In this document: piece by piece, positions 1 through 64,000 of the stretch
Layout of the letters: each line of letters begins with the position of its first letter
Position numbering within the stretch: the stretch's first letter is position 1
Assembly: GCA_019058365.1 (NCBI GenBank)
Contig: JAHPZE010000011.1
Location: 1-64,000, forward strand
Reading direction: 5' to 3'
DNA from: Promethearchaeota archaeon
GTDB lineage: Archaea; Asgardarchaeota; Lokiarchaeia; Sigyniarchaeales; SOKP01
Length of the DNA stretch: 64,000 nucleotides
Position numbers and translations under genes: made by a program
Notes under the pieces: model-generated
The model's database searches: none
The model's input: the letters and a program-made list of their open reading frames with translations, nothing else
Told to the model about the DNA's origin: nothing

Positions 1-607
1 TAAAAATTAAAGGTGAATAAAGATTTAGTGTATGAAGGGAAATTAAAAATTATCAAGAGTTCAAAGATTAAAAAAGCTGCATGACCTTCATTAAGATGAT
101 AAGTTTTTATGTTGTGATATCCAAGTTTTTCTAACATTCTATACCCACAAATACCAAGAATCATCTCTTGTGCTATTCGTTGAAAAGGATTTGCATCATA
201 TAAGATATGAGTTAATTTTCTTTGCCATGGCTCATTTTCATCAAGATCAGTATCTAATAATATAACTGGTATCTTATGACCATTTCTACCTATAATGTCA
301 TACTTCCAAGCTTCAACTGGAATTAATTTATCCTGTAATTCAAGAGTTACTTGTTGATCAATTTTTTCAAAATCATCACCAAAAGCCCATTCCATTTCTT
401 TTTCGACTTGATTGCCATTTGAATCAATTTGCTGATAGAAATAACCGGCATCATATGTCAAAGTGATCGCAATCATTGGCAAACCCATATCAGCTGCAGA
501 TCGAAGAGCATCTCCCGCTAATATTCCTAAACCTCCAGAATAAATAGGTAAACTACTTTCTAAAGCAATTTCCATAGAAAAATAAGCAATTTCTTGTTTT
601 TTTTCAT
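1..607 (-). CDS. glgP: Alpha-glucan (glycogen/starch) phosphorylase, N-terminal part, runs off the window edge
   Basis: Manual minus-strand translation from ATG at 607 gives IAYFSMEIALESSLPIYSGGLGILAGDALRSAADMGLPM...GYFYQ, the GT35 phosphorylase N-terminal signature. Not in the ORF track because it is truncated. Confidence 0.93.
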
Positions 608-974
608 AATCATTAATTTTTAAATTACACCTTTATAATGCTATTTAAATGATAAAGAGTAATATGAATCTTAAGGTTATAAGAATATCTCTTAAAAAAA
701 ATTAATTTTAAATAATTTTATTCAGCGAATCTTCAAGTCAAGATTTTTGAATTTAGTTTTGAATATAAATTACTAAAACGCTTAAAAGTGGATATTCTAT
801 TAAATTTATTATTTTCATAACCTTCTGATCAAATTTATTATATGGCTCAAAAATTAACTAATGTGTAAAAAGACCTATTTTTGGAGTAATTTTGCTTTAT
901 AAAATTTTATACATATCTTTAAAAGGGGAATTATCTGAAGAAAAGTTCAAATAAATTCAAGATTTTTTTTAATA

Positions 975-3044
975 ATGACTGAATATTTTAACTTACTTTA
1001 TGGGATTCTATTTTCTTTGGGAATTATACTTTCTATTTTAGGTCTATTTTATATTTTATGGATTATGAAAAAACTAAGACGTTTAGATAGCGGATCAGAA
1101 GAAATGGTAAAAATTCACAAATTAATAAAATTAGGTTCTAATACGTATTTAAGAAGACAATTTAAGACTATTAGTATAGTTCTATTAATTCTCTCTGTAA
1201 TACTTTTAATTGTTAACATTCCTTTAGCAGTTTCTTTTATAATTGGTGCAGTGACATCTCTGATTGCAAGTTATATTAGTATGGTTGCATCCACTCTATC
1301 AAATGTTAAAGTAACACAAGCATGTAAAAATGACTTAAATAACGCTTTGAAGATAGGATTTAATGCAGGAATGGTTATTGGAGTTTCGGTAATTTCTATT
1401 TCTTTACTAGGAATTAGTATTTTATACATTTCGTTTAATTTCAATATTCAAAATATTGTTGGTTTTGCCTTTGGAGCATCTTTCTCAGCACTCTTTGCGC
1501 AATTGGGGGGAGGAATATTTACTAAAGGTGCAGATATTGGAGCTGATCTAGTAGGAAAACTAGAACATGGTTTACCTGAAGATGATATAAGAAATCCCGC
1601 TGCTATAGCAGATAATGTTGGTGATAATGTCGGAGATTGTGCGGGTAGAGGAGCAGATCTCTATGAATCTTCTTCAGCAAATAACATCGCTGCGATGATA
1701 ATCGGAGTAACCTTAAGCACAGTTACAAGTAATCCATTATTCATTATTTTTTCCCTAGTTTCAAGAGCTCTAGGCAATGTTGCTGGTATATTGGGAGGTT
1801 TTTTTGTAAAGATTAAAGAAAAAGATAAATCACCCATCGCAGCATTTGCTAGAAGTCTTAGTGCTACAGCAATAATTAATATCATATTCTTTCTAATATT
1901 AACATTGATTTGTTTTCAAACAGGATGGCAGTTCTTATTCATCTCTTCCATTTTAGGAATAATGTTAGGTTTATCAACTTATTTTATAGTAGATTACTAC
2001 ACATCCTCAAGATATAGACCAGTAAAAAATATAATAAAAAGTTCAGAAACTGGAGCAGCTACCAACGTGATAAGTGGTTTTTCTTTAGGTTTAGAATCCC
2101 CTACAATTCCAGTAATCTCATTTGTGTTAGGAATTATTATTAGTTTTTTTCTTGGTGAGCAATTCGGTATAGCAAATAGTATAGACCCATACATAGGAGG
2201 AGTATTTGGTATAACTGTTGCAACAATGGGGTTATTGTCAATTACAACTATAATTTTAGCTTTTGATGGTTTTGGACCAGTATCCGATAATGCCGCAGGG
2301 ATAGCAGAGATGTCACACCAAGGAGAAGAAGTAAGATATAATTTAGATAAGCTAGATGCTGTTGGTAATACTACCAAAGCATTAGCAAAAGGTTTTGGCA
2401 TCACTTGTGCTGCTCTATCCGCTATAATATTATTTGAGGCCTATTTAGAAGAAATTAAAGCAATCGATGTTAATATCTATCATCCTATTGTTTTATGTTC
2501 CTTATTGATAGGAGCAGTCATTCCCTTTGTTTTTTCAGCATTAGCAATTAGATCTGCTGGAGTAGCAGCATATGCCATGATTAAAGAAATTCAGAAACAA
2601 TTTAAAGAAGATCCTGGAATACTTGAAAATAAGTCTTTACCAAACTATGAAAAATGTATTGATACTGGTACAAAAGTAGCATTAAAACAAATGATTTTCC
2701 CCGCATTACTACCCACATTAACACCCATTATTCTTGGATTTTTATTCGGTCCTGTTGCTCTCGCTGCATTTTTGATATCCGGAACTATATCTGGAATAAT
2801 ATTGGGATTTGTGTTAAATACAGGTGGAGGAGCTCTCGATAATACAAAAAAGGCAATTGAGGGAGGGCTTTTAGGGGGGAAAGGTTCTAAGGCACACGAT
2901 GCCTCTATAATTGGAGATACATTCGGTGATCCTTTAAAAGATACCGCAGGCCCCTCCCTCCATATCCTTGTTAAAGTAATAAATACTGTTTCAATAGCTT
3001 TTGCTCCTATTTTTATAGCTTTTGGGCCATTAATCATATTATAA
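975..3044 (+). CDS. hppA: Membrane-bound H+-translocating pyrophosphatase, K+-independent type
   Basis: GGIFTKGADIGADLVGK, DNVGDNVGD and GDPLKDTAGP motifs with many TM helices; Lys in GNTTK marks the K+-independent class. Confidence 0.95.
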   Translation: MTEYFNLLYGILFSLGIILSILGLFYILWIMKKLRRLDSGSEEMVKIHKLIKLGSNTYLRRQFKTISIVLLILSVILLIVNIPLAVSFIIGAVTSLIASYISMVASTLSNVKVTQACKNDLNNALKIGFNAGMVIGVSVISISLLGISILYISFNFNIQNIVGFAFGASFSALFAQLGGGIFTKGADIGADLVGKLEHGLPEDDIRNPAAIADNVGDNVGDCAGRGADLYESSSANNIAAMIIGVTLSTVTSNPLFIIFSLVSRALGNVAGILGGFFVKIKEKDKSPIAAFARSLSATAIINIIFFLILTLICFQTGWQFLFISSILGIMLGLSTYFIVDYYTSSRYRPVKNIIKSSETGAATNVISGFSLGLESPTIPVISFVLGIIISFFLGEQFGIANSIDPYIGGVFGITVATMGLLSITTIILAFDGFGPVSDNAAGIAEMSHQGEEVRYNLDKLDAVGNTTKALAKGFGITCAALSAIILFEAYLEEIKAIDVNIYHPIVLCSLLIGAVIPFVFSALAIRSAGVAAYAMIKEIQKQFKEDPGILENKSLPNYEKCIDTGTKVALKQMIFPALLPTLTPIILGFLFGPVALAAFLISGTISGIILGFVLNTGGGALDNTKKAIEGGLLGGKGSKAHDASIIGDTFGDPLKDTAGPSLHILVKVINTVSIAFAPIFIAFGPLIIL

Positions 3045-3117
3045 ATAAATTTTCCAAAATGAATTTTCTGATGAAAATAAAAAATATTTTAAAACTCTAT
3101 AATGGTGTTGATGTAAA

Positions 3118-3756
3118 ATGACTAGTAAAATTAAAGATCAATTAATTGAAATGCTTATTGAACATTCAAGAATTATGTATTCTATAATTAGCGATATGGG
3201 TGTTTTTTATGTAGCTTGGGCAGAAGCCTCAAAAACCAATCAAGATATATTAAAAAAAAAAGCAAGTAAATTGAATTTTGATATAGAAGAAGCAGCATTG
3301 ATAAAAAATCAAACAATTAAAGATTTTTCTGAAGCAATACCCTTAGGATCGGGAGATTGGGTCATATTAATTCAGAAAATGAATAATTTATCAAATCTAG
3401 CTTCAAAATTTATTGACTTATTAATGTACATTGAATTAAAAAACGTAGATTTAGAAATAAAAAAAATGTATCATAAATCAATCAATGAAATTTTAGAAAT
3501 GGCAACATTATTAAAAGAATCAATTAAATTGTTACGAGAAAACCCCAATAATGTAATTTTTAATATAAATAAGATTCATGAGATTGGTAACTCCACAGAT
3601 ATGCTATTCTATCAATTTCTTCATTATCTTTATAAAGATAAAGATTTGGAAATCAGAAATTTATTGATAATTCGAGATAGTGTTGTGACTTTAGAACAAT
3701 TTGTTGATAAAATTAATCATATAGCAGAGATCATTAGAGTTTTGCATTATGAATAA
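3118..3756 (+). CDS. DUF47/PhoU-like helical protein (phosphate transport regulator family), divergent paralog of 20284..20919
   Basis: Clear end-to-end similarity to 20284..20919 (MLIEHSRI.YS..SDM.VFY; LEQ..D.I..IA..IR.L). Confidence 0.7.
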   Translation: MTSKIKDQLIEMLIEHSRIMYSIISDMGVFYVAWAEASKTNQDILKKKASKLNFDIEEAALIKNQTIKDFSEAIPLGSGDWVILIQKMNNLSNLASKFIDLLMYIELKNVDLEIKKMYHKSINEILEMATLLKESIKLLRENPNNVIFNINKIHEIGNSTDMLFYQFLHYLYKDKDLEIRNLLIIRDSVVTLEQFVDKINHIAEIIRVLHYE

Positions 3757-3788
3757 AGATTTTATTGTAGGAAATTAGCAAGGAATTC

Positions 3789-3837
3789 TTGTTGCAACAG
3801 TTATCCCAAATACTCCTCCTAAGTATGGGTCTATACT
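3789..3837 (-). repeat. Inverted 49-bp copy of hppA internal segment 2178..2226 (47/49 identical)
   Basis: Reverse complement reads agtatagacccatacttaggaggagtatttgggataactgttgcaacaa versus hppA agtatagacccatacataggaggagtatttggtataactgttgcaacaa. Confidence 0.9.
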
Positions 3838-3905
3838 GTTGCATTAAAAGTGATAGGAGATTGGATTTTAGAGCAAACTATGAATATAAAATTCAATTTT
3901 TCGGA

Positions 3906-4205
3906 TTAAATCTCTTTAAGAACTTCATTAAATAGAGATTTTTTTAACTGATCCTCTAAATATTTTATTTCCCTGGATTTTAAATCAAGACTATTAGTTA
4001 AACCTGCTTTTTCAGCTTCAATTTCATATGTTATGATAATCTCTTCTTCAAGTTCATATCCTTCTAATGCTTGTTCATATGCATTAAGGGGATCCATTCC
4101 TTTATCAATTTCTTTTTGTATTTTTCTCAGCAATTTTTCTTGGAGTATTTCAATTGTAGATTTTTTTATATCCTCTTCATTTTTTTTATTTAATTTGGAG
4201 ATCAT
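3906..4205 (-). CDS. Hypothetical acidic helical protein
   Basis: 99-aa ORF with an upstream AGGTG SD-like sequence; no recognisable motif. Confidence 0.6.
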   Translation of the reverse strand: MISKLNKKNEEDIKKSTIEILQEKLLRKIQKEIDKGMDPLNAYEQALEGYELEEEIIITYEIEAEKAGLTNSLDLKSREIKYLEDQLKKSLFNEVLKEI

Positions 4206-4344
4206 CCATCACCTTATATTTACAATAAAAAATTTAAGAAGGATATTTAAAAGCTATTATAATAATTCATAATTTTTATACAAAAAGATAATGATTAATT
4301 AAACAAATTAAATAATTTAAAAACATTAAAATGAGGCTTGACTT

Positions 4345-5226
4345 TTAACTATATTCAGTAAAAATCTTTAAAATTTTCTGAAAATCTTTTTGAAGTTGAA
4401 CTTGTTTTGTACTCTGAACTCTTTTAGAGATATTCTTAAAAATTTTCCTTATTTTTAAAGATTCCAGGTAATTAATCTCTCTTGTAATGAAAGCTATCAT
4501 ATAATCCTGTTCCCCTCCCCTCATTTTTTCGTTTTTATATGAATCAAAATAGATATATCCCTTTCTTTTAATATTTTCTATATCTACTAATATTCCTTGT
4601 GCATGATTCATTTTATCATGACCATAAATTGAGACAGATGCTTGGAACAATTGTCTTCCAATATCTTCCAAGGAATATGATAATTGTTCCCTTAATGAAA
4701 TAAAACTGGTTAATTTTGGTCCAATTTTATCATCCCATAACATAATTAATAGAACAGCACATTTGGTCTTCCTTTCATATTGGGGTTCTATCTCATCTTC
4801 AATCTCTTCAATTAATTCTTCTATTCTTTTATTGATTGAATCTATCTTTTCTTTTCTTCGTATTTTTCCATTAATGATAGCTAATAAATCCTCCTCTTCA
4901 AAAGGTTTAGTAACATAATCATCAACACCTAATATTTTTCCAAATCGTACATCTTCGCTTGAGGATTTTGCTGTTAAGAAGATAAATGGGATTCTACTCA
5001 ATTTTGGAGTAGATGATACCTTTACAAAGAAATCATACCCGTCTATACCAGGCATCATTATATCACTTATTATGAGATCTGGAATTTTTTCAAGGTTAGG
5101 CAATACATTTAAAGCATCCTGTCCATTGGATGATGTAATAACTTCAAAATTATTTTGTTCTAAAGCAATTCTAATGTTTAGTAAAATATCATCGTTATCA
5201 TCAACAACTAAAATCAACGGTTTCAT
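4345..5226 (-). CDS. Response regulator: N-terminal receiver domain plus a C-terminal putative longin/uDENN-like domain
   Basis: Intact REC residues (VVDD, ISDIMMP, FLTA, TKPF). The C-terminal domain starts with a hydrophobic strand plus WDDKIGPKL, resembling the FD-x3-GP start of longin/uDENN domains (inference). Confidence 0.85.
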   Translation of the reverse strand: MKPLILVVDDNDDILLNIRIALEQNNFEVITSSNGQDALNVLPNLEKIPDLIISDIMMPGIDGYDFFVKVSSTPKLSRIPFIFLTAKSSSEDVRFGKILGVDDYVTKPFEEEDLLAIINGKIRRKEKIDSINKRIEELIEEIEDEIEPQYERKTKCAVLLIMLWDDKIGPKLTSFISLREQLSYSLEDIGRQLFQASVSIYGHDKMNHAQGILVDIENIKRKGYIYFDSYKNEKMRGGEQDYMIAFITREINYLESLKIRKIFKNISKRVQSTKQVQLQKDFQKILKIFTEYS

Positions 5227-5317
5227 AATCTTTTAATACTAAAGCTATTGTAGAAATCTATATTGTTTTGAGATTAATATATAATAATTAAAAAAAAAAA
5301 TTAGAATTTTATGATTT

Positions 5318-7342
5318 TTAAAAATTCATTTTGGGGAAAAAAACTGAAATAGTTGTACTTTTTCCAAATTCACTGTCAACATAGATATTACCACCATGAA
5401 GTTTTATTAACTCTTCTGCTATAGAAAGACCTAAACCAGTTCCAGGAATCTCTGTAACGTCCTTAGATCTAAAAAATCTTTCAAAAAGGTGTTGTATATC
5501 TTTTTGTTTGATTCCAATACCATGATCAACTATTTGAAATAAAATACCCTCATCTTCTTTTGGATTATATTTACCTTGGTAATGATTAAAAGCGAATATT
5601 TCAATAGATGAGTTATTTTTAGAATATTTAATAGCATTATCAACAAAAATACGAAAGATTTGACTAAATCTTCTAGGATCTGCAACTAACTTTAAATTCT
5701 CATCAATATTTATTATAGTAGAAATATTTTTAGCTTTAATTTTTGGTTCCATTAGTTCTATTAAATTAAGAAATATTTTATAAATTGAAATTTCTTCTAA
5801 TTCTAAAACTTGAAGTTTCTCATCAATTCTAGAAATAATTAAAATATCATCGATTAATTCACTTAATAAATTAACATTGCGAACTACTGCATCAAAAATG
5901 TCCGATTTAAGGCCATCATCTAAATTTTCTTTATATTTATTCAAATTGTAAAGAGATTGTTTTAAAACTGTGATTGGTGTCCTCAATTCATGTGAAACAG
6001 ATGATATGAACTCTTCTAATTTTTTTTCTGCAGATACACGCGAACTAATATCTATAGTATTCACAATTACTTTTGACCAAGATTCTTCATAGCTAGGAAC
6101 TATTGATACTCTCTTTAACACATTTTTTTCATCATTTGTCAACGTATTGACTGTTGTCTCAAAATCTACAACTTTTTTACCCTCTGATAATGCATATAAT
6201 TCGTTTTTAAATGCGTTTAATGCCTCTTCAGTAAAAGTTTTTGTTAATTTATCAATTAAATCATCTTTATTATCAACTTTATATATGTCAAATGTTGCTT
6301 TATTAAAATTGAGTATTTTGATCAGTGAGATACAATTAAGTAAATCATCTTTATTTTTAGTGAAGTATTCTGAAAGGTTAGTAATACCTTTACTCTGCAA
6401 AAAATCTACATATTTTTTAATAGCGCTGAAATCATATTCACAAACAGAAATTGGTGAATTCTCAAATAGATTAAAATACCGAGCTGCTGACTCTCTCATT
6501 TTTTCCTTGCTGTGTTTGAGTTCTTTAAACAATATACCTACGGGGTTGTTAAACCCTACTAGAACTATTAATTTATATAGAATATAAAAAGCAATTATTT
6601 TTAGAATATGACCTAATTCGTTGAAGGGGCCATAAACGTTGTGATAGAGTGTAAAAGTAAATTCAGAAAATATAAAAAAAATTAAAATTATTAAAATAAG
6701 TTGATAAATTTGTTTGTTAAATTCATATTTGAAGTAATAAGTTATTAGAAATGTTATGGCAAATATGATTATGATAATATATTCACTAATTATTTTAAAT
6801 GGGGTTAATCCGACCCCATCAACAAAACATATGGGAAATAAATTAAGAAATATGAAGAGAAGTAATGTTAGACTAATTAATGAATAAAAAAATAACAATA
6901 TACTCTGTGAAACCTTTTTATTTCTCATTAATGTGGCAAATAAAAAAGAAAATGCTTGAATATAGCGCCCTGCAATCCATAATTGAGTTGATAAATTACC
7001 TCCATGCTCAGGAAAAATATTAAGACCTTCATATGCAAGGGTATGAATAAGATCAAAAATACCAACAAAAAGAGCAGAAATTCCTAAAATTAAGAAATAA
7101 GATTCATCTATATATTTACGAGAATTCCACCCTATTAAGAAAATTCCACCAGCAATTATTATACTAAAAACTTCTGCTAAACTATGAAATAACAAGTAAC
7201 TGAAGAAGGTAGTCGAGAATATAATAATTAGAATAAATGTAAAGGTGCTTATTTCAACCCACGTAAATAATTTTCCTTTTGAATTTTCTTTTTGCTCAAT
7301 TTCTTCACTATTAGCATATTGATTATTTTCTTTTTCTGTCAT
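5318..7342 (-). CDS. Membrane sensor histidine kinase (MASE3 - PAS-like - HisKA - HATPase)
   Basis: MASE3-like TM region (LFHSLAEVFS, DLIHTLAY, NLSTQLWIAGR); H-box SHELRTPIT, N-box DNAIKYS, G1 DHGIGI, F-box FERFFR, G2 GTGLGL. Confidence 0.95.
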   Translation of the reverse strand: MTEKENNQYANSEEIEQKENSKGKLFTWVEISTFTFILIIIFSTTFFSYLLFHSLAEVFSIIIAGGIFLIGWNSRKYIDESYFLILGISALFVGIFDLIHTLAYEGLNIFPEHGGNLSTQLWIAGRYIQAFSFLFATLMRNKKVSQSILLFFYSLISLTLLLFIFLNLFPICFVDGVGLTPFKIISEYIIIIIFAITFLITYYFKYEFNKQIYQLILIILIFFIFSEFTFTLYHNVYGPFNELGHILKIIAFYILYKLIVLVGFNNPVGILFKELKHSKEKMRESAARYFNLFENSPISVCEYDFSAIKKYVDFLQSKGITNLSEYFTKNKDDLLNCISLIKILNFNKATFDIYKVDNKDDLIDKLTKTFTEEALNAFKNELYALSEGKKVVDFETTVNTLTNDEKNVLKRVSIVPSYEESWSKVIVNTIDISSRVSAEKKLEEFISSVSHELRTPITVLKQSLYNLNKYKENLDDGLKSDIFDAVVRNVNLLSELIDDILIISRIDEKLQVLELEEISIYKIFLNLIELMEPKIKAKNISTIINIDENLKLVADPRRFSQIFRIFVDNAIKYSKNNSSIEIFAFNHYQGKYNPKEDEGILFQIVDHGIGIKQKDIQHLFERFFRSKDVTEIPGTGLGLSIAEELIKLHGGNIYVDSEFGKSTTISVFFPKMNF

Positions 7343-7374
7343 AGTTAATGAGTGAAAATTATTATTGTTTAAAG

Positions 7375-7929
7375 TTAGTAAACAAGAATCTTATCAAAAA
7401 TTGTATAGATTGTTGTTTTATAAATTTCAAAGAAAATCCCTTCTGGAATCAACTTTTTAACCTTTTGAATCAATTCCTGAATACTGTCTTCAGTAAGATC
7501 GGTGTGAATTTCCTTCAAATCAGGATCATATTTATGAAGAAAAATAGAAATATCTAAATCTAAATTCTTTTGTTGAATTTTTTTTAAAATATTTTCTAAG
7601 TATTTTAAAGCTAAGTCATATCGTTGGATATCTTGAATATCAATAACAAATATAATTTTAGAACATCCAGTAATATAGGGTTCAAAATTCTCTAAATATT
7701 CTTCTCTATAATTCTCTTGACCACCTAAATCCCAAATATTAAATTTTGAGTCAACAGATTCAAAGTCAATAATATTGGGACCAATAGTTGGCGTTAATGA
7801 CAAATAATTAAGTAAATTCATTTTACCAATAATACTAAGAATTATTGATGATTTTCCAGAATTATCGAGACCAGCAATTATAATTTTTTTATAAGGTTCT
7901 GAATTATTTTTACTTGTAAGATTTGACAA
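7375..7929 (-). CDS. Small GTPase, Rag/Arf-like (TTG start)
   Basis: G1 GLDNSGKS, G2 PTIG, G3 WDLGGQ, G4 HKYD, G5 TTIY; HKxD and T(S/T)I(Y/W) are Rag/Gtr-like. Confidence 0.9.
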   Translation of the reverse strand: MSNLTSKNNSEPYKKIIIAGLDNSGKSSIILSIIGKMNLLNYLSLTPTIGPNIIDFESVDSKFNIWDLGGQENYREEYLENFEPYITGCSKIIFVIDIQDIQRYDLALKYLENILKKIQQKNLDLDISIFLHKYDPDLKEIHTDLTEDSIQELIQKVKKLIPEGIFFEIYKTTIYTIFDKILVY

Positions 7930-7941
7930 TAAAATTTCCTT

Positions 7942-8277
7942 TTACCGTAATTTATCTAAATTATCTGATTTAATCATTTTTTGAAATTTATTCCTTTGCA
8001 ACTCTAAAATATATGAATTTATCGTCGATAAGACTTTAAATATAGATTTATTTGCAATATAATAATATTTTATATTTCCATCTTTTCTAACATTTAATAT
8101 TCCTGCTTGCTTTAATATTTTCAATTCTTGTGAAGTATATGATTGACTAATCTTTAGTATATCTTGAATCTCTTTAGATATCATTTCATTATTTTTAAGA
8201 AGTCTAATTATTTCAATTGAATATGGATCACTCAAAATTTTTAAAAAATTAGCGACTTCTTTAGTTAGTTCGTCCAT
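7942..8277 (-). CDS. ArsR/SmtB-family winged-helix transcriptional regulator
   Basis: FLKILSDP...ISQSYTSQELKILKQAGIL...KDG..KYY pattern. Confidence 0.88.
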   Translation of the reverse strand: MDELTKEVANFLKILSDPYSIEIIRLLKNNEMISKEIQDILKISQSYTSQELKILKQAGILNVRKDGNIKYYYIANKSIFKVLSTINSYILELQRNKFQKMIKSDNLDKLR

Positions 8278-8395
8278 TATTCTATTTTCCGTGCATTTAT
8301 ATTATTCAAATTTAAGATATAATTTATCTCAAATCATATTCAGATTGTCCTTTATTTAAATAAGATAATTTAGAAATTTAAATATTATGAAGTTA

Positions 8396-8440
8396 TGATA
8401 TCGCAATATCACAAAATAGCAATATTTAAATATTGTGATA
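8396..8440. promoter_or_regulatory. Cluster of palindromic operator/promoter elements between the divergent ArsR and Lrp genes
   Basis: TGATAT-cgca-ATATCA (8396..8411); perfect 16-bp palindrome CAATATTTAAATATTG (8420..8435) containing a TATA-like core on both strands; flanking TATCACAA/TTGTGATA inverted pair. Confidence 0.55.
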
Positions 8441-8519
8441 CCTTACTTTTGTAATATAATAGAAAAAGTTAAAAAAAATTTCATAAAAAATCTCTGAAAA
8501 AAGGACTTGATGTATAAAT

Positions 8520-9029
8520 ATGATTAATGGTGTAAATGTTTTAGATGATATCGATAAAAGGATTGTTAAATTTATCCAGATGGATCCAACTATCACCCAT
8601 ACACAAATAGCAAAAAAAGTTAATAGAAGCCAACCAACGGTAGGATCAAGGATAAAAAAACTCGAAGAGTCGGGAATATTAAAATTTCAAGCTGGTTTAA
8701 ATCTAAAGAATTTAGAATGTTATTACGCAAAAGTTGATATCCAAACGTCTGATCCTGAGGAAATTGTGAGTATAATTAATTCTTGTCCTTACATTATTCA
8801 TGGATATAGAGTGAGTGGAGTCACAAATTTTGTTATTATTATAGCATACTCAATATTGAAAGATTTAGATAAAATCGTTAATTATCATTTTAGAAATAAC
8901 CCTACTATAAAAGCAATCAAGACTGAGATAATTTCGGAAATAATTAAAGAATTTGTTATTCCATTTGATTTTGAAATTAAGCGTTGTAGTTGTATAGAGA
9001 AATTAAACAAAAATATACCGAAGAATTAA
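8520..9029 (+). CDS. Lrp/AsnC-family transcriptional regulator
   Basis: LDDIDKRIV...IAKKVNRSQPTVGSRIKKLEESGIL HTH and a C-terminal RAM domain (YRVSG). Confidence 0.92.
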   Translation: MINGVNVLDDIDKRIVKFIQMDPTITHTQIAKKVNRSQPTVGSRIKKLEESGILKFQAGLNLKNLECYYAKVDIQTSDPEEIVSIINSCPYIIHGYRVSGVTNFVIIIAYSILKDLDKIVNYHFRNNPTIKAIKTEIISEIIKEFVIPFDFEIKRCSCIEKLNKNIPKN

Positions 9030-9248
9030 TAGAGAAGAGGTTTTTAGAATTAAAATTTTCATGGAATTAGATAAAACAAAATCAAAAATCTTTATAGATT
9101 ACTTTATGGAAGATTTTAAAATTTTAGTAAAAGTTCCTCTAAAAAAGGATGATGAAAGAGACGATAACAGTCTTGTTGTAGATAAATTCGATATTTCAGA
9201 CAAAATTTACTTAACTCATATAATTGAATTCTAAATTAAAAATAATGT

Positions 9249-10172
9249 ATGATAAAAATGGCATACTCAAAAAGATTCAAAAATTATGATGATGTTTTCA
9301 TAAAAGAACGCAAAGAAAATTGTTGCACCGTGCCAAACATCATATCTTCTAATGGGTATAATGTTTGTACGAATTGTGGAACAACGCAATCTAAGATTAT
9401 TTCTTATAAACCTAAAATGCAACCTTTTTTGAAAACAGATGTTAATCCAAATAATATTGAACCTGTACGTTCTCCAATAGGACCTCGTACAATCTTTAAA
9501 GGCAATCTAGATGGAAAAGGAAACTATTTATCCCCAAAAGCATTGATGCATTATAAGAGATTATCTAAAATAAACAGAGGATTAGTAAATGGACTTGAAA
9601 GGAATTTATGGATTGCAATAGCAAAATTAAACCAAATTAAAACGCAATTGAATCTCCCAAGTTATATTGCAGAAGACACTTTCAGGATTTATATTTCTGC
9701 TGCTAAAAAAAAACTAACATTAGGAAGAACAATTGATGGAATTCTTTGTGTCTCACTTTATTTTGCACTAAAATTTTATAGAAAACCAATAATTATTGAA
9801 GAATTACTTGCTGCATTTCAAATTTCTAAGAAAAAGTTTGTTTATTGCTATAAAGTAGTTGTAAATAATATTATTCCAAATTTAAATTTGAGTTCACATA
9901 ATTTTACACCTCAAGAATATATAAATAAATTCTATGACGAGTTGGATTTATCTGTAAATTGTCGGAATATTGCAATAAAAGTTGTCGAGGACAGCAAAAG
10001 GAAAGGATTAATTATTTCCGGTAGAGATCCTAAAGGAATTGCCGCAGCATCTCTGTATATTTCCTCAAAAAAAAATAATGAATCTCGCACCCAAAAACAG
10101 ATATGCAAAATTGCAAACGTTTCTGAAATTACTTTAAGAATGAGATTAAAAGAAATTAGTAGTTTAATTTGA
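9249..10172 (+). CDS. tfb: Transcription initiation factor IIB (TFB) paralog
   Basis: N-terminal Zn ribbon (CC...VCTNCG), two cyclin repeats (ERNL, GRTI, SGRDPKGIAAASLY) and C-terminal HTH (TQKQI...VSEITLRMR). Confidence 0.9.
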   Translation: MIKMAYSKRFKNYDDVFIKERKENCCTVPNIISSNGYNVCTNCGTTQSKIISYKPKMQPFLKTDVNPNNIEPVRSPIGPRTIFKGNLDGKGNYLSPKALMHYKRLSKINRGLVNGLERNLWIAIAKLNQIKTQLNLPSYIAEDTFRIYISAAKKKLTLGRTIDGILCVSLYFALKFYRKPIIIEELLAAFQISKKKFVYCYKVVVNNIIPNLNLSSHNFTPQEYINKFYDELDLSVNCRNIAIKVVEDSKRKGLIISGRDPKGIAAASLYISSKKNNESRTQKQICKIANVSEITLRMRLKEISSLI

Positions 10173-10314
10173 AAAATTATAGGAATACAATTTTTTTGCA
10201 TTTATTAGCATAAATGCAATTATACATTCTTATTTACTATTGTTAATTAATTTTTTTACCGTTATTTTGGCTTTAAATTCAAATTATTCTTTATTATTAT
10301 AGTTTTACTGATGA

Positions 10315-11229
10315 TTACTTATCTTTTTTGAAATCGCTAAGATGTTTGAACCTACCCCCTAATATATTTACCATATCTGACGGAACAATAATCCATGCCC
10401 CCTTTTCTTTCATGGATTCGTAAAGAATGTTCATTGCTCTTAAATTTAATGCAACTTCATCACTTTCATAGATATGAGCTGCATTAATAAATTTATTCGC
10501 AATTTGTTCCTCAGAACCTGCTAGTATAATCCTTGCTTGACGTTCTCTTTCCGCTTGTGCTTGTCGACTCATTGCATCTTGTAATGCCGTTGGAATTATA
10601 ACATCACGAATTTCAACTGAAATAGATTTAACACCCCATTCTTCAGTACGTTCGTCAATTATTCTTTCAAGATCATGCGATATTTCGTCTCTTCCCGCAA
10701 GCATCTGGCTCAATTCTGTCTTCCCAATTATATCCCTTAATGAAGTTTGAGCAGCCCATGAAATTGCAGTTTTATAATCTTGGACACGGAGTGATGCTTT
10801 ATACGAATCTACGACTTTCCAAAACAACACAGCATCAACATTAACAGGTACATTATCTTTTGTTAAAGTTTGTTCAGCAGAAAATGTGGTTGTAATAATT
10901 CGCATGTCGAGAGAAAATGGAATTTTAAAAATAAATGGAAAAAGCCACAAAACACCTGGTCCTCGCATCTTTTTAAACTTTCCTAATAATAAGGTAGGCA
11001 CTTTAATCCATTCGGGGATAATATATAATCCCATGAAAATAAATCCTATAAAAATCATTATAATAATTCCAATAAATACCAGCAAATTAAGCGGAATTCC
11101 AAAAAAATTTAATGCAATTATCATACCTAACAATATAATAATTCCCAAAAAGAAGAGGAAATAACCTAATCCTCTTATTATACCTCCACCGATTAAACTT
11201 GATTTATTATATAATGACATTTTTATCAA
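10315..11229 (-). CDS. SPFH/band-7 (stomatin/slipin) membrane protein
   Basis: GPG, TKDNVPVNVDAV, AQTSLRDIIG, WGVKSISVEIRDV, AMSRQAQAERERQA. Confidence 0.93.
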   Translation of the reverse strand: MIKMSLYNKSSLIGGGIIRGLGYFLFFLGIIILLGMIIALNFFGIPLNLLVFIGIIIMIFIGFIFMGLYIIPEWIKVPTLLLGKFKKMRGPGVLWLFPFIFKIPFSLDMRIITTTFSAEQTLTKDNVPVNVDAVLFWKVVDSYKASLRVQDYKTAISWAAQTSLRDIIGKTELSQMLAGRDEISHDLERIIDERTEEWGVKSISVEIRDVIIPTALQDAMSRQAQAERERQARIILAGSEEQIANKFINAAHIYESDEVALNLRAMNILYESMKEKGAWIIVPSDMVNILGGRFKHLSDFKKDK

Positions 11230-11460
11230 TTCATATGAAAATGATTATAAATAAATAAATATTGGCTAAGAATTATAAGTAAATTCTAGATATTACCTAA
11301 GCTAATGGAGTATTAGTTTTTTTGCAACTGATAATTAACACAGATAAATCTATTATAATCAGCTAAGTTACTTAGAATTAGTAAATAATGATATTGATAC
11401 AATTATATTGACACTAAATAACTTTTTAATTTTCATTACTAAAATTAGGTATTAATTTAT

Positions 11461-12081
11461 TCACTTTATCAATGTTTGGGAAAGTTTAGATGTTAATTCC
11501 ATTATGTCATTTTGAATTGTGCTAACTTCTCTTTCTTTTTCATTTAATTCTTTTAAATGATGAGATAAAACTTTTTCTTCTTCTTTATAAAATGCTTTGA
11601 TTACAATTGCTTTTTCAGGTGATTTTTTTTGAACCGCTCTTATATATTTTAGTTGTAGTTTTCCCAATCTAATTCGAATGTTAGCAGCCTGTATTTTAGA
11701 CTTTGCTAATATTAATTTACTTTTGGCTAACTTTTCTTCAAACCTCGCTATTTCTTTATGATGTTGTGCTAACTCAAATTGATTTTCAGCGACTTTCTCA
11801 TGATAATTTATAAAATCTCTTTCATTTTTTATTACTTCCTCTGGAAATTTTAGTAATAACTTAGATTTTATCTTGTTCTCCAATAATTTATGATTACTTT
11901 CAACCAATTTCTTTCTTACTTGCGCTAATTTTATTTCTTTTTCAACAAACATCTCTCTCGTTTTTACTTTTTTTAAGAGATTTTTTGCTAATTTTTTTAA
12001 TTCTAAGGCAACTAATTTTTCTTTTTTAGCGATTATTATATTCTCATGTGCTTTCATATTAAGATTAAAAATTTTTTCCAT
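11461..12081 (-). CDS. Hypothetical Lys-rich coiled-coil protein
   Basis: 206-aa all-helical, heptad-like ORF with AGGTGA SD upstream. Confidence 0.65.
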   Translation of the reverse strand: MEKIFNLNMKAHENIIIAKKEKLVALELKKLAKNLLKKVKTREMFVEKEIKLAQVRKKLVESNHKLLENKIKSKLLLKFPEEVIKNERDFINYHEKVAENQFELAQHHKEIARFEEKLAKSKLILAKSKIQAANIRIRLGKLQLKYIRAVQKKSPEKAIVIKAFYKEEEKVLSHHLKELNEKEREVSTIQNDIMELTSKLSQTLIK

Positions 12082-12391
12082 GTGAAATTCACCTTAAATT
12101 TTATAATTATTTACAAAAAAGTATCTTTCACAATGTAGTAAACTAAACAATCGTTTTTAGACATTAAAAATTGTAAAAATACTTTTTAAATTTAGATTTT
12201 AATTATAACTTTTAATCAGAAAATTCTATTTTTAAAAGTATGGATAAAATTTCATAAGGTAGGGGACTTAAATTTTTTCATAAAAAATCACATTAATTAG
12301 TTCTATTTGAAAAATGAAAAATCATTTAAATTAGAACTCAACTAACTTGTATTTTTTAAGATTCTATCATTTATGGTTGAGAAATATTTTA

Positions 12392-13138
12392 TTAACCGTT
12401 ATGAACATTGATATTTTTTTTATAATAACATAACCAAATAAAATTTTCAATTATTTCTTTTCCAATCGTGATAGTTTTATTAGCTATTCTCTCATCAAAT
12501 AAGCTTGGATGAAAATAATAAGGATTATGAGTTTCTGGATGAAATTGCAGCGCAAAAATTGGTCTGTCGAGATGTTTCATATACTGTACCATTTTATATC
12601 CTAAAGTTCTAGATGTACTCATGATATTGAACTTTTTTTGAATATTACAATCATTTGGAGATACAAAATCAAGGTGATGGACGTTAACTGGAATACTTTT
12701 TTGAGTAACTAATTCATCTGTTTCTTTAAGTAAAATAAATATTATCCTTCCCCCTAATCCAAAAAGCCTCATCCTGCTTATTTGAGCACCGTACGCATAA
12801 GCAACTAAATGAAATCCAAAGCATAATGCAAGGATTGGTATTTGATTTGTTTGTTGAATCAATAATAATTGAGGCTTAAACTTTCTTTTTAATCTCTCGT
12901 CGTAGTAAAAACTTGAAACATCTAATTCAGAGCCTGAGAGAATAATCCCATTATAATTTTCTGCCATTTCTGTTTTAAATTGAGTAAAATGAATTGTTTT
13001 TAACTCTACTTCTGCTATACAGTTTTTTATAATTGTTTCTATTCTTGTTATTCTATCCGTCGTTAAACCTCGAGAATAATTATCTATAAGCAGTATTTGT
13101 GTAATTTTTTCATTTTTAAAAGAATTTTCTTCACTCAT
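12392..13138 (-). CDS. Class I glutamine amidotransferase / gamma-glutamyl hydrolase-like protein
   Basis: GIILSGS, nucleophile elbow ALCFGFH, catalytic QFHPE. Confidence 0.88.
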   Translation of the reverse strand: MSEENSFKNEKITQILLIDNYSRGLTTDRITRIETIIKNCIAEVELKTIHFTQFKTEMAENYNGIILSGSELDVSSFYYDERLKRKFKPQLLLIQQTNQIPILALCFGFHLVAYAYGAQISRMRLFGLGGRIIFILLKETDELVTQKSIPVNVHHLDFVSPNDCNIQKKFNIMSTSRTLGYKMVQYMKHLDRPIFALQFHPETHNPYYFHPSLFDERIANKTITIGKEIIENFIWLCYYKKNINVHNG

Positions 13139-13155
13139 TAATAATCTCCAATGAA

Positions 13156-13521
13156 TTATGTGTAGTTTTTAATTAAAATCTCAGAGGGATAATATGTATA
13201 AGCATCAATATCACTATCATCTTCTAACTTTACTCTTACTAAAATTCTATGATATAATTTCCCTTCTCCTTCAATCATGTCGATTTGATTAAGGAGAGAT
13301 TTTCCAACACCATAGTATATCTCTCCATTAACACTAGAATTGTTATCATGAATGATAAATGGAAATCCCAAGGAATGTGGTTCCATCTTTCTATAATTTA
13401 ATAGTCTAGCTTTTTTATATTTTAATCCTCTAAGGATATAATTTCGGCTTTGTCCATGTTGTAAGGTACCATAGACGAAGAGTTTATCATAAATATAATT
13501 TTTATAATTGCCTTGTTCCAT
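13156..13521 (-). CDS. Gamma-glutamylcyclotransferase (AIG2-like/GGACT)
   Basis: LFVYGTL, V.GEIY, IDMIEG...LYHR motifs. Confidence 0.92.
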   Translation of the reverse strand: MEQGNYKNYIYDKLFVYGTLQHGQSRNYILRGLKYKKARLLNYRKMEPHSLGFPFIIHDNNSSVNGEIYYGVGKSLLNQIDMIEGEGKLYHRILVRVKLEDDSDIDAYTYYPSEILIKNYT

Positions 13522-13547
13522 TTTCTTAATAATTTTGTTAAATTTTA

Positions 13548-15011
13548 TTAGAATGAAACGTCACCAAACAATCTGTTTAATAATGAATCTGATTCAGATT
13601 GTCCTCTTAACACACGATCATTTTCTACTAATGGTATTTTAAGATTTTGCACTACAAGAGTATTAACAACTCGTATCCCCTTGAAATTAGTGACCATTCC
13701 ATCAACATCATCGTAAGAAAAACTATAGCTTGCTTCTAAATTACCTCGAACTTGAGTACCTGCAGTAATTTTATAACGATTTCCTCTCCGATCAGTGACA
13801 ATTCTTGGGTCTACTAATTCCATAACAACATAAGTTTTTCCTTGTTGTCTCAGTTTTTCAATTTTTCTTGTTTGATATTCTATATTTAGTTCTTTTTGAG
13901 GATAACCAATTATACGTTTTTTATCAGGTAAGTTTTTGATTTGAATGTCTAAATAATCTTGGTATATCTTAGTTTCGTTGATCCATCTTGTTGTGCTAGT
14001 TTCTAAGGATTCAATTACACCGTTTGGTCTCTTGAAAACAGCTTTAGTTCCATTTGCGATTGCATTTTCCACATTATTAGTATGATATGGGTCTTGTATA
14101 ATTTCTCCTGTTGATTGGAGATGTATAGCATGAAGTGTAGAAACACAACAAAGATAAGATAAATCAACTAAATCCTCAGTATTATATTGGACATCAACTA
14201 CACGGACTTCTATCCTATTTCTTGAGGGCAATTCATCGTTATCATCACTAATGTTAGTAAACGGACCTCTAGGGGTTATATCTACTAAACGATCTCCACG
14301 ATTATTAGTAATAACTTTTTTAGAGAACTCATCTTCTTCAAATCCTATTTTAAGTTTGTATCTCATCCGACCATAATATCGCATTGGAATCAAAGCTGGG
14401 CGATTTTCAGGTATCTGTATCAATGCAAATCCATTTGGTTTAAGGACAGTACTATTGGCACATCGATTACTAGCAATATTATTCCAATTTCCTCTATATA
14501 CATAAGAATTTGCTGAAATTCCAATTATTTCTGGAAGATAATCCCACAAATAATTATATACTATTTTCATTTCTTCAGGAGTCATTAGACCACCTTTTTT
14601 TTGGACAGAAACATTAATATGAGTTCCACAAATCGGATTTGGATCACTCTGCACTGGATGGAGACTTTGAGCAAGGATTTTAACTCCAAGTTGTTTTGCA
14701 GCTTCAGTTAATAATTTCCTTCCTTCTTTTACAGCCTGTTCCAGTGATGTAGGGGGTAGAGGTAGAGTAACATATTCAATTTGTGAAGGTGAAGGTTCGG
14801 CATCTAATCCCCGTATTCTGACTTGAAGTGAACTCAGAAAATTTTGATCTTTTTCAAGAATTTCAGCAGATTTTACCATTATATCATCTGCTACTTTTGC
14901 TAACCTTCCATTCTTATTAATAATAAGGAATTCCTCTTCGATACCACAAAGCACTTGGTAAGCCTTATAGATTTCTGAATCAAGTTCTTCTCTTTCTTCA
15001 TGAAATAGCAT
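13548..15011 (-). CDS. Glutamate-cysteine ligase family 2 (YbdK/GCS2-like carboxylate-amine ligase) with a C-terminal extension
   Basis: GIEEEF, QIEY, GTHINVS, SANS and RIEVR motifs of the GS-fold ligases; additional ~110-aa beta-rich C-terminus. Confidence 0.82.
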   Translation of the reverse strand: MLFHEEREELDSEIYKAYQVLCGIEEEFLIINKNGRLAKVADDIMVKSAEILEKDQNFLSSLQVRIRGLDAEPSPSQIEYVTLPLPPTSLEQAVKEGRKLLTEAAKQLGVKILAQSLHPVQSDPNPICGTHINVSVQKKGGLMTPEEMKIVYNYLWDYLPEIIGISANSYVYRGNWNNIASNRCANSTVLKPNGFALIQIPENRPALIPMRYYGRMRYKLKIGFEEDEFSKKVITNNRGDRLVDITPRGPFTNISDDNDELPSRNRIEVRVVDVQYNTEDLVDLSYLCCVSTLHAIHLQSTGEIIQDPYHTNNVENAIANGTKAVFKRPNGVIESLETSTTRWINETKIYQDYLDIQIKNLPDKKRIIGYPQKELNIEYQTRKIEKLRQQGKTYVVMELVDPRIVTDRRGNRYKITAGTQVRGNLEASYSFSYDDVDGMVTNFKGIRVVNTLVVQNLKIPLVENDRVLRGQSESDSLLNRLFGDVSF

Positions 15012-15101
15012 GAGCTCTAGACACTAATCATTTAATTAATCTCTTGTTTAATAAAAAGAAATCATTATTTTAAAATTATTAAACCTACCTATTTTAAAAT
15101 A

Positions 15102-16460
15102 CTACTTAAACATTTCCATAAATGCACCTAAGCGAGTCTTAACTTGTTCTACATTCTCACCAATTTTATTAAAATTTAATGCTATACTGGGAATCTCCAG
15201 TTCTTGGCGAATTTTTTCCTTTAACATTGTGAAACAATTGGATATTGAATGACAGCCAAAAAGCTGAATGAAAACAAGACCATCAGCATTTAATTTTTTT
15301 GCTATCCTCATGTAAGAATCCGAAAGAATATCATTATCACATCCTATTCCATTTACAGTAGCATTCATTAAATAATGAGCATAAGCCTCAACGGGATCAG
15401 ATATTTTAGTAATAGGAATATCTTCTAATAATAATAACATATCCCAATCCGCATATAATGCCCGACCTCCTAATTCATATATTATTTCATGACTTTTTGG
15501 TTCCCACCCTCCAAACATAGGAGTAATTAAAATTCGGGGCATATTAGAAACATCCATACCGATTTTATTTCTGATTCTCTCTTTCATTTCCTTTACTAAT
15601 GATGCCATATTATCTCGATATCGAATTGCATTAGAATTATAATCTTGAAAACTATTGTTTAGTATCACTAATATTTCACTAAATGTAGCAGGATTACAAG
15701 GATAAAATTCAGATTTACTTATATCATAAAGGACAGTTTTATAAGAGTTTCTTATATCGTTAGCAACTTGAAAGTGATTTCGCATAATATTTCTATCAAA
15801 ATTATTTCCACTTACTTTTTCCAATTCTCTGATAGCATCATAAAGATTCTCTGTTAGTAATTCTAATGCATTCCCGATGTTTCTTGGTGGAACGTCTATC
15901 CAAATCTGCTTAATTGGATTTTGAATAGTTTTCAAGGATTCTAAGTATTTATTCCAGGCACTACATCGAATAGTATAATTTAATGTAGCTTCTACATTCT
16001 TTCCTTTACTTACATGCATTCCATAGAGAGATTTTATTCCATAACAAAAATCAGATGGAACTCCATTTTCTATTCCAAGCTCGTACATCTCATTATATTT
16101 TTTATTAACAGTATCTATTACATTTTCAATAATTTCATCTATAATTTTGTTTATATCTCCAATACCAAAATTTTTTATAAATCCTAAAAAATTTGATACA
16201 TTTTTCCAGCCAAAAATATTTGAGGCAGATCCTAAATAAGTTAAATATCTATGCATTTCAAAGTTATGCATTCTAATTGGAAATACGGGGACTAAACCAG
16301 GAAATCCATAAACTAAATCAGAAAAAGGCAACGCAACTGAAATTAATTTCTTTTTTTCTCGAAATTTCTTTCTTTTTAAATAGTCTCGCCCTGTTAAAAG
16401 GTTATATGAGATTCTAAGAACAGAACTGAACCGAACAATTTCATCCGCTATAAGACTCAT
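15102..16460 (-). CDS. 2-hydroxyacyl-CoA dehydratase subunit (HgdA/B, FldB/C family)
   Basis: SDFCYGIK, RCSAWNK, ADGLVF..LFGCH and C-terminal EQVKTRLGAFMEM. Confidence 0.85.
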   Translation of the reverse strand: MSLIADEIVRFSSVLRISYNLLTGRDYLKRKKFREKKKLISVALPFSDLVYGFPGLVPVFPIRMHNFEMHRYLTYLGSASNIFGWKNVSNFLGFIKNFGIGDINKIIDEIIENVIDTVNKKYNEMYELGIENGVPSDFCYGIKSLYGMHVSKGKNVEATLNYTIRCSAWNKYLESLKTIQNPIKQIWIDVPPRNIGNALELLTENLYDAIRELEKVSGNNFDRNIMRNHFQVANDIRNSYKTVLYDISKSEFYPCNPATFSEILVILNNSFQDYNSNAIRYRDNMASLVKEMKERIRNKIGMDVSNMPRILITPMFGGWEPKSHEIIYELGGRALYADWDMLLLLEDIPITKISDPVEAYAHYLMNATVNGIGCDNDILSDSYMRIAKKLNADGLVFIQLFGCHSISNCFTMLKEKIRQELEIPSIALNFNKIGENVEQVKTRLGAFMEMFK

Positions 16461-16463
16461 TTT

Positions 16464-17600
16464 TTAAATCATCTCCAAAAACGCTTCTATCCTAGTACTA
16501 AGTTGTCCTCGTATTGCTCTTGAATAATCTCTTTCTAAGTTTAATACTTGAATCTCTTTTTCCTGTAATCTATTTTTCAAATGTGTTGACATAATAGAAA
16601 TATGATCACAGAACTTTATAATATGATTTATAATCCCTAATTTTCTACCTGTCTTCTTTTTATGGTCTAGATAAATTTTTTCAATTTGGAGAATCTTGTT
16701 TTCTAAAAAATTTGGTACAGAATGATCTCCAAAAATATTGTTTTTAAATCGCTGAACTAATAAATCATAGGGATTCTCCATTGAATCCAAGACGTTGTCT
16801 CCAAAAATTTGAGAATAATAATTATTTCCAATCCAAGTGTCTAAGTAGATAATATTTCCCCCTCCCTCTTCGATTAAATCAATCAGATGATCATCAATAA
16901 AGATAGAACCGCCTGTTAATAAAATATCTTTTAGACCATTAGATGATTGAATTTGATTATCTATGAATTCTTTAATATAAAATTCTAATTTAGGAAGAAA
17001 TGAAGGTCCATAGAGCATAGCATATTGAAGTACTTTTAGTTTTTCGGATCCTTTAATGTTTATAAGGCTAAACTCTAATAACTTTTTTTTGAAGGAATTA
17101 TACTTTCTAATACTCTTCTTAAATTCCTCATCTTGTACTTTATAACCATTAATATTTTCTAATTGTTTTTTTAATTCAAATAGTTCCAATTTGAAATATT
17201 TCAAACTATTCTCATTTTTAGTATATGAAGTATAAAAATTTAAACGAGAAATATTAAAATATTTAGATATTATTTCAGAGGCACAAATATCAGAAACGCA
17301 ATGATTGGAAACTATAAAATAATCAATTAGTTCTAAAAATTTATATTGGTTAGGCTTTAGCGAAAACAAACCAATACACGACTGGGCAAATGCACAAGTA
17401 GAAGGAGGTAAATAATCTACGCTAGCATCCATTAAGTCATCATTTCCCGCAAACATTAATCTTAAAGGAATAAAACCAGCAGCGTCTATTAATTCTTCAG
17501 GGATATTGTCGTGAGAGATAAATCCTACTACTTTTTTTCCCTCCTCTTTTTTTTCTCTTAAAAATGTTGCGTAATCTGATAATAGCTCTAAATTATCCAT
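16464..17600 (-). CDS. 2-hydroxyacyl-CoA dehydratase subunit (HgdA/B, FldB/C family)
   Basis: PEELIDAAGFIP, TCAFAQS, NHC, KFCD, GQLSTRIEAFLEMI. Confidence 0.9.
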   Translation of the reverse strand: MDNLELLSDYATFLREKKEEGKKVVGFISHDNIPEELIDAAGFIPLRLMFAGNDDLMDASVDYLPPSTCAFAQSCIGLFSLKPNQYKFLELIDYFIVSNHCVSDICASEIISKYFNISRLNFYTSYTKNENSLKYFKLELFELKKQLENINGYKVQDEEFKKSIRKYNSFKKKLLEFSLINIKGSEKLKVLQYAMLYGPSFLPKLEFYIKEFIDNQIQSSNGLKDILLTGGSIFIDDHLIDLIEEGGGNIIYLDTWIGNNYYSQIFGDNVLDSMENPYDLLVQRFKNNIFGDHSVPNFLENKILQIEKIYLDHKKKTGRKLGIINHIIKFCDHISIMSTHLKNRLQEKEIQVLNLERDYSRAIRGQLSTRIEAFLEMI

Positions 17601-17707
17601 TTTAGTTTTTTACATCTTTGAATTATTAATCAAAAAAGAGTTAATTATTCATAAAATTTATTATAATGAACTAAAACATAATTTATCAAAAAAAATTGAA
17701 AAAAAAA

Positions 17708-18531
17708 TTAACTATTGTTCTGATCTTGTGCGATTAGAGCGGCTCCAATAGCACCCGTTAGCTGAGCGCTACTTTTTCCATTAAGCATGGGTATAACAAT
17801 CTCAAATCCCAATTCTTGCTCCAGGAAATTCTTAACTCCAACATTTTTAGCAACACCTCCACAGAAAACTAAGACAGGTGCAACACCTATTCGTTTAGCC
17901 ATTCCAGCAACCCTTCTTGCAATTGATTTATGAATTCCCGCAGCGATATCTTCTTTTTTCGTTCCTTTAGCAAAAAGAGATATAACTTCAGATTCAGCAA
18001 AAACTGTACATGTTGAACTAATTGATGCTGGGTTGTTAGATTTAAGTGCTAATTCTCCAATATCCTGGATAGGAACTTCAAGAGCTCCAGCCATCACTTC
18101 AATAAAGCGACCCGTTCCAGCAGCGCATTTTGACTATGCTAAAAAAAGTTTTTATGCATTTTATCATTCATTTGGAAATCAATAACGCTACCAGTTTTTT
18201 TAGAAATTACAATCGCCTTACTATCTTGTCCCCCAATATCTATAACAGAATGGGCTTCTGGAAAGAAGTATTGTACTCCTCGAGCATGTGCTGTGATCTC
18301 TGTAATGCGATCATCAGCAAACGATACAGTATTCCTCCCGTATCCAGTACTCATAACAAAAACATCACTTTTTTTCAGTTTATGTTGTTCTAAAATATCA
18401 TTGAATAAATTACTACCTACACGTTTAAAATCAAATGTAGACCGTCCAACCCGATAGTCAACGATATTCTTATCATCGAGTAACACTACTTTTGTTTCTA
18501 ATGATCCAATGTCAACTCCACATGTTTTCAA
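17708..18531 (-). CDS. hgdC: 2-hydroxyacyl-CoA dehydratase activator (HgdC/FldI-type ASKHA ATPase, [4Fe-4S]), interrupted by a 32-nt insert; 263 aa if spliced
   Basis: 5' half GVDIGS, STGYGR, ITEITAHARG, IDIGGQDSK, FQMNDK; 3' half CAAGTGRFIE, ISSTCTVFAESEVIS, GGVAKN, GAIGAAL. Removing 18129..18160 joins them in frame (792 nt). The ORF track shows two pieces. Confidence 0.9.
18129..18160 (-). other. Candidate bulge-helix-bulge-type mRNA intron (32 nt)
   Basis: Pre-mRNA UGAU-AA|A-AUGCAUAAAAACUUUUUUUAGCAU-A-GUCA-AA|A-UGC: 4-bp central helix UGAU/GUCA, two AAA bulges and an internal hairpin. Cutting after the second bulge nucleotide restores GAU AAA UGC (D-K-C). Confidence 0.65.
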
Positions 18532-18608
18532 TTTTTATAACACCTAATAGTAAATTATCTTGCTGAGATGCAAAATGAATGTCAAAAATTAAAATTTATC
18601 ATATTAAT

Positions 18609-19322
18609 TTAACGTAATAAAAAGATAGAGATTAAAAGAGTTATAAAAAAGGCGAATGTCATCTGAAGTATATTTTTAATAATAGATTCTTTTGAAACTA
18701 CTCCTAAAAAGATACCAAGCAAAATAATGCAAGAGAGAATTAAAAGAAATGATATAATAAAAACTAAAAATGTAGCAGATGGTACAAATAAAAAAGGGAT
18801 TAAAGGTATGATACCTCCTAAAAATGGCGAACCCCCATTTATACAAGAAACAATTATACTAGCAAAATTCTCCGCTTTTTTTTGAAGTGTTTTTTTTTTT
18901 TTCCTCTCTTTTCTCCTACTGATTTTAATTTTTGGATAGACATTCTGATTTATTTTAATCAACATAGCTTTTTCAATTTCTTTTATCTCAACAGAATCAT
19001 CATCAATTGAATCTTCTTCCTCACTTGTTACTATCACCATTGCTTTTTTCAATTCTTCTTTTACTTTTTTTTGTTCAGCTTTTTCCGAAAGATATGATCC
19101 AGTCAAACCTGAAATGAGCATAGATATAGAACTCCCAAACCCTGTTAAAATAACAAGATGGCTGCTTATTGAAACTTGATTTTCATTAACAATTAATGCA
19201 AAAAAACCTAATAGAATCCCTAAGACCGTTAACATTCCATCATAAAAGTTATTTACAAAATAGCGTCTAGCGATTGTCCATAACTTTGTAATTTTTGCGT
19301 ATGTTCGGAATTTTTCCAACAT
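18609..19322 (-). CDS. VIT1/CCC1-family membrane transporter (TTG start)
   Basis: RRYFVNNFYDGMLTVLG, ISGLTGSYLSEKAE, acidic/basic cytosolic loop, PLIPFLF. Confidence 0.8.
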   Translation of the reverse strand: MLEKFRTYAKITKLWTIARRYFVNNFYDGMLTVLGILLGFFALIVNENQVSISSHLVILTGFGSSISMLISGLTGSYLSEKAEQKKVKEELKKAMVIVTSEEEDSIDDDSVEIKEIEKAMLIKINQNVYPKIKISRRKERKKKKTLQKKAENFASIIVSCINGGSPFLGGIIPLIPFLFVPSATFLVFIISFLLILSCIILLGIFLGVVSKESIIKNILQMTFAFFITLLISIFLLR

Positions 19323-19418
19323 TTTATTTATTATTTTAAAACCTAATTGGGATAGAAATTCTCATTAATTCTATTCACATTTCATTATTCTATTAATTTT
19401 GCTTCACACCTTATTGTT

Positions 19419-20078
19419 TCAAAGAAAACCTAGCAAGATGGACACACTTAAAGTTATAACTCCGGCAGTAATTAGATGTAAGGCATATCTTAAACGTCCT
19501 CCACCGGAAATCTGACCGAGGAAAATTCCTAAATAAATAAGTAAACCAGCAAGTATAATATAAGAGAAAATAAAGTGTATAACACTTAGAGAGGTTCCAA
19601 AGAAGAAGGGAATTAAAGGAAGAGAACTTCCAAGAACTGGAGCACCTCCATCTACTAAGGACGCTACAATTGTCGCATACTTTTCAGCTCGTTCTAACAA
19701 TGTTTTAGATTTCTTTTTTTTCTTATATTTATTTTCGTTGTTTTTCAACTCAGGATTTTCATCTTCTTCTTCAACAATCGCCATATCCTTCTTCATGTCT
19801 AAGACTTTTTTCTTTCGTTCAGCTTCTTCGGAAAGAAATGCACCCCATAAACCACTAATTCCTATTGCTAAAGCTGTTGCAAACCCAGTTAGGAGAATAT
19901 CTTTCGGTTCAAATGTAGTGGGCTCTGCTAGAAATATTATAAAAATCCCGCTTACAATTCCTGCACAAGTTAACACGCCATCAAAAGCATTGTTAAAGAA
20001 CTTTCTCCTAGCAATAATTCCTAAATCAGATAATTTTGAATATTCTTTCCATTGTTGGATAGTTTTCTTAATTCTCAT
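19419..20078 (-). CDS. VIT1/CCC1-family membrane transporter, tandem paralog
   Basis: RRKFFNNAFDGVLT, ISGLWGAFLSEEAE, PLIPFFF. Confidence 0.8.
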   Translation of the reverse strand: MRIKKTIQQWKEYSKLSDLGIIARRKFFNNAFDGVLTCAGIVSGIFIIFLAEPTTFEPKDILLTGFATALAIGISGLWGAFLSEEAERKKKVLDMKKDMAIVEEEDENPELKNNENKYKKKKKSKTLLERAEKYATIVASLVDGGAPVLGSSLPLIPFFFGTSLSVIHFIFSYIILAGLLIYLGIFLGQISGGGRLRYALHLITAGVITLSVSILLGFL

Positions 20079-20283
20079 TTAGTTGTTTTTTCACCTTTCT
20101 TGCTAAATTATTAAGCCTAAATCGAATAATTCTTGACAAAATTAATACTTTGATAAGATCTTTATTTTAGAATTTACTTATAAATTAAATAAAGAACATA
20201 TTAAAATTTCTTTAAATACTTAATTTTTTATTGTTCTAATATTTATATTTATAAGAGCTCATTAAATATTTACAGGGATTTTT

Positions 20284-20919
20284 ATGAATAAAATAAAGGA
20301 AGAAATTGTCTCAATGCTTATAGAACATTCCAGAATTATTTATTCTGTTCTTAGTGATATGGCTGTTTTTTACAATAGATGGGCTAAAGATTATGAGAAG
20401 AATAAAGCCTCACTTGAAAAGAAAAAGAGTAAAATGCAATTATATGAAGAAGACGCAGATGGTATAAAAATTCAGTTAATTCAAAATTTTTCTGAATCAG
20501 GAGCAGGCTTAGGAAATTTTGTTTCCCTCATTCTAAAGATGGATAATGTGATCAATTATCCCCTCGAGTTTGTAGATATGTTACCAAAAATTCAATTAGA
20601 TACAAAGAGTAATCAAGAGATAAATAATAGATATGAGAAATTAATTAATAAAACGATTGAAATGGCTGATGTTTTGAAATCAACAATTAAAAGCCTAAGA
20701 GACAATCCAGATGCAGTGTTTAAAAATACAACAACAATGCATGAGATTGAAAATGAAGTCGATAATATCTATAGGCAATTTCTTGAATATTTATACTCCA
20801 ATCAAGATTTAGATATAAGAATGCTTTTACGTTTAAGAGATAGTATAGTATTATTGGAGCAGTTATGTGATCGCATTCATGATATAGCAGATGAAATTAG
20901 AATTTTATTGTATCAATAA
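20284..20919 (+). CDS. DUF47/PhoU-like phosphate transport regulator family protein
   Basis: Two repeats of E-x-x-(A/V)-D (YEEDAD, HEIENEVD) and LEQLCDRIHDIAD. Confidence 0.82.
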   Translation: MNKIKEEIVSMLIEHSRIIYSVLSDMAVFYNRWAKDYEKNKASLEKKKSKMQLYEEDADGIKIQLIQNFSESGAGLGNFVSLILKMDNVINYPLEFVDMLPKIQLDTKSNQEINNRYEKLINKTIEMADVLKSTIKSLRDNPDAVFKNTTTMHEIENEVDNIYRQFLEYLYSNQDLDIRMLLRLRDSIVLLEQLCDRIHDIADEIRILLYQ

Positions 20920-20941
20920 TATTAAATTTCTTTTTTTTAAA

Positions 20942-22420
20942 TTATTGAATTGTTTCTCCACTAATTCTGTTTACTTTTAAATGGCGAAATCTTGTTTTTA
21001 TTCGAGCAATTTCTTCACTAACTAATATTTTGTTCACTACCGGTTCTGGAAATAAATACTTTGCGAGATGTATAATCATCTCTTTAGTTTCTATACAGTT
21101 AAATAATTTTAAGCTCTCGCAAGAGTAAAATAATTCGCTTATCAAATCATAATTTGTATCTATTGAAAAATCAAGAAGTTCTAAATTTCTATATATTCTC
21201 TGTATAACATTATTTAAAAAATCATAATCTTTTAACCTTTCAAGAGTATTTCTCATATAATTAATAAAAAGAACATAGTACGTAGCTTCTGATGTTATAA
21301 ATCCTTCTCGGTTTTGTTTTACACCTTCAGGAGTAATTCGTGTTTCAATTTCATCTATTAATGCTTTAATTTCATCTTCTATCCCACTTATTCCTAATTG
21401 TCTATATAGTTTTAATATTACTACTAACTCCGATGTCTCAAGGTTCTGTAGATAGCTAGTCTCAAAAAATTTTGGATAAATTTTCATTATGTTATTTATT
21501 TGTTCATGACTTAGCCAGAATTCCATTAATTCAGTTGACTTAAAAAAATAGTAAGCTCCATCTGTAGCTTCTATTATTGGAGACTCATATCTGTTTATTG
21601 CTTCATCGTATAAAAGCAATAAAAATTCTGTAATTTTTCTTTTGTCAAGCTTTACCTTTAAGGATTTTGCTAAATAAATTCCGCAAAAATAAACATCTGG
21701 ATTTGTTAGTGAAACTAATGGAACATCTATTAACCATTCATCTTTATTTTCTTCCAAATATGTTTTTATGTGAGAAAAATTAAATGTTTTTTGTAGATGA
21801 AAGAAATCAATGATTCTATAAATCAGATAAATTAATTGAAGTTTATAATAAGGTTCTTCTAAATCTTCTAAATATTCGATTTTTTGTTTATTTTTTCTTA
21901 ATTTATTGATTATATTTTCTTGAATATGAATATATTTTTTTAGATTTTCAATTTTCTCTGGAAATCTTTCAAAAAGTGTTTTTAGGTTTCTCAATTCTAT
22001 AATAAATTCAATCGGGAGAAATCCAAGATCCTTAAATTTTAACATTAGAGGTGCTAATTCAACATCAAAAAGGTAATTAATGATTTTTTCTAAAAAAATC
22101 TCATATACTAATGGAGCAATTTTATTTTCATAAAGATCTATTACTACTGAGATATTCTCTTTATCAACCCTTTTTAATTCTAAAATAGGATCCGAAAATT
22201 TATTATCAATTTCAGTTTGTTTAAACCCTAATTCTATTAAATGATTTATGAGAAATGAACATAACTTTTCTAAAATTACATTTTGATCTTTTCTTTCTAT
22301 TGTACTATTTCCAAATGAATTTATGATTTGAGTTTGGAAATAATTATCTATATTGCTATAAAACAATTCGATATTACTAAAATATAAATCTAAAATATTA
22401 AATAAGCCTTGAAGTATCAT
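20942..22420 (-). CDS. Hypothetical helical protein, possibly with prenyltransferase-like alpha-barrel repeats in the C-terminal half
   Basis: 492-aa ORF with recurring motifs (DVYFCGI, EATDGAYY, SEATYYVL, SELFYSC); the fold is a guess. Confidence 0.55.
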   Translation of the reverse strand: MILQGLFNILDLYFSNIELFYSNIDNYFQTQIINSFGNSTIERKDQNVILEKLCSFLINHLIELGFKQTEIDNKFSDPILELKRVDKENISVVIDLYENKIAPLVYEIFLEKIINYLFDVELAPLMLKFKDLGFLPIEFIIELRNLKTLFERFPEKIENLKKYIHIQENIINKLRKNKQKIEYLEDLEEPYYKLQLIYLIYRIIDFFHLQKTFNFSHIKTYLEENKDEWLIDVPLVSLTNPDVYFCGIYLAKSLKVKLDKRKITEFLLLLYDEAINRYESPIIEATDGAYYFFKSTELMEFWLSHEQINNIMKIYPKFFETSYLQNLETSELVVILKLYRQLGISGIEDEIKALIDEIETRITPEGVKQNREGFITSEATYYVLFINYMRNTLERLKDYDFLNNVIQRIYRNLELLDFSIDTNYDLISELFYSCESLKLFNCIETKEMIIHLAKYLFPEPVVNKILVSEEIARIKTRFRHLKVNRISGETIQ

Positions 22421-22733
22421 TCTGAAAAAAAACTTTAAACAAATTTTGTTTAATTATTTAATAAATATAATAATTAAAAAAATAATTAGTTTATCATTCT
22501 GAGTTAAAATTCAATATTTCTAAAAAATAAGAGAATCATTTAATATGAATCCATTATTTCATTGTCTCTCTAGGATCTCTTTTCAATATCTCTTAATCTA
22601 TTTTCTAGACCTTAATTATAATGCAGAAAAACTGATTAATCCCATAATTTATTAATTCAAATTTATATTAGTGATTTTACGAACGTAAAAAGTTGAAAGA
22701 GTTTAAATTTAAAGAGATACGTAAATTTCCTAA

Positions 22734-22750
22734 TTACTCATTATGAGTAA
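22734..22750. promoter_or_regulatory. Palindromic candidate operator upstream of the ATPase operon
   Basis: TTACTCAT-T-ATGAGTAA, a perfect 8-1-8 inverted repeat in a 670-bp divergent intergenic region. Confidence 0.45.
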
Positions 22751-23090
22751 GTAAATATTAATATCTTAAATTTTTCTATTAAAAGCATTAAATTTAGGAA
22801 AATACCTCCGTCATTATTACATTAGAATATTTATAATATCCATAATTCCTTATTAAAAACAATTATTCAATGTTTAAAATTAGCTAAAAAATTAAATATA
22901 TGCAAATTAATGCCTAATTATAATTGAGGGTAATTACTATTATTATGTTGTCTAATACAAATTGACTATCTTCCTAAATGATGCTTTTTAGTTATTTTTT
23001 CTATTTAAAATAGAAAAATTTATACACTTGATTTGATTTTAATACTTTAAAATTATATATTTATTAAAAATTTATTATGATGCGAATAAT

Positions 23091-23459
23091 ATGAATGGAA
23101 AGCAGAAATTTTATATATTACTTATCAGTTTTCAATTTGTTTTGATTTTTATTGTAATCTTTTCGGTTGATGGGATTATAACATTTGTTTCTGCTCAAAC
23201 AACAGCAAGTTCTTTTGATTATTATAATTCAACAACTGCGGCAGCATTAGCAATTGGAGCTGGAATCTCAGTTGGATTTGCGGTATTAGGGAGTGGTATG
23301 GCATTAAAAACAGTTGGTACTGCTGCAATTTCTTCCCTAACAGAGCGAGAGGAAACTTTTTTCAAAGCATTTTTAGTTGCTGCATTTTGTGAAGCGTTAG
23401 CGATATATGGATTGATAGTTGCTATACTTTTATGGACAAAGATTCCTAATCTTCCGTAA
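23091..23459 (+). CDS. atpK: A/V-type ATP synthase proteolipid subunit K/c with an N-terminal hydrophobic extension
   Basis: Gly/Ala-rich hairpin and conserved carboxylate in FCEALAIYGLIVAILL. Confidence 0.93.
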   Translation: MNGKQKFYILLISFQFVLIFIVIFSVDGIITFVSAQTTASSFDYYNSTTAAALAIGAGISVGFAVLGSGMALKTVGTAAISSLTEREETFFKAFLVAAFCEALAIYGLIVAILLWTKIPNLP

Positions 23460-23514
23460 AATTAGTTTATTTATATCAATTTTTTTATCTTTTTTGAAAT
23501 GTGGTGATTAATTT

Positions 23515-24573
23515 ACGAGTGCAATCGTTCCCTCCTATGCTTATACCTTTATCAAAGTTACGATTTTAAAGAAGCTAATTATTGATGACTTTTCTATGCA
23601 TAATATAGAAAAAATTCATGAGATTAATGCACTTTTGGAATCTATTAGCCCCTTCTACCCAGATTTAGATATTAAAGAAAAAACTATTGAAAATATTGAA
23701 ATGGCTCTCTATCACAATTATATCATGATGGTTGGTAAAATTATGCGCTACTCACCATCAAATATGAATTTATTTCTAAAAAATTATCTCTTAAAATTTG
23801 AAATAATAAATATTAAGCGAATTATTATTGGTTCAATTTTAGGATTAAAAACTAAAAAGAAGAAAAAAATGGTTAATTTTTTAGTAGAAGAATATTTAGA
23901 TAACACAGAATTTATTGAAGATCTACTTAAAATCACATCTTTAGATGAAATTCAATTATTTATGAAAAAAACAAGATATAATATACCCATAAGTGAAGGA
24001 ATTTCATATTTTAAAAATTATAGAGAAATATTTGTTTTAGAAGCTTTTCTGGATAAATTCTACTATGAAAATATGATAGTTCAATTAAATAATTTGAGAA
24101 CTGAAGAAAAAAAAATTATTGAGCCATTTGTAAAATATAAAACAGAAATTTATAATATAAATGTTATATATAGAGGTTTAAAGAATGGTATTGAAAAAGA
24201 ATTAATATCTCAATTTATAATAGACTTTTATTTATTTTTAGATATGAGTAAGATTAATTATTTATTAAATATTGAGGATTCCAACGTTTTAATCTCTTTA
24301 ATTGAAGATTACATTAAAAATATTAATGAATTGAAAAGATTATATAAAGAGAATGTAATTAATAAGGAGCATTTAATTGATTCAATTGAAGAAATATATC
24401 TTAGGTATTACTTTGTAAAAATTAAATTTAGTCTTGGTGAAATTGATTTAATTACGATTTTCAGGATTTTAGAACTAATTATCAAAAAAGAAAAAGAAAT
24501 TCGATTTACCATTATTCCAAAAGTTGTAGAAATAATTAATGAAGAATTTGAAAAATTGCAATCAGTAGATTAA
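23515..24573 (+). CDS. atpC: A/V-type ATP synthase subunit C; probable non-canonical start upstream of the ATG at 23596
   Basis: KFEIINIKRII, LEAFLDKFYY, EIYNINVIYRG. The frame is open from 23512 and encodes YAYTFIK after a GGTGA SD; the start position is uncertain. Confidence 0.8.
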   Translation, partial: TSAIVPSYAYTFIKVTILKKLIIDDFSMHNIEKIHEINALLESISPFYPDLDIKEKTIENIEMALYHNYIMMVGKIMRYSPSNMNLFLKNYLLKFEIINIKRIIIGSILGLKTKKKKKMVNFLVEEYLDNTEFIEDLLKITSLDEIQLFMKKTRYNIPISEGISYFKNYREIFVLEAFLDKFYYENMIVQLNNLRTEEKKIIEPFVKYKTEIYNINVIYRGLKNGIEKELISQFIIDFYLFLDMSKINYLLNIEDSNVLISLIEDYIKNINELKRLYKENVINKEHLIDSIEEIYLRYYFVKIKFSLGEIDLITIFRILELIIKKEKEIRFTIIPKVVEIINEEFEKLQSVD

Positions 24574-24600
24574 TAATAAGAAGATTTAAAGGTTATAGTA

Positions 24601-24912
24601 ATGGAAATTTTCGAATGGGTTAAGGATGTTGAGAAAATTTATGAAGACTTGATTGAAAAAGCTAAAAATGAAAACTTAGATGAATTGGAAAATCTGAGAA
24701 CTGAACAGGAAAGTATTATGGAAAAAAAAATTGTAACTTTTCGAGAATTAGTTGGTTCAGCTTTAGAGTCTTTATCAAAAAGTTTAGAAAATGAAAATCT
24801 CTTTATAAAAAAGAAATTAAAAGATTTTAAGAAAAAAATGGAAAACAGTTATAATGATAATAAAGAAAACTTAATTAAATTAATTATAAAAGATATTGGT
24901 TTTGACTTTTAA
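24601..24912 (+). CDS. A/V-type ATP synthase peripheral stalk subunit H/G
   Basis: 103-aa charged helix with ...VKDVEK..EDLIEKAK.E pattern and operon position. Confidence 0.65.
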   Translation: MEIFEWVKDVEKIYEDLIEKAKNENLDELENLRTEQESIMEKKIVTFRELVGSALESLSKSLENENLFIKKKLKDFKKKMENSYNDNKENLIKLIIKDIGFDF

Positions 24913-25232
24913 TGCCAAATCAGAAAATTCATGTATTAGGTAAAGAAGAATTCGTTTTAATATTCAATCTTTTAGGAATAGATGGTACTATAATTGAAAA
25001 TAGTGAAGATTTTCTAAAGACATTTGATATTTTGATTAATGAACCCTCAATTGGAATGATAATTATATTTATGGAATTACCAAGTGATATTATTGATTTT
25101 ATTCTAGAATTCAAGATAAGTAATAGGAGTCCATTTATTTTTTTTGTGCCTAATATATTTCAACCAGATATAGAGAATCGAGATATCTTTTTTAATAAAA
25201 TTTTTGAATCTATTGAAAAAATTATAACTTAA
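24912..25232 (+). CDS. atpF: A/V-type ATP synthase subunit F
   Basis: KIHVLG.EEFVLIFNLLGIDG, IGMIII, P.IFFVP; 106 aa. Confidence 0.85.
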   Translation: MPNQKIHVLGKEEFVLIFNLLGIDGTIIENSEDFLKTFDILINEPSIGMIIIFMELPSDIIDFILEFKISNRSPFIFFVPNIFQPDIENRDIFFNKIFESIEKIIT

Positions 25233-25244
25233 GAGATGTAGAAA

Positions 25245-25973
25245 ATATCAGAAATTAACGTATTAAGAGAAAGATTTGGAAAATTAGGTTTATATCTAAT
25301 TGAAAAGGCTAAAAATGAAATTAAAACGATCGATCAACAGACCCTATTTCAAATAGCTGAGAGTAAAAAGAAGTATAGAGAACGAATAGCAGATAGTTCT
25401 TTAAAAATTAAAAATAATTTTATTGATACTTATAATAAACAAATTAATAATTCATTATCTTCGACTCTTTTAAAAATTAAGCAAGAAACATTAAATGTTA
25501 AAAATGAATTAATTTCAAACCTAATTAAAGATTTAAATTTACTATTAGAAAAAAAAATTACAGAGAATTATTCAAATTATATTAAATTTCTTTTAGAAAC
25601 ATTAAAAAAAATTAAATCCTTAATAGATAAGCCTCCAGAAATTGTTATAAACTTAAATTCTAAAGATTATGAATACTTTCTTGACAATTTTGAAAGAATA
25701 CAAAGCATTTTCAAAAATAGAGTGATATTAAATCCAACACAAAACGAGTTTATTGGGGGATTTAGAATTTTACAGGCTGAACTGAATATTTCTTATGATT
25801 TTTCAATCATAAATTTAATAAATAAAAAAAGATCTGGAATTGAAATTGAATTCTCAAAAATCTTTTCAGATGCTTATTTAGAGATTAATGAAATAATTCA
25901 AAATTATGAAAAATTCATTCAAAATCAAAAATTGGTTATAAAAGATTATTTAAAAAATTATGACAAAATCTAA
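25245..25973 (+). CDS. atpE: A/V-type ATP synthase subunit E; probable ATA (or ATT 25254) start, ORF track captures only 25722..25973
   Basis: Frame is stop-free from 25242 to 25973; long N-terminal helix, then IVI.LNSKD and FIGGFRI...ISYDFS typical of subunit E. Confidence 0.82.
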   Translation: MSEINVLRERFGKLGLYLIEKAKNEIKTIDQQTLFQIAESKKKYRERIADSSLKIKNNFIDTYNKQINNSLSSTLLKIKQETLNVKNELISNLIKDLNLLLEKKITENYSNYIKFLLETLKKIKSLIDKPPEIVINLNSKDYEYFLDNFERIQSIFKNRVILNPTQNEFIGGFRILQAELNISYDFSIINLINKKRSGIEIEFSKIFSDAYLEINEIIQNYEKFIQNQKLVIKDYLKNYDKI

Positions 25974-27810
25974 TAAAACGGTTTATGAGAAATTTAATTT
26001 TGGGTACATATCCTCAATAAATGGAACATTAATAGAAATAAAAGGATTTGAAAGCCAAGTTCGCATTCATGACTTAATAAGAGTATCGGAACAAAATATT
26101 TTAGGGGAAGTGATTCAAATTTATCAGGATCATGCAACTGCTCAATGTTTCGAGAGTACTTATAACTTGAAACTAGGTGAAAAAGTAATCAACTTAAGAG
26201 AACCATTATCAATGGAATTAGGTCCCGGATTGTTAGGTAATGTTTTCGATGGTATTCAAAGACCAGTTGATATAACCTTTAATAATACTCATAAAGGTTT
26301 TTTAGAGAGAGGAAATGACTTACCATCATTATCAAGGATTAAAAAATGGCATTTTAAACCAAAAAAAGAAATTAATGACATTGTAAGTAGTGGTGATATA
26401 ATTGGTACTGTACAGGAAACTCTATTAATTGAACATAAAATAATGATTCCTATTGGAATCCGTGGAAAGTTGAGCTTTATTGCTAAAGAAGGAGATTATA
26501 CGATTAAGGATGAAATCTTTCATGTGAAGACCGGAAAAGGTGAAGAATCTTTTACTATGTTGCAAAAATGGCCAATCACTAAAAGTAGACCTTATAAAAA
26601 ACGCGAGACTCCTATTGAGCCATTAATTACAGGCATGCGTGTAATAGATTTATTATTCCCAATCGTAAAGGGAGGTACTGTTGCGGTACCAGGAGGGTTT
26701 GGAACTGGTAAAACTGTTATTCAACAATCATTAGCTAAATGGTGTAATGCTGATGTAATTATTTTTGTCGGATGTGGAGAACGTGGAAATGAAATTGCAG
26801 ATGTTTTAAAACAATTTACTGAAATAATTGATCCAAAAAGTGGAAATCCCTTGTTAAATCGAATTGTTCTAATTGCTAATACGTCAAATATGCCAGTTTC
26901 AGCTCGTGAAGCAAGTATCTTTTCAGGAGTTACAATTGGGGAATATTATCGAGATATGGGGTATGATGTTGCAGTTCTCGCAGATAGTACTTCAAGATGG
27001 GCAGAATCACTACGGGAAATTTCCGGGTTATTAGAAGAAATGCCAGCTGAAGAAGGATATCCTGCATATTTACCATCAAGAATTTCTAGCTTCTATGAGA
27101 GAGCAGGTGTTGTAAATCTTTTAGGGGAAGAGACAATGAACAAAGAAAGATATGGATCTTTAACAATAATCGGTTCTGTATCCCCTCCTTCTGGAGATTT
27201 TAGTGAACCTGTAACAGCAACCACCAAACGTTTCGTACAAGCTTTTTGGGCATTAGATGCTAGTTTAGCTTACTCTAAGCATTATCCAGCAATAAACTGG
27301 CTTAATTCTTATTCAAATTATCCTGATTATATTGCTGACTGGTGGTCTGACAGGGACATATTTTGGCCTGAGATAAATCTTGATTGGTATGAATGTCGAA
27401 ATCACGTAAATAATTTACTTTCACAAGAAAATGAGTTAAGAAATATAATGCAACTAGTTGGTGAGGAAAATTTACCTGAAGACCAGCAATTAATTCTTTT
27501 TATTGCAAAATTAATAAAAGAAAGTTATTTAATTCAAAATGCCTTTGACGATATTGATAATTTCACTGATACTAAGAAATTAATTGGTCAAATTAAACTA
27601 ATTCTTTTATTATATAAAGAAGGGAAGGAATTATTGAACTCAGGTTATTTAATTGAAGATATTAAAGATCTTAATGTAATCAATGAAATCTTAAGAATTA
27701 GTTATTCAATTTCTAATGATCAATTTTCAAGAATAGAAAATTTAAAGAAAAGGTTAAATAATGAGATAGAATCATTAAAATTATCATATGGAGTTTCTAA
27801 AGAGAAATGA
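25960..27810 (+). CDS. atpA: A/V-type ATP synthase catalytic subunit A
   Basis: P-loop [48 protein letters not shown]. Confidence 0.97.
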
Positions 27811-29198
27811 GTGTACTCTATGGTAAAATTAAGCAAATTGTTGGCCCATTATTGTTCTTAAATAATGAACATAACGTACAATATGGAGAGATCGTTAAAA
27901 TTTATACTGATACTACAATTGAACGTACTGGTCAAGTTGTAAAAATTGATGAAGACACAATTGTTATTGAAGTATTTGAAGATACAGCGGGTTTGTCTTC
28001 AGAGAATTCTAAAATTCTTTTTACAGAGGATTCTTTTAAAGTTAAAATCTCAAATGACATGCTTGGTAGAACATTCAATTCCATTGGGAAACCTATTGAT
28101 ATTAATACTAAGAATGTTTTGGACTCTGAAATTATAACAGAAATAGAACGCGACATTAATGGTGCACCTATTAATCCATATGCAAGAGAATACCCCTCCG
28201 AAGTAATACAGACAGGCATATCCGTTATTGATGGACTCTTTACACTAATAAGAGGACAGAAACTCCCTATATTTAGTGGACAAGGTATGCCACATAATGC
28301 ATTAGCTGCTCAAATTGTAACACAGGCTAAAGTGTTAACAGAAGAACCATTTTTAATAATTTTTTGTGGTATAGGAATTGTCCAAGATGAAGCAATTTAT
28401 TTTTTAAATAGATTTCGAGAAAGTGGAAATATACAAAACATCATTTCCTTTATAAATTTTGCAGATGATCCTATAATGGAGCGTTTAATAATTACAAGAG
28501 TTGCCTTGACTACTGCAGAATATTTTGCTTTTAATAAGGATATGCATGTTCTTGTCATTTTAATAGATATGACTAACTATGCTGAAGCATTAAGAGAACT
28601 TAGTTCAGCAAAAGAAGAGATTCCCAGTAGAAAAGGTTATCCGGGATATCTCTATACTGATTTTGCTTCAATTTATGAACGAACTGGTAAAATTAAAGGC
28701 AAAAAAGGGACAATAACCCAAATACCTATTCTAACAATGCCAAATGACGATATATCTCATCCAATTCCAGATACAACAGGATATATAACTGAGGGGCAAT
28801 TAGTCCTTAGTAGAAATTTGCATAAAAGGGGGATATTTCCACCCTTTGAAGTTTTAGCTTCTATATCACGACTTATGAAGGATTCGATTGGTGAAAATAC
28901 AACAAGGGAAGATCACAAGGATATAAGTTCTCAATTATTAGCTTCTTATTCTAGTGCTCTTGAAGTTAGAGATCTTATTTCAATAGTTGGTGAAGATGGA
29001 TTAAACCTTAATCAGAAAGCTATATTAAAATTTGGAGAAATCTTCGAAAACGAGTTTTTAAATCAGGGATTAGATGAAAATCGAGACTTTACAACAACCT
29101 TTGATATAGCATGGAGAGCTTTATCTGCTTTACCAAAAACTCAATTATATAGAATTCATCAAGAACTTATAAATAAATATTATAAAGAACAGGTGTAA
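27807..29198 (+). CDS. atpB: A/V-type ATP synthase subunit B
   Basis: [43 protein letters not shown]. Confidence 0.97.
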
Positions 29199-29205
29199 CA
29201 ATACC

Positions 29206-29856
29206 ATTAGTTTTAGAGAATTTAAGCCCACAAAGACAAACCTAATGAATTTACAGAAAAGATTAAACTTTGCTGTAAAAGGTAAGAGTTTTTTAGAATT
29301 TAAACAAGAACAATTGATATTTGAAATTAAAAATTTATGGAGTGACTATAAAAAACAACGTAAAAAATTCCTAAATCTATTAAAAGAAGTTATGATTAAC
29401 TTGCACCAGACTTATAAGGAAATGGGAAAAAATAATGTTAAAATGATTGGTAGTTTGAGCAAGATCCAGTTTAAACCAACGATTGATGTTACCTACATTA
29501 AGAAGATTGGGAATTTAGTTCCAGATATAGACTTCGAACTGATAAAAGAAGAGACACTACCCGCTTATTCTTTTGAATATACCAGTCATTACCTTGACGA
29601 TTTGATAATAAAATTAACCGATCTTTTTAAAATAATTATTAATTTAGCACAAATTGAAGATATTATGTTAAAACATTCGCTTAGTTTTAAAAAAATAACA
29701 CGAAGAATCCATGGATTAAACAACATTATTATCCCCGCTCTTAGTCAAGAAATTAAAAAAATAAAAGATATATTAGAAGAAGTTCAGCGAGAGAATTTTG
29801 TAAGATTAAAAAATACAAAAGATTTAATTTATAAAAAAAAGTTTATTGAAACGTGA
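29206..29856 (+). CDS. atpD: A/V-type ATP synthase subunit D; probable ATT start upstream of the ATG at 29245
   Basis: Upstream in-frame KPTKTNL (conserved PT motif), G..FLEFKQEQL, RRIHGLNNIIIP, LEE..RENFVRLK. Confidence 0.9.
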   Translation: MSFREFKPTKTNLMNLQKRLNFAVKGKSFLEFKQEQLIFEIKNLWSDYKKQRKKFLNLLKEVMINLHQTYKEMGKNNVKMIGSLSKIQFKPTIDVTYIKKIGNLVPDIDFELIKEETLPAYSFEYTSHYLDDLIIKLTDLFKIIINLAQIEDIMLKHSLSFKKITRRIHGLNNIIIPALSQEIKKIKDILEEVQRENFVRLKNTKDLIYKKKFIET

Positions 29857-29861
29857 TTTAG

Positions 29862-32144
29862 ATGGCTACAAAGACAATGATGTGTTTATTTGATATAAAT
29901 ATACATAATAAGTATAAGGATTTTCTATTACAAGAGTTAGCTCAAATAAATGAAGTTCATATTAAACCAAAACAACAAATAAGTGGAAGTGTAGAAAAAG
30001 GAGAATTAACAATTGAAAAAATAAAAAAATTAAGAATTGAGTTAGAAGGATTATTCAAAATGCTTAAAATTACAGATACTGACATACACAAATTAACTAT
30101 TAAAAAAAATGAAAGAAAAGAATTTGTAGTGAAAAACATCATTGAATTAATAGACTATATTTTAGAGGAAACTAATTTTTATAGTAATCGTGTAACAGAA
30201 TTAGGAAAGTTTATCGCAAAAGTTGAAATTGAACTAAATAAAATGAAAACAATTGAAGAAAGTTATAAATTTTTAGAAAAAATAAATTTTTCTCGAGATA
30301 ATTTATCAGGCTTAAAACAATTTTCCTTTAAAGTCTTCACAACTTTTTCAAAAAACTTGATTAATATAACAAATCTTTTCGATTTCCCGAATTTTCCAAA
30401 TTTTTATGAAACACAAGAAATTTCAGAAGATAGAATAATATTTTTCACAATTTATCCTAAGGATAAAGAAGAAGATTTAAAAGAAAGAGTTCGCGTTACG
30501 TATGCTGAAGAAGTGCCCATCTTAAGAAAATATTTACTTCCCGATGGTATAAACTTTACTAGGATAGCAAGTGAGATTAATTTTATTAATAGTACTTTAA
30601 TTAAGTATGAGAAGGAATTAGAGAGACTCAGAGATGATAATATCGTTTTATTTGCTGCTATGTTCGAAATAGTTCAAAATGTTGAAGAATATAATTGGGC
30701 TGAACGGCAATTCGAAGAAATATCATCAAAAGTTTCAAAACTTCAATTCTTTGTTCCTGTGGATAAAAAGGAAGAAGTTCAACGAACATTAATAGAAAAT
30801 TTTAAAGATAAGATAACTATTCATTCAGTAGAAATATCAAAAAAAAAATTTAATAAAACAAAAGAATTAGAAAAGGATGCTCATTTAAAAGAATTATCTA
30901 ATTCTAAACTTAAATCTAAAATGGAAGAAGTTGTCTCTACCGAATTAGATACAGAAGAAGATTTGGCAGATGAAACTCCACGGATTATGAAAAATAACTT
31001 TTTTGTAAGACCTTTCGAAACGTTAACAAGAATGTATGGTACTCCCTCCTATTCTGAAATTGATCCAACACCCTTTTTAGCTATTATTTTTCCTCTTTTA
31101 TTTGGCTTGATGTTCGGTGATATTGGTCACGGGATAGTTTTAATAGTAGCAGGTTTAATCGGAGCAATTCTCTTCAGAAATAAAAAAGGAACTGATTTTT
31201 TAAATTTTTGTTGGATAATTTTTTATTGTGGTGTGGGGTCAATTTTATTTGGGCTCTTATATGGTGAATTTTTTGGAATGGAGGATATAATAATTGGGGG
31301 GCAAGTAATTCTACATTTAAGTCCAATAACGATTCCTTTTATAAATGTTACATTACATAATCCTTTAGGAAATATTATGACGATTTTCATATTTGCAATT
31401 TTAATTGGAGTCATTCATATTAATTTAGGTTGGTCTATACAATTTTTAAATTATTGGAGACAATCAAGGAGATATTTAGCATTTTCAGATTCTATAGTTA
31501 AAATAATATTATTGGTTGGAGGAACAATTTTAATTTTTACTTATCAATTTAATTTTTATGCATGGTTCGCACCACCATATCCAATTTTATTACCTTTAAT
31601 TCCAGGTATATTATTACTTATTCTAAAACCTCTTGGAAAAGTATTTGGAATAACATATATGAAAGCTGAATCATATAAAGACCTAGTAAGTGAAGGATCA
31701 ATGGAAACATTTGAAACGTTATTATCAATAATAAGTAATGTTGCATCTTATATACGATTATTAGCTTTAGCCCTAGCTCATATCTCCTTAATGATAGCCA
31801 TTCAAGCAATGGCTGATTTAATCCAAGGAGAAGGCATTCTTGTTGAAATAGTAAAAATAATAGGTTTAACTTTTGGTAATATAGTAGTCATTGCTATAGA
31901 AGGATTATTGGTTTTTATAAATGCTTTAAGGTTGAATTTTTATGAATTTTTCTTCAAATTTTATAGTGGAACAGGAACTAAATTTTATCCTTTTTATTTA
32001 GACAATAATTTTTCAATCATAAACTTTAAATTAAGTGCTGAAAAGGATATTATCTCAGAAGAAATAGAAAAGGAAATTGAATCTAAGAGAATTCATGAGG
32101 ATATTGTTGAGGCAACAAAAGTAATTTCTAAAAAATATTTTTAA
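29862..32144 (+). CDS. atpI: A/V-type ATP synthase subunit I (a)
   Basis: PFETLTRMYGTPSYSEIDPT, MFGDIGHG, essential Arg in SYIRLLALALAH, LRLNFYEFFFKFY. Confidence 0.96.
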   Translation: MATKTMMCLFDINIHNKYKDFLLQELAQINEVHIKPKQQISGSVEKGELTIEKIKKLRIELEGLFKMLKITDTDIHKLTIKKNERKEFVVKNIIELIDYILEETNFYSNRVTELGKFIAKVEIELNKMKTIEESYKFLEKINFSRDNLSGLKQFSFKVFTTFSKNLINITNLFDFPNFPNFYETQEISEDRIIFFTIYPKDKEEDLKERVRVTYAEEVPILRKYLLPDGINFTRIASEINFINSTLIKYEKELERLRDDNIVLFAAMFEIVQNVEEYNWAERQFEEISSKVSKLQFFVPVDKKEEVQRTLIENFKDKITIHSVEISKKKFNKTKELEKDAHLKELSNSKLKSKMEEVVSTELDTEEDLADETPRIMKNNFFVRPFETLTRMYGTPSYSEIDPTPFLAIIFPLLFGLMFGDIGHGIVLIVAGLIGAILFRNKKGTDFLNFCWIIFYCGVGSILFGLLYGEFFGMEDIIIGGQVILHLSPITIPFINVTLHNPLGNIMTIFIFAILIGVIHINLGWSIQFLNYWRQSRRYLAFSDSIVKIILLVGGTILIFTYQFNFYAWFAPPYPILLPLIPGILLLILKPLGKVFGITYMKAESYKDLVSEGSMETFETLLSIISNVASYIRLLALALAHISLMIAIQAMADLIQGEGILVEIVKIIGLTFGNIVVIAIEGLLVFINALRLNFYEFFFKFYSGTGTKFYPFYLDNNFSIINFKLSAEKDIISEEIEKEIESKRIHEDIVEATKVISKKYF

Positions 32145-32171
32145 CTTACATTATTGATTGATTAATGAATT

Positions 32172-32591
32172 ATGGAAAATGTTAACAAAAAAACTGCCAA
32201 GAAGGATGGCATTCGTAAATCTATTAGTTTGATCTTTCTGTTAGTTATACTTTTAACTCTTTATTATATTTTAATTAAATTCAGAACAAATCTAATAATT
32301 ATCATTCTAGTTATGAGTTTTATTCTTTTAACCTTTTTAGGGCTTATCTTTAAAAATCGGAGAAAAAGATTCTATTCCAGATTGTTCCCCGATAAAGATA
32401 AAAGAAAAAATCAAACTTATCGCCAAAGGGAAGAGTTTAAACTAGAAGTAGAACCTCACATACAAAAACTATCAGATATACATCTTAATTTCAAATATCG
32501 TAAACCTCTAATTAATAAATGTATTAAGTGCGGAATGATTCTACCGAGTTATGTAAAAAAATGTCCAATATGTGGTACTCCAAATAAGTAA
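32172..32591 (+). CDS. Small membrane protein with a C-terminal zinc ribbon
   Basis: Two TM helices and CIKCG-x8-CPICG. Confidence 0.7.
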   Translation: MENVNKKTAKKDGIRKSISLIFLLVILLTLYYILIKFRTNLIIIILVMSFILLTFLGLIFKNRRKRFYSRLFPDKDKRKNQTYRQREEFKLEVEPHIQKLSDIHLNFKYRKPLINKCIKCGMILPSYVKKCPICGTPNK

Positions 32592-32638
32592 TTTAAATGT
32601 TAATGAAAAATGAGAAAAATTAGAGAACTGGAAGTTAA

Positions 32639-34459
32639 TTGATGACATTAGAGGATTCTTCAAAATTTGGTGTAATTACAGCAATTAAAGGTTCATTAAT
32701 TGAAGTAAAAGGATTAGAAGATAATATAAAACTTCATGATTTAATTAAAATTACTAAGTATAATATACTAAGTGAAGTTATTCAAATATATTCTAATTAC
32801 ATTGTTGCTCAATGTTATGACAATACGCATAAATTAAAACTAAATGATAAAGTTATTAATCTTCAGAGACCATTATCCATGGAGTTAGGTCCTGGATTAA
32901 TGGCAAATGTTTTTGATGGGATCCAAAGACCTTTAGATACGATTTTTCAACATTTCAAAGAAGGACAATTAGAGAGGGGAATTGAATTCTCACCATTATC
33001 ACAAACAAAAAAATGGCATTTTATTCCATTAAGAAAGCCAGGTGAAGATGTAAGCAGTGGAGATATTATTGGAACTGTTCAAGAAACTCAAATTATTAAT
33101 CACAAGATAATGATACCACCAGGAATTTTTGGAAAATTATCTTTTATCGTAGAAGAAGGAGATTACTCTATCATTGATGAAATTTATTGCGTAAAAGAAA
33201 ATGATGAAGAAAAATCATATTCTTTAATGCAAAAGTGGGCAATTACTAAAAGGAGGCCCTTCAGTGAGAGAATTAAACCTTATGAACCTCTATTAACGGG
33301 AACACGTATAATTGATTTGCTATTTCCAATAGCAAAAGGAGGAACTTTAGCTATTCCTGGGGGATTTGGAACTGGAAAAACAGTTATTTTACAAACAATT
33401 GCTAAATTTTGTAATGCGGACATCATCGTATATATCGGTTGTGGCGAGCCTGGAAACGAAATTGCTAATCTTTTAAAACAATTCAAAGAAACTTATGATG
33501 CTAAAAATAGAAGACCATTGTTAGAACGCACAATTATTATTGCCAATACTTCAAATATGCCTGTTTCTGCTCGTGATGCAAGTCTTTTTTCAGGAGTAAC
33601 TATTGCAGAGTATTATAGAGATATGGGATATGATGTTGCAGTTCTCGCGGATAGTACCTCAAGATGGGCTGAATCCTTAAGAGAAATCTCCGGATTATTA
33701 GAAGAAATGCCTGCCGAACAAGGATATCCTGCATATTTACCAACAAGACTTTCGAGTTTTTACGAACGAGCTGGAGTTATTAAAACTTTAGGACAAGATC
33801 ATTCTGGAAAAGGAAATATTGGTTCTATAACAATTATAGGATCAATATCACCCCCCGCGGGAGATTTTAATGAACCAGTTACTACAGCTACTATACGGGT
33901 TGTACAAGCATTATTAGCATTAGATAATACTCTATCGTATCAAAAACAATACCCTGCTATTAATTGGTTGAAATCTTATTCAAATTATCCTGATTACATC
34001 TCAGAATGGTGGATCAATACCGATATTTATTGGTCAGAGATAGATATTGATTGGTTAGAATGTCGAAGACAAGTAGATGAAATATTATCAAAAGAAAATG
34101 ATTTAAAATTTATAATTCAATTGATTGGAAAAAAAAATTTGCCAGATGATCAAAAACTTGATCTTTTTATGGCAAAATTAATTCAAAATAGCTTGTTAAT
34201 CCAAAATGCATTTGTAGAAATTGACAATTTTACTGAATATAAAAAATTAATAGGATTAATTAAGATAATTCTTTTATTTTTCAAAGAAGGTAAAATTCTG
34301 TTAAAAAAAGGTTTTAAATTTAATGAGATTAAAGAAGAGGAAGTCTTGAATAGTATTATGAGACTCACACATTCTGTACCAAATGAAGATTTTAACCAAA
34401 TTGAACAATTTAAAAATAGGATGCTAAGTGATTTAATAAAATTGGTTTTTGTAAAATAA
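32639..34459 (+). CDS. atpA: Second A/V-ATPase subunit A paralog with an altered catalytic motif
   Basis: Full-length homolog of 25960..27810; P-loop GGFGTGKT intact but GCGEPGNE replaces GCGERGNE. Confidence 0.93.
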   Translation: MMTLEDSSKFGVITAIKGSLIEVKGLEDNIKLHDLIKITKYNILSEVIQIYSNYIVAQCYDNTHKLKLNDKVINLQRPLSMELGPGLMANVFDGIQRPLDTIFQHFKEGQLERGIEFSPLSQTKKWHFIPLRKPGEDVSSGDIIGTVQETQIINHKIMIPPGIFGKLSFIVEEGDYSIIDEIYCVKENDEEKSYSLMQKWAITKRRPFSERIKPYEPLLTGTRIIDLLFPIAKGGTLAIPGGFGTGKTVILQTIAKFCNADIIVYIGCGEPGNEIANLLKQFKETYDAKNRRPLLERTIIIANTSNMPVSARDASLFSGVTIAEYYRDMGYDVAVLADSTSRWAESLREISGLLEEMPAEQGYPAYLPTRLSSFYERAGVIKTLGQDHSGKGNIGSITIIGSISPPAGDFNEPVTTATIRVVQALLALDNTLSYQKQYPAINWLKSYSNYPDYISEWWINTDIYWSEIDIDWLECRRQVDEILSKENDLKFIIQLIGKKNLPDDQKLDLFMAKLIQNSLLIQNAFVEIDNFTEYKKLIGLIKIILLFFKEGKILLKKGFKFNEIKEEEVLNSIMRLTHSVPNEDFNQIEQFKNRMLSDLIKLVFVK

Positions 34460-34715
34460 CCTAAAAAATGAAAAATAGGAAATCAGAATTTGTTTTGGAA
34501 ATAAATTCTTATAATTCTTATGAAATTAAAAATCTCCTTAAACAAGAATCATAAATTGATGGTATTTTTAACACTATTCTTCTAGTTTTAAATTAAGAAA
34601 TAAGATATAATGTTTTAAAGAAATCATTTCAAAACTTTTAGATGAAAACGGACATATAGAAAAATTTAGAATCTCTTATATATAAATCAATAAGTTAGTA
34701 TTGTTATATATTATT

Positions 34716-35312
34716 TTATGGTTTAAACCACTCAAAGAAATAATAGCTACATGTAAGAGGATTAGCTATTACAAATTTTTTTCTAACAGATGTAGCTAAG
34801 CGACCAGCTCTTACCATATCAATAGCAGTAATTTCAGAATCATGGGGTAAGACATGAACCATGAAAAGGGAATGTTCAAGGCCAGGTCCTTTTTTATATA
34901 CTACAAAATCAGCCCCAAATTTAAGTCCAGGTCTAGGTATGTATCCTTTTTCTCTTAAATCTTTATAAATTACATATTTTTCTTTAAATTTATGATGAAT
35001 CTTAATCGCAATTTCATAAAATGTCTCGGAATTTAAGAATCTTTTATCTTTTATATCATAAATAGTGATTCCATCCTTTTCCAATAAATAATATGCTTCT
35101 ATTAATGATAATTCGCTTGGTTTAGAAAAATATTCTAATCTAGGCTTACTTATTCCTAATGGGGAGCCAAAAAATCCTTTCTTTACATATAAATATGAAG
35201 CATACAAGGGATTAAAAACAACTACTCTTGAATTGACAAATTTAGTAGGGATTTTATCTGGTACTTCGATATCATCAAGAGAGATTTCATCATCCTTTAC
35301 TTGGTTCATCAT
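34716..35312 (-). CDS. endA: tRNA-splicing endonuclease catalytic subunit
   Basis: LSLIEAYYL, YKDLREKGY, GLKFGADFVVY, PG..HS, RLATSVRKK (Tyr/His/Lys triad); contains the GFFGSPLGISKP loop. Confidence 0.95.
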   Translation of the reverse strand: MMNQVKDDEISLDDIEVPDKIPTKFVNSRVVVFNPLYASYLYVKKGFFGSPLGISKPRLEYFSKPSELSLIEAYYLLEKDGITIYDIKDKRFLNSETFYEIAIKIHHKFKEKYVIYKDLREKGYIPRPGLKFGADFVVYKKGPGLEHSLFMVHVLPHDSEITAIDMVRAGRLATSVRKKFVIANPLTCSYYFFEWFKP

Positions 35313-35431
35313 TAAAGAGGTATTAAAACTAACTTAATAATTCTTTTAAATTTACAATTAGTAGATGACATTATATAATTTTCAATATTAATAATTTTAA
35401 TAGTATAACAAAAAATACGCGTGTTAAAAAA

Positions 35432-36316
35432 ATGGTTATTAGACGAGCTGCTGTTGCGGGTAGCTTTTACCCCCGCTATAAACCAGATTTAATTAATATA
35501 TTAAAAGAATCTTTTACAAATACGGAGTTTGGACCGGGTCAAGAACCAAAGACTTTAAATCAAGAGCAAAGATCTATAATAGGCGGAGTATCTCCTCATG
35601 CTGGATATCTCTACTCAGGGTGTGCTGCAGCATTTACTTTTCTAAATTTGTTCTTAGAAAGAATACCCGATACTGTTATAGTTTTAGGTACAGATCATAT
35701 TGGTTATGGAAAAGTCGCGTTAATGGATGAGGGAGAGTGGGAGACACCTCTAGGAAATATGCATATTGATAAAGAATTATCTGAGAAAATAATAGATAAT
35801 AGTAAAATAATTATTAATGATGAGTCAGCATTCATTGGACATCCTTTTGGAAGAGAACATAATATAGAAGTACAATTACCATTTATTAAATACTGTGCTC
35901 AAGAAAAAGAAGTTAAATTTATTCCAATAATAGTATCTGTTAAAGATTTTAATAAATTGAGCAAATTATCAAACGATATTGCAAAAGCAATTAAATCTTA
36001 TGACAAGGATGTTGTAATTGTTGCTTCTTCTGATATGACTCATAAAGAGGTCTATGATTCAAAACAATTAGAAAAATTCAAGGAAATAGATCAACAAGTT
36101 ATTGATGCTTTTATTGCATTTAATCCAGAAAAAACACTTGAGGCTGCTTCAAAAACAACAGTATGTGGTTCTCAAACAATAACTTCTTTAATGATGATAG
36201 CTAAAAACTTAAATGCACGTAAAGGGAAATTATTGAAATATTATACAAGTGCTGAAAAAACTGGAAACATAAGTGGGTATTGTGTCGGTTATTTTTCAGG
36301 AGTGTTAATGAAATAA
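35432..36316 (+). CDS. MEMO1-family protein (AmmeMemoRadiSam protein B)
   Basis: RRAAVAGSFYP, PHAGYLYSG, EHNIEVQLPF, ASSDMTH, TVCG. Confidence 0.93.
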   Translation: MVIRRAAVAGSFYPRYKPDLINILKESFTNTEFGPGQEPKTLNQEQRSIIGGVSPHAGYLYSGCAAAFTFLNLFLERIPDTVIVLGTDHIGYGKVALMDEGEWETPLGNMHIDKELSEKIIDNSKIIINDESAFIGHPFGREHNIEVQLPFIKYCAQEKEVKFIPIIVSVKDFNKLSKLSNDIAKAIKSYDKDVVIVASSDMTHKEVYDSKQLEKFKEIDQQVIDAFIAFNPEKTLEAASKTTVCGSQTITSLMMIAKNLNARKGKLLKYYTSAEKTGNISGYCVGYFSGVLMK

Positions 36317-36364
36317 ATCACATAAACAATACAAAAATTAGAGTAAAAAAAGTTTTGAAGTAAA

Positions 36365-37492
36365 ATGCCAGAAAATAATGAAAAGGTTGAGGATTTCATA
36401 AGCTTGTGGAGAAAAAAGATGGAAAGTGAAATCAAAAAACCTAGTGCCATCGGAGAAACAATAGATAGAATTAAGGAAATAGAAGAAGAGAATGAACAAC
36501 TGAGAAATAAAATTAAAGAGAATATAAATTTAATAAGTAAAACAGAAAAAATTGTTAAAAATACTATTGATGAGAACGCGAGACTGAAAGAACAGTTAAA
36601 ACAAGTAGGGATGAGCGGTGGAATAAATATAGGTGATATTCAACAAGAAAATATTAAACTTAATAATCAAATAATCAGATTAGAAAAAAACCTCACTGAA
36701 AAAGAAGTAGAATTAAGAGCAAGAAATCATGAAATTACTGAATTAAAAACTAAATTAGAAGTAGCCTTAAAGACATCTCAATCTATTAGCATTTCTACCC
36801 CTGAAACCGATTCTACAGTAACCACAGAGTTGATTGATAATTTGAAATCCGAATTATCGAAAAAGAAATCTCAAATTGATGAATTAGATAAGAAAATTGA
36901 TGAATTAATACAAGAAAATGACGCATTAAATGAACAATTGATAGAAAAAATGAAAACATTACCGATAGATTATGTTGTTCCAGTAGAGCCACCAAAATCA
37001 TCGGTGATAAAACCTCAATCGGACCAGCCCTCATCGCAAACATTAGAAACTTTATGTCAAGATCTTCAATCAGATTTAACCAAGTATAAGCGAATGGTGG
37101 ACAAATTAAGTAAAGAAAAATCTGAACTTCAAGTAGCAATTGAAAGTGGAGGATTCAAATTAGAGCCAGATGAGATAAAAGAACTTAAGAGTGAGAATGA
37201 GGAACTAAAAAATGAACTTTCTCAAATACAAAAATCTCTGAGAGAGAAATCAGAGGAATCTGCTTTAACACCCCAGATGAATGAACTTGAAAAAAAAATC
37301 TCTGAAATTCGAGAGCAATTAAATCAGAAGGATCACTTGATAGCAGAATTAAAAGCAATGGAGAAACCACTACCGATAATTCACAAAGGACCTATGTCGG
37401 ATTTAGTAGAAGATTTGCAAAATAAAATAAATAAGTTAAAAATAACAATAGATGAAAAAGATAAAATAATTGAACAATTAAAATCATCATAA
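36365..37492 (+). CDS. Long coiled-coil protein
   Basis: 375 aa of heptad-rich helices separated by Pro/Ser/Gly linkers. Confidence 0.7.
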   Translation: MPENNEKVEDFISLWRKKMESEIKKPSAIGETIDRIKEIEEENEQLRNKIKENINLISKTEKIVKNTIDENARLKEQLKQVGMSGGINIGDIQQENIKLNNQIIRLEKNLTEKEVELRARNHEITELKTKLEVALKTSQSISISTPETDSTVTTELIDNLKSELSKKKSQIDELDKKIDELIQENDALNEQLIEKMKTLPIDYVVPVEPPKSSVIKPQSDQPSSQTLETLCQDLQSDLTKYKRMVDKLSKEKSELQVAIESGGFKLEPDEIKELKSENEELKNELSQIQKSLREKSEESALTPQMNELEKKISEIREQLNQKDHLIAELKAMEKPLPIIHKGPMSDLVEDLQNKINKLKITIDEKDKIIEQLKSS

Positions 37493-38476
37493 ATGAAAAC
37501 CTATAATAAAAATCATCCCTCCATAATTTTTGCTGGCTCTTTCTCGATTGATCATATAATACGTTTTAAACGCTTGAATAAGCCCAGTCTTGGAGGAAGC
37601 GTATCATACTGCTCCTTAGCACTTAGTTATTATACCCAAGATGCTAAAATTGGCATAATTTCACATATAGGCAAAATAAATTTAAAAAATTCCCTATTAG
37701 ATAAAATACAGAATAAAAATATTGATTTAAAAGGAATTAAATACTCTCATGTAAAAAATACGAATTTCGTATTAGATTATTTTGATCATGCAAGAACATT
37801 AACGCTAAAATCTAAAAGCCCCAATCTTAAGTTTAGCGATATTCCATCAGAATATCTTAAATATCCTCCAGATGTATTTGTACTTGTTCCATTATGTAAT
37901 GAAATTTCAATTGAATATGTGACTCAAATTTTAAAAAAATTTCCCGATACTTATATCGGTATAGATTTACAAGGTTTTATTAGAAAAATTGATGAAAATG
38001 GCAAAGTGGCATATATTCATGACAATGAAATCATCTCTAATATGAAAAGAATTATTAATATAATTGGAGACAAGTTGATATTGAAAGGTTCAGAGGAAGA
38101 AATGAGTCTACTTGCCGGAATTTGTAATAATTTTGATAAGGTTATGACTCACTGTAATGAATATAATAATAACGGAATTTACATTATGACATTAGGAGAA
38201 AAAGGGTCTATGCTCACTAAAAAAGGAGAAAAAATCTTAAAAATTCCTGCATTTAAACCCCGGAGAGTTATAGATGAAACTGGGGCAGGAGATGTGTACC
38301 TTTCAATCTTTTTATTTGAATTTATGCATTCTGATAAATCTTGGAAATCTGTCGAAAAAGCTGCTTATTTTGCATCAGCAGCAGCTTCCTTTTTAGTAGA
38401 AAAAAAAGGACCCTCTGGTTTTGAAACGAAAAAAGCAGTTTTGAAAAGGTTAGAGAAAAAAAGATATATCAATTAA
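37493..38476 (+). CDS. PfkB-family carbohydrate kinase
   Basis: GGSVSY, IDLQGFIR, TLGEKGS, DETGAGD. Confidence 0.9.
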   Translation: MKTYNKNHPSIIFAGSFSIDHIIRFKRLNKPSLGGSVSYCSLALSYYTQDAKIGIISHIGKINLKNSLLDKIQNKNIDLKGIKYSHVKNTNFVLDYFDHARTLTLKSKSPNLKFSDIPSEYLKYPPDVFVLVPLCNEISIEYVTQILKKFPDTYIGIDLQGFIRKIDENGKVAYIHDNEIISNMKRIINIIGDKLILKGSEEEMSLLAGICNNFDKVMTHCNEYNNNGIYIMTLGEKGSMLTKKGEKILKIPAFKPRRVIDETGAGDVYLSIFLFEFMHSDKSWKSVEKAAYFASAAASFLVEKKGPSGFETKKAVLKRLEKKRYIN

Positions 38477-38503
38477 ATAATAAACTCTAATTAATAATGT
38501 ATT

Positions 38504-39097
38504 ATGCATATTAATAGTCATTTTTCAATAGGAGTGATATTTGCTTCGATTCTAAACTATTATTTCAATTTTAATTTACTTGATTTTTCAATTATTATTT
38601 TATTTTCATTTATATGTGATTTCGATGTATTTTTTTCGAAATACGCAAAAGATTACAATCATAGACTTTTAATTAGTCACTCAATAATTCCAAGTATAAT
38701 AATAATACTTTTGGGATATTTAATGAATTGGATAGTACTAATTATTGGTGGTATTAATTATTTTATTCATATAATTATTGATACTATTGATTGGGGCACA
38801 AATTTATTTTATTTTCAAAAAAAACAAATTGGTTTAAAATTATTACTTACTAAGGAAGAAAATAAAAATTTGCCTAAATATTTAGCCAGATATAAAGATC
38901 CTGCATCATTTTTCGATGAAAAATATTATAATAGTAAGATATGCTTAACAATAGAAGTTATTCTATTTATTTTGATGGTAGTATTTATCTTCTTATTCGC
39001 TGTCCAATATAGTTTTATGCTCCTATTATATTTTCTTGGTTTATATTTTCATTTAAATCGTCATTTTACCTTAAAAAAAAATGAGAAAAATAATTAA
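38504..39097 (+). CDS. Membrane-bound metal-dependent hydrolase (YdjM-like)
   Basis: H-x3-H at the N-terminus, DFD, HR..SHS, HIIID within TM helices. Confidence 0.75.
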   Translation: MHINSHFSIGVIFASILNYYFNFNLLDFSIIILFSFICDFDVFFSKYAKDYNHRLLISHSIIPSIIIILLGYLMNWIVLIIGGINYFIHIIIDTIDWGTNLFYFQKKQIGLKLLLTKEENKNLPKYLARYKDPASFFDEKYYNSKICLTIEVILFILMVVFIFLFAVQYSFMLLLYFLGLYFHLNRHFTLKKNEKNN

Positions 39098-39194
39098 AAA
39101 TCTAACTTTTAATTGATAACTAAAAGATTTTTGTAAAACATTTAATTATTTACTCTAAAGTAGATAAAAATTATCGTCTTTTAAGCTGATACTG

Positions 39195-39710
39195 TTGAAT
39201 GAGAATGAGACAAAAATATTTAATTGTGATTTAAATGATACTAATTTATTTAATTGTATTCTTGAAGAATTAAATGAAGAGGATCTGAACATCTTATCAA
39301 CTAACGCTCCAATAGTACATGATAAGAAACTTATTAATTGTTTAAACGCAACTTTAGTTAATTGTTTAAGAAACAATCGAGAAGAATTAGAATTCCCGCA
39401 AGTTCAATTACACATTGTAAAAAATAAAAGTAATGATTGGATAATTGATCAAATTAATATTATAGTTAATAAGCTATTTGATGATGCTATAATTTATCAA
39501 AAAGTGAACCAATGCCTAAAATTCGTTAAAAATGCTTGCAAAATCGATGAATCTATTCAATTCTCTATTATTCAATCAGAAATTAAGGAAGAACTAAAGT
39601 TTTATAAAATTAAATTAACTGAAATAGATCAATTACTTCATGAACTTAAAGATGATAATTCAAAGCAAGAGAAATTATTCTCACTTTTTAAAAATATGAA
39701 TACTAAATAA
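39195..39710 (+). CDS. Hypothetical protein
   Basis: 171-aa ORF in a co-oriented run; no motif recognised. Confidence 0.55.
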   Translation: MNENETKIFNCDLNDTNLFNCILEELNEEDLNILSTNAPIVHDKKLINCLNATLVNCLRNNREELEFPQVQLHIVKNKSNDWIIDQINIIVNKLFDDAIIYQKVNQCLKFVKNACKIDESIQFSIIQSEIKEELKFYKIKLTEIDQLLHELKDDNSKQEKLFSLFKNMNTK

Positions 39711-39722
39711 TTTATTAACCCG

Positions 39723-40199
39723 ATGTTGATTGTTTTGGATGAAATGAAAACTAAAGTTGGATTAAAATTAGATGAATTTGAGTCTCAAATGATCTTTAAA
39801 TGTGATTTAGGTATTATGAAAGTTAAAGATTGTTATATTGATGAGGAACATCATAAGGAAGTTGATATGTTGGGACCTAATCCATCAAGGATGCTAGCAA
39901 TAGCTGTGTTAGGTTGTTTGAGTGCAAGTTTTATATTTTGTTTAAAAAAAAGAGACTTTAAGGTCGATGACTTTAAAGCTGAAGCAGAGGTTACAATTGC
40001 CAGAAATGAAAAAGGTTTCTTGAGAATTCAAAAAATTGATGTTAACATTGAACCAAAAATAGAAGATCCAGAAACACTTAAAAGAGCAAAACAATGTTTA
40101 AAATCTGCGAAAGATGGAGTAAGTTTTTTTGAACAATATTGTTTAGTAACACAGTCCGTACGTGCTGGTATCGAAGTAAATGTTAATATTGATATTTAA
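39723..40199 (+). CDS. OsmC/Ohr-family protein
   Basis: GPNPSRMLAIAVLGCL and second Cys in YCLVTQSV. Confidence 0.85.
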   Translation: MLIVLDEMKTKVGLKLDEFESQMIFKCDLGIMKVKDCYIDEEHHKEVDMLGPNPSRMLAIAVLGCLSASFIFCLKKRDFKVDDFKAEAEVTIARNEKGFLRIQKIDVNIEPKIEDPETLKRAKQCLKSAKDGVSFFEQYCLVTQSVRAGIEVNVNIDI

Positions 40200-40230
40200 T
40201 CAAATTTTTTTTTTCTTATGGTGATAAAAA

Positions 40231-40668
40231 TTGTCAAATGAATATATATCTGAAGTTGGCATAAAACTAGAAGAAGGAATGATATTTAAGTGCGATCTTG
40301 GTAAAATTAAGATGAATGATCTATTTATTGATGATCAAAATAAAAAATCAATTGACAAAATTGGACCCAATCCATCAAAGTTACTAGCATTATCTGTTTT
40401 GGGGTGTTTAGCTGGTAGTTTTACGTTTTGTTTACAAAAGAAAAACATTTCATTATCCGATATCGAAGGTAAGGCAATTATTACTAGTAAACGGAATGAA
40501 AAAGGATTTTGGAGACTTAAGAAAATCGATATTATATTAAACCCAAATATTGATAATCCTCAAATGCGTAAAAGAGCAGATCAATGTCAAAAAAGCTTTG
40601 AGCAGTTTTGTGTCATCTCAGAGTCTATACGAGAAGGCATTGACATAAATATTAATATTAATTATTAA
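40231..40668 (+). CDS. OsmC/Ohr-family protein, tandem paralog
   Basis: GPNPSKLLALSVLGCL and FCVISESI; similar to 39723..40199. Confidence 0.85.
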   Translation: MSNEYISEVGIKLEEGMIFKCDLGKIKMNDLFIDDQNKKSIDKIGPNPSKLLALSVLGCLAGSFTFCLQKKNISLSDIEGKAIITSKRNEKGFWRLKKIDIILNPNIDNPQMRKRADQCQKSFEQFCVISESIREGIDINININY

Positions 40669-40681
40669 TCTTCTATAGAAA

Positions 40682-41680
40682 TTAATCTCTTATACCATCC
40701 TCCGTAATCGAAAATATTGTATCACTTTCAGGAATATTTGGCGCGTCTACCACTTTAGCTACCCTTTGTTCACCTTTTCCTTTTCTCAAGAATATTCTTA
40801 TCGTCGCACCATGCGCAACAACGTGTCCCCCCGTATGCGTTAAAGGATTACCATAAAATACATCTGGTTTAGCAGATACCTGATTTGTAAATACTACTGC
40901 TAACTCATCATAAATTTCAGTTAATCTTAATAAATCGTGTATATGCGTATTTATAATTTGTTGACGCTCTGCTAGAGTTCCTCTACCAATATATTCACTA
41001 CGAAAGTGGCCAATAAGTGAATCAACTATAATTAATTTTATATTTCTTTCTCCTATGATTTTTGGAGCTTCTTTAGCTAATAAAATTTGATGATTACTAT
41101 TATAAGCTCTCCCAATGGTCACATTTTTCAAAATTAAATTATGATCTAAATCTTTTGCAACTGCCATTTGAATTAATCTTTCTGGTCTAAAGGTTCCTTC
41201 TGTGTCAATATATAAAGCTCCACCTTCCAGACCTCCTTCTTCATAAGATAATTGTACATTAACACATAACTGATGAGCTAACTGTGTTTTTCCAGTTCGA
41301 TATTCCCCAAAAAGTTCTGTAACTGCTCCTGGTTCGATTCCCCCCATCAATAAATCATCAAAATTTTGACTACCAGTGGTTAATTTATTTAATGTTTTCC
41401 TTTTTTCCCATATTATGTCAGCAGATTTAAATCCCATTTTTTCAATATCTTGCGCTACTTTAATTATTTTTTCTGCAGTCTTTTCACCAATTCCTACTTC
41501 ATCCATTAATTTTTTCAATGGATACATCGCTAGAGTTCTAATTGATAAAATTCCTGCTTCTAACAATTTTTTTACTGTTGCGTCACCGACACCCGGTAAA
41601 TCTTTTAAGCCATAGGAAGGTTTTGATTCAAAACTTTCATTTTCCTTTGGATTATCGGATTGATCTTTCTTTTTTGCCAT
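40682..41680 (-). CDS. radA: DNA repair and recombination protein RadA
   Basis: N-terminal HhH (LPGVG), GFKSA, Walker A GEYRTGKT, YIDTEGTFRPER, FRSEYIGRGTLAERQQ. Confidence 0.97.
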   Translation of the reverse strand: MAKKKDQSDNPKENESFESKPSYGLKDLPGVGDATVKKLLEAGILSIRTLAMYPLKKLMDEVGIGEKTAEKIIKVAQDIEKMGFKSADIIWEKRKTLNKLTTGSQNFDDLLMGGIEPGAVTELFGEYRTGKTQLAHQLCVNVQLSYEEGGLEGGALYIDTEGTFRPERLIQMAVAKDLDHNLILKNVTIGRAYNSNHQILLAKEAPKIIGERNIKLIIVDSLIGHFRSEYIGRGTLAERQQIINTHIHDLLRLTEIYDELAVVFTNQVSAKPDVFYGNPLTHTGGHVVAHGATIRIFLRKGKGEQRVAKVVDAPNIPESDTIFSITEDGIRD

Positions 41681-41779
41681 TATATTATCCTAAATCTAAA
41701 ATCTTATATGAATTCCTTATAATACAGATATAAAAATAATAATAAAAAGTTATTAGAAGAATAAAAAATTTGAGTTATT

Positions 41780-42442
41780 TTATTTTGTCTCCTTTCCGCG
41801 AGTAATTAAAAGCATAATAATAAATAAGATCACTGAAAATAAAAATGTCAATAACCCTACAGGGGTGGTAGTACCCCCAATCCACACGTAATCCAAATAA
41901 AGAAAGGGAACAACGAATATAGCAATAAATACGATAATAATAGGCAATGGGATCTCTTCATCTTTAATATCTAAGATTAAGGGAACGATTACTAAAGATA
42001 TTAATATCGTGGCAACTATTTTAAAAGCTAAAGCCATTGATGGTTCTGCTAAATGAACATTAGGTAACCAGAAAAACCAAAATTTTTGAATAGGAAGTGC
42101 CTGTAAGGAAGTGTTAGTTTCTGGGATAATTGCACTTATAATCAATTGTATTAAAACTCCAAGAGCGAGATACAATAATATTTCGTTTATTTCTTTATCT
42201 TTTTTACGGTATACCCCTATTGTATCACGAAGTATTGTGACTATCCATAGAATAAAAAGAAGGATATAAGCGAAAACTGGGTCCCCTCCTATCGCCCAAA
42301 AATAATTAACCGGTATCACAGCCACAATATAAGCTAAATAACCGTAATTCTCATTTCTACCGAATAAATCAAAAACTAAAAATATTAGATATATAATACT
42401 TAATGTTATCAAAATTATTATAGTGCTTAAGTCAAACGCCAT
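41780..42442 (-). CDS. Hypothetical multi-pass membrane protein
   Basis: About 7 hydrophobic segments. Confidence 0.65.
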   Translation of the reverse strand: MAFDLSTIIILITLSIIYLIFLVFDLFGRNENYGYLAYIVAVIPVNYFWAIGGDPVFAYILLFILWIVTILRDTIGVYRKKDKEINEILLYLALGVLIQLIISAIIPETNTSLQALPIQKFWFFWLPNVHLAEPSMALAFKIVATILISLVIVPLILDIKDEEIPLPIIIVFIAIFVVPFLYLDYVWIGGTTTPVGLLTFLFSVILFIIMLLITRGKETK

Positions 42443-42547
42443 GATTATATCAACTTTTTTTTTGCTTCTAAAGTTATTTTTATATTATTATATAATTGAT
42501 TCTATTTATTTTAAATTTTAATTCCTTATTAGACATAAAATATAATT

Positions 42548-43936
42548 CTAAAGTTTGGATATAATTTCTTCTAATTCAATAATCATTTTTTGAGCTTTCT
42601 CTTTATCTGGTGATTCAGCAGATAGAAGTAATGCATTTCTATATAATGCTACTTTAACAGTTGTATATGTATCTTCATTGATTATCTTTAATTCATTTAT
42701 TATGTCGTGATATTTATAACCATTTTCGTCTGCCATTTCTCTTAGTCGATTATGAATATTATCAATCAACTCTGATGAAACTGGAATTGTTTTATTAATT
42801 TTTGTACCTTTTGGAAATCCCCTTGTTAGTGAACTAAGAAGGTCGTTCTGAGCAGTCATAATTTCAAGGATCTTAAGTAGAATGAAATTACCATCTGAAA
42901 AGGGAGAATATTCAACAAAATAAAACTTTAATGTATCCGCGGCCGCAAAACATGCACGTTCCTCTCTTATTTGTCTTGAAATCTCCCCGGGGTAGTTTTC
43001 AACTTGTTTTATTGGAAAACCACTATCTTCGATAAAATTTTTTACAATAGGAGATATTGAAGGTGTTGTAATAATGGTATTACCTTTCGATCTTTGTATT
43101 CTTTTGTCAAATGTAATAAAAAGCATTAATAAGTCTTCGAAGCCTATCTCAAGCCCATTCTCATCTACCACCAATATTCTGGAACCATCCACATCAAAAC
43201 ACACTCCAAGATGGCTATTTGATGCCTTCACAATATCAGCAGTGTTTCGAATTGTATTAATGCTAGGTACTGGATTTGATGCTCTTTCACGATAATGTGT
43301 GTTCAAAGCAATAACTTCAACTCCAATTTCATTAATCAAAAGTGGTGTTATTTTACCTGTAGGTCCGTAAGAACAATCTACTACGATCTTTAAATTCGCT
43401 TTCTTTATCTTTTTTTTATCCACAAATTGTTGAAGAGATTTGATATAAACGTCTGTAGTCTGAGGTATTGCTGTTATTTGTCCTATCTCATTTGGATCCA
43501 CTCTCCTCACCTGTCGAGGGTACGTATTGTAAGACTCAATTATTCTCTGAATTTCTGATTGTGGTAACTCAATTCCTCCCGCATCCAAGAATCTAATTCC
43601 AACATCTTCACTATATAAATGACCTCCTGAGAAATAAACCCCTCCACTCGCCCCAAAGCGCCTAATTGTGAATTGTAATAATGGAAAAGTGCAATCCGAA
43701 AGATTTAGAAGATTTATCCCTGTAGACATCAAACCTGATGTGTAAGCTCTTTTTAACATCCGACTATCGTTATGATAATCTCTCCCCAGCACAACAGATT
43801 CATTTTGTTTGAACAGGCTACCATGAATAGATCCTATCGAGCTCGAAATCTCTGGGGTAAATACATAATTTGCTTTCCCTATAATTCTTCCGTCCTTTTT
43901 TAACTCATTAAGATTTGTTATTGGAATATGACTCAT
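42548..43936 (-). CDS. Phosphomannomutase/phosphoglucomutase-like protein with a degenerate active site
   Basis: VVLGRD, SRMLKRA, LKIVVDCSYG; phosphoserine loop reads SGGH rather than T/SASH, metal loop DVDGSR rather than DxDxDR. Confidence 0.8.
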   Translation of the reverse strand: MSHIPITNLNELKKDGRIIGKANYVFTPEISSSIGSIHGSLFKQNESVVLGRDYHNDSRMLKRAYTSGLMSTGINLLNLSDCTFPLLQFTIRRFGASGGVYFSGGHLYSEDVGIRFLDAGGIELPQSEIQRIIESYNTYPRQVRRVDPNEIGQITAIPQTTDVYIKSLQQFVDKKKIKKANLKIVVDCSYGPTGKITPLLINEIGVEVIALNTHYRERASNPVPSINTIRNTADIVKASNSHLGVCFDVDGSRILVVDENGLEIGFEDLLMLFITFDKRIQRSKGNTIITTPSISPIVKNFIEDSGFPIKQVENYPGEISRQIREERACFAAADTLKFYFVEYSPFSDGNFILLKILEIMTAQNDLLSSLTRGFPKGTKINKTIPVSSELIDNIHNRLREMADENGYKYHDIINELKIINEDTYTTVKVALYRNALLLSAESPDKEKAQKMIIELEEIISKL

Positions 43937-44125
43937 TAAGAATTACTTTTTAAAATCTCGATATTATTTTAATTGGAAACTATATATGATTTAAAGCTAA
44001 ATGAGAATATATAACTTTAACGATTTTCGAATATTTAAGATTCTCTTTAATATTTAAGAAATGAAAAATTATATAACAATAACAAATTTCGATTAATTAA
44101 ACTTTCATTAGATATGGTATAGATT

Positions 44126-45841
44126 ATGACTGAAATTTTAGGATCTTTTTGTTTAGTACTTCATTCTCACCTACCTTGGGTTTTAGGTCATGGTGTATGG
44201 CCTCATGGAATGGATTGGGTTAATGAAGCGGCTGCAGAAACATATATCCCGCTTTTAATAGAATTATATAAATTAGTTGATGATGGATATCATCCAAAGA
44301 TGACTATAGGTCTCACACCCGTATTATGTGAAATGCTTCGTAATCCTAAATTTGTTGAGGGATTTTTAGGCTATTTAGAAGAAAAATATAATGCTGCTTT
44401 ATTCGATTTTGAGGATTTTACAAAAAATAAATATGAAGAAGGGAGAATCAGATTAACAAAGTGGTGGCAGGAGTTCTATAACCGAGTTAGAGATAATTTC
44501 TTAAATAGATATAATAGAGATATTGTGGGAGCATATAAAAAGCTGCAAGATATGGGACTTGTTGATATCATCACTTGTGGGGCAACGCATGGTTATGCTC
44601 CATTGCTTTCCAAAGATTCATCTATAGATGCTCAATTTAAAACAGGTGTTGATAATTATCAAAAACATTTTGGGAGAGCTCCTACTGGTGTTTGGTTACC
44701 TGAATGTGCATATCGCCCAGGATATCGTTGGAAAAACCCAATCAGTGGTGAAGAGTTTAATCGCCCAGGTGTAGAATATTTTCTTGCTAAAAATGGTTTG
44801 AAATATTTTTTTATTGATACAGCCTTACTTTTAGGAGGAAAATCACAAGGTGTCTATGCTGCTCGGTTTCCTTTGCTTGCTGAACTCTGGAAACAATTCG
44901 AATCACAATATGAAGAAATTCCAACTTCTTTTGAAAAATCTCAATATGAACCATATTTAGTGTCTACTGATCCCAGTACTCCAGGCCCTGTTGGATTTTT
45001 TACTAGAGATGAAAAAACAGGAATTGTAGTATGGAGCGGAGAACATGGATATCCTGGTTGTGCTGAATATCTTGATTTTCATAAAAAACATTATCCAGGT
45101 GGACTGAGATATTGGAAAGTCACAGAAGCAAAACTAGACTTAGGAAAGAAAATGTTATATTGGCCAGATGATATACCTGGTAAATTAGATGAAAATGCAG
45201 GTCATTATCTAAATCTTATTAAAGATATTCTACGAGATTACAACAATAAAAATGGCAGAAAAGGAATTATAATAGCACCCTATGACGCAGAATTATTTGG
45301 ACATTGGTGGTTTGAGGGAAATTGGTGGTTGGCTAGAGTTCTTCGGTGGGTAGAGGATGACCCAGAAGTAGAATTGACGAATACTAGAATATATTTAGAA
45401 AATAATCCTCCTAATAAGGTTGTTCAGATTATTGAGGGGTCATGGGGTCAAGCCAGTTCTCATTGGGTGTGGCTTAATGAGTGGACAACTTGGACGTGGG
45501 AGAGAATATACGAATGTGAAGCAAAAAGTGAAGAGATTATTGCTAAATATAAAGATTCGCATGATCCTAACCTAATAAAGATCCTTAAACAGATGGCTCG
45601 AGAACTCCTACTCTTAGAAAGTAGTGATTGGCAGTTTTTAATAACAACTTGGTCTGCTCGAGATTATGCAGAGAATAGAGTTGCTCTGCATTATGATAAT
45701 TTTAATAGGCTTTATAATATGGCTTCGAAATATGGATCTGGTCAGAATGTCGAAGAAGGAGAATGGCACTTTTTAGGAACAATTGAAGCTGTAGATGACT
45801 TATTTAAAACCTTAGATCTTGAACCTTTTGCTAAGAAATAA
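44126..45841 (+). CDS. GH57 1,4-alpha-glucan branching enzyme
   Basis: HSHLPWV, ETYIPLL, WLPECAY (nucleophile), PYDAELFGHWWFEG (acid/base), ESSDW. Confidence 0.93.
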   Translation: MTEILGSFCLVLHSHLPWVLGHGVWPHGMDWVNEAAAETYIPLLIELYKLVDDGYHPKMTIGLTPVLCEMLRNPKFVEGFLGYLEEKYNAALFDFEDFTKNKYEEGRIRLTKWWQEFYNRVRDNFLNRYNRDIVGAYKKLQDMGLVDIITCGATHGYAPLLSKDSSIDAQFKTGVDNYQKHFGRAPTGVWLPECAYRPGYRWKNPISGEEFNRPGVEYFLAKNGLKYFFIDTALLLGGKSQGVYAARFPLLAELWKQFESQYEEIPTSFEKSQYEPYLVSTDPSTPGPVGFFTRDEKTGIVVWSGEHGYPGCAEYLDFHKKHYPGGLRYWKVTEAKLDLGKKMLYWPDDIPGKLDENAGHYLNLIKDILRDYNNKNGRKGIIIAPYDAELFGHWWFEGNWWLARVLRWVEDDPEVELTNTRIYLENNPPNKVVQIIEGSWGQASSHWVWLNEWTTWTWERIYECEAKSEEIIAKYKDSHDPNLIKILKQMARELLLLESSDWQFLITTWSARDYAENRVALHYDNFNRLYNMASKYGSGQNVEEGEWHFLGTIEAVDDLFKTLDLEPFAKK

Positions 45842-45926
45842 TTTTTTTTAATTCTCTTTTTAGTATAAATTATAACTTTCAAATTAAAAAGTAATTAATG
45901 ATTGAGGGTTTAAACAAGTAATAGTA

Positions 45927-46340
45927 TTATGCTTCAGCTAAATCAAATTCTTTCTTAATTATTATTGGCAATCTATCTAAAGATTCCTCAATTTTATTAG
46001 CTCTTTCTTTAAGAACTTCTTTTAATTCAGAAATGCATTCTTTGAAGGCATTCCTATATTTATTTAAAAGAGGATCTTGAATTTTAGCAGTTTCTTCTCT
46101 TTTTATTCTTGCAATAGCATCCTCTTGAAATGTAATACCATTTTTCTTTATATTATGATATAATCCTTTTAGCATTTTGATTTCACATTTGAGAAAATTG
46201 ATTTCTCTAAGGATTTCTTCATTAACTTTATTTTCTTCTTCCGATTGTTTAATTTTAAAACAAGTTCCACCAAATCCTCTTTTTTTACTTATTGGATTTG
46301 TTAACTTTCTTCCACATCGTAAACAATGATCATAACTCAT
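45927..46340 (-). CDS. DUF6011-like zinc-finger protein with a coiled-coil tail
   Basis: CLRCGRKLTNPISKKRGFGGTC motif. Confidence 0.7.
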   Translation of the reverse strand: MSYDHCLRCGRKLTNPISKKRGFGGTCFKIKQSEEENKVNEEILREINFLKCEIKMLKGLYHNIKKNGITFQEDAIARIKREETAKIQDPLLNKYRNAFKECISELKEVLKERANKIEESLDRLPIIIKKEFDLAEA

Positions 46341-46879
46341 TTTGCTAATTATAAATTCTATTATCTCTTTAACTTATTTTATGCATATAACTATTTATTA
46401 ACCACTTTAATATAAAAATAGAGAAAATTCATCTTATAATAATTTTGTATATTTTATTATGGTCATACTTTAATATTTAATATGCAACATTAGTAAGATT
46501 AGAGAATTCCTTTAAATCAAAACAAAATTGAGTTAAAAATAATTAAAAAGCTTGAGTTCTCTCAGCAAATATAATATACCTGTTAAGAAATCTGATATTT
46601 TAACAACCTCATGAAATGTTCCATTTACATTCAAGCGGTTTCAGTTTTTAAAATAAGAACAAAAATTCATATTTAAAAAAAAACTATCCTTACTTATTGG
46701 GATAATTGTTACTTAAATTAAATCAACTTTATAATTAAATTTCAAAATATAGATATTATTCATCTTTAGATTATACAACCTTAATTTTTCAATCAAATTT
46801 TTTTATATTTTGTAAAGCTTATCCTTATCAACGTTATTTTCTATTTATTGAGTAAGAAAGTATCTTGAGGTGATTTGTT

Positions 46880-47335
46880 ATTTATAAAAAAATATTAGTT
46901 GGTGTTGATGAATCACAGGATGCCATGAATGCTGTAGAAAAAGCATTAGATTTTAAAAAAAGAGAAAATAGTGAAGTTGTTGTATTTCATTCCGTTATGC
47001 ACCATATATATGAATTAATTCCTAATATTACATTTTCTGGGGTTTCAAAATCATCAATTTCTTTATCTATTCATGAAGATTATATTAATCTCGCTAGAAA
47101 AACTCTAAAAGAAGTCGAAAAACGTTTTAAAGATGAGGATGAGAAAGTTGAAACTAGATTAATCTTTGATATTTCTCCTGAGGACTATATTAAAAAGGTA
47201 ATTGCAGAAGAAAACTTCGATTTGGTAATATTAGGATGTAAGGGAAAACATTCAAAATTAAGACAAGTAATTTTAGGAACAATTCCAGATAGAGTAATTA
47301 ACAGTGCTTCCTGTGATGTATTAATTGTAAGGTAA
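46880..47335 (+). CDS. Universal stress protein (UspA); probable ATT start
   Basis: Upstream in-frame YKKILVGVDES after a GAGGTGA SD; DLVILGCKG...ILGTIPDRVI...CDVLIVR. Confidence 0.9.
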   Translation: MYKKILVGVDESQDAMNAVEKALDFKKRENSEVVVFHSVMHHIYELIPNITFSGVSKSSISLSIHEDYINLARKTLKEVEKRFKDEDEKVETRLIFDISPEDYIKKVIAEENFDLVILGCKGKHSKLRQVILGTIPDRVINSASCDVLIVR

Positions 47336-47464
47336 TTATCTAAACTAAGAATTTGAATAATAAAAAATTAGTTTAGGTTCTTACTTTACAATAAATTAGT
47401 ATTTTCGTTGTTTTTTTGATACAAAAATAAAAAACATTTGATAAAATTTTTGAGGGATAATAAT

Positions 47465-47602
47465 ATGACAAAGACGGAAAAGTTAAAATTTTGTTTCTAT
47501 TGTGGGAGACTATTAAAAGACTACAAAGTTGGAGAATTTACTAGATGCCCTTATTGCGGAGTTAAATTAAATTACATAAGTAACAAAATATCAAAAAAAT
47601 AA
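47465..47602 (+). CDS. 45-aa zinc-ribbon microprotein, missing from the ORF track
   Basis: MTKTEKLKFCFYCGRLLKDYKVGEFTRCPYCGVKLNYISNKISKK, with GAGGGA upstream. Confidence 0.7.
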   Translation: MTKTEKLKFCFYCGRLLKDYKVGEFTRCPYCGVKLNYISNKISKK

Positions 47603-47823
47603 AAAATCTTAATTAAGAATTTGAGAAACCATACTTAAAGTTTATAATATATTTTTGTACAATCAAATTAAGTCTTTTCCTATTGAAGCAGAAAGCAAAT
47701 ATTTGGGTATTTTACCCAAAATCTTAAGAAGTCTTAAACAACATTTATTTAAAATTCCACAAAACAAAAATGATATAAACAACAAAATAGATGAAAAAAT
47801 AAAAAACAAAGAAACTGATTAGA

Positions 47824-49218
47824 ATGAATGACAAATTTGATCAACTCCAGAAGATAATTGTGAAACTTATGCGGAAATTCAAGGTTCCGGGTTTAGCAAT
47901 TAGTATTGTACAAAATGATACCAGTCTATACGAAAAGGGATTTGGTGCTCGTAACCTTGAGGAGAATCTACCAATGACACCAAATACCTTAATAGGGATC
48001 GGTAGTATCTCAAAATCATTTACTGCTTTTTTGATATTAAAATTACGCGAAAAAGGTCAACTAAACTTAGATGATTCGGTTAGTAAATTTTTAGAAATTG
48101 AACCCTTTTTGAGTCATCCAGATATTATAATTGCTCATCTCTTATCACATAGCAGTGGAATACCTTCAGTTGATGCGCAATGGCTCCCTATTGCGATCAC
48201 ATATGGTGACTATCAACGTATTTATCCAATAGGTTCTCTTGATGACTATCTTTATCATTTGTCCGAAACTAAAGATGAGATCTTCTTTAAATCAGGAGAA
48301 AAATTCTTCTATAATAATGATATGTTTACTCTTTTGGGATTACTAATAGAAAAGATTACTGGAAAAACCTTTGAAGAAGTTTTAAATGAAGAAATATTGA
48401 AACCCTTAGAAATGACGCGTGCTACGGTCAATCGAGAACAACTTGAAAAGGATCCAATGAAAGATTATATTACGGGTTATATTCATAAAGGCTCAGAAGA
48501 AAAATTGCAATTTGACAAGCCTAAGTTACCTTTTTCGAAATTTCTTCAAGCACCTGGTGGTTTATATACATCTATGCATGAAATGTTAAATTATGCTGAT
48601 TGTTTATTACAGAAAGGTATTTTTAAGAACAAGCGAATAATTGAATCAGAGTCTATTGAATTGCTCTGGAGTCCTAGAATTAAATCACCATATGGGTATG
48701 GAAAAGATCCTAAATACTGCTTAGGTTGGGTTCGGGAGGAAGATTTTCTGAATAACACCCTAATTCATCATGGAGGGGGGTTGGGTGTAAGTACTTCCTT
48801 TTTTGGATTAATCCCAGAGTTAAATATTGCTGTTAGCGTTGCTGAAAATGATGACAGTGGAATTTGCGGTATAGTTGGAATATGTGCTTTAACTATGATG
48901 GTTGGAAAAAATCCTGAACAAATTAATGAAAAACTAAAAATAATTGAAATTTATGATAAAATTGCTGGCAGTTATAAATCATCCCTAGGTTTGTATAAAT
49001 TAGAAGTATCTTTTAAAGCTATGTCCATTCATATTAAAGTTGAATCGGATGATGGAATCTTTAATTTTCCCCTTATTATTGAAAATTTCGATGATTTAAC
49101 TTTTAGATTATTTTCGACAATTCCCTCAAATCTTCAAAAAGTTAAATTTTATCAAGATTCTAAGACGGGAAAAGTGGAATATGTAACATATGATAGGTAT
49201 CTTTACCATAAACTATAA
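47824..49218 (+). CDS. Serine hydrolase, beta-lactamase/AmpC (peptidase S12) family
   Basis: SxxK (GSISKSF), YxN (FFYNN), HGG, LLSHSSG. Confidence 0.92.
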   Translation: MNDKFDQLQKIIVKLMRKFKVPGLAISIVQNDTSLYEKGFGARNLEENLPMTPNTLIGIGSISKSFTAFLILKLREKGQLNLDDSVSKFLEIEPFLSHPDIIIAHLLSHSSGIPSVDAQWLPIAITYGDYQRIYPIGSLDDYLYHLSETKDEIFFKSGEKFFYNNDMFTLLGLLIEKITGKTFEEVLNEEILKPLEMTRATVNREQLEKDPMKDYITGYIHKGSEEKLQFDKPKLPFSKFLQAPGGLYTSMHEMLNYADCLLQKGIFKNKRIIESESIELLWSPRIKSPYGYGKDPKYCLGWVREEDFLNNTLIHHGGGLGVSTSFFGLIPELNIAVSVAENDDSGICGIVGICALTMMVGKNPEQINEKLKIIEIYDKIAGSYKSSLGLYKLEVSFKAMSIHIKVESDDGIFNFPLIIENFDDLTFRLFSTIPSNLQKVKFYQDSKTGKVEYVTYDRYLYHKL

Positions 49219-49357
49219 TTTTATACCCTAAAACATTTTCTTAAATTAATAGAAATTATCAATGATTGGTCTATAAAAATTATTTATAGCAATTTTAATT
49301 CATTTAGCTTAGAAAATAATTAAGTTTATATTAATTTTAAAGGGTTGAGGTATTTTA

Positions 49358-49609
49358 ATGAAAGTTAGTATTAGATATCATGAAATTTTAGAAGAATTTT
49401 TAGAAAAAGAATTGGATTGGTTAAAAGAAGAATTTGAGATTTTATTTAATTCAAAAATAGAAAATTATACTAAAAATGATAAAAAGCTCGCAAATGATAT
49501 CTTAGATTATATTTTAGAAAATACCTATGTTTATGATAATATTATATTAATTAATTTGTTGAATCAAGCTCTGGAAAGTATTGAAAAAAAGTATGTTAAT
49601 CTATTTTAA
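49358..49609 (+). CDS. Small acidic hypothetical protein
   Basis: 83-aa ORF with GAGGT SD. Confidence 0.6.
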   Translation: MKVSIRYHEILEEFLEKELDWLKEEFEILFNSKIENYTKNDKKLANDILDYILENTYVYDNIILINLLNQALESIEKKYVNLF

Positions 49610-49851
49610 TTGATTATTTACAACGCATTAAATAAATTTGAATATTCATCAAAAATTTCATAATGAAAGCCAAATCATCTTTCCAAAAAATTAAGATCAG
49701 ATAAGTTATGACAAGATGTTTAGTGCGTAATAAATATTTACAATATAAATATGAATCATAGAGTGTTTTTATATGAGAATACATTTGGATACTCATCACT
49801 ATACGTTCGTATTTATTCATATTATTGAACATATAAATATTAAAGTGATAG

Positions 49852-50424
49852 TTGTTTAAAATGAAACCTGATATCGTAGATCAAGAATTTTCTCCCTACA
49901 CTATGGCTAGTGTCATTATTGGAACGAAAGTAGAACAAAAACCCAACTTTATGGTGTGTACTTGGGTAAGTCGAGTCAATCGTAATCCTCCCATGTGGAT
50001 GGCTTCTGTCAATAACAAGCATTATTCGTTAGAAGGAATTAAGACAAATCAATCATTCTCAATGAATTTTCCTTCAACATCCCAAGTAAAAGAAACTGAT
50101 TATGTTGGAATCACTTCGGGTAGAAAGGTGGACAAATCAAAAGTTTTTGAAATATTTTATGGTGAGACTGATGTTCCCTTAATAAAAACTTGCCCGTTTT
50201 CAATTGAACTGACTTTAACCCATTCTATTCGAATGCAAGACCATACATTACTTGTGGGAACTGCCCAAAATTCATATTTAGGAAGAGAATATTATACAGA
50301 TGGGCTCCCAGATATGTCTAAAATGGATTTAATGATTTATACTGGGATCCCTGCCACTTATTGGTCCCTGGGTAAAATTGTTGGCAAAGCTTTTTCAGTA
50401 GGACAAGATTTCAACTATCTATAA
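49852..50424 (+). CDS. Flavin reductase-like (flavoredoxin) FMN-binding protein; start may be the ATG at 49861
   Basis: NFMVCTW, FSMNFP, DYVGITSGRKVDK, HTLLVG, YWSLGKIVGKAFSVG. Confidence 0.88.
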   Translation: MFKMKPDIVDQEFSPYTMASVIIGTKVEQKPNFMVCTWVSRVNRNPPMWMASVNNKHYSLEGIKTNQSFSMNFPSTSQVKETDYVGITSGRKVDKSKVFEIFYGETDVPLIKTCPFSIELTLTHSIRMQDHTLLVGTAQNSYLGREYYTDGLPDMSKMDLMIYTGIPATYWSLGKIVGKAFSVGQDFNYL

Positions 50425-50642
50425 CGCATTAAATAATATGTTATAGCTACATCTGGTTTTAATTTTTTGGAAAGATGATTTGTCTCTCAATATGTTTTTT
50501 TTGATGTATATTCAAATTTATTTAATGCGTTACAAATAAATACTTTGATTTTCAGAAAAATATTTAGAAATACCATTAAATTTTTATTTGTAAATATGTA
50601 ATTGAAAATTACATATAACATTGTGAAGTCTTTTTTATAATT

Positions 50643-50693
50643 ATGGCAACTTTGCAAACTTTTGGTTGGCAGTGGCCTTGGTGTTGGCAATAA
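50643..50693 (+). CDS. Candidate Trp-rich leader peptide MATLQTFGWQWPWCWQ
   Basis: ATG...TAA, 16 codons, four TGG codons in alternating positions, 159 nt upstream of trpB2. Confidence 0.75.
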   Translation: MATLQTFGWQWPWCWQ

Positions 50694-50745
50694 AGCCAAT
50701 TGCAAAGGATTCTATGTAATATTATTTTTTCGTTTTAATATTTTT
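50650..50745 (+). promoter_or_regulatory. Candidate attenuator: alternative hairpins followed by U-tracts
   Basis: CTTTGCAA (50650..50657)/TTGCAAAG (50700..50707); GCCAA (50695..50699) can pair with TTGGC at 50684 or at 50666; T-tracts from 50725. Confidence 0.55.
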
Positions 50746-50852
50746 CTTAATATTAAAATCTCTTTCTAAATGCGCATTAAACATATTGAATTCCAGTATT
50801 TTGATGACACACATCATAAGATGTGAAAAAATGAATATCAAAGGTAATTAGA

Positions 50853-52256
50853 ATGATAGATAATTTTAATGGAAGAATATTACTACAACCAAATGAAATT
50901 CCAAAGAATTGGATAAATATTTTACCAGATTTACCCTCTTCTATGACGCCCTTAATTAATCCGATGGATGGGAAACCCATTCCTCCTGAAATGGCATTTG
51001 CTATATTTCCAAAAGAATGTGTAATGCAAGAGTTCTCTTTAGAACCTTTTATTCCCATCCCTAAGGATTTGAGGGAAATTTTTGCCCGTACTTATCGACC
51101 AAGTCCACTACATCGTGCTTTAGGCTTAGAGAGAGACTTAGGTATAGAAGGAGATAGAATTAAAATATTTTATAAAAATGAGTCTTGTTCTCCAACGGGG
51201 TCACATAAACCTAATACTGCCATAACCCAAGCATACTATGCAAAAAAAGAAGGTACTGAAGAATTGGTTACGGAAACAGGTGCTGGACAGTGGGGATCAG
51301 CTTTGGCATATGGCTGCAATTTATATAGACTTAAATGCATCGTATACATGGTAAGAGCAAGTTTCATCCAAAAACCAGGCAGAACTATTTTAATGAGAGC
51401 TTTTAATGCTGAAGTACATGCTAGTCCTTCAAATCTCACTGAATCAGGAAATAAATTTTTACAAAAAGATCCCAAACACCCAGGTAGTCTAGGAATCGCG
51501 ATTTCTGAAGCATTAGAACATAGTATGAGAAGTGATAAAGCACGATATTCTCTTGGAAGTGTAGTTAATTTTGTGCTTTTACATCAAACAATTATAGGAC
51601 AAGAAGCTAAAATACAACTAGCGAAAGTGGGTATTAAAAAACCAGATATAATTATCGGGTGCATGGGAGGTGGTTCTAATTTTGGAGGCTTGATGATTCC
51701 GTTTATGAAAGATAAACTTAACGGAACAACTCCAGATATGGAATTTATTGGTGTAGAACCTCGAGCATGCCCTAGTGTTTGTAAAGGAGAGTATAGATGG
51801 GATTTTGGAGATTCTTCGATGAAAGGGCCGATAGTGAAGATGTATACTCTAGGGCATACTTTCGTGCCAAGCCCAATTCATGCGGGAGGATTAAGATATC
51901 ATGGAATGGCTCCTATTATTTCAATTCTATACAAAAACAAATTTCTCAACACAGTTATGCATCATCAAACTGAAGTAATTAACGCCGGTATTCAGTTCGC
52001 TAGAGCTGAAGGTATACTTCCTGCTCCAGAAACTGCGCATGCCATACAAGAAACAATTAATCAGGCATTGAAAGCTAAAGAAAACAATGAGAAAAAGGTA
52101 ATCTTGTTCAATTTTAGTGGTCATGGATTTTTTGATCTATTAGCTTATAAGGAGTTTATGGCTGGAAATTTAAAAGAATTTGAATTACCTACTAATGAGA
52201 TTCAAAGAAATTTAGATTCTGAAGAAATGCCCATAATCGATGAAACCAAATTTTAA
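50853..52256 (+). CDS. trpB2: Tryptophan synthase beta chain 2 (TrpB2)
   Basis: IPKNWINI, SPTGSHKPNTA (PLP Lys), TETGAGQWG, GGGSNFGG, IHAGGLRYHG, NFSGHG. Confidence 0.95.
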   Translation: MIDNFNGRILLQPNEIPKNWINILPDLPSSMTPLINPMDGKPIPPEMAFAIFPKECVMQEFSLEPFIPIPKDLREIFARTYRPSPLHRALGLERDLGIEGDRIKIFYKNESCSPTGSHKPNTAITQAYYAKKEGTEELVTETGAGQWGSALAYGCNLYRLKCIVYMVRASFIQKPGRTILMRAFNAEVHASPSNLTESGNKFLQKDPKHPGSLGIAISEALEHSMRSDKARYSLGSVVNFVLLHQTIIGQEAKIQLAKVGIKKPDIIIGCMGGGSNFGGLMIPFMKDKLNGTTPDMEFIGVEPRACPSVCKGEYRWDFGDSSMKGPIVKMYTLGHTFVPSPIHAGGLRYHGMAPIISILYKNKFLNTVMHHQTEVINAGIQFARAEGILPAPETAHAIQETINQALKAKENNEKKVILFNFSGHGFFDLLAYKEFMAGNLKEFELPTNEIQRNLDSEEMPIIDETKF

Positions 52257-52333
52257 CAAATAATTTTTTTTTTAAAAATACTTGTTTTTTTAATCGATTA
52301 ATTAAAACTGAATTTGTATTAAAACTGATTACT

Positions 52334-53578
52334 TCATGGAAATAACCGAGCTATATGTCTATCGTAAATGTTTTCGATAATATTTGGAGTTATTATATAT
52401 TCATATTTTTTTAGGACTTCTATATATCGAGATCCCATTTCCCCAGCAATTTTATATCCAATATGCAGAAATTGACGAAAATTTGGATTAAAATCTTTAC
52501 AAGCTTCATCATGTTGTAAAACTTTAGCAAATTCTTCGCCAGTCCAATTGTTAACCAAGCTTGGATGAGGCAATTTATCTTTTTTGATATTTATCACAGT
52601 TCTATAAGGAAGATATAGCTCATCAAACCGAATATAAGCTTTATTATAAATTTCTTTAGCGATTTTCAGACATTCACCTCCAACAATGGCTAAAGTAGCT
52701 ATTTCTTCTAACCATGTAGTTCCAGACGTCTTTAAATGAACTCCAGTGTTAAATTTTTTAATAACATTATTAATAATTTCATAAATTGAGAATTTATCAC
52801 TTCCGGAATGAATGCTTAACTTTAAATTATTTGGCAAAGAGAACTCCTTTATCGAAAACTGAATAATCTCTATTAAATTCTCAAAATTTTTCGCAAACTG
52901 CTGAATGTTTCCCTGATAATCAATTCCCTTATAAAAGCTACCACAAAATCTAGGAGCAAATGTCTGAACGGGGATTTTTTCATCGGCTATAGCAGCTAAT
53001 ATAAAAAGTACTTCTATAGGTGTTTGAGGTTTACTCGATTCATCCATAGAGATTTCAATTATAAAGTTATTCTTACCCTTTTTTTCCTCAATTTTACGAT
53101 AAATCTTCCCAGCTTCTTTTATTGCGAGGAGATATTCTTCAGCAATAGAATATACCTGCTTTTCGTTAACATTTAAAGACTCTTTGATATTTAGAATTGA
53201 TATTTTTCTAATGTATTTTTCATATTTATCAGTAAAAGCTTTTAAGTCATCATTCGACGCTTTTTTTCCTATAAACTCTGCTACATCCAGTGTAAAAAAA
53301 TTACATGAATCAACATACGAATCCACATTAGAAAATCCTATGTGATCAGCATCAATATAATATTTACCCTTCCATTTTAATTCCTTTACGGCCTTTTGAG
53401 CTTCATTTAAAACATCTAGAGGTGTTGTTTTGGTAATTAAATGTTCTCTATGAGATTTGTTCCACACAGCAGCAAGGTCTACACCATTTTCTTCTGCTTT
53501 TATTATTGCTTTTAGTAGAGCTTTCCCTTGGCATCCAAATCGATCCCCTATGCCAATTGAATATTTTTGTAATTTCAT
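52334..53578 (-). CDS. uxaE: Tagaturonate/fructuronate epimerase family
   Basis: SIGIGDRFG, DADHI, EISMDE, APRF.G.F.KGIDY, KLSIHSGSDKFSIY, HLKTSGTTWLEE. Confidence 0.9.
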   Translation of the reverse strand: MKLQKYSIGIGDRFGCQGKALLKAIIKAEENGVDLAAVWNKSHREHLITKTTPLDVLNEAQKAVKELKWKGKYYIDADHIGFSNVDSYVDSCNFFTLDVAEFIGKKASNDDLKAFTDKYEKYIRKISILNIKESLNVNEKQVYSIAEEYLLAIKEAGKIYRKIEEKKGKNNFIIEISMDESSKPQTPIEVLFILAAIADEKIPVQTFAPRFCGSFYKGIDYQGNIQQFAKNFENLIEIIQFSIKEFSLPNNLKLSIHSGSDKFSIYEIINNVIKKFNTGVHLKTSGTTWLEEIATLAIVGGECLKIAKEIYNKAYIRFDELYLPYRTVINIKKDKLPHPSLVNNWTGEEFAKVLQHDEACKDFNPNFRQFLHIGYKIAGEMGSRYIEVLKKYEYIITPNIIENIYDRHIARLFP

Positions 53579-53620
53579 ATCAATTTGATAGGTAGTTAAT
53601 TTTTTTAAATGTTTACTCTT

Positions 53621-54259
53621 TCATGTAGTAAGAGCAATTTTACTTAATTTGTGATCTCTTTTTTCTTTTAATCTGTAAGAAAACCTTTCAAGATTTATAA
53701 GAATATTTTTTAAATTATATTTTTCCATTCTTTCTCTAATTGCACAAAATCCAGTACAATTTCCCCAATCAAACGGGGATTCACATTTATAACAAGTTTT
53801 TAAAAAACCATAAACATGATATAAATTTAACGAGGTTAATAAGAAATTTAAAATGATAAAACCAATTAGTAAGTTTGTTTTTCTTGAGTTTGGAAGTTCC
53901 ATTATCCAATAAAATAATAATGCCGCTCCAATCCCAATAATAAATTTCTGTAAAATCTTTAATCTTTTTCCCTTTATTAAATTTAAAGGACTTAGAAAAA
54001 ATGTTGTTAAAAAAATGAGACTTATTATAATAATACTATTAGAAGAAATTATATTGCTAATGTTTAAAATTCTAAATATCATGAATGCCAGAAATGCTGT
54101 AGGATATCCAATGAAACATCCGATACATAATCCTTGGTTTCCACATTTAATTACGTGGTTTTTAAATTTTTCACATTCTGGATGATGACTTAAAAAGAAA
54201 GGTAAAAAACTTTTTCCATATAATATTAATTTTTTCAATTTTCCTCGGTTTTTGCTCAA
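53621..54259 (-). CDS. Membrane protein with Cys/His clusters (putative metal binding)
   Basis: SHHPEC...H...LCIGC before four TM helices and CYKC...C..FC after them. Confidence 0.6.
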   Translation of the reverse strand: MSKNRGKLKKLILYGKSFLPFFLSHHPECEKFKNHVIKCGNQGLCIGCFIGYPTAFLAFMIFRILNISNIISSNSIIIISLIFLTTFFLSPLNLIKGKRLKILQKFIIGIGAALLFYWIMELPNSRKTNLLIGFIILNFLLTSLNLYHVYGFLKTCYKCESPFDWGNCTGFCAIRERMEKYNLKNILINLERFSYRLKEKRDHKLSKIALTT

Positions 54260-54399
54260 ATTTTTTACTCCCTTTTAAATTAACAGCATCTATTTGCTCT
54301 CTTTTATAATTAAAATTAACTTATTTCATCTTTAATTCTATGTATTTTTTAAGAAAGTCTTTCCGAAAAATAAAGATTAATAAAAATATATATACCTTA

Positions 54400-54834
54400 C
54401 TAGAGATAGTTAAACCAATTAAACCAATTAAACCATTGAAAGAACAAGAAATAAAATAACAGGAAACAAACGAAATCAAATATCCCTAAAACTATTCCTA
54501 TCATTGCTATTGCATTATTCTCATCTCTGCCTATTCCAAGACCACCTAAAATTATTGCAGCTATTCCTAAAACAGGAGCGATATAAAAAGCACCACAAAA
54601 GATACCAATTAATGCGGAAATTACTGCTGCTATTCCATAATTATTATCTCCGCTGGAACTAAATGGTCGTTGATATGGCCGTGTTTGAATTGTCTGAGGC
54701 AGTCTCGTTATCTGTGGTTGCTGTAGAGGCTGTGATTGTGGAATTTCTGTTTCTTTTAGAATCTTTCCGCAATTTGGACATGCATTCCATAATTCTTCTA
54801 CTTCACTACCACAATTTGTACAATACGGACTCAT
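54400..54834 (-). CDS. Zinc-ribbon plus two-TM (DUF4190-like) membrane protein
   Basis: CTNCG..CPNCG, Q/P-rich linker, AIILGGLGI...AMIGIVLG. Confidence 0.72.
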   Translation of the reverse strand: MSPYCTNCGSEVEELWNACPNCGKILKETEIPQSQPLQQPQITRLPQTIQTRPYQRPFSSSGDNNYGIAAVISALIGIFCGAFYIAPVLGIAAIILGGLGIGRDENNAIAMIGIVLGIFDFVCFLLFYFLFFQWFNWFNWFNYL

Positions 54835-54943
54835 AATATTCTATTTTTTTGTTATTCTGAATATTAATATCTTGTTTTTTTATAATTAAATATTTAACTT
54901 CAAGAAAAGTTTTTCTAATAGAATGATTTAAAATTTGTATTAT

Positions 54944-56095
54944 TTACATTTCATGTCCTAACTCTAAAGTTTTATCTCTAATTTGAGAATTACTACTAAT
55001 TTTACAATTAGGTGCTATAATTGCTCTCTCTAGGACAACATTATCTCCAATTTCACAATTATTACAAATAATACTTTCTTTTATTAAACAACCCGCACCA
55101 ATTTTAATTTCATCCCAGATGACACTTTTCTCAATTACCGAATCTTCACCTATGGTTACATTATTTCCTATTGATGTTAATTCTTTAATTTTTACTCGGT
55201 TCTCTAACTGGACAAACTCTCCAAAACAAGCGGGTTTTTCAATCATAATGTTTTGTCCAGAGTTTATAATACCCATCACATAAATTCCATCATAATCAAC
55301 ACCGTTAGGTAAAATAGGCCATACATATTTACGTAATAAGTCCCAATTTGCCCATAAATAAGTAGTTGAATTTCCAGCATCCATCCAATAATAATTTTCA
55401 ACAAATCCATATAGATCATATTTATTTTCGAGGAGGTACGGAAAAACTTCGCTTCCAAAATCCATTAATCCTGTTTCATGAAGGATATTTCCAATGTCTT
55501 TACTAAAACAATAAATGCCCGTATTAATTATGTTGGTATGTAAAAAGAGATCTTCTCGTTGAGCCATACTACTTAAGTATAATTCCATGGGTGCTGGTTT
55601 TTCTAAGAAAAGATATATTTTTCGATTTTTATCTAACAATACAACACCATATTGAGAAATATGACTCTCAACAGTTTTCATTGAAATTGTTGCTAGCCCT
55701 CCTTTTTCAGAATGGAATTCCATGAACCGCTTCATGGGGAGATTTGTTACGATGTCTGCCATCGATACGACAAATTTTTCAGAATCGATTCGATCAGTTA
55801 AAAGCCTATACGCATCTGCGGTACCTCTACTCTCTTGAATCTCATATTCTAATTCTACATCTCCTAATCTGTCTGGAGTCCAAGTTTTTTTGATATATTC
55901 TCTCATTTCCTTTCCCTTGTAAGCTAATGCTAGTACAATGTGCTTAATATCTGCGTATACTAAATGTGCAATCGCATAATCAACCATAGGAACATTTGTA
56001 ACTTTTACAAGCGGTTTTGGAATTAAAGATGTCAAAGGCATTAATCGATTACCTTTACCTCCTGCTAAAACTATTGCAGACCATTCACGAGTCAT
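54944..56095 (-). CDS. NDP-sugar pyrophosphorylase (mannose/glucose-1-phosphate nucleotidyltransferase) with a C-terminal left-handed beta helix
   Basis: LAGGKGNRLMPLT..PKPL, GTAD, FLEKP, INTGIY, YWMDAG, hexapeptide repeats. Confidence 0.92.
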   Translation of the reverse strand: MTREWSAIVLAGGKGNRLMPLTSLIPKPLVKVTNVPMVDYAIAHLVYADIKHIVLALAYKGKEMREYIKKTWTPDRLGDVELEYEIQESRGTADAYRLLTDRIDSEKFVVSMADIVTNLPMKRFMEFHSEKGGLATISMKTVESHISQYGVVLLDKNRKIYLFLEKPAPMELYLSSMAQREDLFLHTNIINTGIYCFSKDIGNILHETGLMDFGSEVFPYLLENKYDLYGFVENYYWMDAGNSTTYLWANWDLLRKYVWPILPNGVDYDGIYVMGIINSGQNIMIEKPACFGEFVQLENRVKIKELTSIGNNVTIGEDSVIEKSVIWDEIKIGAGCLIKESIICNNCEIGDNVVLERAIIAPNCKISSNSQIRDKTLELGHEM

Positions 56096-56243
56096 ATTAC
56101 TCTAGTTTAAAAATTTATAAAGGAAAAATATGATTTTATCACAAAATTATTCATAATTAATAACATAATCAATAGATTTAAATCTAATTTTATTTGATTT
56201 AAAAAAGTTATTAATTTAGAGTATAAAGAACCATTGTTAATTT

Positions 56244-57521
56244 TTATTTAAGATACTTTTCTAATGATTCTCTGATTTCTTTTGCTGCTATATGAGGTAA
56301 TTTTCTTGCAACTCGCATATCATCAGCTAATTCAGCACCACCAATTACCTCATGAGGAATTATATCCGCAAACAAATGAAAATTAGCATCGTAACCATAT
56401 GGGCAGCTGTTAAACAAAATATTACGATTTTTATCGATTTCAATATCATCTAATGCTTGGAAAATTAATTTTAAACAATGAGCTAAATCTTGAATTTGAT
56501 TACTCTTCAATTGTGAAAATCTTCTTATATGTTCATTTGGATGAAATCGAATATGATAATTTCTCACAGGACTACCTGTAGTGTAAAATGTCCAGAATTC
56601 CGTTTCCAATATGATTCGATCAGAACCACCATGAGTAGTTTCACATAAATGGCATCTATCTCCCATTTCTTTAAAGGCCTCGAGATATCCTTCTAATCTG
56701 CTTCCATGACCATCCATATTTAAATCAATATAAACTTGGCTATGTATTCTTGGTTGAGAACCACCAACTTTAGTACCTATGTTGAAAAAGGGCATAACGG
56801 GAATATCATAATAATCTTTATTAATAGATTCTTCAATACAATATAGAATTGCTGCTTTCATTGAGAGAAAAATACCTGCTAACACATCCTCGGGTATTAA
56901 CTTGAAACATAATGAAGGATAAAAATTACGCGAAATAGTAACTAAATTAATTCCTTCTGATAATTTTATATGTGGAGGTAGGTTTTTCATTATATGCGCT
57001 TCAATATCTCGATCTATAATCCGTGCCATTGAAGGGTATCTATTTATTAGAGTTATTGCTTTACACGTATCTGGAATTCTTTCTATTCGATGTGGAGTTT
57101 CTGAGAAGGGATCATCTCGTTTTAATTCATCTTCAGTTATAATCATTGTAAATCCATCTCCAATAGGCATTCCCCAATCATCATGAGCAATCTTACCTTC
57201 AATTATTGAAGAAAAAACATCCTTAAATTTTGATACTGCTTTCTCTAAGCAATTATAAAATTGTTCTTCCTGTTCATCACTTTTAAATCCTTTTGGTCTT
57301 AAACCTCTAATTGGAGATATATAGGAATAATGACCATAAAATCTCATATGTTCTTTTCGAAGACCAAAAGCTTCTGATGTAATTTTTACTGTAGAAAGAG
57401 GATCCCATCGTTTAACTGGACAATCATATGTTGTTTTATCCTCAAAATTTTCTTTATTTATAATACCCCACTCCATAAACTTGGGGTTGTAATGATCTGG
57501 GTTTTTTTTTTCTTCAGAAAT
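56244..57521 (-). CDS. GalT-like HIT-superfamily nucleotidyltransferase; probable ATT start at 57521 (first ATG at 57476)
   Basis: NRYPS, FFNIG.KVGGSQPRIHSQ, CHLC and a second HIT-like half; GAGGTAGG SD upstream of ATT-TCT-GAA-GAA. Confidence 0.75.
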   Translation of the reverse strand: MSEEKKNPDHYNPKFMEWGIINKENFEDKTTYDCPVKRWDPLSTVKITSEAFGLRKEHMRFYGHYSYISPIRGLRPKGFKSDEQEEQFYNCLEKAVSKFKDVFSSIIEGKIAHDDWGMPIGDGFTMIITEDELKRDDPFSETPHRIERIPDTCKAITLINRYPSMARIIDRDIEAHIMKNLPPHIKLSEGINLVTISRNFYPSLCFKLIPEDVLAGIFLSMKAAILYCIEESINKDYYDIPVMPFFNIGTKVGGSQPRIHSQVYIDLNMDGHGSRLEGYLEAFKEMGDRCHLCETTHGGSDRIILETEFWTFYTTGSPVRNYHIRFHPNEHIRRFSQLKSNQIQDLAHCLKLIFQALDDIEIDKNRNILFNSCPYGYDANFHLFADIIPHEVIGGAELADDMRVARKLPHIAAKEIRESLEKYLK

Positions 57522-57701
57522 TGAAACCTACCTCTTTACTTTTTTCAATTAGATTTTATAAAATATATTTCAATGGTATTTATTTTTTACTTAATTCCAT
57601 AATTATTAGGACACATATAACTAAAAAAAAATAAAAAAAAGAAAAGAGCTTTGTTTAGCTATATTATGTTAAATTTAACAAAGCCATAAATTGAAAAATT
57701 C

Positions 57702-57992
57702 TTAATATTCTAGTTTCTTAATGATCTTATATGTTTTAAATTCTCGAACGGGCTCATCCTTTTCATTTAGACGCTCAACTGGAACTCTAACATAATTTTC
57801 ATCATCAAATTCTTCAATTTCAGCTTCCTTATATTTAGCCATATTATCAGCTAGTTTCAACTCTCTAAGCAAGAAGTCTCTTACAGCTACTCTAATTAGT
57901 TCTGATCTAGAGGGATATAACCCATTTTCACCCACTAATTTTTCAATACTATCAATATACGATTCTGGAATGTTAACAGTAACAATTTTCAT
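57702..57992 (-). CDS. Ribbon-helix-helix (CopG/CdrS-like) transcriptional regulator
   Basis: IVTVNIP...IEKLV...YPSRSELIRVAVRDFL. Confidence 0.88.
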   Translation of the reverse strand: MKIVTVNIPESYIDSIEKLVGENGLYPSRSELIRVAVRDFLLRELKLADNMAKYKEAEIEEFDDENYVRVPVERLNEKDEPVREFKTYKIIKKLEY

Positions 57993-58400
57993 TTTTATAC
58001 ACCTTATAATATCTTAGATATGCCAAATTTAAAAATCGGCAAAATGACTAAAGCTTTTTTTAAACCAAACGCCTTAAACCACAATTTTTTTTATATTGTA
58101 TTGTATTACACATTAATATTTAAATGTTTTTTTTTATCGGATTAATATGTTTTAAGAAAGACTAATTTGTCATGTCTTAAATATTCCAAATATTATATCA
58201 ATGTATTAATTTTTAAAATATTTCTATACTCCTCAGATTTAAAGTCATTTTTGAATTTCATTTTCATATATAAAGGTGGTTAAAAAAATTTTATTTACTT
58301 TCAAATTAATAGAAAAAAACTAAAAAACCAAGCAATTTATTAAACAATTTTTATTTATTTAAATATTCATTAAAATTTCCTCAATTTAAATAACAAAATA

Positions 58401-58422
58401 TTTGAACAAATTTTTGTTCAAA
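58401..58422. promoter_or_regulatory. Perfect 10-2-10 inverted repeat, candidate operator
   Basis: TTTGAACAAA-TT-TTTGTTCAAA in a 700-bp divergent intergenic region. Confidence 0.5.
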
Positions 58423-58696
58423 CATATTTTAAACGAATATTGTAAATATTCTCTTACTTATTCAGGCAATAATAGAAATAAAACATACAGTAATACTTTT
58501 ATCTAACAAAATTTCTTGATAATCCAACTATTTCATAGTTTTTAGAATGTTATGATATTCTTAGCAAAATAAAAGAACGCCTTTAACTTTATTTCAAACA
58601 AATAATCTTAATTCAAATAAATTTTTATATACAATCCATTGATATATTTATAATTGTCTATGAATCAAAATTATTAACTATAAAAAGGGAAAGATA

Positions 58697-60109
58697 TTGT
58701 CAGAACAGAAATTATTTCAAGTTTTCGTTAATAAAATAGAATTTGATCCCGCTGAATACTTAGTATCAAGCAAAGAGCATGAGCTTACTGATTTTCAGAA
58801 AAAAACGATCGAAAGTGCTACTTCTATAATGAAAGAAAATATAATTGGAGAAATTCAATCATTTGGAGGAAATCTCAAAACAAATGAAGAGAAGGTAAAA
58901 GAACTCGAAAATAAGGTTAACGAAGAATTAAAAAACGAGGAATATGAAGATTTAAAGAAAGATTTGAAGAATTACAGTAAATTATTACGGGAAATAATTG
59001 AAAAGACTTGTGTCGTAATAATTCCTGTAAAAGAAATGCCTTGGGTTAATGTATTATTTCGGACAATTCCTCGAATAATTTTTAACAAGAGATTAGAGCT
59101 TTTAGATAATGCAATTGCTTATTACGGTGAAATCAAATGTGTTATTTCACGCCCAACAATCTTTGGAAAAATGAAAGACGAAAAACCATTATTCGCACCA
59201 ATTATGGGACCTATTGATTTAGGGGGGTATAAACTGGATAAATCTCAAACAGATCCTAAATCTCAAATCTACTCTTATATAAGCGCAATAATTAATTCTT
59301 TTGATTCAATAATAACAAAAAACCATCTCGCAAAATATCATGAAGGTTATCAAAGACATGGTGATCCTATTTGTGATTTTTTAATGAAAAATAATGAATT
59401 AATGAATTCAATGGAAAAAGTCACTTCTGGTATCGAATCAAATCGACTTTCATCAGATATTGCTATCTTTAGCATAGCAATCCCTCACACTAATGAAAAG
59501 ACTACTTTATTATTAGTTACAGATGAAGGTAAAGATCCAAGTAAATATTCAAGGTGTTTTGAAGCGCTCTTAAGATTTTCTGCTGAAAGCTGTAATGTCC
59601 CAGCTCAACAACCCCAAACGCCTGGACAAGTAATTCCTCCCTCCCCTGGAGCAGTTAGAACTCCTGGGGGACAAGAACTTAAAACTTGGACAGCTAAAGA
59701 GTTAACAGAAGAAGCAGAAAAAAGAATGTCCTCTCAGCCAGATATTCCTACTTGGACTGAAGATGATTTAACAAAATTCGCAGGTGAGAGAGGAACAGGA
59801 TTACCTGAAGGAATGGAGTTCTGGACTGAGGAAGAATTGCAAGAATTATCAAAAAAGCGACAAGGGGGTTTAGATATACCTGAATGGAAATTAGATGATA
59901 ACATGAGAGAATGTACTAAATGTGGTTATAGTTTAAGACCTGGATGGAGCAGATGTCCTGTTTGCGAGACTCCAGTAGGTGCTAAGCCAGAATCAGAACC
60001 CATTGAGCAGCCCATTCCAGAACTAAGTGAAGATTCAGAAGAACAGCCTGTTGAAAAGACAGAAGAAGATCTTTCACAGGATAATGAGGACGAAAAAGTG
60101 GATCAATAA
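58697..60109 (+). CDS. Hypothetical protein with WT-x-x-(E/D)-L repeats, a zinc ribbon and an acidic tail
   Basis: KTWTAKEL, PTWTEDDL, EFWTEEEL, PEW; CTKCG-x8-CPVC. Confidence 0.7.
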   Translation: MSEQKLFQVFVNKIEFDPAEYLVSSKEHELTDFQKKTIESATSIMKENIIGEIQSFGGNLKTNEEKVKELENKVNEELKNEEYEDLKKDLKNYSKLLREIIEKTCVVIIPVKEMPWVNVLFRTIPRIIFNKRLELLDNAIAYYGEIKCVISRPTIFGKMKDEKPLFAPIMGPIDLGGYKLDKSQTDPKSQIYSYISAIINSFDSIITKNHLAKYHEGYQRHGDPICDFLMKNNELMNSMEKVTSGIESNRLSSDIAIFSIAIPHTNEKTTLLLVTDEGKDPSKYSRCFEALLRFSAESCNVPAQQPQTPGQVIPPSPGAVRTPGGQELKTWTAKELTEEAEKRMSSQPDIPTWTEDDLTKFAGERGTGLPEGMEFWTEEELQELSKKRQGGLDIPEWKLDDNMRECTKCGYSLRPGWSRCPVCETPVGAKPESEPIEQPIPELSEDSEEQPVEKTEEDLSQDNEDEKVDQ

Positions 60110-60274
60110 TATCATTTATACTTTTTTGTTTACTTACTCAATAGCAAAAGATTGATTGCCTTTCATATTTTAAACCAAAAACTTTAAAAGTAATTAGAAT
60201 CAGCAAGATTCCAAACTTTTTTTAAGGTAGTTTTATTTTCAAACTTATAGGAATTAAGAATTCGAGAAATTTAA

Positions 60275-61273
60275 TTGTTACATAACATCTTTTTATTCAA
60301 AGGAAATGAAATTCAAGATTTAGAAGATCTAAATATTTATTGTTATCCTAATGAAATTATTAGTTTTGATAATAAAATTCTTGTTAATAAAATTATAAAA
60401 GAACATAACAATGTAGATGTTATTCAGCAATCACCATCAAATCATTTTAAAATTGATGAGCCTATTGCTCAATTTATCGATGATTTAAACATATATACGT
60501 CCTGTGTTAATAGAAAAATTATAATTGGCTTAATTTTTGATAATGAAGATAACCCTTACGATTATAAGGATATATTTAAGGAATTATTGAACGAATTATT
60601 AAACAATGGCAATGGATATTCCTTTAATGAAGAAATTGAAGTTGAAAATTTATTAATTTCTATATTTATTGATATTCGTAGGTTTTATGATGAGGTTATT
60701 GAAAAACCTCCAGAAATTGAATATTATTATCAAAGGGACGCATTTTTCAAAGTCTTCCTCTTCGGTATTGATGAAGTTGGAAAATCTAGCTTAGTAAGAC
60801 GGTTAAAAACGGGCAAGTTTAACGATAATTTCTTTACTCCAACACGGAAATTCAATATTGAATATATACCTGCAGAAGAAAAAGGATTATTTGCTGTATG
60901 GGACATGCCGGGGCAAAAAACTTTCAGATCAAAATGGTTAAAAGGGCTTCAAGATTCTAACATTATTATTTATATGATTGATATTGCTAATCAAAGAAGA
61001 TTTGAGGAATCTAAAAAAGAGTTTTGGAATGTCATAAATAATAATGAATTAAGAGCAATCCCATTACTATTAGTATGTAATAAAACTGATTTAGTCATAA
61101 ATGCTAGGGAATCGTATAAAAAAGAATTTCACAACTTAAAGAAACAACTTTCAGAATTTTTTAATTTAAATAAAATAAAAGATCGAAGGTGGAAATTCTT
61201 ATTTACTTCAGTAAAAACCAATTATAATATCGATAATATAATTCCAGCGATTTTAACTTTGTTATCTCCCTAG
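60275..61273 (+). CDS. Arf-like small GTPase with an N-terminal alpha/beta (possibly longin-like) domain
   Basis: G1 GIDEVGKS, PT, G3 WDMPGQ..FRSKW, G4 NKTD, G5 TSVKT; N-terminal YCYP and IIGLIFD.EDNPYDY. Confidence 0.88.
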   Translation: MLHNIFLFKGNEIQDLEDLNIYCYPNEIISFDNKILVNKIIKEHNNVDVIQQSPSNHFKIDEPIAQFIDDLNIYTSCVNRKIIIGLIFDNEDNPYDYKDIFKELLNELLNNGNGYSFNEEIEVENLLISIFIDIRRFYDEVIEKPPEIEYYYQRDAFFKVFLFGIDEVGKSSLVRRLKTGKFNDNFFTPTRKFNIEYIPAEEKGLFAVWDMPGQKTFRSKWLKGLQDSNIIIYMIDIANQRRFEESKKEFWNVINNNELRAIPLLLVCNKTDLVINARESYKKEFHNLKKQLSEFFNLNKIKDRRWKFLFTSVKTNYNIDNIIPAILTLLSP

Positions 61274-61436
61274 ATTGCTAATTAAAAAGCATTATTTGAA
61301 TAAAAAATTCTTAATTCTAATAATTTTAGTGTTTTGATGAAGTAAACATTAAATTTAAATATCTCGCCGTTTAAATTTCTATTATTGAAATAAAAACTTA
61401 ATATTTCTCTTATTAACGGTTAACTCGTGATAAAGC

Positions 61437-62030
61437 ATGTCTAAAAGACTTAAAAAAGAATTACAAATTATGATTGATGAGAAAGTAGGGCAATTATTTT
61501 TTGGTGATAAAAAGAAAGATTTACGTTTACTTATGTTAAGACCTATTGATTTAATTGAATTCTCCGAATTCGCTGGTGCAAATGCAGATGACATACTTAT
61601 TTGGGTAGGGAAAACTCTTGGAAGGGCATATATGGAAAAATTCTTCTACAATAAAGATTGGAGTTCAGAAAATCTAGCAATAAAAAAAGATGTTATTCTT
61701 GGAAACCTTGAAGCGTTAGAACTTATGGGTTATGGAGGAATAACAGGAGTGTTTAAAAAAGATTATGTGTTAATTAAAGTTTCAGATTCACTAGCAAAAG
61801 AAGAATCTGATAACATTATGGCTAAAAATCTTTGTCTACTTTATCAAGGGATTTTTCTAGCATTGTTTGAGACTTTGTTAATTGATGTTAATGGCGAGGA
61901 GATCGAATGTGTTTTACTAGGACATGAAAAATGCGTGTTCAAATTTAATTTTATTGGAAAAGAATTAGATGAAAGCCTTATAGATGAGGAATCCGAAGAA
62001 ACAGTTTCAGAATTTTTATCTACCCTTTAA
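61437..62030 (+). CDS. V4R-domain (Bet3/TRAPP-fold-related) protein
   Basis: GKTLG, MGYG, C...QGIF and E.EC-x6-C.F.F pattern. Confidence 0.75.
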   Translation: MSKRLKKELQIMIDEKVGQLFFGDKKKDLRLLMLRPIDLIEFSEFAGANADDILIWVGKTLGRAYMEKFFYNKDWSSENLAIKKDVILGNLEALELMGYGGITGVFKKDYVLIKVSDSLAKEESDNIMAKNLCLLYQGIFLALFETLLIDVNGEEIECVLLGHEKCVFKFNFIGKELDESLIDEESEETVSEFLSTL

Positions 62031-62206
62031 AGTATAATTCTCTCTATTTTTTAAATTATACAACATTGAGTGAAATTTCACACTTTTTTCAATTAATATA
62101 GATTAGATTTTGAGTTTTGGAATATAATAATTAAAATAAAATCTAATATAACTCTAATTATAATTAAATATTAAAAAATCAAACTATAAATAATGTGAAT
62201 TGAAAT

Positions 62207-64000
62207 ATGGAAAAAAGAGGAGCTAGAGTCAAAATAGATGAATACAAAGGTCCTCTCGGTACAATCAAAGGATTTGAACTTACTACTGGGAAAGTATCAT
62301 ATGGAGATGAGACGGAATGGGAACCTATGGGACCAACCCCAATGCCACATATCCCTACATTACGTAATTGGTTTTTCAAACTAATGGAAAGATATCGACC
62401 TTTTTATATGCCAATCTGTGATATGTGCTGTCTCTGCACCTTTGGCAAATGTAACCTTTCTAAAGGCAGAACTGGTGCATGTGGAATAAATATGGAGACA
62501 CAACAAGCAAGAATAGTAGAAATAGCCTGTTGTATCGGAGCTAGTTGTCATTCAGCTCATGGTGATCATCTGCTTCATTGGCTAAAAGAAAAATATGGAA
62601 ATGTCCCAATTGCTTATGGTAATAATATTGAAGTTGAGATGCCTTGTACACGTTTAATTGTTGGTATGAAACCGGAAACTTTGGAAGATCTAGAGACTGC
62701 AATGGAATGGGTGCATTATACGATAACACATTTACTAGCTGCGGGACATACAGGTCAAGAATCAAGCCATTTAGATTATGAAGCTAAGGCTTTTTTAGCA
62801 GGACTAGCTGATGCTGTGGGAATGGAAATTTCTGATGCTGCACAAATTGCAGCCTATGGTTTTCCAATGGGAGAAGCTAATGTTCCACTTATTGAATTAG
62901 GAATGGGTACACTAGATACTAAAAACAAAGCAACGATTTTGATGATTGGACACAATGTAGCACCAGGTATCGAACTAGTTGATTATATGAGGGAAAAAGG
63001 TTATGACGATAAGTTAGATGTGGGAGCGATATGTTGTACGGCAATAGATTTAACAAGATATTATGATGGTGCGAAAATTGTTGGTTCACTAGCTAGACAG
63101 ATGTTTTACATTCGTTCTGGATTAGCTGATGTTGTTATGGTAGATGAACAATGCGTTAATTTACGTAGTTATGAACAAGCAAAGCTCGTAAATGCTCCGT
63201 TTATAGCGACTAATGAAAAAAATATGGGAGGTTTACCTAATAGAACAGATGACCCTCCAGAAGAAATTATTGATGATTTAGTCAGTGGAAAAGTTGATGG
63301 AGTACTAATATTAGATCCAATAAAAGCAGGAAAAGTAGCTGTTGAGACGGCTATTAAGGTAAAACCAATTAGAAAAGCTAAAAGTGCAGTTCCTGATGAA
63401 CAAGGATGTATTGATATGGCAATGAACTGCAATGGATGTGGTAACTGTCAAAGAAATTGTCCAAATGATTTACCATTAGTAGAAGGAGTAAAAAGGGTAA
63501 AAGATGGTGATTTTTCAGTATTAACTGACATTTTTGATCAATGCTTAGATTGCGGACGATGTGAATCAGATTGTATGAAAAATGTCTCACCACTTACTCT
63601 CATAATGTACGCTGGACGTGAAAAGATTAGAAATGAAAAATTTAATATGAGAGCGGGTCGTGGGCCTATTCAAGATGTAGAAATAAGAAATGTTGGAGCA
63701 CCTGTAGTCTTAGGAGAAATTCCTGGAGTCATAGCAATTATTGGTTGTGCTAATTATGCTAAAGAAATACAAGAATTATATTTAATGGCTGAAGAGTTTT
63801 GTAAAAGAAATTACATTGTGGTTGTATCTGGTTGTGGTGCTATGGATATTGGTCTTGTAAAGGATGAAGATGGTAAAACACTTTACGACAAATATCCCGG
63901 TGATTTTGATAGAGGCGGGTTAATAAATGTTGGTTCATGTGTTTCAAATCCACATATTAATGGAGCAGCCATTAAAATTGCAAATATTTTTGCAAGACGC
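62207..64000 (+). CDS. cdhA: CO dehydrogenase/acetyl-CoA synthase complex subunit alpha, runs off the window edge
   Basis: Manual translation from ATG 62207: EPMGPTPMP...CDMCCLCTFGKCNL...GACGI, HSAHG.H, IGHNV, ICCTA, two ferredoxin-type Cys motifs, RAGRGP, GSCVSN. Confidence 0.95.
   Translation, partial: MEKRGARVKIDEYKGPLGTIKGFELTTGKVSYGDETEWEPMGPTPMPHIPTLRNWFFKLMERYRPFYMPICDMCCLCTFGKCNLSKGRTGACGINMETQQARIVEIACCIGASCHSAHGDHLLHWLKEKYGNVPIAYGNNIEVEMPCTRLIVGMKPETLEDLETAMEWVHYTITHLLAAGHTGQESSHLDYEAKAFLAGLADAVGMEISDAAQIAAYGFPMGEANVPLIELGMGTLDTKNKATILMIGHNVAPGIELVDYMREKGYDDKLDVGAICCTAIDLTRYYDGAKIVGSLARQMFYIRSGLADVVMVDEQCVNLRSYEQAKLVNAPFIATNEKNMGGLPNRTDDPPEEIIDDLVSGKVDGVLILDPIKAGKVAVETAIKVKPIRKAKSAVPDEQGCIDMAMNCNGCGNCQRNCPNDLPLVEGVKRVKDGDFSVLTDIFDQCLDCGRCESDCMKNVSPLTLIMYAGREKIRNEKFNMRAGRGPIQDVEIRNVGAPVVLGEIPGVIAIIGCANYAKEIQELYLMAEEFCKRNYIVVVSGCGAMDIGLVKDEDGKTLYDKYPGDFDRGGLINVGSCVSNPHINGAAIKIANIFARR

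What the first reader, a model, noticed from the sequence alone, without database searches (positions are those of the whole stretch)
18129..18160. Candidate bulge-helix-bulge intron inside a protein-coding gene (dehydratase activator hgdC)
Seen: the activator ORF is broken exactly at the conserved MNDK/CAAGTG motif by a 32-nt insert containing an in-frame TAG. On the mRNA strand it folds as a 4-bp helix UGAU/GUCA, each strand followed by AAA, closed inside by the hairpin AUGC(A)UAAAAA-CUU-UUUUUAGCAU. Cutting after the second nucleotide of each bulge removes exactly 32 nt and gives GAU AAA UGC, an uninterrupted 263-aa protein. Both halves keep all motifs and both dehydratase subunits are intact, so this does not look like decay. 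Known: EndA cuts BHB motifs at that position; archaeal mRNA introns of this kind are known mainly from crenarchaeal cbf5; the Cys restored is a [4Fe-4S] ligand. Inference: EndA-dependent mRNA splicing in an Asgard metabolic gene, possibly a switch on amino-acid fermentation. Caveats: one extra A makes the inner bulge a 3x1 loop (relaxed motif) and the outer helix is weak.
Basis: partly seen in the sequence, partly recalled or inferred. Interest (0 to 1): 0.93.

Follow-up and report, generated by a model that had tools for sequence, protein, structure and literature searches.

The report
tRNA-type intron in Asgard activase gene
An enzyme-activator gene of a Loki-type Asgard archaeon is split by a 32-base hairpin of the kind normally cut out of tRNAs, and comparison with relatives shows that the gene is still in use and that several other genes of this genome, two of them essential, are split the same way, which points to routine tRNA-style splicing of messenger RNA in the closest prokaryotic relatives of eukaryotes.

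Summary
Confirmed. The 32-nt insert (18160-18129, minus strand) puts stops in both exon frames of an acyl-CoA dehydratase activase gene. Cutting after the second base of each bulge restores a 263-aa protein; the first whole codon of exon 2 aligns with Cys127 of HgdC (1HUX). I found 23 different inserts (27-38 nt, all three frame classes) at this exact site in Loki-type genomes. They keep the 4-bp exon-intron helix and a covarying inner hairpin, and their exons are intact (dN/dS 0.05). A motif-free comparison found 8 frame-breaking inserts in this genome, 7 of them 30-32-nt bulge-helix-bulge (BHB) hairpins, against 0 of 17 ordinary indels. The single-copy EF-1alpha and RNA polymerase A' genes are split this way too. 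Both EndA subunits (catalytic triad, relaxed-specificity loop lysine) and RtcB are present. Best reading: an EndA/RtcB-spliced mRNA intron with a relaxed motif (about 0.9). Splicing is inferred; no RNA holder was listed. The 'fermentation switch' is unsupported: most orthologues lack the intron and intact paralogues exist. Papers I could search show coding-sequence BHB splicing only for cbf5. This scan noted such introns before, on other pieces of this genome and at this site in another genome.

The parts
18129..18160 (-). 32-nt intron (EndA register: cut after the 2nd base of each bulge)
   Evidence: 22 further different inserts at the same site in relatives
18161..18531 (-). exon 1 of the activase gene (TTG start, codons 1-124 plus AA of Lys125)
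   Evidence: PF01869 positions 2-137, TIGR00241 positions 2-121
17708..18128 (-). exon 2 (last base of Lys125, then Cys126 to the stop)
   Evidence: TIGR00241 positions 122-248; aligns to 1HUX from residue 127
18163..18166 (-). exon strand of the 4-bp central helix (UGAU)
   Evidence: 98.8% of cells paired in 20 introns
18160..18162 (-). 5' splice-site bulge AAA (a 3x1 loop with A18135); predicted cut between 18161 and 18160
   Evidence: same 3x1 geometry in 5 of 20 inserts and in the closest relatives L133/L136
18136..18159 (-). intron hairpin (10 bp, one bulged A, 3-nt loop)
   Evidence: all 8 tested inner pairs show changes on both sides across orthologues
18131..18134 (-). intron strand of the central helix (GUCA)
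   Evidence: kept in 19 of 20 inserts
18128..18130 (-). 3' splice-site bulge AAA; predicted cut between 18129 and 18128
   Evidence: in L024 only this register restores Lys
18177..18194 (-). exon-1 stretch that can pair with exon 2 (18125-18117, a distant outer helix) and, in a competing fold, with the intron's GUCA
   Evidence: predicted only; competing fold 0.9-1.8 kcal/mol more stable than the forced BHB
16464..17600 (-). intact HGD-D family subunit (378 aa), next gene downstream
   Evidence: PF06050; same order in L130-L132
15102..16460 (-). intact HGD-D family subunit (452 aa)
   Evidence: PF06050
34716..35312 (-). catalytic EndA subunit with Tyr/His/Lys triad and the L1 (crenarchaeal-type) loop lysine
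   Evidence: K44 role from PMC5829648

Best explanation
The insert is a real tRNA-type (BHB) intron in the activase mRNA. The transcript folds so that exon UGAU pairs with intron GUCA on top of the intron hairpin. The two-subunit splicing endonuclease EndA cuts after the second base of each AAA, RtcB joins the exons, and the spliced message encodes the 263-aa ATP-dependent [4Fe-4S] activator of the neighbouring HGD-D enzyme. The motif is relaxed (a 3x1 loop at the 5' site, no adjacent outer helix at the 3' site), which fits an EndA with the L1 loop. It is one of at least eight such introns in this genome and is probably a tolerated passenger, lost or gained repeatedly, rather than a pathway switch. 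Shown: insert, stops, restored frame, structure kept across relatives, selection on the exons, presence of the enzymes. Inferred: cleavage, ligation, the protein product.
For: 23 different inserts at this exact site, 27-38 nt. Of the first 20, 9 keep the frame, 9 shift it by 2 and 2 by 1; every unspliced form stops within 1-9 codons; exons are intact. Central helix 4/4 in 19 of 20; inner stem with 33 cells changed on both sides against 11.6 in shuffles (0 of 500 reach it) and 85% of cells paired against 28-50% in slid registers; 16 of 20 pass a strict motif test against 0.9% of shuffled inserts. In L024 only the EndA register restores the Lys codon. Nine chance matches of the search pattern in other DNA never have the 4/4 helix. 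dN/dS 0.052 between this gene and the intron-bearing orthologue L002, in both exons; 34 silent against 7 replacement changes on this genome's own branch. Motif-free census: 7 of 8 frame-breaking inserts are BHB hairpins, 0 of 17 in-frame indels, Fisher p = 1.7e-5. Single-copy EF-1alpha (unspliced product 22 aa) and Rpo1N are split by BHB inserts with a 4/4 central helix. Two EndA paralogues and RtcB are present.
Against: No RNA or protein evidence for this locus. This genome's own hairpin is weak (z = -1.8) and both splice sites are non-canonical. With 50 nt of flank the predicted probability of the central helix falls to 0.09 because a competing fold captures GUCA. RNAalifold found no consensus on the plain MAFFT alignment. 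The central helix shows almost no covariation because its exon strand is fixed by the protein. Intact paralogues could cover a poorly spliced gene.
Confidence: 0.9

Rival explanations
1. Ribosome hopping (T4 gene 60 or mitochondrial byp type): the ribosome takes off at AAA (Lys125) and lands on the matching AAA 32 nt downstream, so no RNA is cut.
For: This locus has identical take-off and landing codons around a hairpin; 16 of 20 inserts have a same-residue pair.
Against: Four of 20 inserts have no matched pair, and neither do the EF-1alpha, Rpo1N, mevalonate kinase, JAMM and AMP phosphorylase inserts. Hopping does not explain why each insert ends in the complement of its own exon's four bases. 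The stop lies 1-9 codons away rather than directly after the take-off codon (mechanism as described in PMC8211752).
Confidence: 0.03
2. A dead or dying gene: the intron family is real, but in this strain the motif has decayed (3x1 loop, bulged A) and paralogues do the work.
For: Weak hairpin and competing fold; uninterrupted activase paralogues at 32-42% identity.
Against: 34 silent against 7 replacement changes on this genome's branch, all motifs intact; the 3x1 loop is shared with relatives at 87-89% coding identity and with four other inserts; both partner genes are intact. A very recent loss of splicing would not yet show.
Confidence: 0.04
3. A regulated intron: splicing efficiency, set by the competing fold or by EndA level, switches the radical dehydratase pathway on and off (the first reader's suggestion; compatible with splicing, not an alternative to it).
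For: The intron sits directly before the cluster-binding Cys, so unspliced RNA gives no active protein; a competing fold of similar energy exists; negative regulation was proposed for the cbf5 intron (PMC2738675).
Against: Absent from 26 of 30 best-matching loci of the genus and patchy on the tree; the same kind of intron sits in housekeeping genes; the predicted strength of the BHB fold in context varies widely among relatives.
Confidence: 0.1
4. Transposon or MITE footprint, or assembly error.
For: A 7-base direct repeat flanks the insert in this genome.
Against: No second copy in the genome at up to 6 mismatches; the repeat is not kept in relatives; an independently assembled contig is identical; inserts recur at one site in many genomes.
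Confidence: 0.01
5. Programmed frameshift, stop read-through, or two separately translated halves.
For: An A/U-run stretch lies in the insert, and a GTG/ATG start follows at 18097.
Against: Both exon frames carry a TAG inside the insert; inserts come in all three length classes; the 129-aa downstream ORF lacks Cys126 and the GTGR motif.
Confidence: 0.01

Closest known systems
cbf5 pre-mRNA intron of Crenarchaeota (Sulfolobales, Desulfurococcales; PMC2738675, reviewed in PMC10485636)
   Same: Short intron in a coding sequence, at a conserved functional motif; relaxed BHB; cut between the 2nd and 3rd bulge base; host has a two-subunit EndA; lost secondarily in some lineages.
   Different: Different phylum and gene; one of at least eight such introns in one genome, including essential genes; presence varies between species of one genus; splicing here is not yet shown by experiment.
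HVO_1309 BHB intron of Haloferax volcanii (PMC7714728)
   Same: EndA substrate in an mRNA.
   Different: That intron is in the 5' UTR and does not break a reading frame; the enzyme is the homodimeric type.
Asgard tRNA introns at non-canonical positions (bioRxiv 10.64898/2026.10.13.758758)
   Same: BHB boundaries, repeated gains or losses at the same positions, unknown route of arrival, two EndA paralogues.
   Different: That work covers tRNA genes only; the word mRNA does not occur in its main text.
IRE1-spliced XBP1/HAC1 introns of eukaryotes (PMC13149111)
   Same: Protein endonuclease plus tRNA-type ligase remove a frame-changing intron from an mRNA without a spliceosome.
   Different: Different nuclease and substrate shape (two stem-loops); regulated by stress. 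An analogy only.
HgdC/HadI-type activases (1HUX, 4EHT; PF01869, TIGR00241)
   Same: The spliced product matches the family over its whole length; Cys126 aligns with Cys127 of 1HUX.
   Different: Partner subunits stay below the cut-offs of the named NCBIfam equivalogs; substrate unknown.

Membership tests
Archaeal BHB (EndA-spliced) intron | 4-bp central helix between exon and intron | tested here: met
   UGAU/GUCA; 19 of 20 inserts 4/4
Archaeal BHB (EndA-spliced) intron | 3-nt bulge at the 5' site closed by the intron helix (HBh') | tested here: inconclusive
   3x1 loop in this genome (relaxed); canonical in 15 of 20 orthologous inserts
Archaeal BHB (EndA-spliced) intron | 3-nt bulge at the 3' site closed by an exon-exon helix (strict hBHBh') | tested here: not met
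   No adjacent outer helix; only a distant 9-bp exon-exon helix is predicted. This excludes the strict class, not the relaxed classes that two-subunit EndA cleaves (PMC5829648, PMC2738675).
Archaeal BHB (EndA-spliced) intron | Cut after the 2nd base of each bulge restores the host sequence | tested here: met
   the only register that works for L024; also unique for Rpo1N
Archaeal BHB (EndA-spliced) intron | Host encodes EndA able to take relaxed motifs, and an RNA ligase | tested here: met
   Two PF01974 genes, RtcB; catalytic subunit closest to Aeropyrum EndA with the lysine aligned to K44. Activity not tested.
Archaeal BHB (EndA-spliced) intron | Cleavage by EndA and ligated exons or circular intron in RNA | not testable with these tools
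   No RNA run holding the stretch was listed
Translational bypass element (gene 60 / byp) | Matched take-off and landing codons in all members | tested here: not met
   4 of 20 inserts and 5 of 6 other genes tested lack a match
MITE / insertion sequence | Multiple copies with target-site duplication | tested here: not met
   single copy; repeat not conserved
Group I / group II intron | Ribozyme core of hundreds of bases | tested here: not met
   32 nt; no Rfam match near a gathering score
Acyl-CoA dehydratase activase (TIGR00241 / PF01869) | ASKHA ATPase motifs and two cluster-binding Cys | tested here: met
   Halves cover profile positions 2-121 and 122-248; motifs present in the spliced product

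The most novel reading that the evidence does not exclude
One family of Loki-type Asgard archaea carries a genome-wide class of short EndA/RtcB-spliced mRNA introns (at least eight in this genome, including EF-1alpha and the largest RNA polymerase subunit), which are precisely lost or regained at the same sites between close species. mRNA splicing would then be routine and essential in a sister group of eukaryotes, with a route from RNA back to DNA still to be found.
Probability: 0.8. Interest if true: 0.9.

Novelty: new variant of a known kind. Interest (0 to 1): 0.8.

Why it matters
In the papers I could search, endonuclease splicing of an archaeal coding sequence is confirmed only for cbf5, plus one 5' UTR intron in Haloferax; introns in other protein genes had only been predicted (PMC2738675, PMC7714728, PMC10485636). 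Many such introns in unrelated and essential genes of an Asgard lineage would show that protein-catalysed mRNA splicing at genome scale exists in prokaryotes closest to eukaryotes. It bears on where frame-breaking introns can persist without a spliceosome or nucleus and offers an analogue of IRE1/RtcB splicing. It also means that Asgard annotations contain split genes that look like pseudogenes (the protein collection holds many 126-128-aa halves). This site is a good test case: 23 natural variants, canonical and relaxed, define what the Asgard EndA must accept.

Tried and rejected
No RNA holder listed for the stretch; this says nothing about expression. Logan contigs of three further runs covered the locus only in pieces or through relatives. 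An ab initio scan for BHB plus restored frame gave too many false positives (179 clusters at 42 nt or less) and missed EF-1alpha and Rpo1N, so it was dropped for a motif-free comparison. RNAalifold gave no consensus on the sequence-only alignment because stems shift register. Rfam: nothing near threshold. Two pattern scans and one note look-up failed on syntax and were resent corrected. Rejected: MITE, assembly error, frameshift or read-through, separate halves, ribosome hopping (see rivals). The gene trees are poorly resolved and unrooted, so gain and loss cannot be told apart. Literature searches for Asgard mRNA introns found none; subscription journals are mostly missing from the library.

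Full report
Observation. The window is the first 64 kb of contig C26 of a 4.74-Mb, roughly 30% GC genome. Records that carry the same kind of insert are titled Promethearchaeota, so the host is a Loki-type Asgard archaeon (inference from close relatives). On the minus strand an ORF starting at TTG 18531 stops at 18139 and a second piece runs to 17708. They match consecutive halves of the activase family (PF01869 2-137 and 147-271; TIGR00241 2-121 and 122-248). Removing 18160-18129 gives a 263-aa open frame with MNDK-CAAGTG; three neighbouring registers give the same protein. The first whole codon of exon 2 aligns with Cys127 of the Acidaminococcus activator 1HUX, one of its two cluster ligands (own knowledge). 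Both frames have a TAG inside the insert, so neither a frameshift nor a separate start can supply this Cys. An independently assembled contig at depth 81 is identical over the stretch (may be the source sample). The insert has no second copy in the genome at up to six mismatches.

Structure. The region folds as described: UGAU/GUCA, AAA, a 10-bp hairpin with a bulged A, an extra A, and a second AAA. Alone this is weak: z = -1.8. In longer context a competing fold pairs GUCA with an upstream exon stretch and is 0.9-1.8 kcal/mol more stable than the forced BHB; the forced BHB is closed by a distant exon-exon helix, not an adjacent one. The motif is therefore relaxed at both sites.

Relatives decide the case. 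Of the 30 best-matching loci in the genus, 4 have an insert at exactly this site and 26 have none. Pattern scans of GTDB genomes and metagenomes gave 31 matches. Twenty-two are low-GC loci with the same anatomy; nine are chance matches or small duplications in other DNA and never show the 4/4 helix. With the genus loci this gives 20 distinct inserts of 27-38 nt; the protein cluster of exon 1 led to three more. Among the 20, 9 keep the frame, 9 shift it by two and 2 by one; each unspliced form stops within 1-9 codons and each spliced form is open. The central helix is complete in 19 of 20. On an alignment not fitted to the structure, all 8 inner pairs tested show changes on both sides (33 cells against 11.6 shuffled; 0 of 500 shuffles), and 85% of cells pair against 28-50% in slid registers (kin are not independent). 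Fifteen of 20 have a canonical 5' bulge and five have the 3x1 loop; the closest relatives of this insert share the 3x1 loop, so it is not decay peculiar to this strain. In L024 the bulges are AAC and AUA, and only the EndA register restores lysine. All 20 intron-bearing genes keep U at the first helix position, a silent site that varies in 6 of 27 intron-free genes (p = 0.03, weak).

The gene is in use. dN/dS is 0.052 against the intron-bearing orthologue L002 (0.056 and 0.045 in the two exons) and similar against intron-free orthologues. This genome's own branch has 34 silent and 7 replacement changes. No intron-bearing exon has a stop. The two downstream HGD-D genes are intact and in the same order in intron-free relatives.

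It is not alone. Notes of this scan pointed to other split genes in this genome, which I tested. EF-1alpha has one copy over the family cut-off and is broken in its P-loop by a 32-nt insert with a canonical BHB; unspliced it gives 22 residues. The same intron position is filled in 3 of 107 genomes of the family that match the pattern. Rpo1N has one copy, broken by a 30-nt BHB insert with a stop. For a test free of the motif I aligned ORFs from 1.12 Mb of a relative (G023) to this genome. Of 25 insertions, 8 break the frame; 7 of these are 30-32-nt BHB hairpins (this gene, Rpo1N, Alba, mevalonate kinase, a JAMM protein, an LsrF-type aldolase, AMP phosphorylase; names other than Rpo1N rest on my reading of the motifs), and the eighth is 14 nt at an ORF edge. 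None of the 17 in-frame indels has the motif (p = 1.7e-5). G023 has two such inserts of its own. As the sample covers about half of an incomplete relative, the genome probably holds 15-30 introns (rough inference).

Machinery. Two EndA-family genes and one RtcB are present. The catalytic subunit lies in this window (34716-35312); its best solved relatives are the Aeropyrum catalytic subunit, with the Tyr/His/Lys triad and the lysine that aligns with K44. That loop and lysine give broad specificity and were reported throughout Asgard (PMC5829648).

Mechanism. Shown: insert, stops, restored frame, conserved structure, purifying selection, enzymes. Inferred: EndA cuts at 18161/18160 and 18129/18128, RtcB ligates, and the full activase is made. 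Ribosome hopping is the one serious alternative, since this locus has AAA at both ends, but 4 of 20 variants and 5 of 6 other genes lack matched codons. Intron-bearing genes are scattered on the tree (about 10 changes among 46 proteins) and are rejected as one clade (AU p = 0.007). The shared GUCA-AA end suggests one old insertion with repeated exact loss, but repeated gain is not excluded. In the order-wide scan, listed inserts were confined to two genera of the own family and absent from the ten listed rows of family f2; 43 rows were not shown. This patchiness, the intact paralogues and the spread over housekeeping genes argue against a dedicated fermentation switch.

Known and new. BHB splicing of a coding sequence is documented for cbf5 (PMC2738675), and of a 5' UTR for HVO_1309 (PMC7714728); a 2023 review counts two archaeal genes (PMC10485636), and introns in other genes were predicted but unconfirmed. 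A 2026 preprint covers Asgard tRNA introns only. I found no paper on Asgard mRNA introns. It works like the cbf5 intron and meets the comparative criteria of a relaxed BHB intron; the strict class is not met and cleavage is untested. The single intron is a new member; the many-gene system is a new variant. This scan noted the same phenomenon earlier, including at this site in another genome and with RNA support claimed for other genes; I did not check those RNA claims and do not count them as support. Score 0.8.

Noticed in passing
window 34716-35312 (-); L063 (contig C12 about 101.7 kb): Catalytic EndA subunit 16 kb from the intron, with the L1 loop lysine; a second EndA paralogue on C12 lacks the catalytic His/Lys pattern and is probably the structural subunit.
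   Followed up: partly
L065 (C52:30988-31019, +): 32-nt canonical BHB insert in the P-loop of the single EF-1alpha gene; also in G001 and G005 with different inner sequence.
   Followed up: yes
L069 (C52:2085-2114, +): 30-nt BHB insert with a stop in the single Rpo1N gene.
   Followed up: yes
G000 C13:17126 (+), C36:26637 (-), C7:91535 (+), C9:585 (-), C9:32935 (+): 30-32-nt frame-breaking BHB inserts in Alba, mevalonate kinase, a JAMM/MPN protein, an LsrF-type aldolase and AMP phosphorylase genes; all absent from G023.
   Followed up: partly
L081:12034 (-) and L082:15883 (-) (G023): G023 has its own 31-nt and 30-nt BHB-like inserts in adenylosuccinate synthetase and a metal-dependent hydrolase, absent from this genome.
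   Followed up: partly
window 12392-15011 (-): GCS2-like ligase, gamma-glutamylcyclotransferase and class I amidotransferase follow the dehydratase genes on the same strand, possibly one operon.
   Followed up: no
window 32639-34459 (+): An ATPase A-subunit-like gene reads GEPGNE where the family has GERGNE.
   Followed up: no
   Followed up: no
whole genome: ARAGORN finds only 30 tRNA genes, many with odd introns, in a genome rated 100% complete, suggesting heavily interrupted tRNA genes.
   Followed up: no
L036: The record titled Ca. Thorarchaeota carries the same insert as genome G101 of the window's genus, so the title probably does not extend the intron to Thorarchaeia.
   Followed up: partly

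Follow-up and report, generated by a model that had tools for sequence, protein, structure and literature searches.

Does the short, tryptophan-rich reading frame that precedes trpB2 in a Promethearchaeota archaeon act as a regulatory leader peptide, and if so, how would the ribosome that reads it influence the gene behind it? Leader-peptide attenuation is a textbook mechanism of bacteria, and it needs ribosomes that follow closely behind RNA polymerase. A first-pass annotation of the window (the whole stretch of 64,000 nucleotides analysed here, positions 1 to 64,000 of contig JAHPZE010000011.1) had proposed such a mechanism for this archaeon, in which the sensing of charged tRNA-Trp by ribosome stalling would control read-through into trpB2. 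We revisited this proposal with the related genomes at hand.

A leader ORF upstream of trpB2 and its relatives

The ORF, the conserved box upstream of it and the gene downstream are the following:

50577–50589, + strand: A-rich stretch and TTTTTAT box in near-invariant alignment columns, a candidate BRE/TATA for the leader's promoter
50643–50693, + strand: leader ORF of 16 codons, ATG at 50643 and TAA at 50691–50693
50853–52256, + strand: trpB2, encoding a stand-alone TrpB-like PLP enzyme of 467 aa, assigned by profile matches

The unannotated ORF with its W-x-W-x-W-x-W pattern was found exactly where the first-pass annotation had placed it, with tryptophan at codons 9, 11, 13 and 15 (TGG at 50667, 50673, 50679 and 50685) and 159 nt between its end and the trpB2 start codon (ATG at 50853). 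It does lie in a GC-richer island, as had been noted (GC 0.32–0.33 over the uORF vs 0.16–0.22 in the flanks). Tryptophan makes up 25% of the leader ORF vs 1.07% of the crude proteome, and the ORF ranks first for single-residue bias (p = 8.8e-8) when every same-strand uORF in the intergenic DNA ahead of a gene is compared across this 4.74-Mb genome. Indeed, ATG-initiated ORFs of at most 20 codons with at least four tryptophans number seven in the 4.74 Mb, both strands counted. A 72-codon ORF that runs across the leader on the minus strand (50487–50705) was discarded as a candidate gene, as it is not conserved: the relatives have a median of 22 codons there and their frames differ. The other strongly biased uORFs of the genome, rich in Arg, His, Ile, Leu, Asn or Val, together with three more Trp-rich ones, have no cognate amino-acid gene downstream and were set aside. 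Phe-, Ile- and Leu-rich uORFs of the same genome precede pheS, one ileS copy and leuS, respectively.

The A-rich/TTTTTAT box lies about 55–60 nt 5′ of the uORF ATG and is near-invariant in alignments of 28 and of 71 leaders; it would be the promoter element of the leader. The leaderless transcript that had been envisaged earlier is unlikely, given the distance of this conserved TATA-like box and the conserved pairing partners that are also located 5′ of the ATG. In the window's own clade, the alignment contains no clear Shine-Dalgarno (SD) sequence upstream of the uORF ATG.

The identity of the downstream gene as trpB2 was borne out by the profiles NF009057 (626.7 bits, cut-off 366) and TIGR01415 (580 bits). 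A search of the genome, whose marker genes put its completeness at 100%, found no TrpA, TrpB1, IGPS (TrpC) or TrpE. Thus, trpB2 appears to be its sole Trp-synthesis gene and the organism appears unable to make tryptophan de novo; TrpB2 presumably makes tryptophan from indole and serine. Since no other Trp-synthesis gene is present in the genome, the sensing of a tryptophan shortage in front of this gene makes sense. Among the 30 tRNA genes detected by aragorn in the assembly, none was for tRNA-Trp.

Trp-rich uORFs recur in front of trpB2 in other Asgard genomes: 71 of 80 related Promethearchaeota trpB2 loci (TrpB2 identity 69–99%; these genomes are related and are not independent samples) carry a homologous one, which has 10–28 codons with 2–6 in-frame TGG and is located about 190–230 nt before trpB2. 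Four tryptophans are the most frequent number in these 71 leaders (range 2–6), and one sub-group has two only. The start codon is an ATG at a fixed distance in 67 of the 71, and the in-frame stop codon is TAA in 39 leaders, TAG in 25 and TGA in 7. The N-terminal codons vary (65 distinct sequences), whereas indels leave both the frame and the Trp run intact. The kept ATG, the three types of stop codon and a frame that survives indels suggest that the leader ORF is translated. The codon that follows each tryptophan is nearly always C-initial and the intervening codons are almost fixed (CAG, CCT), which shows a constraint at the RNA level as well.

A covariance model of the leader, R1, has one match in the genome of the window (E 6e-15) and matches in 92 of 131 genomes of the family, spanning 13 genera. 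Four genomes (L172, L173, L175 and L178) have a second match with a W-rich uORF before a trp operon. The operon behind it in L172 is trpD-C-F-B-A-E-G, with all seven genes confirmed by Pfam; the first gene is a confirmed trpD in L175 and L178, and in L173 the assignment is by matching ORF sizes only. In L176, a second leader copy precedes a second ORF which is trpB2-sized by length. One leader copy is not followed by a recognisable trp gene (Pfam gives no match for the gene that comes next), and in this copy a TGG has become TAG and the leader is truncated. As judged from these genomes, the leader module is linked exclusively to Trp-synthesis genes.

Leaders of other families are beyond the reach of model R1 and were read by eye and with an ORF scan only. 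In this reading, trpB2 is preceded in other families of the class by short uORFs that end in W-x-W and do not keep the repeat sequence. In cultured Asgard strains of the sister family, the leader has the form W-P-W-H. In one family (f2), the peptide is longer and conserved at the amino-acid level; a conserved hairpin directly adjoins the stop codon, and U4–5 comes 4–6 nt after it. With this geometry, the hairpin's 5′ strand would lie under a ribosome that has stalled on the Trp codons. An Rfam scan of 50450–50900, with E values up to 10, returned noise only, without RF00513, T-box or any other family.

Helices, U-tract and spacer of the leader RNA

The elements of the leader RNA are, from 5′ to 3′:

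50608–50615, + strand: helix P1 (closing), 5′ strand, paired with 50713–50720 in the MFE fold of the window leader
50645–50677, + strand: helix P3, formed by codons 2–4 and the first half of the Trp run; seen in MFE folds of the window leader as well as in those of relatives
50678–50705, + strand: hairpin P2 over the stop codon, with the stop in its loop
50713–50720, + strand: helix P1, 3′ strand, ending 4 nt before the U-tract
50722–50730, + strand: conserved oligo-T tract, candidate archaeal termination signal (T6 at 50725–50730)
50734–50757, + strand: hairpin P4, AU-only, directly after the U-tract, with compensatory changes in 6 pairs
50775–50806, + strand: hairpin P5, extended, with a near-invariant apex containing GAAUUC, with pairing and covariation
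50810–50825, + strand: hairpin P6, CACATC/GATGTG, with arms 50810–50815 and 50820–50825
50843–50847, + strand: Shine-Dalgarno-like GGTAA, 5 nt before the trpB2 ATG, conserved in alignments

Two alternative pairings of the segment after the stop had been put forward in the first-pass annotation. The hairpin over the stop is well supported: 50683–50688 pairs with 50695–50700, the 5′ strand being the last Trp codon and the next codon and the 3′ strand the GCCAA segment, and 72–88% of the alignment cells of P2 are paired. Hairpins of the same architecture with different sequences are found in other clades and in GC-rich families. The competing pairing (50650–50657 with 50700–50707, and 50666–50670 with 50695–50699) exists in this leader but is absent even in relatives with 99% identical TrpB2; the hairpin of CTTTGCAA with TTGCAAAG is thus particular to this one genome and was not retained.

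The recurring folds are P2 over the stop, P3 and the closing helix P1, and the window's own clade keeps only P2 and P3 well. P3 has 85% of its alignment cells paired and little covariation. The Trp run can pair either with codons 2–4 or with the post-stop segment, and neither pairing is backed by covariation; these uORF-internal helices combine high pairing with almost no double changes because the sequence is too conserved. With MAFFT and RNAalifold applied to whole leaders, the stop hairpin and P5 are all that is recovered. The helix that precedes the U-tract, P1, is AU-rich and long-range. Equivalent long-range helices are present in the MFE folds of six diverse relatives, and in narrow anchored windows 38% of the leaders, in distant clades only, have a P1 better than shuffles at p ≤ 0.05 (mean z −1.4). 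In 45-nt windows its duplex energy gave no signal against shuffles (mean z −0.5), and within the window's own clade P1 is no better than shuffles. The fold of the window leader as a whole has a z of −1.37 against shuffles.

The U-tract reported from 50725 onwards is indeed there, as a T6 run, and its position is conserved. A T run of at least 5, located 15–70 nt after the stop, occurs in 85% of the 71 leaders vs 33% of same-size intergenic windows, and a run of at least 6 in 54% vs 15%. Archaeal polymerase terminates at U-tracts and with FttA/aCPSF1 (PMC8716108, PMC11616081). When the window leader and two GC-rich relatives were scanned for bacterial-type promoters and terminators, no terminator was detected in the leader. 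Moreover, a ribosome stalled on the Trp codons covers neither P1 nor the U-tract, so that the link from stalling to termination is here an argument rather than an observation.

The spacer between the U-tract and trpB2 is structured as well. P5 has 84.5% of its cells paired, with both sides changed in 8 pairs, and it is also found in the leaders of the trp operons. P6, a hairpin already pointed out in the first-pass annotation, is present, with changes on both sides at all 6 pairs in some sequences and 55.5% of cells paired overall. Taken together, P4–P6 have a covariation score of 0.181 vs 0.112 for shuffles (124 double changes; none of 500 shuffles reaches it). Since P4–P6 covary, the spacer acts as RNA, which fits a single leader from the uORF to trpB2; the two would therefore be co-transcribed on one leader RNA. 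A pairing of the CAUUGGA segment with the P5 apex was rejected: a compensatory case in L090 fits it, the L096 group and L084 do not. The GGTAA before trpB2 falls in line with SD-like words genome-wide, which peak at −15 to −6.

Proposed stalling on UGG codons and its possible outputs

These comparisons suggest that the conserved leader before the trp genes of more than 90 relatives is very probably a tryptophan gauge read by the ribosome. The coupling of Trp-tRNA supply to trpB2, the first half of the earlier proposal, has strong comparative support from the conservation of frame, start, stop and TGG codons in more than 90 genomes, from the operon copies and from the decay of the orphan copy. 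The second half, terminator read-through as the output, is a step that we infer: the conserved U-tract is seen, and no bacterial-type terminator was detected in the window.

In the mechanism that we favor, a ribosome would translate the leader ORF during transcription of the leader. If charged tRNA-Trp runs short, it would stall on the four UGG codons, and since these are part of P3 and of the 5′ strand of P2, the stall would prevent the compact fold, i.e. P3 and P2 closed by P1 just before the U-tract. RNA polymerase might then pass 50725–50730 and trpB2 would be expressed. With ample tryptophan, the ribosome would reach the stop codon and depart, the leader would fold, and most transcripts would stop at the U-tract, by intrinsic termination or with the help of FttA/aCPSF1. 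We consider it likely that 50643–50693 is a regulatory leader peptide gene of this kind, in which a stall that senses Trp-tRNA lets RNA polymerase pass the U-tract into trpB2. Stalling itself, the direction of the response and an output by transcription termination, rather than by translation or RNA stability, are what we infer from this arrangement; the blocking of premature termination at the conserved U-tract would probably raise trp gene expression.

The same UGG-stalling sensor might have another output, namely a refolding of P4–P6 and of the SD region that alters the translation of trpB2 or the stability or processing of its mRNA. P4–P6 are located 3′ of the U-tract, but all the same show conservation with covariation and recur in the trp-operon leaders, which would be pointless if the U-tract decided everything; moreover, the stretch before P5 pairs with the spacer between SD and ATG in some folds, and the leader scan found no canonical terminator. 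However, 159 nt separate the end of the uORF from the trpB2 start, a distance too great for translation of the two to be coupled directly, and the U-tract is both enriched and constant in position. Sister families have a hairpin-plus-U geometry directly after the stop codon, and the anti-SD pairing is not consistently conserved. We thus regard this output as unlikely.

It is improbable that the leader is a structured RNA whose UGG/UGGC repeats (6-nt spacing) directly bind a protein or tRNA-Trp, in the manner of TRAP or of a T-box and with an incidental ORF. Such a reading would account for a Trp run conserved at the nucleotide level, for four UGGC repeats complementary to the post-stop GCCA and for a leader that is a conserved multi-helix RNA, and the trp leaders of TRAP (B. 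subtilis) and of T-boxes are likewise structured, with triplet repeats or a UGG specifier. It does not account for the fixed ATG distance (67/71), the three kinds of in-frame stop, the frame kept after indels and the free N-terminal codons, and a conserved start, frame and stop set the Asgard leader apart from TRAP and T-box leaders. The genome of the window has no TRAP homologue (PF02081), neither the T-box model nor any other Rfam family matched, and the distant families retain W-x-W and a stop codon only, not the repeat sequence. In addition, a TRAP leader has about 11 (G/U)AG repeats, in contrast to the 3–5 UGG repeats found here.

More improbable still is an arrest peptide which would detect free tryptophan in the ribosome tunnel and switch on the downstream gene at high tryptophan. 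TnaC, the model for it, has a fixed Trp...Asp...Pro spacing and stalls at its stop codon in response to free tryptophan. The conserved W-Q-W-P-W core does include a proline, and the f2 peptide is longer and conserved as a peptide. In contrast, the targets are biosynthetic (trpB2 and whole trp operons), for which induction by tryptophan would be counter-productive, the residues between the tryptophans and the number of tryptophans vary, and the TnaC spacing was not seen by eye in the listed peptides. Finally, that the uORF encodes a micro-protein as a gene in its own right, with a promoter and terminator to itself, a trpB2 promoter further downstream and an adjacency that is coincidental or reflects a role in trans, is hardly credible: the TATA-like box before and the U-tract after the uORF would suit a small stand-alone gene, and the AT-rich spacer could conceal another promoter, but the pair is kept across 13 genera, the same leader stands before trp operons, the copy apart from trp genes has decayed, and the spacer is conserved as base-paired RNA, with P5 strands changing together, and not as a TATA box.

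Relation to known systems and implications for Asgard archaea

Control by stalling at UGG codons and termination at the U-tract, the reading that we prefer, resembles enterobacterial trpL (RF00513) and the his, leu, thr, phe and ilv attenuators, in which a very short ORF is likewise located in the leader of a biosynthesis unit. As in trpL, the Trp codons are clustered near the end of the ORF and inside RNA helices, and a U-rich tract and then the structural gene follow. The two differ in that trpL has two adjacent Trp codons and the Asgard leader four alternating ones. Moreover, the Asgard leader has neither a sequence nor a covariance-model match to trpL and no GC-rich terminator hairpin abutting the U-tract; the predicted helix before the U-tract encloses the entire ORF, about 120 nt with more conserved hairpins separate the U-tract from the gene, and the host is an archaeon, with a polymerase that terminates at U-tracts and with FttA/aCPSF1 (PMC8716108, PMC11616081).

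Other bacterial systems share single aspects. Mycobacterial leaderless short ORFs encoding polycysteine are reported to be Cys-responsive attenuators that control operonic gene expression (bioRxiv 10.1101/834739). By that account they and the Asgard leader are both tiny ORFs rich in codons for the product of the downstream gene, read by the ribosome as a gauge of supply; they are bacterial and leaderless, whereas the Asgard ORF is leadered and 159 nt from its gene. TnaC of the E. coli tryptophanase operon is an arrest peptide whose stalled ribosome decides on downstream transcription via a factor-dependent terminator (bioRxiv 10.1101/2021.03.31.437805). Both TnaC and the Asgard leader, as proposed, would be Trp-related leader peptides acting through a stalled ribosome; TnaC senses free tryptophan and induces a catabolic operon, whereas in the Asgard case the downstream genes are biosynthetic, and the Trp codons themselves are the simplest candidate for the signal.

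In archaea, TrpY is a transcriptional repressor of trp operons (Methanothermobacter) that binds DNA at the promoter, and to our knowledge it is the sole characterised Trp-responsive control of archaeal trp genes. TrpY is a protein on promoter DNA, in contrast to the leader ORF and RNA described here. Coupling between transcription and translation has been described in archaea, e.g. in haloarchaea (PMC8576121), and archaeal Ribo-seq papers mention uORFs in general terms only (PMC10117724, PMC11456600). Our literature search on archaeal leader peptides and attenuation returned nothing specific: it turned up no archaeal gene for which such regulation has been shown or proposed, no publication on this leader element, and this type of control for bacteria only.

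To conclude, we lean towards the view that Asgard archaea use a bacterial-style, ribosome-read leader-peptide attenuation for amino-acid genes, in which UGG codons here gate a U-tract terminator before trpB2. If true, Archaea would have their first described amino-acid attenuation system, and transcription-translation coupling would serve a regulatory purpose in the prokaryotes most closely related to eukaryotes. The Trp leader may be one member of a wider set that includes the uORFs of pheS, ileS and leuS. It offers a concrete, mutable test case of how an archaeal ribosome talks to a eukaryote-like polymerase and to termination by U-tract and FttA; in practice, a leader matching model R1 can serve as an annotation marker and is a candidate Trp-responsive switch for archaeal genetics. 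For the organism itself, the presumed tight regulation of trpB2, the only Trp-synthesis gene that it appears to keep, hints at a dependence on indole or tryptophan from its partners.

Setting of the mini-gene and departure from chance

The short leader ORF (uORF) described in the first-pass annotation agrees with the window sequence in its start, its stop and its four TGG positions. The GC-richer island reported there was also recovered (GC 0.32-0.33 over the uORF vs 0.16-0.22 in the flanks). The uORF ends 159 nt before trpB2, the neighbours of which (47824-50424 and 52334-53578) are unconnected with tryptophan.

Features of the leader and its surroundings
47824-50424: upstream neighbours of trpB2, namely a beta-lactamase-family protein, an 83-codon frame without Pfam match and a flavin-reductase-like protein
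50577-50589: A-rich plus TTTTTAT box, nearly invariant in the alignments, best candidate promoter
50643-50693 (+): uORF, ATG at 50643, 16 codons, TAA stop at 50691-50693; TGG at 50667, 50673, 50679 and 50685 (Trp at codons 9, 11, 13 and 15)
P1 (predicted fold): stretch 5' of the ATG paired with a stretch 20-30 nt past the stop
P2 (predicted fold): hairpin with the last Trp codon as 5' strand and the stop codon in the loop
P3 (predicted fold): codons 2-4 paired with the first Trp codons
50722-50730: U-tract, the T-rich tract after P1, with T6 at 50725-50730
50734-50757: P4, covarying hairpin downstream of the U-tract
50775-50806: P5, covarying hairpin downstream of the U-tract
50810-50825: P6, covarying hairpin downstream of the U-tract
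50853-52256 (+): trpB2, TrpB2-type tryptophan synthase beta chain (NF009057, 626.7 bits, cut-off 366; TIGR01415, 580 bits)
52334-53578 (strand opposite to trpB2): UxaE-like epimerase

Seven ATG frames of at most 20 codons with at least four Trp occur on both strands of the window organism's genome (G000), the crude proteome of which contains 1.07% Trp. When all short frames in its intergenic DNA lying upstream of a gene and on the same strand were scanned, the uORF showed the strongest bias towards a single residue (p 8.8e-8). Among the further top candidates of this ranking, those annotated (Arg, His, Ile, Leu, Asn, Val and three more Trp-rich) stand before no cognate gene and serve as a negative control.

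Conservation as a probably translated frame before tryptophan genes

Among same-genus genomes with trpB2, all 27 of 27 loci carry a frame of 13-22 codons with the core W-Q-W-P-W at about -210. In the wider genome collection (TrpB2 69-99% identical), a uORF-like frame was found in 71 of 80 species-level trpB2 loci; the remaining nine have no match to R1, our covariance model of the uORF region, and their nearby upstream neighbour differs. The 71 leaders start with ATG (67) or with GTG or TTG (4), stop with TAA (39), TAG (25) or TGA (7), and contain 2-6 Trp codons, with a mode of 4, while the stretch from the start to the first Trp takes 65 distinct nucleotide sequences. Moreover, where the deletion of one base moves the end of the frame, the lineage has an extra upstream Trp codon, and the Trp run is therefore kept. 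Judged from these alignments, the pattern is that of a translated frame more than of an RNA motif. A minus-strand frame over the leader was also considered and is not conserved.

R1 matches once in G000 (E 6e-15) and in 92 of 131 genomes, from 13 genera, of the family. Eight genomes have two matches, and seven second copies were fetched from them. Four of the seven precede a trp operon by about 170-430 nt, and these leaders have the same anatomy as those of trpB2, including P5 and P6.

Second copies of the leader and the genes behind them
L172: seven-gene trp operon trpD-C-F-B-A-E-G, all genes confirmed by Pfam
L175 and L178: trp operon, first gene confirmed as trpD
L173: trp operon, assigned by matching ORF sizes only
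L174 and L176: trpB2-type loci, with a trpB2-sized ORF behind each, by size alone
L177:139-234 (G094:C96:3938-4033): no recognisable trp gene behind; next gene without Pfam hit

The last of these is a relic, in which TAG stands in place of the first TGG, a codon beside it also differs and the leader ends abruptly within P5; its genome has an intact copy elsewhere.

Short frames with W-A-W, W-P-W or W-S-W a few codons from the stop also precede trpB2 elsewhere in the order and class, families with GC-rich genomes included. The clearest mechanical picture was obtained from another family of the same class, f2 (L114, L115, L117-L121, L131), in which the leader peptide has about 29 residues, ends in W-P-W-H and has a middle part conserved at the amino-acid level in one genus. 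There, a conserved hairpin opens with the G of the stop codon, and four or five U follow it 4-6 nt on; one of its pairs is A-U in place of G-C in half of the eight sequences. This unit lies about 290-370 nt before trpB2. A ribosome waiting at the Trp codons would cover the 5' strand of the hairpin. Three f2 genomes consist of one contig each (4.3-6.0 Mb) and may be cultured or closed strains.

Structure of the leader RNA

Single-sequence folds of the window leader and seven diverse relatives share the plan P1/P2/P3. In P2 and P3, 72-88% of cells are paired, yet there is almost no covariation, since the Trp run scarcely varies. P1 outperforms shuffled sequences in distant clades (p<=0.05 in 38%) and does no better than they do in the window's own clade; the fold of the window leader itself has a z of only -1.37. 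A T run of at least five stands at the place of the U-tract in 85% of leaders vs 33% of equal-size intergenic windows. The alternative hairpin of the first-pass annotation is private to G000 and not kept in relatives. The Trp run can also pair, in competition with P2 and P3, with a conserved segment after the stop, and this pairing likewise lacks support from covariation. The codon following each Trp (50667-50699 and homologous leaders) almost always begins with C (CAG 70, CGT 60, CCT 43, CAA 25), which gives UGGC repeats at 6-nt spacing, each able to pair with the GCCA that directly follows the stop codon, so that the stop hairpin could form in more than one register.

Beyond the U-tract, P4-P6 covary (score 0.181, attained by none of 500 shuffles, vs 0.112 for shuffles; 124 cells altered on both sides), and in the trp-operon leaders the TATA-box-like 3' strand of P5 changes jointly with the 5' strand. 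Thus the spacer is conserved as RNA and not as a promoter. This implies that the polymerase gets that far, which fits a single leader reaching from the uORF as far as trpB2. A leaderless transcript, as first proposed, is not favoured, given that most G000 genes have Shine-Dalgarno-like words, that their leaders vary in length, and that the best candidate promoter is the box at 50577-50589. The apex of P5 is almost invariant in trpB2 and trp-operon leaders alike and holds the self-complementary GAAUUC; this loop suggests a specific partner (a protein, a loop-loop contact or another leader segment).

Proposed mechanism and significance

When charged tRNA-Trp is scarce, the ribosome would stall on the UGG run with P3 and P2 melted, the compact fold ending just before the U-tract would not form in time, and the polymerase would continue into trpB2. 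With ample Trp, the ribosome would finish and depart, the fold would form, and transcripts would end at the U-tract, either intrinsically or assisted by FttA/aCPSF1, which acts with U-tracts in archaea (PMC8716108, PMC11616081). In the window organism's family, P1 and the U-tract are not themselves covered by a ribosome stalled on the Trp codons.

An output through translation or RNA stability, exerted by the conserved P4-P6, is a serious alternative, which we consider improbable. An RNA that binds a protein or tRNA without being translated is unlikely: it accords poorly with the start, frame and stop evidence, and neither a TRAP homologue in G000 nor a T-box match was found. A TnaC-like sensor of free Trp would respond with the wrong sign for biosynthetic genes.

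Compared with bacterial trpL-type attenuators, the leader would work alike, but it differs in architecture and termination machinery; it has no match in Rfam and so is not a member of the trpL RNA family. In the literature searched, all cases were bacterial and archaeal uORFs received no more than general mention, with no description of an amino-acid-sensing leader peptide in any archaeon, an absence that is not proof. Other candidates in G000, each upstream of a cognate tRNA synthetase gene on the minus strand, are a frame about 300 nt upstream of pheS with Phe at five of six consecutive residues (contig C50, gene 48040-49576), one ending in four Ile upstream of one ileS copy (C37, 43649-46111) and one with a Leu-rich tail upstream of leuS (C17, 19996-22860); such residues are common by chance in AT-rich DNA.

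G000 (4.74 Mb, 29.5% GC) is 100% complete by marker genes, and no TrpA, canonical TrpB1, indole-glycerol-phosphate synthase (TrpC) or anthranilate synthase (TrpE) was found in it. TrpB2 is thus the sole Trp-making enzyme found, and the organism seems to rely on it alone, presumably making Trp from indole plus serine, in line with what is known of the enzyme family. With aragorn, just 30 tRNA genes were detected in G000, and none for tRNA-Trp although introns were permitted; either unusual introns occur in many tRNA genes or these genes are unassembled.

To conclude, the leader mini-gene is, on the comparative sequence evidence, real, strongly conserved and Trp-specific, and it is very probably a regulator read by the ribosome. 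A gauge of Trp codons is the most economical reading; the anatomy and the association with Trp genes are shown, and we infer from them that the ribosome stalls, which way the response runs and that transcription terminates.
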